From Rickettsiales bacterium UBA2645 (GTDB taxonomy: Bacteria > Pseudomonadota > Alphaproteobacteria > Rickettsiales > UBA1997), in NCBI GenBank assembly GCA_002359655.1, contig DENL01000031.1, positions 15,651 to 79,650 of the forward strand: 64,000 nucleotides of DNA, in the 5' to 3' direction. Positions 1 through 64,000 of the stretch are shown here, one piece after another (position 1 is the first letter of the stretch; each line of letters opens with the position of its first letter). A model generated the notes under the pieces. The model did no database searches and was not told the DNA's origin. It saw only the letters and a program-made list of their open reading frames with translations. The position numbers were made by a program, and so were the translations under genes.

Positions 1-9133: not shown

Positions 9134-11335
9134 CTAAGAGCCACAGTATTTTTCAACCATTTCAAACAATTTTGTTCTAGAGATAGATTTTTCAACATAA
9201 TCATTCATGCCACTATCTAAAGCCTTTTTTAAGGTTTGTTCATCGCAGCAAGACATAAAGGCAACTATCGGAATTGTTTTATAATTCTTGAAATTTTTAA
9301 AAACTTTACCTTCACGAATTTTTCTTGCCGCTTCATAGCCATTCATCACCGGCATTTCGCCATCCATTAAAATTAAATCGAAATTTTCTTGATCAATAAT
9401 TTCTAAAGCTTCGAGTCCGTTTTCTGCGTGCATAACTCTGTAACCCTTGCCCTCCAAAGCTTTATAAGCGATTTTTATATTAACTGGGTTATCTTCAACC
9501 AAAAGGATTGATTTGTTTTTTGCGTTGCTTTTTTGAGGTACTTTCAAGCTTACGTCGTTATTTTGCGGAGCTGTAGCGGAATTAAAGAAAGTACTTCTTT
9601 CCTGACTAAAAATTTGCTCATTATTTTTTTGGCCAAAACCACTTAAATCAAAATAAAGTTTAATTTTAGTACCAACTCCTTTCTGCGACTCAGCTTCAAT
9701 TTTACCGTGATGAAGTTCAACAAGCCCAAAAACAATTGGCATACCAATTCCATGAGAATCTATTTCTTTAAACTTGGCGACTTCTGATTTATCAATTGCA
9801 CCACCATGACCTGAAAAATATTTTTTTATCTCTTCTTCATCCATACCAAAACCTTGATCGGCTATTTCGATGTAAAGCTGATTAGTCTTTTGTAAATGTT
9901 TTGCGGTAACCAAAACTTCACCTTGAGGCTTATTATATTTGACCGCATTAGTGATTAAGTTAGCCAGAATCTGTTTAACTCTTCTTGGATCGCAGGTGAA
10001 TTTTGGTAAATTACTTTCAATATTAGTTTTGATGATTGCTTTATGATCTGAAATCAGTTTTCTATTGATCATCAAAACCGCGCCAATCAAGGCTTTAACA
10101 TCGGCTTCTTTTAAATTTTTCAAAGCAAAAGTACCAGTTTCTACTTGACTCAAATCCAGCAAGTCTTCCACAAAATATCTCAACTCTTCTGCTTGATCGC
10201 AGATTGTTTCAACAATTTTTAAATCTTCATTTTTTAATTTTTCTGATTTGTCTTTTGATTCGAGAATAATTTTGCCTAAACCACCAATTCCAAAGATGTA
10301 ATTTTTGATGTCGTGAGAAATTGAAAAGAGAATTTGATCTTTGGCTGCGTTAGCTTTTTCAAGCGATTTTCTTAATAATTTTTCTACTTCCAGTAAGGTT
10401 AGAATTTTAGTTTTAAACAGGTATAAAACTAACAGAAAAAAAGCCGCTAAGCAAACAAACTCAATTATGCGCGGCAAGATTAATGCAACAAATTGCTTAT
10501 CAAGAAAACTTCTATCAAAACCAGTCAAAGCAATGTAGGGATACTTTATAAAGCTTTTATGGTAACTAAAATCAATTTGACCAATAGTGATTTTTTTAGT
10601 TAAAACTCCTTCTTTTTCACTAAAGATTTTCTTGTTAAAATTGTTTTGAAAAAAGTCGCTATCTCTTGCCAAATCCACATCTGCAGATTTTAGAATAATG
10701 CGCAAATCTTGATCCAAAACTATAAAGCTAACCTTCTGATTTATTTTTTGACTAACTTTGGAAGTGAGCTCGGCAATGTCAAAACCAACAACAATCGCGC
10801 CAAGATATTTTTGATTTTTATCAATAATTCCAGTTCCGGCTGGAATAACCCAAGCCCCACTTGGATTGCCAATAGTTGGAAATGAAACTTGCAAAGTCCC
10901 TGGATTTTGAGGAGACAGAGTTGTGTACTGACGAGCCGACATATCTGGTGGGTTTTTGCGAATCCCCAATTTGCTGTTAACTTTTTGGTAATTTTTGTTA
11001 TCGACCCAATCAAAAGAGGACCAAGAAAATAAATCAGAATTTCGATGCTTAATTTTACTTGCATCAGAAAATAAATTTAGAATGAACTTTAAATCCGCCG
11101 CGCCTCTTTGAGCAATTTGTTGTCCGATATGGCTATTGATTTGATTTGTGTAATCAAATGACTCGGAGATTATGACTTCTAAGTTTTTTGCTTCTTTTTG
11201 CAAAATTCTAGAATTTTCTTTTACGTTTTTTTTAAACGAGACGTAAGAAAGCAATCCTGTTGTTACAAGGGTAAACCCCACAATTATTACAGCAAAAATT
11301 AAATACTCTTTTGATAAGGAGTTATTTTTAATCAT
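9134..11335 (-). CDS. Hybrid sensor histidine kinase / response regulator
   Basis: An N-terminal TM helix and a periplasmic sensor region come first, then a second TM helix. H-box FSISHDIKN, an HATPase region (NLITNAVKY, DQGFGM) and a C-terminal REC domain (ILLVEDNPVN...DLILMDGEMPVMNG) follow. The start is uncertain: ATG 11335 or TTG 11404. Confidence 0.8.
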   Translation of the reverse strand: MIKNNSLSKEYLIFAVIIVGFTLVTTGLLSYVSFKKNVKENSRILQKEAKNLEVIISESFDYTNQINSHIGQQIAQRGAADLKFILNLFSDASKIKHRNSDLFSWSSFDWVDNKNYQKVNSKLGIRKNPPDMSARQYTTLSPQNPGTLQVSFPTIGNPSGAWVIPAGTGIIDKNQKYLGAIVVGFDIAELTSKVSQKINQKVSFIVLDQDLRIILKSADVDLARDSDFFQNNFNKKIFSEKEGVLTKKITIGQIDFSYHKSFIKYPYIALTGFDRSFLDKQFVALILPRIIEFVCLAAFFLLVLYLFKTKILTLLEVEKLLRKSLEKANAAKDQILFSISHDIKNYIFGIGGLGKIILESKDKSEKLKNEDLKIVETICDQAEELRYFVEDLLDLSQVETGTFALKNLKEADVKALIGAVLMINRKLISDHKAIIKTNIESNLPKFTCDPRRVKQILANLITNAVKYNKPQGEVLVTAKHLQKTNQLYIEIADQGFGMDEEEIKKYFSGHGGAIDKSEVAKFKEIDSHGIGMPIVFGLVELHHGKIEAESQKGVGTKIKLYFDLSGFGQKNNEQIFSQERSTFFNSATAPQNNDVSLKVPQKSNAKNKSILLVEDNPVNIKIAYKALEGKGYRVMHAENGLEALEIIDQENFDLILMDGEMPVMNGYEAARKIREGKVFKNFKNYKTIPIVAFMSCCDEQTLKKALDSGMNDYVEKSISRTKLFEMVEKYCGS

Positions 11336-11485
11336 ATTATCGTAGGAATTTTTGATAAAATTTTTCAAATTGAAAAAACCTTTTAGCGGCAAAAAAACAT
11401 CCAAATTCTTGATGAAAAAAGTTCCGCTTCAGATATGGATTAGAAAATTTTCTCAGTAAAACTAAATAATAAGCGCAAAACAATC

Positions 11486-12493
11486 ATGCCCTTTTTCTTA
11501 AGGCCTCATTCAGCAAAGCTTTTACAAAATTTTAAAGATAATTTTGTCAGACAGCATTCTTCTTTCCCAAAAAAAAACACTTTGCCAAAAGATTCGGCTG
11601 TGAAAAAAGCTGCAGAAATTTTAGAAGAATTTCAATCACATCCGGCAAATCACCACGAACTTTTTAAATATTTAGAAGATCTTGCAAAAGAAGGAATGAC
11701 TCCAGAGCAATATCTGGTATATCGCGATAATTTTTTTTATAGAACAAGTAATACGGTATTATCAGTAGCAAGTCATGCTACTCATGCTGTAAGAAATCAC
11801 GATTATCAGGCTTTTGTTGCTATTTCCAGAAACTTTTCAGATGAAAGTGGCAATGGAAACATTGAAGGTATTCATCTAAAACTATTAGAAGATGGACATA
11901 ATTTTCATGGGAAAATTGTTTTTGGTGTTCCAGAAATGACAATTCCTAATTCAAAAAATTCTCCTTTTCTGACGCCAGAGGCTATAAATTTTAGAAAAGT
12001 GCAAGAAAGGATGTTTCGCTCTTCTTATGCTACAATGACTGGCTGCCTTTTGGCTCATGAAGATGCTGCTGATGAGATGCTAAATAATTTTAAAAAGTAC
12101 ATTTTTGATCCTTACAAAGGCTATTACACTGAACCAGAATTCAAAAAATTGACTGAATACTATACTGTTCACAGAGACGACTCAAAGGAAAATGGAAATG
12201 TGGAAGAACAGCACAAAGAGCAAGCACTTAGGATTGCCTCAGAAATGATTGCTACGAAACCGCGTGCAGAAAAATTGATTTTAGAAGGTGGCAAAAAATT
12301 CTTGAATATCCAAAGTGATTTATGGAATGGTTTAATGAGAGAGATTGAGAATTCTAAGTTTCACGGACCAAAAGTTATTCCAAAAAGTGATTTTTTGAGC
12401 GAAAGCAAAAAGCCCTCAACTTCGATCAAAAAAAATTCAGCCAAAAAGTTTGTTGATAACCCAAATGATAAATCCAACTCCAACAACATATAA
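11486..12493 (+). CDS. Heme-oxygenase-like diiron (CADD/PqqC-type, iron-containing redox enzyme family) protein with basic C-terminal tail
   Basis: SDESGNGNIEGIHLKLL, LLAHEDAADEM and YYTVHRDD...EEQHKEQA resemble the E/H ligand helices of CADD-type proteins. This comparison is from memory. Confidence 0.45.
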   Translation: MPFFLRPHSAKLLQNFKDNFVRQHSSFPKKNTLPKDSAVKKAAEILEEFQSHPANHHELFKYLEDLAKEGMTPEQYLVYRDNFFYRTSNTVLSVASHATHAVRNHDYQAFVAISRNFSDESGNGNIEGIHLKLLEDGHNFHGKIVFGVPEMTIPNSKNSPFLTPEAINFRKVQERMFRSSYATMTGCLLAHEDAADEMLNNFKKYIFDPYKGYYTEPEFKKLTEYYTVHRDDSKENGNVEEQHKEQALRIASEMIATKPRAEKLILEGGKKFLNIQSDLWNGLMREIENSKFHGPKVIPKSDFLSESKKPSTSIKKNSAKKFVDNPNDKSNSNNI

Positions 12494-12525
12494 GAAGAAG
12501 CTGAGAAAGCTAAATAGACCTTAAG

Positions 12526-13461
12526 CTAACCCAACAAATAAACCAAAACTGCTTTTTGAACATGTAGGCGGTTTTCGGCTTCATCAAACACAACAGATTT
12601 TTTAGAATCTATAACTTCAGAAGTAACTTCAAAACCACGATAGGCTGGCAAGCAATGTGTAAATATGGCCTGCTTTTTTGCTAACTTCATCAAATCAGAA
12701 TTAACTTGATAGGGCATTAAAAGTTTTAGCTTTTCTTTCTTTAGTTTGTCGTTTTTTTCTGCCTCATCTCCCATTGAAAACCAAGTGTCGGTAATCAATA
12801 CATCAGCATCTTCTGCTGCTTTTTTTGGATCAGAAACTTGCACAATTTTTGCACCATTTTTTACAGCTTTTTTTATTTCAGCGTCGCAAAAATTAAAACC
12901 TTTGGGCGTAGCAATCACAAGCTCGTAATCAAAACTTTTAGCGGCGTGGATATAAGAATTTAAAACATTATTAGCATCGCCAAACCAAGCTAATTTTTTA
13001 TTCGAAATTTTACCCAAATGTTCTTCGATGGTTAAAATGCTCGCCATAATTTGACAAGGGTGAGAAAAATCAGATAAAGCATTAATCACTGGTTTAGAAG
13101 AATATTTGGCCAGCTCTAAAATAGTTTGATGTGAGTTTGAGCGGATCATCACCGCATCAACAAAACGCGATAAAACCTTGGCAGTGTCTTCAACAGATTC
13201 ACCTTTGCCAAGTTGCATATCATTTTTATTCATCACGATAGCGTGGCCACCAAGCTGGTTGATTCCTACTTCGAAAGATACTCTTGTACGAGTAGAAGTT
13301 TTTTCAAAAATCATGGCTAGATTTTTCTGTGCTAAAATTTTTGCTTGTTTAACTGGGTTTTTGTCTGATTTTAATTTTTGCGCCAACGTGATTATTGCTC
13401 TTAAATCTGCGGCAGAAATTTTGTCCAAATCAACAAAATGTCGAATCTGTTTTTTTGACAT
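12526..13461 (-). CDS. argF: Ornithine carbamoyltransferase
   Basis: STRTR, HPCQ, DTWFSMG and HCLPA motifs are present. Confidence 0.85.
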   Translation of the reverse strand: MSKKQIRHFVDLDKISAADLRAIITLAQKLKSDKNPVKQAKILAQKNLAMIFEKTSTRTRVSFEVGINQLGGHAIVMNKNDMQLGKGESVEDTAKVLSRFVDAVMIRSNSHQTILELAKYSSKPVINALSDFSHPCQIMASILTIEEHLGKISNKKLAWFGDANNVLNSYIHAAKSFDYELVIATPKGFNFCDAEIKKAVKNGAKIVQVSDPKKAAEDADVLITDTWFSMGDEAEKNDKLKKEKLKLLMPYQVNSDLMKLAKKQAIFTHCLPAYRGFEVTSEVIDSKKSVVFDEAENRLHVQKAVLVYLLG

Positions 13462-13548
13462 AAAAATATTTTGAATATTAGAGCTGCTAGCTAAACAATT
13501 GTAAATAAAACAAAATCTCCATCACCATCAGAGTCTATGTGTGAGAAT

Positions 13549-13720
13549 AAAAAACTCGGATCGATCATCCTCCCCTTGAGGGAGGATCGAGGAGCAAAGC
13601 GACTCGAGGAGGGGTCAAAAAACTTTTAGAAAAATTCTTTTAACTTTTTGACCCCTCACCGACTCACCCAAGGGTTCGTCGACTCTCCCTCAAGGGGAGA
13701 GTGATTAGAACGAGTTTTTA
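13549..13720. repeat. Nested-palindrome repeat element (RPE/MITE-like), copy 1
   Basis: It is a GC-rich island in an AT-rich spacer. Terminal inverted repeats are aaaactcg...cgagtttt. Local hairpins are atcctccc/gggaggat and ctctccc/gggagag, with a long-range stem gaggggtcaaaaa/tttttgacccctc. It matches 47947-48117 in reverse complement. Confidence 0.75.
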
Positions 13721-13817
13721 AATAATTTTATACTTATACTTTTCCATCGCCCTTAAAATAAAGCGCGGCAAGCTATGATTGGCGACCTAATTGTCAAGCA
13801 ACCAACCAAATTTTCCG

Positions 13818-14993
13818 ATGAACAAAAATAAAATTTTCATTACTGCCGGAGGAACTGGTGGACACATAATTCCGGCACGTTGCTTAGCGCAAGAATTATC
13901 GCAAGAAAATCAACAAGTTTTCTTTTTGGGTGATGAAAAATACCAAAATTATATCAAAAAAGAAGATGGCTTTAAATCCTTTATAATCAGCTCTTCGCAA
14001 CTTGAAAGACGGCCGCTAAAATTAATCAAAGCTGCAATAAAAATTTGGTGCGGAATTTTGCAATCTTTATATTATTTTTTTCTAAATCATCCCAAATGTG
14101 TTGTTGCTTTTGGCGGTTATTCTACCTTTCCAATATTGACTGCAGCACTTTTGACGAAAACAAAAATTATTTTGCACGAGCAAAATTCTCACTTGGGAAA
14201 AGTTAATCGTTTATTTGCCAAATATGCTGATAAAATTGCTTTGTCTTTCGTAGAAACTTCTGGCATTGAAGAAAAAGATCAAAATAAAACTGTTTTCGTT
14301 GGCAACCCAGTTCGTCAAGAAATTCTGGATCTAAGCAAAATTCCATACACTTTACCTCACGAAGAAGAAGTTGTCGAAAGACCAAATAATCGTATGGGTT
14401 ATAATGTAATTTTAGCTTCAGATTTTGTGACGGAAGTGGATCAAAAAACTAGCAATCCGTTTAACATTTTAGTAATTGGCGGAAGTGGTGGCGCAAAAAT
14501 TTTTAGCGAAGTTTTGCCCAAGGCATTTTTTAATTTCAGCGATGATCTAAAAAGTCACATCAACATTATCCAGCAATGTCGTAAAGAATTGTCGCAATCA
14601 ACTTTTGAGCAATATCGCGCCTTTAATTTGAGTATTGAGATTCAATCTTTTTTCTCCGATATGCCAGAAAAAATACGCAGCGCGCACTTGATTATAGCGC
14701 GCTCTGGCTCATCATCAATTTTTGAATTTTGTGCTGCAAAAAAGCCAATGGTTCTGATTCCTTTTGAAAAAGCTGCCGATAATCATCAAGAAAAAAACGC
14801 CAGATTTCTTGAAAAACATGGCGCAGCAATTGTGATAACTGAAAAAGAATTTACCATTAATCACATCAATAAAGTTCTGCAAAATCTGATTACCAATCAT
14901 GCGGAGTTAGAAAAAATGTCGCAAGCAGCTGCTTCTTTAGCTGTGATTGAAGCGACAAAAAATTTGGCAAAATTATGCTTGGATATTACCTAA
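13818..14993 (+). CDS. murG: Undecaprenyldiphospho-muramoylpentapeptide beta-N-acetylglucosaminyltransferase MurG
   Basis: An ATG at 13818 gives MNKNKIFITAGGTGGHIIPA. A C-terminal ARSGSSSIFE...HQEKNA motif is present. Confidence 0.85.
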   Translation: MNKNKIFITAGGTGGHIIPARCLAQELSQENQQVFFLGDEKYQNYIKKEDGFKSFIISSSQLERRPLKLIKAAIKIWCGILQSLYYFFLNHPKCVVAFGGYSTFPILTAALLTKTKIILHEQNSHLGKVNRLFAKYADKIALSFVETSGIEEKDQNKTVFVGNPVRQEILDLSKIPYTLPHEEEVVERPNNRMGYNVILASDFVTEVDQKTSNPFNILVIGGSGGAKIFSEVLPKAFFNFSDDLKSHINIIQQCRKELSQSTFEQYRAFNLSIEIQSFFSDMPEKIRSAHLIIARSGSSSIFEFCAAKKPMVLIPFEKAADNHQEKNARFLEKHGAAIVITEKEFTINHINKVLQNLITNHAELEKMSQAAASLAVIEATKNLAKLCLDIT

Positions 14994-15000
14994 ATTAATT

Positions 15001-15489
15001 ATGAACAAAAAAGACGAAATGCTTTCAGATCAAGAAAGCCAAGACCTCAAAGAGATATCAATTGGTAATATTCTGCGCAAAAAAAGAATAAAATTAAATA
15101 TCAAACCCGAAGAAGTTGCCAGCTATCTAAGAATAAAATTACGCGACATTGAAGCGATTGAAAATGACGATTTAAGCAAAATCTTAAAACATTCTTATGT
15201 TCCGGGATTGTTGCGCTCTTATGCAAATTTTTTAAAAATTGATGCCAGAATTTTTGAAAAAAAAATTAAACTTCTGCACATCGAATCAAACACACACAAC
15301 AAAAAACATCAATTGCTGAATATCGGTGAGAATATTGATTTAACGCCTGATAAAGATATTTTTTTGAACTTCTCAATCATCTCGACTTTGTTATTTTTTA
15401 TTTTGCTGTCGATTTATAATTTTGTTGAAAACAAAAGCGCTAATATCAGCAGTGAAAGCTTAGTTGAAGAATTAAAAAAAATTGATTAG
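15001..15489 (+). CDS. RodZ-like helix-turn-helix membrane protein
   Basis: It has an HTH segment IGNILRKKRIKLNIKPEEVASYLRIKLRDIEAIE and a C-terminal TM helix. The ATG at 15001 is preferred to the track start, which overlaps murG. Confidence 0.5.
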   Translation: MNKKDEMLSDQESQDLKEISIGNILRKKRIKLNIKPEEVASYLRIKLRDIEAIENDDLSKILKHSYVPGLLRSYANFLKIDARIFEKKIKLLHIESNTHNKKHQLLNIGENIDLTPDKDIFLNFSIISTLLFFILLSIYNFVENKSANISSESLVEELKKID

Positions 15490-15494
15490 CAATA

Positions 15495-18400
15495 ATGAAA
15501 CCCGACAGCAGCAAATTTGCCAAGATCGAATCAGCGCAAGATGAGGACGAAAATTTAGAGCAAGCAGAAAGCGAGCAAACTCCTTTCTCCTCTCTTAAAT
15601 CAAGAGCTATTTGGCTTTTTGCTACGCTGTTTATTGCAATTATTTTGCTGCTTTTTGCCATTCCCGGATTTTTCGACAACTCAGCTCTGAAATTTAAGAT
15701 CGAGCAAAAAGCCAGCGAATTTATTAGTGCCAACTTGGCAATTAATGGCAATGTTACTATTGCTTTTTTGCCTTATCCGTCAATCACCGCCCAAGATGTT
15801 GTGATACAAAATTATGCCAAAAATGGCAAAGTTTACAATCTGTACGCTAAATCATTTAAGCTAAAATTAGCTGTGATCGAGCTCTTACAAAAAGAATTTT
15901 TGATTGATAAAGTTATTTTTTCAGATGCCACTTTGGAGAGCATTTTTGAATCAAATATTGGAGATAAAAGAGAAAATAAATTAAGCGAAATTCTTAGCAA
16001 ATTTTCTGCTAAATATGATGAGAATAAAAGCCAAAAAATTGAATCGAGCATTAGTTCTGACTTATTCTCTGTAGATAAATTTCAATCATCGCAGTTCAGT
16101 TTTAAAAAACTTCCAACCATTGAAGTTGAAAATGGAATGATGATTTCTTACGACAGATATTTGCACAAAAAAGAAATCGAAGAAATCAATTTTAAGTTGA
16201 TGCTTGACTCAGAAAAAATCCGCGCTTCTGGCAAATTTTCCAATGAAAAAGTCGTCAATAATTTTAAATTCTCTGGCTATTTTAAATCTGACACTTCCAA
16301 AAATAATTCGGTTTTAGAGATAAATTCTTCAACAATGAACTTGACTATAAAAGGTAGTTTTACTGGAGAAAATAGCGGAATTTTCACCAGCGCTTTTATT
16401 GGAAAAGCTGAGGCAGAAATTTTTGAAATCCGCTCTTTTTATAAAGATTATATAAGCAATGGTAACGCCATTTACGAAAAGTTAAAAAAGAATTCTCAAT
16501 CAATTAAAATAAGCTCTGACATTAAAAATGACCAAGGAGAAATTTCGCTAAATAATTTGGTGATTAATTCGGATTTAATAAACGGTAAAGGCAGCGCGAT
16601 GATTGATTTTACCTCTGATATTCCGCGCCTTGATATTATTTTAGATCTAGAGAATCTTGATCTCGACAGCATTTGGTCGAAAGAAAGAATAATTACAGCT
16701 AGCTATAACGAAAATTTTGACTTACCAAACGACAGTGATGAAACAATCGAAACTTTAAAAACAAAAAAACCAATAGCAGAAGATATAAATACCATTGAAA
16801 TTAAACCAGAAGACAAAAGCAAAAACTTGACGGTATCGAATCTTGAAGATTTAGGAAAAACAGTTGCCGCAGCTGAAAAAAAGCCAGAAAAACTTAATTT
16901 AAAAATCGCCAATAAAGTTAAAAATATTGATTTATCGGCGGAAATAAAAATCAAAAATGTTAAGTATATTGAAGGTCAAATCAAAGACCTAAGCCTTTAC
17001 TTGACAATTTCCAATAATGGGCAAGTTCTGATTTTGCCAATGATTTTTAAAGTTCCGGGTGAAGGTGTGATGAGGATTAGCGGCGTTTTAGAAAACGATA
17101 ACGATTTACCAAAATTTATCGGCAAACTTGACATTAGCGGAGAAAATCTTGGCGATACTTTAAAATGGCTAGATCTAGAATCACAAAATCTTAAATTTGG
17201 TAATCTAAAAAATTACATCGTCTATTCAGATGTGATGCTGCTTCCAAACAACATCATCCTAAACAATTTTTATCTAAATCTAAACAAAAGCCAGAGTGAG
17301 TTTTTAGGAGAAATTAAAATTGATAGCAGCACAAAAATCAGCAGCATCAGTAATAAATTTCAGGTCAGCACTTTTAACATTGACGATTTTTTCTTAACCT
17401 CTGGACAAAATATTTATTTATCTCCGGGCTCGCTGCTGAAAAAACTTTTATGGCTAAACGAGATTAACTCAAACCACGATATCTCATTAACTTTTGACAA
17501 GTTAATCTATAAAGGCGAAGAATTTTCTGATCAATCAAGCCTGAAATTAAGCTTCGGACAAGGCTATATTAAAATCAGCGAGTTAAACCTTAAATCTGAA
17601 AAAACTAATCTTCAGGCTAAGTTGACAATCGATCTTAGCGATCAAAATCCTGAATTTGAAATTAGTCTTATCGCCGATAATTTTCACTACGAAGTTTTAC
17701 AAAACAAAAATAGTGAATTCGAAAAAGATTCAAAGAAAAAAAATATAGCCGACCAGTTCTTTGCCCTACCTTCTTTAGAAGGTTTTAGCGGCAGCGTTAA
17801 CTTTGTAATCAATAATTTAAAACTTGAAGATCTTGAAATTAACAATGCCAAAATTGCTGGAAAACTAAAAGACGGCAACATTCCTCAAACAATAGCATCT
17901 TGTGATATTTATGGTGGAAGCCTTGATTACAAAGGTTTGATCGGCATTAAAGATTATAAAACCATCAATGGTAACTTGACTCTCAAAAATATTTTATTGG
18001 AAGAGTTATTGCCAGATTTAAGTCAGATAGAAAATATCAAAGGTACCACTAATATTTCAGCAAATATCACCTCTGTCGCCGATTCAAAAGAAAAATTTAT
18101 CACAGAGGCTAATAGTGAAATAAAATTCAGCACTAACGCTCCAGAGGTTGCTGGATATGGTTTGAGTGACTTGGTCAATAAAATGTTTTACGTGAATAAT
18201 TTTCGTCAAGAGCTGCAAAATCCTGATAAAATTTTATCCAATCCAAATAGCAAAACTATTTTCAATCAAGCTAGCGGCACTATCACACTTGATAAAGATA
18301 AAGGAGGAAAATTTTCTATTAAAATGAGCTCTCCCGCAATAAATGGTGTGCTGTCTGGCAAAGTAGATATAGCAAAAAATTCAATTGATGGTTTGGCTAA

Positions 18401-18776
18401 TATAATTTTCGTTACCGGCTCAAGACAAAAACAAATTCCACTAAACATTGTCAGTGCAATTAAAGGCAATATGGGGGAAATTGTAGTAAACAGCAACCTG
18501 GATCAAGTAAAACAATATTTAGGAATAATCAAAGTCAAGCCAGCAGAAAGCAAAAGCCAATTGCTAAATTCAAATACCAACAACAATGCTGGCAATACAA
18601 GCGCGAATACTACGAATCAAAAAAATGTCACGAGTCAAATTCAAAATAGACAACAGCAAATAATAAAATCATCAGAAGATGCCCAAAAAATAAGAGCTAT
18701 GGAGCAAATTAAAGCGGCAACAATTGACCCTAATTTCGTACCACAAAATCTAGATAAACCAGCCTTAAATCAGTAA
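15495..18776 (+). CDS. AsmA-family outer-membrane biogenesis protein (large, N-terminally anchored)
   Basis: An N-terminal TM helix is followed by an AsmA-like segment (ANLAINGNVTIAFLPYPSITAQDVVIQN). The long beta-rich body ends in an Asn/Gln-rich tail. Confidence 0.65.
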   Translation: MKPDSSKFAKIESAQDEDENLEQAESEQTPFSSLKSRAIWLFATLFIAIILLLFAIPGFFDNSALKFKIEQKASEFISANLAINGNVTIAFLPYPSITAQDVVIQNYAKNGKVYNLYAKSFKLKLAVIELLQKEFLIDKVIFSDATLESIFESNIGDKRENKLSEILSKFSAKYDENKSQKIESSISSDLFSVDKFQSSQFSFKKLPTIEVENGMMISYDRYLHKKEIEEINFKLMLDSEKIRASGKFSNEKVVNNFKFSGYFKSDTSKNNSVLEINSSTMNLTIKGSFTGENSGIFTSAFIGKAEAEIFEIRSFYKDYISNGNAIYEKLKKNSQSIKISSDIKNDQGEISLNNLVINSDLINGKGSAMIDFTSDIPRLDIILDLENLDLDSIWSKERIITASYNENFDLPNDSDETIETLKTKKPIAEDINTIEIKPEDKSKNLTVSNLEDLGKTVAAAEKKPEKLNLKIANKVKNIDLSAEIKIKNVKYIEGQIKDLSLYLTISNNGQVLILPMIFKVPGEGVMRISGVLENDNDLPKFIGKLDISGENLGDTLKWLDLESQNLKFGNLKNYIVYSDVMLLPNNIILNNFYLNLNKSQSEFLGEIKIDSSTKISSISNKFQVSTFNIDDFFLTSGQNIYLSPGSLLKKLLWLNEINSNHDISLTFDKLIYKGEEFSDQSSLKLSFGQGYIKISELNLKSEKTNLQAKLTIDLSDQNPEFEISLIADNFHYEVLQNKNSEFEKDSKKKNIADQFFALPSLEGFSGSVNFVINNLKLEDLEINNAKIAGKLKDGNIPQTIASCDIYGGSLDYKGLIGIKDYKTINGNLTLKNILLEELLPDLSQIENIKGTTNISANITSVADSKEKFITEANSEIKFSTNAPEVAGYGLSDLVNKMFYVNNFRQELQNPDKILSNPNSKTIFNQASGTITLDKDKGGKFSIKMSSPAINGVLSGKVDIAKNSIDGLANIIFVTGSRQKQIPLNIVSAIKGNMGEIVVNSNLDQVKQYLGIIKVKPAESKSQLLNSNTNNNAGNTSANTTNQKNVTSQIQNRQQQIIKSSEDAQKIRAMEQIKAATIDPNFVPQNLDKPALNQ

Positions 18777-18783
18777 AATTAAA

Positions 18784-19578
18784 ATGAATAAACGAATTTC
18801 AGTTGCAGATATTTTGCTTAAAAAAAATCGTGAGAAAATTATTTGTCTCACCGCCTATACTTTCCCTGTAGCTAAAATTTTAGATGATTATTGCGACATA
18901 ATTTTAGTTGGAGATTCTCTCGGAATGACCATCTACGGCTTCCAAGACACTGTTGATGTAACTTTAGAAATGATGATTAATCACGGCAAAGCAGTTGTAA
19001 AAGCTGTAAAAAAATCTTTTGTAGTTGTTGATTTACCTTACGGAACTTACGAAGAGTCACAAGAACAAGCTTTAGAATCAGCAAAAAAAGTAATGCAAGA
19101 AACTGGCTGCGACGCCATTAAAATCGAGACTTCAAGAGAAATGACCGAAACTGTAAAATTTTTAGTCGCAAACAAAATCAGCGTCATGGCTCATATTGGA
19201 CTTTTGCCACAAAGTGTACGCAAAATTGGCGGCTATAAATATCAAGGTCGCGACGAAAAATCAGCTGAAGAAATTTTAGAAACGGCAAAAATGTTGGAAA
19301 GCGCTGGAGCATTTTCGATAGTAATTGAAGCAGTTCCATCAATTTTAGCCGATAAAATTTCTGCAGCAGTAAAAATTCCGACAATTGGTATTGGAGCTTC
19401 GCAAAATTGTGACGGACAGGTTTTGGTAATTGATGATTTACTCGGGCTGAATCAAGAATTTAAACCTAGATTTGTCACTCGTTATGCTAATTTAGCCGAT
19501 GAAATCAAATCAGCAGTTAAAAAATTCAGTTCGGAAGTGAAAGAAAAAAAATTCCCCGCCAAAGAAAATCTGCTTTAG
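18784..19578 (+). CDS. panB: 3-methyl-2-oxobutanoate hydroxymethyltransferase
   Basis: LTAYTFPVAKILD...ILVGDSLGM and IKIE motifs are present. Confidence 0.9.
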   Translation: MNKRISVADILLKKNREKIICLTAYTFPVAKILDDYCDIILVGDSLGMTIYGFQDTVDVTLEMMINHGKAVVKAVKKSFVVVDLPYGTYEESQEQALESAKKVMQETGCDAIKIETSREMTETVKFLVANKISVMAHIGLLPQSVRKIGGYKYQGRDEKSAEEILETAKMLESAGAFSIVIEAVPSILADKISAAVKIPTIGIGASQNCDGQVLVIDDLLGLNQEFKPRFVTRYANLADEIKSAVKKFSSEVKEKKFPAKENLL

Positions 19579-20543
19579 TTGATAATCTTTTTTAATAATT
19601 CCGCGGCTTCTTTTTTGGTTTTATCAGCAGCTGCTGTGCCAAGACCAATCGCACTTTTAAGATCAGCATCTCCTTGCAAAGAAGTGGTGAAAATTTCTTT
19701 GCCTTCATTTTCTAAAATCATGGTTTTTAAGTGAATTAAATCATTTTCAATAATAGCATGCACTGCAACCGGCGTTGAACAGGAAGCACCAAGTCCACGT
19801 AAAAAAGTGCGTTCAGCTTTAACACAAATTTGTGTTTCTAAGTGATTTATCTTGGAAAGAATTTCAGAAATTTTTTCATTATCTTTGCGACTTTGAATTG
19901 CCAGAGCGCCCTGTCCACCAGCTGGCAACATCATGTCTTTTTCGATAAAATTTTTATTTTTATAACCAAGGGGACAGGCAACCGAAATCTTGTTTTGTTC
20001 ATAACCCAAACGCTCAAGTCCGCAAACTGCTAGAATAGTGGCGTCAACTTCATCATTTTCAATTTTTGTCAAACGAGTTGTTACATTGCCGCGAAAATTT
20101 ACGATTTGCAAATCTGGTCGTAAACGCAGCAAAATTGCTTTGCGACGCGCTGAAGAAGTTCCAACAATCGCGCTTTTTGGCAAATCAAAAATCGAATCAA
20201 ATTTTTTGGAAACAAAACAATCTCTAGCATCAAATCTTTTTGTAAAAGCAGCTAGATGGGTTGAAGAGTGCAAAAACGGCGGAACATCTTTTGCTGAATG
20301 AATGGCAATATCGATTTTATTTTGAATAAGAGATTCTTCTAACTCTTTGATAAAAAGGCCTTTGCCTCCGATATCAGCCAAGTTACGATCTTGGATTTTA
20401 TCGCCTGAAGTTGTGATTGGGACTATCTCAATTTGAAAATTTTGTAGATGCGGATTTAGTAGTGACTTAACTTCTTCAACTTGTGCAAGTGCTAGTTTGC
20501 TGGTTCTAGTACCGATTCTGATTTTGTTAGAAGTTAAAGACAT
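19575..20543 (-). CDS. hemC: Porphobilinogen deaminase (hydroxymethylbilane synthase)
   Basis: An ATG at 20543 gives MSLTSNKIRIGTRTSKLALAQ. GNVTTRL and the cofactor Cys region GASCSTPVA are present. Confidence 0.9.
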   Translation of the reverse strand: MSLTSNKIRIGTRTSKLALAQVEEVKSLLNPHLQNFQIEIVPITTSGDKIQDRNLADIGGKGLFIKELEESLIQNKIDIAIHSAKDVPPFLHSSTHLAAFTKRFDARDCFVSKKFDSIFDLPKSAIVGTSSARRKAILLRLRPDLQIVNFRGNVTTRLTKIENDEVDATILAVCGLERLGYEQNKISVACPLGYKNKNFIEKDMMLPAGGQGALAIQSRKDNEKISEILSKINHLETQICVKAERTFLRGLGASCSTPVAVHAIIENDLIHLKTMILENEGKEIFTTSLQGDADLKSAIGLGTAAADKTKKEAAELLKKIIN

Positions 20544-20597
20544 CAGCGAAAACAAAGGACGGAAAAAGTCATGCTGTATTTGTAGAAGCATGAAGAG

Positions 20598-20628
20598 TTA
20601 AAAAGCTCTTCGCCAAAAAACCAAGAGC
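20598..20628 (-). terminator. Candidate intrinsic terminator after rpmJ
   Basis: On the minus strand the sequence reads gctctt-(12 nt loop)-aagagc followed by ttttt. The stem is only 6 bp. Confidence 0.35.
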
Positions 20629-20638
20629 TAAAAATAAA

Positions 20639-20764
20639 CTAGCCTTGTCTAGCTTTGAATCTTGGATTGGTTTTGTTGATTACATAAAGACGGCCTTTTC
20701 TGCGGACGATTTTGCAATCTTTGTGTCTTTTTTTTGCAGATTTTAGCGAGTTGTAAATTTTCAT
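20639..20764 (-). CDS. rpmJ: 50S ribosomal protein L36 (type 2, Zn-independent form)
   Basis: The 41-aa product is [41 protein letters not shown]. The longer track ORF is rejected. Confidence 0.85.
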
Positions 20765-20883
20765 CTTACGATCCTTCTTGAATAATAATTTTAGGGATTT
20801 TTGAACTTGGAAACATTGGCGCTTGTCAGAGAGGCGGCGCAAATTAGTTTTGCTAAAACAAATTGTCAACCGCCTCAAATTTT

Positions 20884-22065
20884 TTATCTGTCTACTTCAC
20901 CAAAAACAATATCTTGCGTTGAAATTACTGTAACAACATCAGCAAGCATATGTCCTTTAACCATAAACTCCAAACCTTGTAGGTGAGCAAAACCAGGAGC
21001 GCGCAATCTGCAACGATATGGTTTGTTGCCGCCTTCAGAAATTAAATAAACACCAAACTCGCCTTTTGGCGCCTCAACTGCCGCATAAGCTTCGCCTTTT
21101 GGCACGTGATAGCCTTCGGTAAATAATTTGAAGTGGTTAATCAAAGCTTCCATCGAATGTTTCATTTCCGATCTTTTTGGCGGAGCAATTTTTTTATCGT
21201 CAGTTACGATTGAACCAGCAGGAATTTTTTCAACACATTGGTTGATCAATTTGATTGATTGGCGCATTTCCTCAACGCGAATCAAATAACGATCATAAGA
21301 ATCACCATTTTTTCCAATTGGCACATCAAAGTCTAACTCATCGTAAATTTCATAAGGTTGGCTTTTACGTAGATCCCATGCAATTCCAGAACCACGAACC
21401 ATCGGGCCAGAAAATCCAAAATTCAAAGCTTGCTCTTTGGAAACAATTCCAATTTCTACCATACGCTGTTTGAAGATGCGATTTTCTGTCAGAAGAGATT
21501 CTAAATCGTCAATTAACTTTGGGAAATTTTTAGCGAAGTCAGAAATTTCTTCAAGCAAGCCGTCTGGCAAATCTTGATGAACTCCACCGGGACGAATATA
21601 AGCTGAGTGCATTCTTGAGCCAGAAACTTTTTCGTAAAATCCCATCATTTTCTCACGTTCCTCAAACAACCACAAAAGCGGAGTCATAGCACCAACATCA
21701 AGAGCTTGAGTTGTGATGGCCATTATGTGGTTTAAGATGCGAGTAATTTCAGAAAATAAAACCCGAATAAACTTAGCGCGGCGTGGAATTTCACAACCCA
21801 ATAATTTTTCTACGACCAGAGCGTAAGCATGTTCTTGGCACATTGGCGAAACATAATCCAAACGATCAAAGTAAGGAACGGCTTGCAAATAAGTTTTGTA
21901 TTCGATCAATTTTTCAGTACCGCGATGCAATAAGCCGATGTGCGGATCAGCACGAGTAATTACCTCGCCATCCATTTCTAATATTAAGCGCAAAACTCCG
22001 TGAGCAGCTGGATGTTGTGGACCAAAGTTAATGGTTATGTTTTTGGTTTCTGTTTGAGAAGTCAT
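20884..22065 (-). CDS. nuoD: NADH-quinone oxidoreductase subunit D
   Basis: [14 protein letters not shown] at the N-terminus and DIVFGEVDR at the C-terminus are both present. Confidence 0.95.
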
Positions 22066-22154
22066 GTTTGATTATTTTTTATAAAAAGATGAGGCAGAGC
22101 TTTTTAAATTGAGCAGACGAAAAAACAAATAATTTTAAAAAGCAGAATTATCGC

Positions 22155-23096
22155 TTAGCGAATTTTTTGAATTAAAGCGTTCTCAATAATCTGAGAATCA
22201 TGGCCCAAAAGCAAAGGCAGCATATCAGTTGCGTGACCTAAAGATTTTGATTTTTCTTGAAAAAGTGGAATTTTTAAATTTGCTTCCTGCAATTTTTCAG
22301 CAAATTTTTTAATTGCCATTTCAATATTTTTAGCTTTTGGAGTTCCGTGCAGATTGGCTTGCAAGAAATTTCCTAGGATAATTGCTTGCGGATATTTTTT
22401 CTGCTCAGAAATAATTTGTATTATTTGATAAAAATAACGATCCAGCCTTTCACCATCTTCGCCCTCATCTTCCAAAAATAAAATTTTATTTTGCCAATCG
22501 ATTTGATTTTTAGTACCAAATTGCGCTGCAATAACGCTAACACAGCCTCCAGTAATAAATGAACTAATGGTTTTTTTAGCAGAAATAAAGGGTTTTAAAG
22601 AATATTTTAGCTCAGCAGTTTTGTCAAAAATTAAATCGGTAATTGCTGTGATTGATTTTTTACTAACATGTCCAAGCGCAATCTGAGCAAGCATCGGAGC
22701 TACCACAACTTTCCAATTCCATTGCTCAATTAAAAAACTATTCAGCGCTGAAATATCAGAAAATCCGATGAAAATTTTTTGTTGTTTTGGCTTTTTTATT
22801 TTCGCTAAAAGTGGCAACAACTCAGCGGTGCCATAGCCTCCACGCGCGCACCAAATTATTTTTGAATTGGATTTAACTGATTTTTTAAATTGCTCAAGAC
22901 GCTTCACAGCTTTGAAAGATGGGAATTCGTGAGCGACAGATTTTTTTACTGTTGTTTCTTTTTCTAAAAAAATATTTGGCTGTAACTTGATTTTTTTCAA
23001 AAAATCTTTGATTTTTTTTACCTCATCCGAAGTGCCTGCAGTTCCAAGAAAAACCACGTCTACTACATCATCTTTTTTTAAGAATTTTAGATTCAT
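22155..23096 (-). CDS. LD-carboxypeptidase (peptidase S66, LdcA-like)
   Basis: ARGGYGTAELLP, GFSDISAL and a C-terminal LGHA region are typical of S66. Confidence 0.65.
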   Translation of the reverse strand: MNLKFLKKDDVVDVVFLGTAGTSDEVKKIKDFLKKIKLQPNIFLEKETTVKKSVAHEFPSFKAVKRLEQFKKSVKSNSKIIWCARGGYGTAELLPLLAKIKKPKQQKIFIGFSDISALNSFLIEQWNWKVVVAPMLAQIALGHVSKKSITAITDLIFDKTAELKYSLKPFISAKKTISSFITGGCVSVIAAQFGTKNQIDWQNKILFLEDEGEDGERLDRYFYQIIQIISEQKKYPQAIILGNFLQANLHGTPKAKNIEMAIKKFAEKLQEANLKIPLFQEKSKSLGHATDMLPLLLGHDSQIIENALIQKIR

Positions 23097-23180
23097 TTTA
23101 TCTCAAGAATTTAGTTTACATTTAGCTGAACAAATTTGTATTTTGTTGGCGTAATTTCCAATTAAAAAATCTGTAAAAAA

Positions 23181-25741
<2,561 letters not shown>

Positions 25742-25762
25742 ATCAAGCTCTTGAAGCTCTAA

Positions 25763-26602
25763 ATGAAACAATATCTCAACACAAATCAATCAAGATCAAA
25801 CTACAGCCTACAATACAATTTTAGTCTAATATTTAGAAAAATTGAGTTGGTGGTTTTTTGCTTTTTATGCGTAATTCTTTTAATCACCTCTAAACTTAAC
25901 AAAGAATTTTCTGACAACATCTCAATGGGTTTTGTCTCCACATCTTTGCCAGTTGTAAAATTCGCGTCATTTCCCTTCAACGCCACAATCAATCTTTTAA
26001 CTAATTTTGGCGAATTAGTTGATGCAAAAAAGGAAAACGAATCTCTTAAAGAAGAAAACGAAAAACTCAGAAATTTTTATATCAAATCCTTAAATATTAA
26101 TCGCGAAAACAAAGAACTAAAAAACACTTTGCGCTTTGTCACAACTAAAAGCTCAAATTTTAAAGTCGCACGTATTATAGGCAGATCAAACCAACTTTTT
26201 AATCAAACTTTATTTATCGATGCCGGCAAAGATCGCGGTATTAAAGAAGGTAGTATTGTGACTGGAAATCGCGGCGTTATTGGTAGAATTTCTCAAGTTG
26301 GCGAGAATAAATCACGCCTGATTTTAGTAACCGATGCCAGTTCGCGTATTCCTGTAATCGCTTCTAAATCAAGAGTGCGCGGCATTTTGTCTGGCAATAA
26401 CAGTGCTTTGATGGAAATTTTATACTTACAAAAAAATCACAATATTCGTACTGGCGACTGGATTTTTACTTCTGGAGATGGAGATACCTTGCCTCCTGGG
26501 CTTTTGATTGGCGTGGTCAAAAAGGTTGATACTTCTTATACTGCGGTTGAGATGGTAGAAAATATTAATAATTCCGATATCGTCACAATTTTGGATTACT
26601 AA
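25763..26602 (+). CDS. mreC: Rod shape-determining protein MreC
   Basis: It directly follows mreB. It has a TM helix, a coiled coil ENESLKEENEKLR, and the motifs GIKEGSIV and GDTLPPGLLIG. Confidence 0.8.
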   Translation: MKQYLNTNQSRSNYSLQYNFSLIFRKIELVVFCFLCVILLITSKLNKEFSDNISMGFVSTSLPVVKFASFPFNATINLLTNFGELVDAKKENESLKEENEKLRNFYIKSLNINRENKELKNTLRFVTTKSSNFKVARIIGRSNQLFNQTLFIDAGKDRGIKEGSIVTGNRGVIGRISQVGENKSRLILVTDASSRIPVIASKSRVRGILSGNNSALMEILYLQKNHNIRTGDWIFTSGDGDTLPPGLLIGVVKKVDTSYTAVEMVENINNSDIVTILDY

Positions 26603-26605
26603 TCG

Positions 26606-27205
26606 CTATTTTTTAGCACTAGCTATCTCGAATTTCTTGATCTCGTTAATCATAAAAGGAATTTGCGAAATTGTAAAAATTAGCGAGATTGGCATCATGC
26701 CAAAAACTTTGAACTGTACCCAAAAATCGGTCGAAAAATTTCGCCAAATAACTTCGTTTACGCAAGCAAGGAGAACAAAAAAACAGCCCCAACGCCAAGA
26801 TAAAGTCAGCCAAGCTTTGTTGGATATTTGCACTTTTGAACCAAGTAAATTCGATAACCACAGTTTTTTGGCAAAGTAGCAATAAAATAAAATTGCCGCA
26901 AAAAGTAGGTTTATCACAGTTGGCTTCATCTTGATAAAAATTTCATCTCGCAGAATTATAGTTGCAGTTCCAAAAATTCCTAAAATCAGACCAGAAAACA
27001 AAGCCATTTTAGCAATTTTTTTAGTTAAAATATAAGAGATAACTAAAGCGATCAGAGTGGCAATCATCAAAGCAATAGTTGCTGTAATCAATTGATTAGA
27101 TCCGGCAGAGAATTTATAAAAAATAAAAAAAACTACTAAAGGAAAGTAATCACAGAAAAAACTAGCCCAAGACTCGCGCGAATTTTTTACAGTTTTTTTG
27201 GTCAT
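26606..27205 (-). CDS. yciB: Intracellular septation protein A (YciB/IspZ family)
   Basis: It is a five-TM small protein with YciB-like FFPLVVFF..KPTVINLLFAAILF. Confidence 0.7.
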   Translation of the reverse strand: MTKKTVKNSRESWASFFCDYFPLVVFFIFYKFSAGSNQLITATIALMIATLIALVISYILTKKIAKMALFSGLILGIFGTATIILRDEIFIKMKPTVINLLFAAILFYCYFAKKLWLSNLLGSKVQISNKAWLTLSWRWGCFFVLLACVNEVIWRNFSTDFWVQFKVFGMMPISLIFTISQIPFMINEIKKFEIASAKK

Positions 27206-27206
27206 T

Positions 27207-27806
27207 TTATTGGCAGTTTAAATTAGATTTTTCTGACTTAATTGGAGAAATTTCTTTTAAAATAATTTGATAAGTCAAAGCAGAATTATTTTCTGATAAA
27301 AATTTAGCAAGTGCTGCATCTTCTGTTTGAAAGCCTTGCGGGATTATAATATTTCTAACTCCGCCTCTTTTCATACCGATAATATTTTTTTCAATCAGCC
27401 ATTCTTTTTTACTGCCAATCAAAAGCTTCAGATCGTTTTTTACTTCCAGAGTTTTGTTATTAGCAGCACTTAACATGACAAAGGCATTAACTTCAGATCC
27501 GCAAACAACTTTTTTTTCTCCAGCACCCAAATCGATATCTTTTAATTCCAAAGACAATTGCGCAGAATCTTGACTTTTTTCTTTGTCACCTGATTGCTCT
27601 TTGGTTTTTGCATAGGAGCGCGCAGCGCTGACATTGCTGGCGATAAATTTTCCTTTTTGCTCCATCTCACCAAGATTTGTTTTTATTCTTTCGGCTGAAA
27701 GGCGATTTCCTAAACTTTGCGGATTTTGCTTATTATTGAATAATGCAAAGTAAATGATGGCTATTACGCCAACAATTTTTACCAAAGGATTTTGCAGGAG
27801 TTTCAT
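27207..27806 (-). CDS. Membrane-anchored FKBP-like domain protein (divergent)
   Basis: It has an N-terminal TM helix. LLIGSKKEWLIEKNIIGMKRGGVRNIIIP resembles the FKBP core (lG.g.vi.g.e.gl.gMk.Gg.r.l.iP). Confidence 0.4.
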   Translation of the reverse strand: MKLLQNPLVKIVGVIAIIYFALFNNKQNPQSLGNRLSAERIKTNLGEMEQKGKFIASNVSAARSYAKTKEQSGDKEKSQDSAQLSLELKDIDLGAGEKKVVCGSEVNAFVMLSAANNKTLEVKNDLKLLIGSKKEWLIEKNIIGMKRGGVRNIIIPQGFQTEDAALAKFLSENNSALTYQIILKEISPIKSEKSNLNCQ

Positions 27807-27811
27807 AAACT

Positions 27812-28438
27812 TCAGATGTTTGTGATTAATGATTCTAAAATGGCTCCGTGGCGAAGAATTTCAATTTTCTTGCCAGCAACTTTAACCACGGTGGAAATAT
27901 TTTTTGGCGTCAAATTTCCGCCGTCAATGATTAAATCTAGATCAGAATTTACGAAATATTTTTCTACTTCTGTAGCTTTGGATGCAGGTTCTAATCCAGA
28001 TGGATTTGCGCTGGTAACCGCCAAAACTCCATCAAAAGCTGCAATTAATTTTTTGACGAAATCGCAATCAACAATACGAAATCCCAAAAAATTTTCTGCA
28101 TCTAAATTTAAATTTTTGGCAATTTTTATCTTAGTTTGTGACTTTTGTTTTAAGACCAAAGTTAAACTTCCTGGCAGAAATTTTTTAGAAATTTTTTCAG
28201 CCGTTTCATCAAAATCAAAAATATCTTTAGCGGTTGCAATATCTTTCACAAATATTGCAATTGGTTTTTTTGGATCGCGTTTTTTTAAAAGATATAAAAG
28301 CTCAACAGCTTTTTCATTGCAGGCGTCAACCCCAATTCCGTAAACTGTGTCAGTTGCAAATGATATTGCCTTTCCCGACCTTAAAAATTTACAGGCCAAA
28401 TCGATTGATTGCGGATTATTTTGCGCGATTATTTTCAT
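27812..28438 (-). CDS. tsaC: L-threonylcarbamoyladenylate synthase (YrdC/TsaC domain)
   Basis: ISFATDTVYGIGVDA, PIAIF and LAVTSANPSG motifs are present. Confidence 0.75.
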   Translation of the reverse strand: MKIIAQNNPQSIDLACKFLRSGKAISFATDTVYGIGVDACNEKAVELLYLLKKRDPKKPIAIFVKDIATAKDIFDFDETAEKISKKFLPGSLTLVLKQKSQTKIKIAKNLNLDAENFLGFRIVDCDFVKKLIAAFDGVLAVTSANPSGLEPASKATEVEKYFVNSDLDLIIDGGNLTPKNISTVVKVAGKKIEILRHGAILESLITNI

Positions 28439-28442
28439 CTTT

Positions 28443-29081
28443 TTATTTTTTAATTAGATCTTTTATTGGCTGAAAAGTTTGACGGTGAAATTTAGAAATT
28501 CCAAATTCAAAAATTTTCTCAATATGAAATTTAGTTGGATAGGCAGCATTTTTATCCCAAGAATATTGCGGAAATTCTTTGTGTAAATCACGCATTATCT
28601 TGTCGCGAGTTTCTTTGGCAATAATAGACGCAGCAGCAATTGATAAGCTTTTCTGATCACCCTTTATCACTGGTAAAATTTTTTGAATTTGATTAGACGC
28701 CTCAAACGGAATAAAATTTCCATCGACCAAAATTGCTTGCGGAAAAATCTGATATTTCGAAATCAAATCTTGGTAGGCCAACTTCATGGCTAATTTTGTT
28801 GCTTGTAAAATGTTTATTTCATCAATTTTTTTAGCGTCGACCAGACCAATTCCGAAATATGATTTTTCTTTTAATTCTATAAAAATTTTTTGGCGTAACT
28901 TTGCGGTAAGTTTTTTTGAATCGTTAATTTCTTTGGGATAATTTTTACTATCAAGAATAACGCAAGATGCTACTACAGGACCAGCAAGTGGACCTCTTCC
29001 TGCTTCGTCAATTCCAGCAACAATCAAATCATTAAAGGAATTCTCAATTAAAAAATTGGGAAAAGTTTTCTGCTCTTGCAT
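28443..29081 (-). CDS. rnhB: Ribonuclease HII
   Basis: GIDEAGRGPLAGPVV and ASIIAK motifs are present. Confidence 0.9.
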   Translation of the reverse strand: MQEQKTFPNFLIENSFNDLIVAGIDEAGRGPLAGPVVASCVILDSKNYPKEINDSKKLTAKLRQKIFIELKEKSYFGIGLVDAKKIDEINILQATKLAMKLAYQDLISKYQIFPQAILVDGNFIPFEASNQIQKILPVIKGDQKSLSIAAASIIAKETRDKIMRDLHKEFPQYSWDKNAAYPTKFHIEKIFEFGISKFHRQTFQPIKDLIKK

Positions 29082-29182
29082 TTAAGTAATATGTTAATTT
29101 TAATTACAAAAAATTTGTCTTGTTTCTGCTTTAGATTACACTGAATCCTTAAATTCAATCAACCTTTAAACAACTAAACTTT

Positions 29183-30046
29183 ATGTCATTTTTAAATAAA
29201 AGCAGCTTTGGCAGCAAACCTTCTTTGGTTAAGCCAATTGCAATAATCATCGCGATTTTATTGGTAATCGGCGGCTCTTATACACTTCTTGGCAAAAAAA
29301 ATAATTCAGCAGAAGCTAACAAAGAACAAGCTGCAGAAGCAGAAGTTCAACCAAGCGGCCTAGATAAAGGTAGCAATATTGACAACGTTGGAGATGTTGA
29401 AAAAGTTATCGCTAAATGGATCGAAGCCAATCCAAAAGCCATCATCGCTTCAGTCACTAATATGCAAAAGAAAGCTATGGAACAACAAGCTCAAGATGCT
29501 CAAAAAAATATTTCTGGAAAAAAAGATGAAATATTCAACGATCCAAATTCTGCATCTTATGCACCAGCGGGTTTTGATGTTACAATCGTTGAGTTCTTCG
29601 ACTACTCTTGTGGCTATTGCAAAAAAGCTCAAAGTTCAGTTAGTGAGCTCCTAAAACAAGACAAGAAAGTTAAAATTATTTACAAAGAATATCCAATTCT
29701 TGGTCAAGCTTCAGTTGATATGTCACAAGTTGCAGTAGCAGTTAATATTATCGATTCAGCTGGCTATAAAAAATTCCACGATGCTTTGATGAAATCAAAC
29801 GCACACAGCAAAGATGAAGCAATTAAAATTGCTAAATCTGTTGGTATCAACGGCGAAAAATTGGAAAAAACTTTGAAAAACGAGCAAGAAAAAATTGCAA
29901 AAATTCTGCAAGACAACTCAACTCTCGGCGCTTCAATTGGAATTACTGGAACACCAGGATTCATCATTGGTGAAGAATTAATTCCAGGCGCTGTTGATGT
30001 CGCAACTCTAAAAGAAAAAATTGCTGCAATTAGAAGCAAAAAATAA
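29183..30046 (+). CDS. DsbA/Com1-like thioredoxin-fold protein, membrane anchored
   Basis: It has a CGYC active site (FFDYSCGYCKK), an N-terminal TM helix and GTPGFIIG near the C-terminus. Confidence 0.7.
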   Translation: MSFLNKSSFGSKPSLVKPIAIIIAILLVIGGSYTLLGKKNNSAEANKEQAAEAEVQPSGLDKGSNIDNVGDVEKVIAKWIEANPKAIIASVTNMQKKAMEQQAQDAQKNISGKKDEIFNDPNSASYAPAGFDVTIVEFFDYSCGYCKKAQSSVSELLKQDKKVKIIYKEYPILGQASVDMSQVAVAVNIIDSAGYKKFHDALMKSNAHSKDEAIKIAKSVGINGEKLEKTLKNEQEKIAKILQDNSTLGASIGITGTPGFIIGEELIPGAVDVATLKEKIAAIRSKK

Positions 30047-30054
30047 TTTAAACG

Positions 30055-30084
30055 AGCCTGCGTCCTTCTAAAACGCAGGCTTTA
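30055..30084 (+). terminator. Candidate terminator hairpin after the DsbA-like gene
   Basis: A 9-bp stem agcctgcgt/acgcaggct has a 9-nt loop and is followed by ttt. Confidence 0.45.
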
Positions 30085-30109
30085 AAGCTCTAAACGAGCA
30101 CTTCTCTTA

Positions 30110-31396
30110 ATGATTAGCCACTCTCTTGATTTCTCTTCTCTCTCTGATCAACAAAAATCAGTAATTCAATCTTTCGAAGCTGGTAAAAATATTTTAGTTA
30201 CTGGCGGTGCTGGTACTGGAAAATCTTATTTGCTCAGCTTCTTAAAAAGAAATTATCCGATTTCACGTCTTGAAATCACTGCTAGCACTGGAATTGCCGC
30301 ACTCAACGTTGGAGGATCAACAATTCACTCTTGGGCTGGAATTGGTCTGGCTAATCTGCCGGTTGAGAAAATTATTGAAAACATTTTTAGCGCTAAAGCA
30401 ATTCGTGCCAGACGGCGCATTAAACAAGCTCGTGCTTTAGCAATTGATGAAATCTCAATGATTTCTGCTGAAGTTTTTGAAATTATAAACCGCGTTTTTC
30501 AAGCGGTACGCGAAAATAATTTGCCGATGGGAGGTATTCAAATCATTGCCTTTGGCGACTTTTTACAACTTCCACCAATTACTCGCGACAATCAAAATTA
30601 TGATTTTTGCTTTAATAGCAAAACTTGGAAAAACTTAGATTTTGAAGCTGTTGTTTTAGAGAAAGCTTTTCGTCAAAGTGACGCAGAATTTGTAAGAATT
30701 TTAAACAATTTACGCTTTGGCAAAATCAGCGCAGAAGATCGTGAAGTTCTAGAGTCACGCATTAAAGCCAAGGATGAAAATAAGATTATTCGTCCAACAA
30801 TTCTGACTACGCACAATTATAAAGTGGAAAAAATTAACGAGTTAGAATTGCAAAAAATTCCACAACCAGAAGTGCAATACAAAGCCAATTATAACGGCGC
30901 ACCAGAAAAAATAGAATTTTTACGACGTAATTGTTTAGCACAAGAAACCTTGCGCCTCAAGGTTGGAGCTCAAGTTATGATGATTAAAAATACTTATCAA
31001 AAAGATGGCATAATAAATGGATCTCTTGGCGTCATTAAAGACTTCTCTCAGAAAAAATCTTTTCCAATTGTTGAATTCGCCAATGGCAAAATAATTACCA
31101 TTGGATCTGAAGAATGGCTGTTAGAAAAATTCAATGAAACTAGCAAAGAAATCAGTGTGGAAGCATCATTAAATCAAATACCTTTGATTCTGGCTTGGGC
31201 AATTACAATTCACAAATCACAAGGCTTAACTCTGGATAAAATCTCTTGCGACTTATCTGAAACTTTTAGCCCAGGGCAAATCTACGTTGCACTTTCGAGA
31301 GCGCGCTCTTTGAGCGGTGTTTTTATTGAATCAATTAATTTTGATCGCCTGAATTCAAATGATGAAGCTGTTAAATTCTATCGCAATTTAGCCTAA
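30110..31396 (+). CDS. PIF1/RecD-like SF1B DNA helicase
   Basis: It has Walker A VTGGAGTGKSY, ALAIDEISM, GDFLQLPPI and the C-terminal motifs AITIHKSQGLTLD and YVALSRAR. Confidence 0.65.
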   Translation: MISHSLDFSSLSDQQKSVIQSFEAGKNILVTGGAGTGKSYLLSFLKRNYPISRLEITASTGIAALNVGGSTIHSWAGIGLANLPVEKIIENIFSAKAIRARRRIKQARALAIDEISMISAEVFEIINRVFQAVRENNLPMGGIQIIAFGDFLQLPPITRDNQNYDFCFNSKTWKNLDFEAVVLEKAFRQSDAEFVRILNNLRFGKISAEDREVLESRIKAKDENKIIRPTILTTHNYKVEKINELELQKIPQPEVQYKANYNGAPEKIEFLRRNCLAQETLRLKVGAQVMMIKNTYQKDGIINGSLGVIKDFSQKKSFPIVEFANGKIITIGSEEWLLEKFNETSKEISVEASLNQIPLILAWAITIHKSQGLTLDKISCDLSETFSPGQIYVALSRARSLSGVFIESINFDRLNSNDEAVKFYRNLA

Positions 31397-31582
31397 ATGC
31401 CATTCTTCTGCAAATTATCCGACAACCCTCAAGGCGTTTATTACGCAATTATTTCTTATTTTGTTTTTGGCGAGATAATCGATATTTGGGTTATTATCGG
31501 ATCATTGGTAATTTTATGTGGCGTCATTATAGTAATACCAAAAAGACAAAGCAAAAGTCAGGTTCATGCTAAATTACTTTAA
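31397..31582 (+). pseudogene. Remnant of the C-terminal end of an EamA/DMT-family transporter
   Basis: The 61-aa ORF contains YYAIISYFVFGEIIDIWVIIGSLVILCGVIIV, which resembles the last TM pair of EamA proteins. It abuts the helicase stop and overlaps the hemA start. Confidence 0.4.
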
Positions 31583-41870: not shown

Positions 41871-42799
41871 TTTTTCAAAACCTCAATTGTATATAAAGCT
41901 TCGGGAGCAGCGAAAAGACCAAAAATCATTTTCAAACAAACTAGAAAAATCAACAAAGCTAAAAAAGAACGCATGCTATCGGCGTCAACTTTATATCCAG
42001 CGCGAGTTCCGATTTGCGCTCCAATTGAAGAGCTGATAATCATCAAAAATGCCAAAACAATATCGACGGAATTGTTAGTAATTGCCTGCAAAAATGTGGC
42101 GTTGCTAGCGATAAAAATAATTTGAAATAAAGAAGTTCCAACCACAACAGATGATGGCATGCGTAAAATATAAATCATCGCCGGAATCATCATAAAACCA
42201 CCACCAATTCCCATCAAAGATACTAAAATGCCAATGCCAATGCTAAGCACAATTGGCACGATAACGCTAATGGTAATTTCAGATTTAGGAAAATGTATTT
42301 GCCACGGCAAGCCATCAATCCAAGATAAAAAGCGCTCAAAACGATCAGAATCTTTTTTCTCCCAAACGATGTTATATTTTTTAGTCGAGATGGTTTTGAT
42401 ACTGTCAATCAGCATCACGATACTGATTGATCCTAAAAAAATCACATAAACCAAAGAAATTACCAAATCAATTTGGCCAGCTTTTTGCAAAACTCTAAAA
42501 AGCGAAACACCAAGGCTGGAGCCAATAAAACCACCAATTACCAAAAACAATCCCATCCTAATATCAACCGTGTGCTTTCGTAAATGTACCATCAATCCTG
42601 AAACTGAAGAAGCGATAATTTGATTAGCCGAAGTTGATACTGCAATTGCTGGCGGAATGCCAATAAACATCAAAAATGGAGTAGCTAAAAAGCCGCCACC
42701 AATACCAAACATACCAGCGAGAAAGCCAGTTGCCAAACCCAGCAGTAAAATTAGTAAAATATTAACCGGAATTTCAGCGATCGGAAGGTAGATTTGCAT
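41867..42799 (-). CDS. TauE/SafE-family anion exporter
   Basis: An ATG at 42799 gives MQIYLPIAEIP. GMFGIGGGF and the repeat MGIGGGFMMIP are present. The longer track ORF overlaps ygfZ and is rejected. Confidence 0.7.
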   Translation of the reverse strand: MQIYLPIAEIPVNILLILLLGLATGFLAGMFGIGGGFLATPFLMFIGIPPAIAVSTSANQIIASSVSGLMVHLRKHTVDIRMGLFLVIGGFIGSSLGVSLFRVLQKAGQIDLVISLVYVIFLGSISIVMLIDSIKTISTKKYNIVWEKKDSDRFERFLSWIDGLPWQIHFPKSEITISVIVPIVLSIGIGILVSLMGIGGGFMMIPAMIYILRMPSSVVVGTSLFQIIFIASNATFLQAITNNSVDIVLAFLMIISSSIGAQIGTRAGYKVDADSMRSFLALLIFLVCLKMIFGLFAAPEALYTIEVLKK

Positions 42800-43599
42800 T
42801 AGCTGACAACGAAAATTTTTTGCCCAGAAAATTGTAAATTTTCTTTGATGTTGGAAAACTCTTGATCCTGTGCAAGCTTGATTAGAGCAAGGGCATGAAG
42901 TTCTGATTGAAAAAAAACTGACGATAGAATTATGCCAACAGATTTTCCTTCGCAAGTTATTTCGGCGTTTTTCTCGATGGCTTTGATTTGATCAATTTTT
43001 ACATGAAAAATTTTTTTGCGAATCTGTCCAAGATAATGTGTACGAGCCGTTAACTCTTGCCCAACATAACAACCTTTCTGATAGTCAATTGCATTTAAAT
43101 CGTCAAAACCAAACTCGAGAATAAATGATTTATCGTAAGTTAGATCAGCTTCGCTTTCTGGAATTTTAAGAGAAATGCGTTTAAAATCGTAAAGTATTTT
43201 TTCTACGGTGAAATCTTTTTGATCTTTGGTTAAGTAGGTTCTATAGCCCAAATTAGAATTACGCGGATCAATAAATTTTCCAGATTTTTCAAAAAAAAAT
43301 ACTTGCAACTCATCATTTTTTTTGATCACAACTTTTGAGCGCAATTTATAAAAATTCAATTTTTGTATAATCTCATCACGTCTTGCTGCAAAGCAATCAA
43401 GCATCAATTTTTCACCATTTTCAAAAATAAAAAAATCATAAAGAAAGCGACCTTGAGCGCCAAGCATGGCAGCGTAAATCAAATTTTCTTGCGAAGCTTT
43501 ATTAACATCGTTGCTTATCAAGCCTTGTAAAAAAGATTTACGGTCAATTCCTTCAAGCTCAATTATAGAACGGTCTGAGAGCAAAATTAAATTATTCAT
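42799..43599 (-). CDS. ygfZ: Folate-binding Fe-S cluster repair / tRNA-modification protein YgfZ family
   Basis: The motif KGCYVGQELTARTHYLG is present. A GcvT-like N-terminus FLQGLISNDV is also present. Confidence 0.7.
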   Translation of the reverse strand: MNNLILLSDRSIIELEGIDRKSFLQGLISNDVNKASQENLIYAAMLGAQGRFLYDFFIFENGEKLMLDCFAARRDEIIQKLNFYKLRSKVVIKKNDELQVFFFEKSGKFIDPRNSNLGYRTYLTKDQKDFTVEKILYDFKRISLKIPESEADLTYDKSFILEFGFDDLNAIDYQKGCYVGQELTARTHYLGQIRKKIFHVKIDQIKAIEKNAEITCEGKSVGIILSSVFFQSELHALALIKLAQDQEFSNIKENLQFSGQKIFVVS

Positions 43600-44623
43600 T
43601 ATTAAGCATTAGTTGTAGATTTTTTTCTAACTTTTCTAAATCAACCACCAGACTTGCTTGGTGAAAATCTTTTACTCTACTATTTTCTCCAATTGCACAT
43701 TCTTGATAAAAATATTTGATACCAAGCATGTCGGCAAGTTTGTAATAGTCAGTTACCGGCTTTTCTTCATGAGGCTTGGTTGCCATTTCTAACATTTTTG
43801 TACCTTCACTCATAAATAGAATATTGGTAAGACCAGCTCCGTGCGAGCTAACTAAATATTTTATTTTTGAACAAATTGCGATTTGATCTTCGTAAGAAAA
43901 CTGATCAATAATAATTTTTTTAAAGCCATATTTTTCAAGTAACGCAACCATTTCATTTTCATTTTCAACAAAGCGCAAGACTTGACCAGCTCGTGAAATA
44001 TAAATTTTATCACCAAATCCAAAATCAGTTTTAATATTTGTAGTCAGAGCTTGGCGTAGATTATTAAAAGCAATCGGATGTTGTTGATAAGTTTCTGCAT
44101 AAGCCAATTCTTTGACTTTAATATTTGATTTACGGCGCAAAAAAACGATTTGGTTTTTTTTAACACCAAGCTTTTCAAGCGATGGTAAAGCAAATTTATA
44201 ACGCGCATATTTTTTTGGTAAAAACAGCAACGAGTTTTCTAATAAATTTTGCTGTTTAAGCGCTAAAAGTTTTACCAAAGCAAATATGTGCCAATGATAA
44301 TAGTTGCTGGTCCATTCGTCGGTAATTAATAAAAATCTTTTTTTGCTAAAATTCAGTTTAGGAAAGATGAATTTCAAAAAAAATTTATAACCTTTGCGAT
44401 AATTATTGTAATTGACTTCACTGATACAGCTATCACGAAAAATTTCAAAATATTTAAAAACCACTGAATTAGTCGCGATGCGGACTTTCGACAAAAATTT
44501 TATTTTTGGCTGCCAACAAGTTTCAGACGAAACATTTTTAAAAATATCGAACTCTGGATTTTTTTCATCAAAGTTAACTGGCTTGCGATATTGGTAATTG
44601 ATTGTTTGAAAGAGTTTTTGCAT
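43592..44623 (-). CDS. GT61/DUF563-like glycosyltransferase
   Basis: SSHGAGLTNILFMSEGTKMLEM resembles the DUF563 core. It is divergent from the GT4 gene 42 nt away. Confidence 0.55.
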   Translation of the reverse strand: MQKLFQTINYQYRKPVNFDEKNPEFDIFKNVSSETCWQPKIKFLSKVRIATNSVVFKYFEIFRDSCISEVNYNNYRKGYKFFLKFIFPKLNFSKKRFLLITDEWTSNYYHWHIFALVKLLALKQQNLLENSLLFLPKKYARYKFALPSLEKLGVKKNQIVFLRRKSNIKVKELAYAETYQQHPIAFNNLRQALTTNIKTDFGFGDKIYISRAGQVLRFVENENEMVALLEKYGFKKIIIDQFSYEDQIAICSKIKYLVSSHGAGLTNILFMSEGTKMLEMATKPHEEKPVTDYYKLADMLGIKYFYQECAIGENSRVKDFHQASLVVDLEKLEKNLQLMLNNE

Positions 44624-44665
44624 TTTATCGTTTTTTTTAAGTATTTACAAAAAGCAGATTCACAC

Positions 44666-45721
44666 ATGAAAATTATAAACGCAATTCACGGGCAATCTAT
44701 TGGCGGAGTTGATCAGGTTTTTCGCGACTACAATGAAGTTTTAATCAAACAAGGTCACGATTTATCGCTACTTATTTCTAATAATGGCAATGATAAATAT
44801 CGAAGTGAAGGAGTGAGAAAAATTTTCAAACTAAAAAATAAGGCGCAGATTTTAGATTTTTCTAAGCTGTTACTAATTCTTATTTTTTTCAGACCTGATT
44901 TGATAATTTGTCATTCTAACCGCTTGATGCGTTGGTCTAAGGTGCTGAAATTTTTTAGTAAAATAAAAATAATCAAAACCAAAACCGTTGCCATTAATCA
45001 TGGTATCACTTTTCAGAAATCTTTATTTTGCGATTACATCATCAGCATTAACGATGAAATAACCAAAATGGTCATCGATTCCGGATTTAGCTCTGACAAA
45101 GCTTTTACTTTGAAAAACGCCATAAAAATTAATCAGCAATTTCAAGAAAAAACTCTAAAAAATCCTCCGATAATAGGAATTTACGGCCGCATCGAGTGGC
45201 GCAAAGGTTATGATATTTTGATCAAGGCTTGCGGATTGATGAAATCTCGGGGTTATGATTTTATTTTAAAAATTGGTGGTTTTGAAATTGTCGGCGACGA
45301 TTGGAGTTGGTCTAATATTGATAAATGGGCTAAAGAGGCAGATATCGAAGATAAATGCCAAAAAGTTGGCGTAGTCACAGATAAGAAAAATTTCTTTTCT
45401 GATGTTGATATTTTTTGCGTTCCATCGCGCGAAGAACCTTTTGGTATCGTTATTTTAGAGTCTTTTCTTCACTCAACTCTACTGATTTCTTCTACAACAG
45501 TTGGAGGAAAGTTACTAGTTGAAGATGGCAAAAACGGCATTCTTTTTGAAAATGAAAATGCCAATGATTTAGCAGAAAAAATAATTACAGCTTTAAATAA
45601 TCCTAACTCTTACAAAGAAATAACACGAAACGCCTTTTTACGACTTGAAAAAGAATTCAGCTTTGATTGTTTGAGCGATAAGATGTCAAAAATTTTACAA
45701 CAAATTAGCAAAAATGCCTAA
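44666..45721 (+). CDS. Glycosyltransferase family 4 (GT-B, GT1 fold)
   Basis: An ATG at 44666 starts the product. The EX7E-like region VPSREEPFGIVILES and GKNGILFE are present. Confidence 0.7.
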   Translation: MKIINAIHGQSIGGVDQVFRDYNEVLIKQGHDLSLLISNNGNDKYRSEGVRKIFKLKNKAQILDFSKLLLILIFFRPDLIICHSNRLMRWSKVLKFFSKIKIIKTKTVAINHGITFQKSLFCDYIISINDEITKMVIDSGFSSDKAFTLKNAIKINQQFQEKTLKNPPIIGIYGRIEWRKGYDILIKACGLMKSRGYDFILKIGGFEIVGDDWSWSNIDKWAKEADIEDKCQKVGVVTDKKNFFSDVDIFCVPSREEPFGIVILESFLHSTLLISSTTVGGKLLVEDGKNGILFENENANDLAEKIITALNNPNSYKEITRNAFLRLEKEFSFDCLSDKMSKILQQISKNA

Positions 45722-46070
45722 GCAAAAACCTAGAATAAATTTTAATAAATTCTTTTTGATCTCAGCTTTAGCAATGTCTTTGACTTCTTGTTCTTTGTTT
45801 ATCGAGTCAATGCCAAAAAGCTGGAATCACGGTTTTAAACCGCGACCGCTAACAGGAACTCGTGGCTTTCCTTCAGCTGATACAGAATATGGCAAAGGTT
45901 TTAAAGATGGCTGCAACACTTCTTGGGATGCAGTTTCAAAAGGTTTACTTGCCGACCTAAACGATCGCAGATACGATTTTAGAAGAATGCAAAAAAGTCC
46001 TGACTACAACACTGGCTGGTGGGATGGCTATGAACAATGCACCTATATTCTGGACCACGATGTTGTATAA
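45714..46070 (+). CDS. Small Cys-pair lipoprotein, paralog 1 of 5
   Basis: It has signal peptide/lipobox LTSC and the motifs EYGKGFKDGC and DYNTGWWDGYEQC. It overlaps the GT4 stop by 8 nt. Confidence 0.65.
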   Translation: MPKQKPRINFNKFFLISALAMSLTSCSLFIESMPKSWNHGFKPRPLTGTRGFPSADTEYGKGFKDGCNTSWDAVSKGLLADLNDRRYDFRRMQKSPDYNTGWWDGYEQCTYILDHDVV

Positions 46071-46413
46071 TATTTCAATCCTAATTTTGACTTTTTTAGC
46101 TTTCGCTTTAAGCGCTTGCGTTATGCCAAATCACTCTGGCTTTTATAATCCAGTTTCTTTGAGTATGGAAGTTCCGGACGGCCCGCCAGAATATAAAGCG
46201 GGTTGGCATGCAGGATGCAAAACTGGATCAGCGCTCAAATCTTTTGCCAATAATGCAGTTTTTCAAAAAAATGGCGGACCTGATTTTGGTAGTGGTGTTT
46301 ATGCTCATGATCCAGTTTATCAAACAGGCTGGGGTCAAGGCTGGTTTGCTTGCTCAATTTATATTGGTAACTTTGTTGCAAACCATTCAATGAGATTTTC
46401 TCCACTAGATTAA
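46060..46413 (+). CDS. Small Cys-pair lipoprotein, paralog 2 of 5
   Basis: An ATG at 46060 gives MLYNISILILTFLAFALSAC. The motifs EYKAGWHAGC and VYQTGWGQGWFAC are present. The start is uncertain (track start 46024). Confidence 0.6.
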   Translation: MLYNISILILTFLAFALSACVMPNHSGFYNPVSLSMEVPDGPPEYKAGWHAGCKTGSALKSFANNAVFQKNGGPDFGSGVYAHDPVYQTGWGQGWFACSIYIGNFVANHSMRFSPLD

Positions 46414-46416
46414 AAT

Positions 46417-46773
46417 ATGAAGATCATTTTTTCGCTTTTTCTATTTTTAATATTTCTAATTACAGTTTCTTGCAAAAGCTATATGGCGGAAATTCTTCCT
46501 GAAAGACCAACTCACAAAATGGATAGTTCCCTTGTCAATGCTTCACCGGAATTTCAACAAGGTTGGAATGATGGTTGTGAGACTGGAATGGCTTCAGGCT
46601 CTAACACTTTTTATAAAATGTTTTATCGCAACAATAAGGTTGATGGCTATAAAATGGCTGGTTCACCTGAATATAAAGTTGCTTGGGGCAATGCATATTG
46701 GTACTGTTATCGTCACGATTATGTAAAACAAAAAAGTCCGATGTTTAAATCAATGTTTAGCGGTTTTCAATAA
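46417..46773 (+). CDS. Small Cys-pair lipoprotein, paralog 3 of 5
   Basis: The signal peptide ends in TVSC. The motifs EFQQGWNDGC and EYKVAWGNAYWYC are present. Confidence 0.65.
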   Translation: MKIIFSLFLFLIFLITVSCKSYMAEILPERPTHKMDSSLVNASPEFQQGWNDGCETGMASGSNTFYKMFYRNNKVDGYKMAGSPEYKVAWGNAYWYCYRHDYVKQKSPMFKSMFSGFQ

Positions 46774-46789
46774 ACCAAATTTTGTCCAA

Positions 46790-47386
46790 ATGAATATTTT
46801 AAAAAAAATTTTATTAATATTTCTACTTTGCCAAGTAATGACTGGCTGTAAATGGTTTAGCTCAGCTGGCACAACTTACTATGCTTGGACAAATTTTAAA
46901 GTTCCCGAAGGTACTCCAGTTTTTCAACAAGGCTTTAAAGACGGATGTTCAACAGTTTTATATGCTCGTGGTAACGACTTTTATCATACTCGCTACAAAT
47001 ACAAATATGACCCAACTTTAATTGGCAACACTGAATATCGCTTTGGCCATCAGCGAGGATATACTTGGTGCTTTCAAACCGTATTATCCGCTGTATCTGG
47101 TCCAAACGGCGCTCCAGATAAATTTCTATTTGTTTATGGCAATGAATCTTGGGGATTTGATGCCAGCCCAGGAGACATTAACAACTCTGGTCTTTTTGGT
47201 GGACAGGGCGGAGATAGCGCCTTCAATAGCTCTCTAACAACTCCGGGATCTGGTGTAAATGCCATGTTTGATGTATTTCAAAAAGGTACCGATTCTACTG
47301 GTGTTGGCGGTGTTGGTGGTACCGTATTTGGTACAAATCCACTTTGGTCTGGTGGCTCAAGCGGACAATTTTTAGGTTGGTATTAA
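46790..47386 (+). CDS. Cys-pair lipoprotein, paralog 4 of 5, with Gly/Ser-rich C-terminal extension
   Basis: The signal peptide ends in MTGC. The motifs VFQQGFKDGC and EYRFGHQRGYTWC are present. The Gly-rich tail ends in GQFLGWY. Confidence 0.65.
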   Translation: MNILKKILLIFLLCQVMTGCKWFSSAGTTYYAWTNFKVPEGTPVFQQGFKDGCSTVLYARGNDFYHTRYKYKYDPTLIGNTEYRFGHQRGYTWCFQTVLSAVSGPNGAPDKFLFVYGNESWGFDASPGDINNSGLFGGQGGDSAFNSSLTTPGSGVNAMFDVFQKGTDSTGVGGVGGTVFGTNPLWSGGSSGQFLGWY

Positions 47387-47389
47387 AAT

Positions 47390-47911
47390 ATGTATAAAAA
47401 AATTCTGATAATTTTTCTGATTTGTTTTATCTCAAATTGCTCAACGCCAAACTGGTATAAACCAATGGGATATGCCTTGTTTAGCCAGATGCCAAAAGGT
47501 GGAACTCCGGGTTTTAGACTGGGCTGGATTCACGGCTGCGAATCTGGTCTTGGTAGTCAATTCGCTGGAGCTTTTTACATGACTTTTTACACTTGGAGAC
47601 GCGATGTCGACATTGCTTCAGTTGATCCAAATATTTCAAAAATCAGAGCGCGCTATAAAAAAGAATTGCGCGCGGTTAATTGGGACAACCCAACCGAAGT
47701 CAGCAAAAACTTAAGCGACTATAATACAATATTTTGGGGCGCTCACGCCTTTTGTCGTCACTCTGCACTTGGTATTTTACAAACTGCTGATATGGAGCCC
47801 TCTCTTCCTGGTAGTGAGCGTTACAACATGATGGCTCATAGCGTTGGTAATGTTTTTAAAATTACTGGAAAAGGTGATACTCGCTGGGGCGCAAGAGGTA
47901 GTATGTGGTGA
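47390..47911 (+). CDS. Cys-pair lipoprotein, paralog 5 of 5, with insertion and C-terminal extension
   Basis: The signal peptide ends in ISNC. The motifs GFRLGWIHGC and DYNTIFWGAHAFC are present. Confidence 0.6.
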   Translation: MYKKILIIFLICFISNCSTPNWYKPMGYALFSQMPKGGTPGFRLGWIHGCESGLGSQFAGAFYMTFYTWRRDVDIASVDPNISKIRARYKKELRAVNWDNPTEVSKNLSDYNTIFWGAHAFCRHSALGILQTADMEPSLPGSERYNMMAHSVGNVFKITGKGDTRWGARGSMW

Positions 47912-47936
47912 GAAAACAGCCTAAACGGCTGTTTTC
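47912..47936 (+). terminator. Terminator-like hairpin immediately after the lipoprotein array
   Basis: A perfect 10-bp stem gaaaacagcc/ggctgttttc has loop taaac and starts 1 nt after the stop codon. There is no separate T-run beyond the stem. Confidence 0.4.
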
Positions 47937-47946
47937 GGCATGTTGT

Positions 47947-48117
47947 CTCTAACTCGAACCAATTACTCTCACCTTGAGGGAGAGTCGAATTTCCTTAAAG
48001 GAAATTCGGTGAGGGGTCGCGGAGTTAAGAACTTTATTAACTAGTTGAACCCCTCCTCGAATCGCTTCGCTCTTCGATCCTCCCTCAAGGGGAGGATTAT
48101 TCGGATCGAGTTTTTTT
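47947..48117. repeat. Nested-palindrome repeat element (RPE/MITE-like), copy 2, inverted relative to copy 1
   Basis: Its reverse complement aligns module by module with 13549-13720. Shared modules are aaaaactcg, atcctccccttgagggaggatcga, ttcgaggaggggt, gacccctcaccga, gactctccctcaagg.gagagt and cgagtt. The central core differs. Confidence 0.75.
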
Positions 48118-48206
48118 AAACTTTCACTTTGATTTTTCCCTTTACGATTTCTAAATTGCGACGAAATTTCTCTAGGCTGAATCTCTAAAATTTTTCTTGA
48201 AAAAAA

Positions 48207-50180
48207 ATGCTTCTCAAACTCACGGTTTTTTTGCCGCTTTTTGGTTTTCTATTTTCTGGATTTCTTTCACGAATTTTAGCCAAAACTCCTCTGCAAAAAT
48301 TTAGCGACAAATTCGCCCAAATTTTTTCTAGCTCACTCTTGATAGCATCAGCAATCTGCGCTATTATTATCTTTATCGACATTACTAACAACAAAACCAA
48401 TCAGATTATCCCCATCATAAATTGGATTTCATCGGGTAATTTCTCAGTTAATTGGGCGCTTAAACTTGATTCTCTAACTGCCATAATGCTGGTTGTAGTC
48501 ACTGTGGTTTCTAGCCTAGTTCATGTTTATTCCACTGGTTATATGCACGAAGATAAGTCGATCGCACGCTTCATGTCTTATCTTTCGCTCTTTACATTTT
48601 TCATGTTGATTTTGGTTACTGCTGACAACTTCTTACAACTTTTTGTTGGCTGGGAAGGCGTTGGTGTTGCTTCTTATTTGCTAATCGGATTCTGGTTTAA
48701 AAAACAATCAGCTAACGCTGCCGCAATCAAAGCTTTTGTTGCCAATCGTGTTGGCGATTTTGGTTTGATTATCGCTATCGCTTTGATTTACGTAACTTTT
48801 GGCACTGTCGAATTCGCTCCGGTTTTTGCTACTGTTTGTCATTATGTTGGAGATAGCTTTACATTTTTAGGAACCGAATTTCGTACCATCGACACCATTT
48901 GCATTTTGCTTTTCATCGGCGCTATGGGAAAGTCCGCGCAAATAGGACTTCATGTTTGGCTTGCTGACGCGATGGAAGGTCCAACTCCTGTTTCGGCTTT
49001 AATTCATGCTGCAACGATGGTTACAGCTGGTGTATTTTTGGTTGCACGCTGCTCACCAATTTTTGAATTTTCGCCTTTCGCTTTAGGTATTGTAACTTTG
49101 GTTGGCGCTACAACCGCTTTATTTGCCGCTACAATCGCATTAACACAAAACGATATTAAAAAAATCATCGCTTACTCAACTTGTTCACAACTTGGCTATA
49201 TGTTTTTTGCTTGTGGAGTTTCTGCTTATTCAGCAGCAATTTTCCATTTAGCAACTCACGCGTTTTTTAAAGCGTTATTATTTCTTGGCGCTGGCAGCGT
49301 AATTCACGCCATGCATCACGAACAAAACATTCAAAAAATGGGTGGCATTTGGAAAAAAATTCCAATCACTTACGCGATGATATGGATTGGTTCTCTGGCT
49401 CTTGCTGGCTTTCCGCCATTTGCTGGGTTTTATTCAAAAGATGTGATTTTAGAGGCTGCTTTTATGTCGCACTCACCTTATGGCAAGATAGCTTATGGCA
49501 TGGGAATTACTGCAGCCTTTTTAACTGCATTCTACTCTTGGCGTTTATTATTTTTAACCTTCCACGGCAAAACCCGCGCTGATCACCACACTTTCGATCA
49601 TGCTCATGAATCTCCACTTTCAATGCTAATTCCGCTTTTTGTTTTAGCCTCAGGATCAATTGCTGCAGGATTTATTGGTGCTAATTTGCTGCACATGGTT
49701 TCTGCCGAAGGAAATTTTTTCGAAAATGTAATTTATGTTGGCGAGTCCAAATTAGAGCTGCTTGAGGAAATTCATCACGCGCCATTTTTAGTAAAAATAT
49801 CGCCAATGATTGTTGGCATCATCGCAATTGCCTTAGCTTATTTATTCTATTTGGTAAAAACCGACCTACCAAAAAAATTAGCCGACACCTTAAAGCCACT
49901 TTATAAACTCTCTTACAATAAATGGTATTTTGACGAAATTTACGAAGTGGTTTTTGTTAAATCGACTAAAAAACTTGGTGACTTTCTCTGGCGTATTGTT
50001 GATGTAAAAGGCGTTGACGGCATGCCAAATGGTATGGTCTTTTTATGCAAAAAAGCGGCATCCCAAATAAGCAAAATCCAGACTGGTTATATTTATAATT
50101 ATGCTTTGTCCATCGTACTTGGAATCATAATTTTAGCCTTCTTTTTGATCAGCTCTTTAAAACAATTTTTGTCATTTTAA
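48207..50180 (+). CDS. nuoL: NADH-quinone oxidoreductase subunit L
   Basis: FVGWEGVGVASYLLIGFW, SAQIGLHVWLADAMEGPTPVSALIHAATMV and a C-terminal lateral-helix region are present. Confidence 0.9.
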   Translation: MLLKLTVFLPLFGFLFSGFLSRILAKTPLQKFSDKFAQIFSSSLLIASAICAIIIFIDITNNKTNQIIPIINWISSGNFSVNWALKLDSLTAIMLVVVTVVSSLVHVYSTGYMHEDKSIARFMSYLSLFTFFMLILVTADNFLQLFVGWEGVGVASYLLIGFWFKKQSANAAAIKAFVANRVGDFGLIIAIALIYVTFGTVEFAPVFATVCHYVGDSFTFLGTEFRTIDTICILLFIGAMGKSAQIGLHVWLADAMEGPTPVSALIHAATMVTAGVFLVARCSPIFEFSPFALGIVTLVGATTALFAATIALTQNDIKKIIAYSTCSQLGYMFFACGVSAYSAAIFHLATHAFFKALLFLGAGSVIHAMHHEQNIQKMGGIWKKIPITYAMIWIGSLALAGFPPFAGFYSKDVILEAAFMSHSPYGKIAYGMGITAAFLTAFYSWRLLFLTFHGKTRADHHTFDHAHESPLSMLIPLFVLASGSIAAGFIGANLLHMVSAEGNFFENVIYVGESKLELLEEIHHAPFLVKISPMIVGIIAIALAYLFYLVKTDLPKKLADTLKPLYKLSYNKWYFDEIYEVVFVKSTKKLGDFLWRIVDVKGVDGMPNGMVFLCKKAASQISKIQTGYIYNYALSIVLGIIILAFFLISSLKQFLSF

Positions 50181-50785
50181 TGGATCAAAGAAAACTTCGT
50201 GATTGTCTTGGCCTGTTTTCTACTGGTATCATTATTGCCTGTGCTCGCAAGAAAAATTTTTTAATTGAAAAAATCGATGCCGAAAAAATTCTGCATAACA
50301 AAATTTTTTCTGAAAAAATCCTAAACAATAAATTGATTAGAGAAACCACTCTGGGCAAAAGCTTAATGCAGAAGTTAAAAGAAATTTTCGCCGCTGAGTT
50401 TTTCGGCATGACTATTAACTCTTTTGCTTCGGTGTCTTTAAAGCCGCCTTTGGTTTCATTTTGTATCGACAATAAATCAGCAAATCTGAAGTTTTTTCAA
50501 AAGAATAAATTTTTTTCACTCAACATTTTAAGTGAATCACAACAAGAATTGGCCAGCGGATTTGCCACTCCGAAAAACAGTAAAAAATGGGGAATTGAGG
50601 CTTATTTTCTTGGCCAAAATGGCAGTCCAATCTTTGAAAATTCAATCGCTTTTTTTGAGTGCAAAAAACATAAAATCATCAAAATTGGCGATCATCATAT
50701 TTTAATTGGCGAAGTAATTGATTTTGCCAAACTCTCTGAAGCCAAACCACTTCTATATTTTCAAGGCAAATACAATAAATTGTAA
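50180..50785 (+). CDS. Flavin reductase-like (FMN-binding split barrel) protein
   Basis: LGLFSTGIIIACA, MTINSFASVSLKPPLVSFCI and GDHHILIGEV are present. The ATG shares one nt with the nuoL TAA. Confidence 0.7.
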   Translation: MDQRKLRDCLGLFSTGIIIACARKKNFLIEKIDAEKILHNKIFSEKILNNKLIRETTLGKSLMQKLKEIFAAEFFGMTINSFASVSLKPPLVSFCIDNKSANLKFFQKNKFFSLNILSESQQELASGFATPKNSKKWGIEAYFLGQNGSPIFENSIAFFECKKHKIIKIGDHHILIGEVIDFAKLSEAKPLLYFQGKYNKL

Positions 50786-50822
50786 AAACACCAATTAATT
50801 GGCGCCTAAACAAAATTTAGTA

Positions 50823-53198
50823 TTAAGCGTCTTGTAAGAAGCTTTTTAGTAATTTTGATCTCTTTGGATGTTGTAGTTTTTTTAAAGCCTTGGCCTCGAT
50901 TTGACGAATCCTTTCTCGAGTCACTGAAAATTGTTTACCTACTTCTTCCAAGGTGTGATCTGTTACCATGCCAATACCAAAGCGCATGCGCAAAACTCTT
51001 TCTTCACGTGGAGTTAGTGATGAAAGCATTTGGGCAGTCACTTCTTTTAGCTTAGAATGCGAAGCGGCGTCAAAAGGCATGACCGCGGTTTTATCTTCGA
51101 TGAAATCGCCAAGGATGCTATCTTCGTCATCACCAGAAACTGGTGCTTCAAGACTAACTGGATCTTTTGAAGTTCTTAATACTTTTCTAACCTTATCAAC
51201 TGGCATCAAAAGTTTGTCAGCAATTTCTTGCGCATCTGGTGTTCTGCCAAGCTCTTGTGTAAGTTGACGCGAGGTTTTTACAATTTTGTTAATCGTTTCA
51301 ACCATGTGAATTGGAATACGAATCGTGCGCGACTGATCTGCAATAGCGCGAGTGATTGCTTGCCGAATCCACCAAGTTGCATAAGTTGAAAATTTATAAC
51401 CACGACGATATTCAAATTTATCAACGGCGCGCATCAAACCAATATTGCCTTCTTGAATTAAATCCAAAAATTGTAAACCGCGGTTGGTATATTTTTTTGC
51501 AATTGAAACCACCAAACGCAAGTTGGCTTCAATCATTTCTTTTTTAGCTTTTAATTCTTCGTTTTGGCTTCTTCTGACTATGTTGATCAAAGCTTTGAAG
51601 TCAGGCAAATTCAAGCCCATGATTTTGGTTAGTTTTAAAATTCTGGCTTGAACCTCTTTGATTTTTTCCTCCTCAGCTGCGTAAAAAGCTGACCATCTTC
51701 TTTCTTTAATTGCCGAGATTTTTTCGATCCATTTCTCGCCATCTTCAAGGCCTGCGTAATGCTTTAAGAAATCAGATTTATCAACGCTATGCTTTTGTGA
51801 CAAACGCAGTAGTTCTACTTCGATGGAAATAAGTTTAGCATGAGCTTCGTAAAGCTGTTCAACCAAAGCTTTGATTAGAGAATCGTTGAAGCTGACTTCG
51901 GTCGAAAGCTTCATAAACTCAGCTTTCAATTTTTGAATATCTTTATCAGCTTCAATTTGAGCACGAGTTTTATCTGCTGATTTGTCTAAAATCTTTTGAC
52001 AAATATGGGCAATTTTTTGGAATAGATCCAACATTTTTGGCATCAAAATTCGCTCCATCGAAACGAAGGAGACAACGCTTTCGTCGATTTCTTCAAGCTC
52101 TTCATCTTCAAAAAGAGATTCCTCTTCCGCAGCTGTATCGACTTGTTCGTTAATAATGGCGGTAACATCTTCTTCGTTGTTTGCAGCCTGTTGTGCTTCG
52201 GCCATTTCGGCGGCTTGGCGTTCACTGTTTTTCATTATTTCTTCCAACTCAGAATTGTAGGTCTCATCAATTCTGATAATATCGCGAAGTAGAATAGTGC
52301 CGCCAGAAAGGCCGTTATACCATTCAATAAAGTGCTTCATGATCATCGGGCTTTGATAAAGCGACTGTACAGTTTTATTGCGGCCTTCTTCGATACGCAT
52401 AGCAATTGCCACTTCATCTTCACGAGTCAGAAGCTTAACGGTGCTCATCGATTTCAAATAGGTTTTGACCGAATCTTCAGAACGTTTTTGGCTTTTTTCT
52501 TCATCTTTGGCAATTGAGCCGTCTTCTAGTTTATCAAGATCATCTTCTTTTTCGACGATCTGAATTTTGAACTCTGTTAAAATATCTAAAATGCGATCCA
52601 GTTTTTTTGGATCAATGTCGGAATCAATATTTTCGTTGATTTGATCATAAGTTAAAAAGCCCTGAGATTTACCTAAAGCCAACATAACTTTAAGCTTATC
52701 AGCTAATTCATTTGAAAGCTTTTTGCCCTCTTCATCTTTTTGTAAAAGAGCAGTTTTTACACCTTGAATTAGTTGGAATTTTTCAGCTAGAGCAACAGTT
52801 TTATCGTTAATTGCTGTAGCTAATTTTGATTTTGAAACTTTTTTCTTTGGTGTTTTTTCTTTAAGAATTTTTTCTTTAACTGGTTTTATTTTTTTTACTT
52901 TCTCAATTTTTTGAACTTTTTTCTTAGATATCTTAGCAGCTTTTTTAACAGGCTTTACGGTTTTTTTGATTTGTGGTTTTTTTGCAGCTTTTACAATTTT
53001 TTTAACTGGTTTTTTTACCACAGCTTTTGCTTTCACTATTTTTTTTGCTACTTTAACTGCAGATTTTTTAACGGCTTTTGGCTTTGATTTAATTGGTTTC
53101 ACAGCTTTTTTAGCCACTGGCTTTTTGACAATTTTTTTCACCACTTTTGCTGCCGATTTTTTTGCCACAGCTTTTTTAGCTTTCTTTTTTATAGCCAT
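50823..53198 (-). CDS. rpoD: RNA polymerase sigma factor RpoD with Lys/Ala/Val-rich N-terminal extension
   Basis: Regions 2-4 are present ([44 protein letters not shown]). It lies downstream of dnaG. Confidence 0.95.
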
Positions 53199-53215
53199 AT
53201 TTCCTCTTAAAGTTT

Positions 53216-55039
53216 TTAGGAGAAATCTTTTTCAAGCAGCAGAATCTTCTGCTCGAGAGATTTTTTGTAATTAAAAATTTCCTTAATTTTTTGATTTGTG
53301 ATTGCTGATTGATGAGTTTCGATCTCGTCAATCTTGCTTCTAGCTTCTTGATATTGGCTTTCTACTTGAAGTAATAAATCTTTCAGAAGTAGAGTGCTTA
53401 ATTTGCTTTTGGCGTAGTCTAATGTAACCATGCTAATGCTTGCAAGCACATTCTTCAACTCACTTAGATCGTTACTCGATACTGAATTTTCAAGGGCAGC
53501 TATTAAATCTTTTGTTTGGAACTCTTGATTTTCTTCTATCAGCTCGATCAGCAACTCTTTTAAATTAGTCATTTCTTCACTAACTAGCTGAGTGTTTTTA
53601 ATATCAAAATTTTCATCATGAAAATTTGCTAGTTCTGGAAATTTGATTATCAAAGCAATAATTGCTATAGCCTGATTTTTAGAGGCGTTAGAACTAATTT
53701 TATTATAATTTTTGTTGGTAAAATTATTATCTTTCTCAACTGATTTTGACGAATTTTTTGAGAAATTTTTTCCTAAAGCAAAAAGCAAATCTTTAAAGAA
53801 ATATGAAAAATGTTTTTTGGAAGTAGCGTCTAAAATTGTAGCAACTTTAGCATTTAAATTAGCTTCAATTTTAGCCTTCATTTCGGCGCTAATTTTATCT
53901 TTTCTTTCAACTCCAAGTTCTATTAAAGCAAAGTCAAAAAGGCTTTGTGATAGTGGAGTTGCTTGTTTGAAAAGCTTTTCTAGTTCTTTAGTGCCAATTT
54001 TTTTCACAAAATCATCAGGATCGAGTTGATTTGGCAAAAAAGTAAAATTGATATTTTTTTTAGCATTGATCAAAGGCAAGGCCAGCTCAGAAACTCGTTT
54101 AGCAGCTCTGATTCCAGCGGCGTCGCCATCTAAACAAATTATGATATTGTCTGTAGTAAAAAATAATTCTTTTAAATGCTCTTGCCCCAAAGCAGTACCA
54201 AGACCAGCAACAACGTTTTCAATGCCATTCATAAAAAGCGAAATGGCGTCCATATAACCTTCAACAACAACAGCGTAACCTTTTGAAAATATTGGCTTAC
54301 GGGCAAAGTGAAAATTATAAAGAGTTTGATTTTTTTTAAAAATATCAGTCTCAGCCGAGTTTAAGTATTTTGGCAAATCATCAGAAATTGTACGTCCGCC
54401 AAAAGCAATTACCTGACCTTTTTTATTGGTGATTGGAAATATCACGCGATTACGAAATTTATCGTAAAATTTTTTCTGCTCGTTAACTCCAATCACGCCT
54501 GATCTAGCTATTTCTTGCTCTGCAAAACCTTGTTCTTGCAAATATTTTGTCAGTGCTTCGTAAGAATTTAGAGCAAAACCTAAACGAAATTTTTTGATAT
54601 TTTCAGAAGAAATGTCTCTTTTGCGTAAATATGAAAGTGCCTCTTGGCCGTTTTGAGAAAGTAGATTTTTCTGAAAAAATTGGCAGATATTTTCAAGCAA
54701 AAGTAAGTCGCGTGAAAGCTTTTCTTCTTTGGCTTCGTCGAATTTAACTTGCGGAATTGGAATTGAAAAATCATCAGATAGTTTTTTTACAGCTTCTGGA
54801 TAGCTAAAACCTTCACTTTGCATCACAAAACTAATCACATCACCATGAGCAGCACAGCCAAAACAATGATAAAATCCTTTCTGGTCGTTAACTGTAAATG
54901 AAGGAGATTTTTCGTTATGAAATGGGCAGAGGCCGCTAAATTCTTTACCGCGTAGCTTTAACTTAACTTTTTTCCCTACAACTTCAGAAACTAAAATTGA
55001 GGAGCGCAATTTTTCAGGGAAATCTTTAGGGAAAATCAT
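53216..55039 (-). CDS. dnaG: DNA primase
   Basis: An ATG at 55039 starts the product. It has a zinc ribbon [13 protein letters not shown]...[11 protein letters not shown] and a TOPRIM domain VVEGYMD...LDGDAAG. Confidence 0.9.
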
Positions 55040-55055
55040 GAATACCAAACTCGAT

Positions 55056-55682
55056 TTAGTAAGAGTAGTTCCACATGATATCAAAGATTGTCATGGTAAC
55101 CGAAAAAGCGATCGGAATTAAAAAATTATCATCAATTTTAAACATGCTTGGACGCGCTTCCATAATGGTTATAACGCTTAATGTAAAAAGTCCGAAAAAG
55201 TAAAACCAAAATCTAGCATGATAAATCAAACCACAGCTAATTAAAATAATAAGGGCAGTTAAAAAGAAGGCAGCAGAGCCGTTTAAAGTCTTTTCAAAAA
55301 ACGGTTGGCTCGGAAAATTTCTACCAATAATTGCAGCAGCAGCATCAGAAATTGCTAAAATTACAAAAGCAGTTACGGCGATTTCAGCAGGGAAAAATAA
55401 AAAATTTATACAAGCGGCAAGTGCAACCCAACTGACTCCGCACAGCTTATCACCCGTAACTTCATGAGGTCTTAAAATTATCGAAAAACTTTTTACAAAA
55501 ATTTCTTGTACGGCTTTGTTGCTGCGACGCATATAGTCAAGAGAAACAACCACTGAAGCCATTGAGGCAAAAATTGCTACACTCAACCATTTTCCTAAAT
55601 TATAATAAGCAATTGGCGCCAATATTAGCAGCACGTGGAAGCATTTACGATAAGTTTCGTTTTTCAGAGAAATCTGAGACAT
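55056..55682 (-). CDS. Polytopic membrane protein, dolichol/phytol kinase or CDP-diglyceride synthase-like (CTP transferase 1 superfamily)
   Basis: It has six or more TM helices. The motif AISDAAAAIIGRNF...KTLNGSAAFF is present. Confidence 0.45.
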   Translation of the reverse strand: MSQISLKNETYRKCFHVLLILAPIAYYNLGKWLSVAIFASMASVVVSLDYMRRSNKAVQEIFVKSFSIILRPHEVTGDKLCGVSWVALAACINFLFFPAEIAVTAFVILAISDAAAAIIGRNFPSQPFFEKTLNGSAAFFLTALIILISCGLIYHARFWFYFFGLFTLSVITIMEARPSMFKIDDNFLIPIAFSVTMTIFDIMWNYSY

Positions 55683-55689
55683 TTTTTAA

Positions 55690-56031
55690 TTAGTTATTAG
55701 AGGAAGATTTTTTATCCTGATAAACAATCACTTCGTTCTTACCAGCATAACCCAAAACTTTTCTGGCTTGCTCATCAAGCAAGTCAATATCGAGTGATTT
55801 TAAGTTCATGCCATGAACCATATTTTGTTTGAGCTGTATTTTAGAGAGAAGCTCTGCTTTAACGCTTTCTTTATTTGCGACCTGATGCTTTAAAGCGTAA
55901 TATTCGATCAAGCCTTTTGAGCCAAAAATTGTGCAAGAAGCAAAATATAAAACTACTGCAAAGCCAGCGAAATAGATAATAAACAGCGATCTAGTAATAT
56001 TATGTTTTTTAACAAAGTTGTATAAAAACAT
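55690..56031 (-). CDS. ftsB: Septum formation initiator (FtsB/DivIC family)
   Basis: It is a 113-aa bitopic protein with a coiled coil. It lies downstream of pdhAB, as I recall for many Alphaproteobacteria. Confidence 0.55.
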   Translation of the reverse strand: MFLYNFVKKHNITRSLFIIYFAGFAVVLYFASCTIFGSKGLIEYYALKHQVANKESVKAELLSKIQLKQNMVHGMNLKSLDIDLLDEQARKVLGYAGKNEVIVYQDKKSSSNN

Positions 56032-56040
56032 GAGCTAAAA

Positions 56041-57033
56041 TTATTGATTACGCGAACACAGCTCTTTTGCTGCTGCAATAATGTTAACGGTTTTTGGTAA
56101 TGCTAGTCTTTCAAGATTTGCAGCATATGGAAGTGGCGCATCAATACTTGCAAGTTTTTTTACTGGTGCATCCAGATAATCAAAAGCTTGTTCCATTAAG
56201 ACCGAAGCAATTTCGCTGCCGACTGAGGCAAATGGAAAACCTTCCTCAACCGTGATGCAACGCGAAGTTTTTTTGACTGATTCAACAATTGTCTCATGAT
56301 CCAATGGGCGAATTGTGCGTAGATCGATAACTTCAGCTTCAATACCTTCTTTCGCCAACTCTTCTGCAGCTTCTAGGGCGTATTTTACTACTAAAGAAAA
56401 AGCCACAATGGTGATGTCTTTTCCTTGGCGTAAAACCTTGGCTTTGCCTATTTCAACTAAATGATCGTCGTCATATTCTTCTTCGAAAGAAAAGCCGTAA
56501 GTGATTTCATTTTCTAAAAATATTACTGGATTTGGATCACGAATTGCAGCTTTCAATAAACCTTTTGCATCAGCAGCTGAGTAGGGGGCGATTACTTTCA
56601 AACCCGGAATTGAACCATACCAAGCAGCGTAGCATTGCGAATGCTGCGCACCAACTCTTGAAGCGGCGCCATTTGGTCCACGAAAAACAATTGGACAACG
56701 CACTTGACCACCAGACATATAATTAGTTTTAGCAGCAGAGTTAATAATTTGGTCAATTGCCTGCATGGCGAAGTTAAAAGTCATGAACTCAACAACTGGT
56801 TTTAAACCGGCAAAAGCGGCACCAACTGCAATTCCAGTAAATCCGTGCTCAGTGATTGGAGTATCAACGACTCTTTTAGCACCAAACTCAGCAAGCAAGC
56901 CTTGGGTAACTTTATAAGCACCGTTATACTCAGCTACTTCTTCACCAATAATAAAAACTTCTGGGGTAGTTCTCATTTCTTCGGCCATCGCTTCTCGTAA
57001 AGCTTCGCGCACTGTTAATTTTTTTAAGGTCAT
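56041..57033 (-). CDS. pdhB: Pyruvate dehydrogenase E1 component beta subunit
   Basis: [26 protein letters not shown] and DTPITE motifs are present. Confidence 0.9.
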
Positions 57034-57046
57034 TTTTCGTTTTGTT

Positions 57047-58036
57047 TTAATTATAGATTTCTGTCATTAGTTCTGACTCGTCAGGTTCTAGACTGTTTTT
57101 AGCAAATTCTACAATTTGATTAATTTCTTCTTTGACCAGATCATCAATTTTTTTGATATCGCCTTCAGAGGCGATTTTATTGCTCAAAATGTGATTTCTC
57201 AGTGAGTCAATCGGATCTTCTTCTTTTTTATTATTTAGCTCTTCTTTGCTACGATAAGTTGCTGGATCAGACATTGAATGACCACGATAACGATAAGTAT
57301 CCATTTCTAAAATCACTGGACCATTACCAGATCTAGCATAATCAACCCATTTTTGAGCTTGGTTAATTACATCAAAGATATTCATACCGTTAATTTTCTC
57401 ACCTGGAATATTGAAGCCGATTCCGCGCTTGTAGAGCTCATCAATTGAAGAAGAGCGTTGCAGCGAAGTTCCCATCGCATAGTGATTATTTTCAATAATA
57501 AAAAGCACAGGAAGATTCCACAATTTGGCCATATTAAAGGCTTCATAGACTTGACCTTGATGTGCCGCACCATCGCCAAAATAGCAATAGGTGACATTTT
57601 TTCTATCCAAATATTTATCAGCAAAAGCAAGGCCTGCACCAATTGGAACAGAAGCTCCAACAATTCCATGACCACCATAAAAATGTTTTTCTAAATCAAA
57701 CAAATGCATTGAGCCACCCTTACCTTTTGAAGATCCATCAGCACGACCAAGCAACTCTGCCATGATTTTTTTCGGGTCAGAGCCCACAGAAATCATGTGT
57801 CCGTGATCACGATAGGTAGTGATTACTTTGTCTCCATCTTTCATGGTAAAACGCATACCGCTAGCAATTGCTTCTTGTCCGATGTAGAGATGGCAAAAAC
57901 CAGCGATTAAACCCATGCCATAAAGCTGACCAGCGCGCTCTTCAAAACGTCTAATCATCAGCATTTCTTGATAAAAATTTAACAAATCTTTTTTGGCGAA
58001 ATTAAAATTCGATTTGACTTCTGGTTTCTTGCTCAT
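57047..58036 (-). CDS. pdhA: Pyruvate dehydrogenase E1 component alpha subunit
   Basis: [11 protein letters not shown], the TPP motif [31 protein letters not shown], and [11 protein letters not shown] are present. Confidence 0.9.
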
Positions 58037-58191
58037 GTTTTTATTTTTTAGAGTGTGAGAAAACTATGTTTAAGATTTTTACAGAACTTTTTTTTGAGAA
58101 ATTTCAGCGTTTTTTTGCAAAGAAGGCGCCCTTCTAAACAGCCAAAAATAAAAGTCAAATTAGCAAAGCTGGGCTTGAGCTTGAGCCAAAA

Positions 58192-58563
58192 TTACTTTGA
58201 CGGAATTGGCGGCGTGGCAACAAAAATTCCATGCAAAAAAATTTTTATAAAAGTCAGAATCATTACGCCAAATTTAAAGCTAGCGATTATTGCCACAACA
58301 CAATAGAGAAAGATCATTAGAAATCTGGCGAGGTTTTCTATTATTAATTGGCGATACATGCCCCATTTTTCAGCTTCGGCCATTTTGGCGACAGATTCTT
58401 TTTTAGCTTCAATAAGACGAGCTTTTTCTTCTTGTTGCTTAATTTCTACTTCGTTTAAAACATGATTTTCTGGCGAAGTCTGGTCACCAGTTTTTTTGCT
58501 AGATTTTTTCTCAAGTTGCGTTTTTAGTAATTGCGATAACAGTTTTTGCACTTGTTCTGACAT
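58192..58563 (-). CDS. Hypothetical coiled-coil, C-terminally membrane-anchored protein
   Basis: The ORF has an ATG at 58563, a charged coiled-coil N-terminal half and hydrophobic C-terminal helices. No family was recognised. Confidence 0.35.
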   Translation of the reverse strand: MSEQVQKLLSQLLKTQLEKKSSKKTGDQTSPENHVLNEVEIKQQEEKARLIEAKKESVAKMAEAEKWGMYRQLIIENLARFLMIFLYCVVAIIASFKFGVMILTFIKIFLHGIFVATPPIPSK

Positions 58564-58604
58564 AGATTTTAAAATATTGCAGCTGAATTTTATCCAAAAC
58601 TTAA

Positions 58605-59405
58605 GTGGTTGAAGCATTTCTTATCAAGCCTTTTCTGGCTTTAATTCTAATTACAATTTCTTGCTCTCTTCTAGGAATTTTTGTGTTGTGGAAAAAACTT
58701 GCCTACTTTGGCGACGGGCTTTCTCACTCGATTTTGCTTGGCTTTGTCTTGGGTGCAATTTGCGGCAGTAATCAAGCTACGACAATAATCATCTTCGCAG
58801 TTTTTTATGCGATGTTAATTGAACTAATATCGCTTAGTCGCTCTTTTTCAAAGGATACTATAATTGCGATTTCATCTTATTTTTGCATCGCCAGCGCCAT
58901 TATTTTAAACGATTTATGGCAAAGAAGTTTTGATCTCGGATCTTATGTTTTTGGCGATATTTTAACAGTTACAAACACAGATATTAATTTTTTAGCAGCA
59001 ATCGCAATCATCACTATTTTTTACACAATTTTTGGCTTTAGAAAAACTTTATTAATCAGCATCAATAAAGATCTAGCCAAAATTGAAGGCTTTAAAATAA
59101 AGTTATGGAACTTGTCTTTTACAGTCTTACTCGCAGTTACCGTAGCTTTGTCAGTGAAAATTGTCGGCATTTTTTTGATGACAGCACTTTTGGTTCTGCC
59201 TGCAGCAATTGCCAGAATTTTCTCTATTTCGGCCAAACAAATGATTCTTCTAAGTCTAGTAATTGGAATTTGCGTTACTTCATTTGCTTTTGATCTTGCC
59301 AGTAAATTCGATTTAACCATCAGCGCTTTGATAATCGCAACTTTCTGCCTAATTTTTATCTTTACTTTAGTCTTAAAAAAAATCTCTCTTCATGCTAAAT
59401 CTTAG
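58605..59405 (+). CDS. znuB: ABC-3 family metal (Zn/Mn) transporter permease, ZnuB-like
   Basis: A GTG start gives a product with LGIFVLWKKLAYFGDGLSHS. It has 8 or so TM helices. No znuA or znuC is adjacent. Confidence 0.75.
   Translation: MVEAFLIKPFLALILITISCSLLGIFVLWKKLAYFGDGLSHSILLGFVLGAICGSNQATTIIIFAVFYAMLIELISLSRSFSKDTIIAISSYFCIASAIILNDLWQRSFDLGSYVFGDILTVTNTDINFLAAIAIITIFYTIFGFRKTLLISINKDLAKIEGFKIKLWNLSFTVLLAVTVALSVKIVGIFLMTALLVLPAAIARIFSISAKQMILLSLVIGICVTSFAFDLASKFDLTISALIIATFCLIFIFTLVLKKISLHAKS

Positions 59406-64000: not shown

Follow-up and report, generated by a model that had tools for sequence, protein, structure and literature searches.

A conserved array of five paralogous two-cysteine lipoproteins in uncultured Rickettsiales

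The 64,000-nucleotide stretch of DNA from Rickettsiales bacterium UBA2645 analysed here, called the window at its full length, contains five + strand ORFs that lie end to end at 45714-47911 in the ORF list and encode small lipoproteins (P1-P5; these five genes alone are referred to as the array). The proteins are paralogs without a match in the family databases searched, and the genes are found in the same order in distantly related Rickettsiales. P1-P5 probably constitute one conserved module that is independent of its genomic neighbours, namely a hetero-oligomeric, disulfide-stabilised complex of envelope lipoproteins with a possible origin in a flagellar or other trans-envelope system; the probability of this reading is estimated at about 55%. 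The features of the region are:

43592..44623, - strand, GT61/DUF563-type glycosyltransferase (PF04577, E 6e-22, 78.8 bits with the cut-off at 27)
44666..45721, + strand, GT4-family glycosyltransferase (PF00534, E 4e-32, 111.5 bits with the cut-off at 26.4)
45714..46070, + strand, P1, 118-aa lipoprotein at array position 1, lipobox LTSC with Cys26, invariant Cys67 and Cys109
46060..46413, + strand, P2, 117-aa lipoprotein, lipobox LSAC with Cys20, further Cys53 and Cys98; its first 11 nt overlap the 3' end of P1
46417..46773, + strand, P3, 118-aa lipoprotein, lipobox TVSC with Cys19, further Cys54 and Cys97
46790..47386, + strand, P4, 198-aa lipoprotein, lipobox MTGC with Cys20, core domain with Cys53 and Cys94
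47390..47911, + strand, P5, 173-aa lipoprotein, lipobox ISNC with Cys17, further Cys50 and Cys122
47912..47936, + strand, hairpin GAAAACAGCC / GGCTGTTTTC, 10-nt arms and 5-nt loop, directly 3' of the P5 stop codon

An ORF check returned the five genes at the coordinates given in an earlier note on this DNA, and the lipoboxes that it quoted were all found in the translations. In each of the five window proteins the two sequence motifs agree with the letters given in that note, and the spacing between the two downstream cysteines is, as reported, 42 residues in P1 and 72 in P5. The coordinates support the tight packing of the genes in a single direction with a hairpin at the end: the GT4 and P1 genes overlap by 8 nt and P1 and P2 by 11 nt, and the P2/P3, P3/P4 and P4/P5 gaps are 3, 16 and 3 nt, in agreement with the junctions of the earlier note. 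Over the related loci the median array junctions are +1, -4, -4 and -40 nt, the ORFs there being read from the furthest upstream start codon; P2 has an alternative ATG at 46024. The 10-bp hairpin found at 47912-47936 is likely the terminator of the array; it is not listed by the consensus terminator scan because the T-run is located inside the stem. The palindromic repeat element described beyond it is present as a nested palindrome at about 47955-48105, and a second copy occurs in the window near 13600-13720.

Paralogy of the five proteins, proposed from their common two-cysteine signature, is backed by all-against-all comparison (hhalign) of ortholog profiles from which the signal peptides had been removed, in which nine of the ten pairs score 89-98% probability. 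P1-P4 align among themselves at 91-98% (E 1e-6 to 1e-12, 57-67 columns), including P2 with P3 at 97.7% and P2 with P4 at 97.1%; P5 matches P2, P3 and P4 at 89-97% over motif 1, and only the P1-P5 pair is weak (6.9%). All five ortholog groups, comprising 60-81 sequences each, contain the lipobox cysteine and exactly two further invariant cysteines, and cysteine is essentially absent elsewhere. The lipobox cysteine is retained in 59/60, 62/62, 65/66, 69/70 and 81/81 orthologs of P1 to P5, respectively, most commonly within the sequence L-[ST]-S-C, and each of P1-P5 has the hydrophobic signal peptide and cysteine-containing lipobox characteristic of lipoproteins processed by signal peptidase II. 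The downstream pair is invariant in all 60 P1 sequences (Cys67/Cys109), as are the cysteines in all 62 P2 sequences. Across 50 diverse family members eight columns are invariant, including C19, W50, G53, C54, Y86, W90 and C97.

AlphaFold2 models of P3, the most central sequence of the family (pLDDT 82.2), and of P5 (pLDDT 81) are all-alpha with both motifs placed within helices, which span residues 44-61 and 84-105 in P3. The proteins differ mainly at their C-termini and between the motifs. P4 has a Gly/Ser-rich tail of about 100 residues with GWY at its end, and P4 orthologs account for 46 of the 120 best database matches. In P5 about 30 residues are inserted between the motifs. Its conserved tail, modelled with low confidence at residues 153-173, ends in a Trp that 81/81 sequences share, and with 34 invariant columns in its alignment P5 is the best conserved of the five. 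An internal duplication with one cysteine per half had also been proposed. The best half-against-half match (91% over 15 columns) gives weak support to a repeat, but the alignment register places the first cysteine three residues ahead of the second. What is repeated is therefore Y-x-x-G-W-x-x-G, without equivalence of the two cysteines.

The earlier note did not recognise the family as characterised, and searches of Pfam, NCBIfam, PDB sequences and PDB folds likewise gave no match to it; no PDB match to the P3 model was found by Foldseek. Pfam scans covered the five window proteins and ten distant members at E<=1, and 50 members singly at E<=10. DUF2799 proteins carry short repeated aromatic-x-x-G-x-x-D-G type motifs and, like P1-P5, are small proteobacterial lipoproteins. 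The earlier note found P1-P5 reminiscent of them; DUF2799 (PF10973) does not appear among the matches listed for these 15 proteins at E<=1 or for the 50 members at E<=10; membership was rejected on this basis for the 65 proteins scanned. Type IV pilins and type II pseudopilins were rejected as well. Their class III signal peptide consists of a short basic leader ending in Gly and a hydrophobic helix with Glu at +5, whereas the N-termini of P1-P5 are lipoprotein signal peptides ending in Cys, in which the G/F-T-L-x-E motif was not found. A relation to VirB7-type lipoproteins was dismissed because the only match, in one distant member, is far below threshold (E 0.05, 13 bits with the cut-off at 60) and extends over nothing but the signal peptide. 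The Gly-rich C-terminal tails of P4 and of the position-5 proteins recall Rickettsiales lipoproteins of the Rickettsia 17-kDa antigen type; no Pfam match to glycine-zipper families was obtained among the window proteins, and glycine-zipper outer-membrane lipoproteins are not known to contain a two-cysteine helical domain.

The array was compared with 80 related species-level MAG loci, for which up to 10 kb of DNA on either side was fetched. The order P1-P2-P3-P4-P5 is kept in 58 of them; 12 contain partial arrays, most of which are apparently cut by contig ends, 9 contain P5 as the sole member within the fetched DNA, and one has a split P1/P5. In three loci (L053, L055 and L059) an inversion parts P1 from P2-P5, and all five genes are still kept. 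Each ORF has 59-80 orthologs with a median identity of 46-62% (P1, n=59 and 62%; P2, n=61; P4, n=69). Flagellar genes were not found within 10 kb on either side of the array in the window or in the 80 related loci. In some genomes the neighbours of the array have an envelope flavour, namely tamA-tamB, a tolC-like gene, surA, ctpA, lptA-lptB and murJ.

Five-gene arrays are also present on ten further contigs from more distant uncultured Rickettsiales lineages. When the window and five of these distant arrays were compared, proteins at positions 1-5 found their best match at the same position in 30, 23, 26, 23 and 29 of 30 cases, respectively. P1 finds its best match at position 1 in each of the five distant arrays, and window P2-P4 map only ambiguously onto positions 2-4. 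The C-terminal tails differ strongly by position; among them are ...DWETH, ...HGLGNWR and ...QYLRRNIL, one tail with CxxC and a long one rich in Gly. The position-matched orthologs and the same-order set in the related loci speak against the "five-fold expanded" family of the earlier note; as judged from these sequence comparisons, the five-gene set is an ancient module, probably of the envelope, and not a recent local expansion.

The neighbourhood of the distant arrays is variable. In L081/L089, L083 and L088 the array comes directly after flgB-flgC-fliE-fliQ on the same strand, 120-210 bp away; these loci represent three distinct synteny backgrounds, and in L081 a convergent fliI gene is located just downstream. 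In L087 the array lies upstream of argJ-fliR-flhB, with fliR-flhB 1.4 kb downstream. On a JGI contig the array is situated between tamA-tamB and a TolC-like gene, and fliI is encoded on the same contig. The arrays of L086, L090, L091 and L092 have no flagellar neighbours. Beyond the window clade, flagellar genes adjoin the array in about 4 of roughly 10 distinct contexts.

The lack of a database name is the only point in favour of regarding the ORFs as chance or misannotated, and this reading, whose probability is negligible, is refuted by conservation: besides the numerous orthologs and invariant residues, the five-paralog profile has 342 database matches, and AlphaFold confidence is high. 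Another alternative is coupling to the adjacent glycosyltransferases. Pfam matches bear out the GT4 and GT61/DUF563-like assignments of the earlier note (the GT4 ORF has no NCBIfam equivalog at cut-off), and the two genes diverge as it described, the GT61 start at 44623 (-) being 42 nt from the GT4 ATG at 44666 (+). These enzymes might modify P1-P5, or make a glycan that P1-P5 bind or display in a glycosylated host-interface layer, as would suit the overlap of the GT4 stop with the P1 start, the fact that 30 of 41 informative loci have such a cassette between ygfZ and P1, and the apparent relation of the window clade to epibionts of algae. However, the cassette is missing in the other 11 loci, where P1 is found 96-570 bp from ygfZ, and from the surroundings of all ten distant arrays. 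Five of the 41 loci have a single type of enzyme (GT4 only in 4, GT61 only in 1), four have GT61 expanded to 2-4 copies, and the number of GT61 copies in related loci is 0, 1, 2 or 4. The GC content of GT4 (0.329) and GT61 (0.306) is lower than that of P1-P5 (0.345-0.42), which would fit a surface-glycan islet that had been swapped in. Enzymes of the GT4 and GT61 families work on nucleotide sugars in the cytoplasm and would not be expected to modify exported lipoproteins directly. Such coupling is therefore very unlikely, and the "glycosyltransferase-linked" array of the earlier note has to be corrected: the two genes look like a variable surface-glycan islet, not a conserved partner of the array, and the cassette was probably acquired separately and inserted on the promoter side of the array.

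A role as a flagellar accessory appears unlikely. P1-P5 would then surround the rod or basal body with a scaffold, periplasmic or in the outer membrane and specific to the lineage, and in the window clade the module would have moved away from the flagellar genes. Such a role is suggested by the recurrent placement of distant arrays beside flagellar genes, including the presence of fliI on the contig with the tamAB-linked array, and by analogy with FlgP/FlgT-type proteins, lineage-specific lipoproteins that form flagellar disks and rings in other bacteria. Like these, P1-P5 are small exported lipoproteins that are restricted to a single lineage and would presumably assemble around a trans-envelope machine, and in some distant arrays their genes stand in or beside flagellar rod/export operons; they differ in that they resemble none of these proteins in sequence or fold, in their unusual five-paralog make-up, and in that the array of the window clade is not beside flagellar genes. 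No flagellar family occurs among the Pfam/NCBIfam results for 65 family members, and four of the distant arrays share the absence of flagellar neighbours with the window and its 80 relatives. The description of family UBA1997, moreover, lists flagella for older "ancient stage" families (10.1101/2023.01.31.526412). If the window clade is without flagella and all five genes are nevertheless strongly constrained, the role cannot be strictly flagellar. It is also unlikely that the five lipoproteins function separately, each binding or inhibiting, for instance, its own periplasmic or host target, with the gene order representing an unbroken old tandem duplication. The loci with P5 alone, the displacement of P1 by inversion and the strong differences among the tails would agree with independent functions; the tails, however, equally fit distinct roles in one assembly, and retention of all five genes in the same order amid fully reshuffled neighbours is hard to account for unless they function jointly, as the overlap or abutment of the genes also suggests.

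Under the preferred reading of a single envelope module, each of P1-P5 would be a Sec-exported lipoprotein cleaved by signal peptidase II. Its mature part would fold as a small all-alpha domain, about 70 residues long, in which one helix bears [YF]-x-x-G-[WF]-x-[DH]-G-C and a later helix bears Y-x-x-x-W-x-x-x-[YWH]-x-x-C. The two invariant cysteines most likely form one intramolecular disulfide that would pin the motif helices together in the periplasm. The retention of paralog identity and order across deeply diverged Rickettsiales, with overlapping or abutting genes, makes it most likely that the five proteins act together, and we infer that they are subunits of one hetero-oligomeric complex, lipid-anchored in the envelope. 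P5, and in the window clade P4, have long tails that end in an aromatic residue and probably need a partner in order to fold. Since nine loci have no other member than P5 in the fetched DNA, P5 at least may work without the others, or the others may be encoded elsewhere in those genomes. The system may act at the host interface, as the earlier note suggested. Several lipoproteins acting as one envelope assembly would resemble BamBCDE with BamA or LptE/LptM with LptD. The lipoproteins of the Bam and Lpt complexes are mutually unrelated and mostly have beta-rich or TPR folds, whereas P1-P5 are five paralogs of one small helical domain with a putative disulfide; no homology of P1-P5 to Bam or Lpt components was found in Pfam or NCBIfam.

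Since the array directly follows flgB-flgC-fliE-fliQ in flagellated relatives, the module may plausibly have arisen as an accessory to some trans-envelope machine. A more far-reaching scenario, which must be regarded as speculative and unlikely, is that the five paralogs are a new hetero-oligomeric lipoprotein ring or scaffold that was born beside flagellar rod/export genes in ancestral free-living Rickettsiales, and that lineages which became attached to algal surfaces retained it, strongly constrained, and turned it to a new use in attachment or envelope integrity.

Environmental Rickettsiales are key to questions on the origins of intracellular life and of mitochondria, and their envelopes are essentially unstudied. 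The array probably adds to them a family that is missing from Pfam, NCBIfam and PDB and is defined by a lipobox, two invariant cysteines and a helical domain, and that does not belong with the adjacent glycosyltransferases. Five position-specific paralogs kept together amid reshuffled neighbours are a strong hint of a multi-subunit envelope structure, and the repeated placement of the array behind flagellar rod/export genes provides a testable lead. If true, a repurposed ring or scaffold would represent a new component of an envelope machine specific to the order closest to mitochondria.

Five consecutive lipoprotein genes of the window, designated P1-P5 by their position in the array, follow two glycosyltransferase genes, GT61 and GT4, which together are referred to as the GT cassette. 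The features of this region are:

43592-44623, - strand, GT61/DUF563 enzyme (PF04577, E 6e-22), divergent from GT4
44666-45721, + strand, GT4 enzyme (PF00534, E 4e-32)
45714-46070, + strand, P1, ORF of 118 aa, lipobox LTSC
46060-46413, + strand, P2, ORF of 117 aa, lipobox LSAC; alternative ATG at 46024
46417-46773, + strand, P3, ORF of 118 aa, lipobox TVSC
46790-47386, + strand, P4, ORF of 198 aa, lipobox MTGC
47390-47911, + strand, P5, ORF of 173 aa, lipobox ISNC
47912-47936, hairpin with 10-nt arms after P5

GT61 and GT4 are 42 nt apart. Overlaps of 8 and 11 nt occur at the GT4/P1 and P1/P2 junctions, and the P2/P3, P3/P4 and P4/P5 gaps are 3, 16 and 3 nt, respectively. Each protein contains two Cys-containing signature motifs (motif 1 and motif 2); the Cys residues occupy positions 67 and 109 in translated P1 (spacing 42) and 50 and 122 in translated P5 (spacing 72). 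The ORF coordinates, lipoboxes, both motifs, Cys spacings, junctions, hairpin and palindromic element all agree with the earlier note. The hairpin after P5 was absent from the output of a consensus terminator scan, and an Rfam scan of the window returned one tRNA and nothing else. The stretch between P5 and nuoL contains, 3' of the hairpin, a palindromic element of nested structure, about 150 bp long (47955-48105); its 29-nt outer arms are 79% complementary, and within them is a perfect palindrome of 11 nt. An evidently related copy is located at about 13600-13720, some 34 kb away, and the two resemble dispersed palindromic repeats of small size or MITE-like elements.

Pairwise BLAST matches between P1-P5 within the window are weak (23-34% identity), and therefore orthologs were collected and their profiles, with signal peptides removed, were compared using hhalign. 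Within P1-P4 all pairs match with a probability of 91-98% (E 1e-6 to 1e-12), the 57-67 aligned columns spanning both motifs, and P5 matches P2, P3 and P4 with 89-97% probability over motif 1; the sole weak pair is P1-P5 (6.9%). P5 stands apart from the other four in that about 30 inserted residues separate its two motifs. In each ortholog group (60-81 sequences) the lipobox Cys and exactly two more Cys are invariant, and the mature proteins contain essentially no further Cys. Residues that do not vary among 50 diverse members of the family are the lipobox Cys, W50, G53, C54, G57, Y86, W90 and C97 (P3 numbering). Judged by these profiles, P1-P5 are true paralogs, and the proposal of five paralogous lipoproteins with a common two-Cys signature is borne out by both the hhalign matches and the Cys invariance. 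An internal duplication with one Cys per half, proposed at the same time, is only weakly supported. Comparison of the profiles of the two halves gave at best 91% over 15 columns, with most values below 50%, and in the best register Cys1 falls three residues ahead of Cys2. The halves have a short Y-x-x-G-W-x-x-G helix motif in common, and their two Cys are not equivalent. The presence of five paralogs raised the idea of a set of type IV pilins or pseudopilins, which was dropped since the proteins have lipoprotein-type signal peptides.

Pfam and NCBIfam scans gave no match for the five window proteins and only noise at the level of signal peptides for ten distant relatives. When 50 members were scanned singly against Pfam at E<=10, only the generic lipoprotein attachment site was found; DUF2799, to which a resemblance had been suggested, was not among the matches listed. 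When the P5 alignment was used for a profile search of PDB sequences, the best match was an unrelated amylase-binding protein (E 0.065). The AlphaFold2 models of P5 (pLDDT 81) and P3 (pLDDT 82.2) are all-alpha, with both motifs inside long helices, and Foldseek searches of the PDB with these models gave best E values of 0.7 and 5.2, respectively, with TM <0.3. P1-P5 are known in databases solely as unnamed hypothetical proteins, and no curated family, structure or paper describing them was found, in agreement with the view that the family is undescribed.

A profile search with the five paralogs recovered 342 proteins, all annotated as 'hypothetical' and attributed by their sources to Rickettsiales or Alphaproteobacteria MAGs, and when 1.84 billion representative proteins were searched exhaustively with a profile, just 104 reached E<=1e-3; by these searches the family has few members and a narrow phylogenetic range. 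Scanning a single genome per species identified 95 P5 relatives, and the best 80 of the 95 loci (L001-L080) were examined. All 80 belong to MAGs of uncultured Rickettsiales or Alphaproteobacteria, most of them obtained from lakes, and one is labelled 'Rickettsiales bacterium UBA1997'. The names given to many of these MAGs on deposition are implausible (Rickettsia typhi, Rhizobium sp. Q54, uncultured Rhizobium, Lentimonas, Gammaproteobacteria); conserved synteny and protein identities of 50-80% place the mislabelled MAGs in one Rickettsiales-like clade, that of the window. Members of the family UBA1997, to which the window probably belongs, are described in a preprint as small freshwater cells that live attached to cryptophyte algae (10.1101/2023.01.31.526412).

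P1-P2-P3-P4-P5 occur in this order in 58 of the 80 loci. Twelve others carry partial arrays ending in P5, most of them apparently cut by contig ends, nine contain P5 alone within the DNA examined (up to 10 kb either side), and in one P1 and P5 are split. An inversion at three loci moved P1 along with the murJ-to-ygfZ block, and all five genes were retained. A second database search, seeded with the most distant matches, yielded 151 more proteins, and inspection of their contigs revealed ten further contigs with five consecutive members of about 120-150, 105, 105, 130 and 190 aa, in gene surroundings entirely unlike those of the window; another locus (L085) has three family members. The proteins of these distant arrays have position-specific hallmarks, namely, the C-termini ...DWETH, ...HGLGNWR and ...QYLRRNIL at positions 1, 2 and 3, a C-terminal L-C-x-x-C-P-N-E at position 4, and a long Gly-rich tail with aromatic residues at its end at position 5. 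In an all-vs-all comparison of six arrays (the window and five distant ones), the best match was to the same position in 30, 23, 26, 23 and 29 of 30 comparisons for positions 1-5, respectively. P1 and P5 of the window map cleanly to positions 1 and 5, and P2-P4 have diverged so that their mapping is ambiguous. By gene order and similarity, the five-gene set is an old module, not a recent expansion; the conserved order in 58 of 80 loci and the five-gene arrays on ten distant contigs contradict the 'five-fold expanded' family of the earlier note as a local event.

The GT cassette behaves differently. Among 41 loci showing both ygfZ and P1, the interval between these genes contains one GT61 and one GT4 in 21, two to four GT61 copies and GT4 in four, GT4 only in four and GT61 only in one, and in the remaining 11 the cassette is absent, leaving a gap of 96-570 bp. 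In L025, L031, L048 and L051 the GT61 gene occurs in 2-4 tandem copies within a cassette of 5-6 kb, and in some relatives the ygfZ-P1 interval is thus a hot spot for the turnover of glycosyltransferase genes. GC content is lower in the two GT genes than elsewhere in the neighbourhood (0.31-0.33, against 0.35-0.42 for P1-P5), and no glycosyltransferase was found beside the array at the ten distant arrays. This variable presence and copy number, low GC and absence from distant arrays are typical of a surface-glycan islet of variable content that was inserted between the divergent genes ygfZ and P1. In the window, array and islet may well share a transcript; the islet is still not a conserved functional partner of the array, so that 'glycosyltransferase-linked' is not an apt description of the family.

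In the window's clade the array is flanked on one side by murJ, a universal stress protein gene, an Alph_Pro_TM/TauE pair and ygfZ, and on the other by nuoL and a flavin reductase gene. The longest TauE-family ORF (41867-42955) begins with TTG and shares 157 nt with the 3' end of the ygfZ-like gene (42799-43599), and its true start is probably further downstream. The nuoL gene (48207-50785) encodes a full-length NuoL/ND5-type protein of 657 aa; no other nuo genes adjoin it in the annotated stretch (37.9-55.1 kb). Many related loci keep P5 next to nuoL, among them L006 with its solitary P5, and L064 has a lone P5 downstream of ORFs resembling nuoJ and nuoK.

In the distant lineages the array recurs behind rod and export genes: in three synteny backgrounds (L081/L082/L089, L083/L084 and L088) it comes immediately after flgB-flgC-fliE-fliQ, on the same strand, and in L087 it lies 1.4 kb upstream of fliR-flhB. 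On a JGI contig it is located between tamA-tamB and a TolC-like gene, with fliI on the same contig. The neighbours are unrelated in L086, L090, L091 and L092. Lone P5 genes adjoin ctpA-surA or sit upstream of mgtE-lptA-lptB. Seven flagellar proteins found no tblastn match in the window and all 80 loci (one neighbourhood each), and a FliI database search returned near-identical clusters only, none assignable to the window's clade. Flagella are given as a trait of older, free-living Rickettsiales families and are not mentioned for UBA1997 in the supplement of the same preprint (10.1101/2023.01.31.526412). Since flagellar linkage is lacking in half of the contexts and, at one neighbourhood per locus, throughout the window's clade, a strictly flagellar function is unlikely. 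The repeated occurrence of the array behind rod and export genes makes it plausible that it originated as an accessory of a trans-envelope machine.

The P5 tail (residues about 135-173) is strongly conserved, LPG-x-ERY...HS-x-GN-x-[WF]-K...GKGDTR-x-G...W, and its terminal Trp is invariant in 81 of 81 orthologs. Over roughly its final 20 residues the model has low confidence (pLDDT <50), and this combination of conservation and low pLDDT suggests a docking peptide that folds on a partner. The position-4 proteins of distant arrays carry an extra conserved C-terminal L-C-[VIL]-[LI]-C-P-N-E, a CxxC pair, which is missing from P4 of the window, where a Gly/Ser-rich tail is found instead. Position-4 genes encoding the CxxC tail are located at:

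L081, 7616-7999
L083, 7608-7997
L087, 7599-7991
L088, 4497-4904
L089, 5610-5996
L090, 5567-5941
L092, 5582-5998

The P1-P5 set, with its overlapping or abutting coding regions, has been kept in order through extensive genome rearrangement. After export, the two Cys of each protein most likely form one intramolecular disulfide joining both motif helices. The five proteins would be produced jointly and build a single hetero-oligomeric complex, anchored by lipids, on the periplasmic face of the envelope, with the tails of P4 and P5 docking onto a partner. No ortholog group has Asp at position +2, which by the E. coli rule suggests outer-membrane sorting, a rule that may not transfer to this lineage. 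Of the earlier interpretation, an undescribed, envelope-related family is retained, and the local expansion and the functional tie to glycosyltransferases are not. Lipoproteins are a known kind of protein; a fixed module of five paralogs, built on a new helical domain with a putative disulfide and found only in environmental Rickettsiales, is unusual and merits a family description and a structural test.
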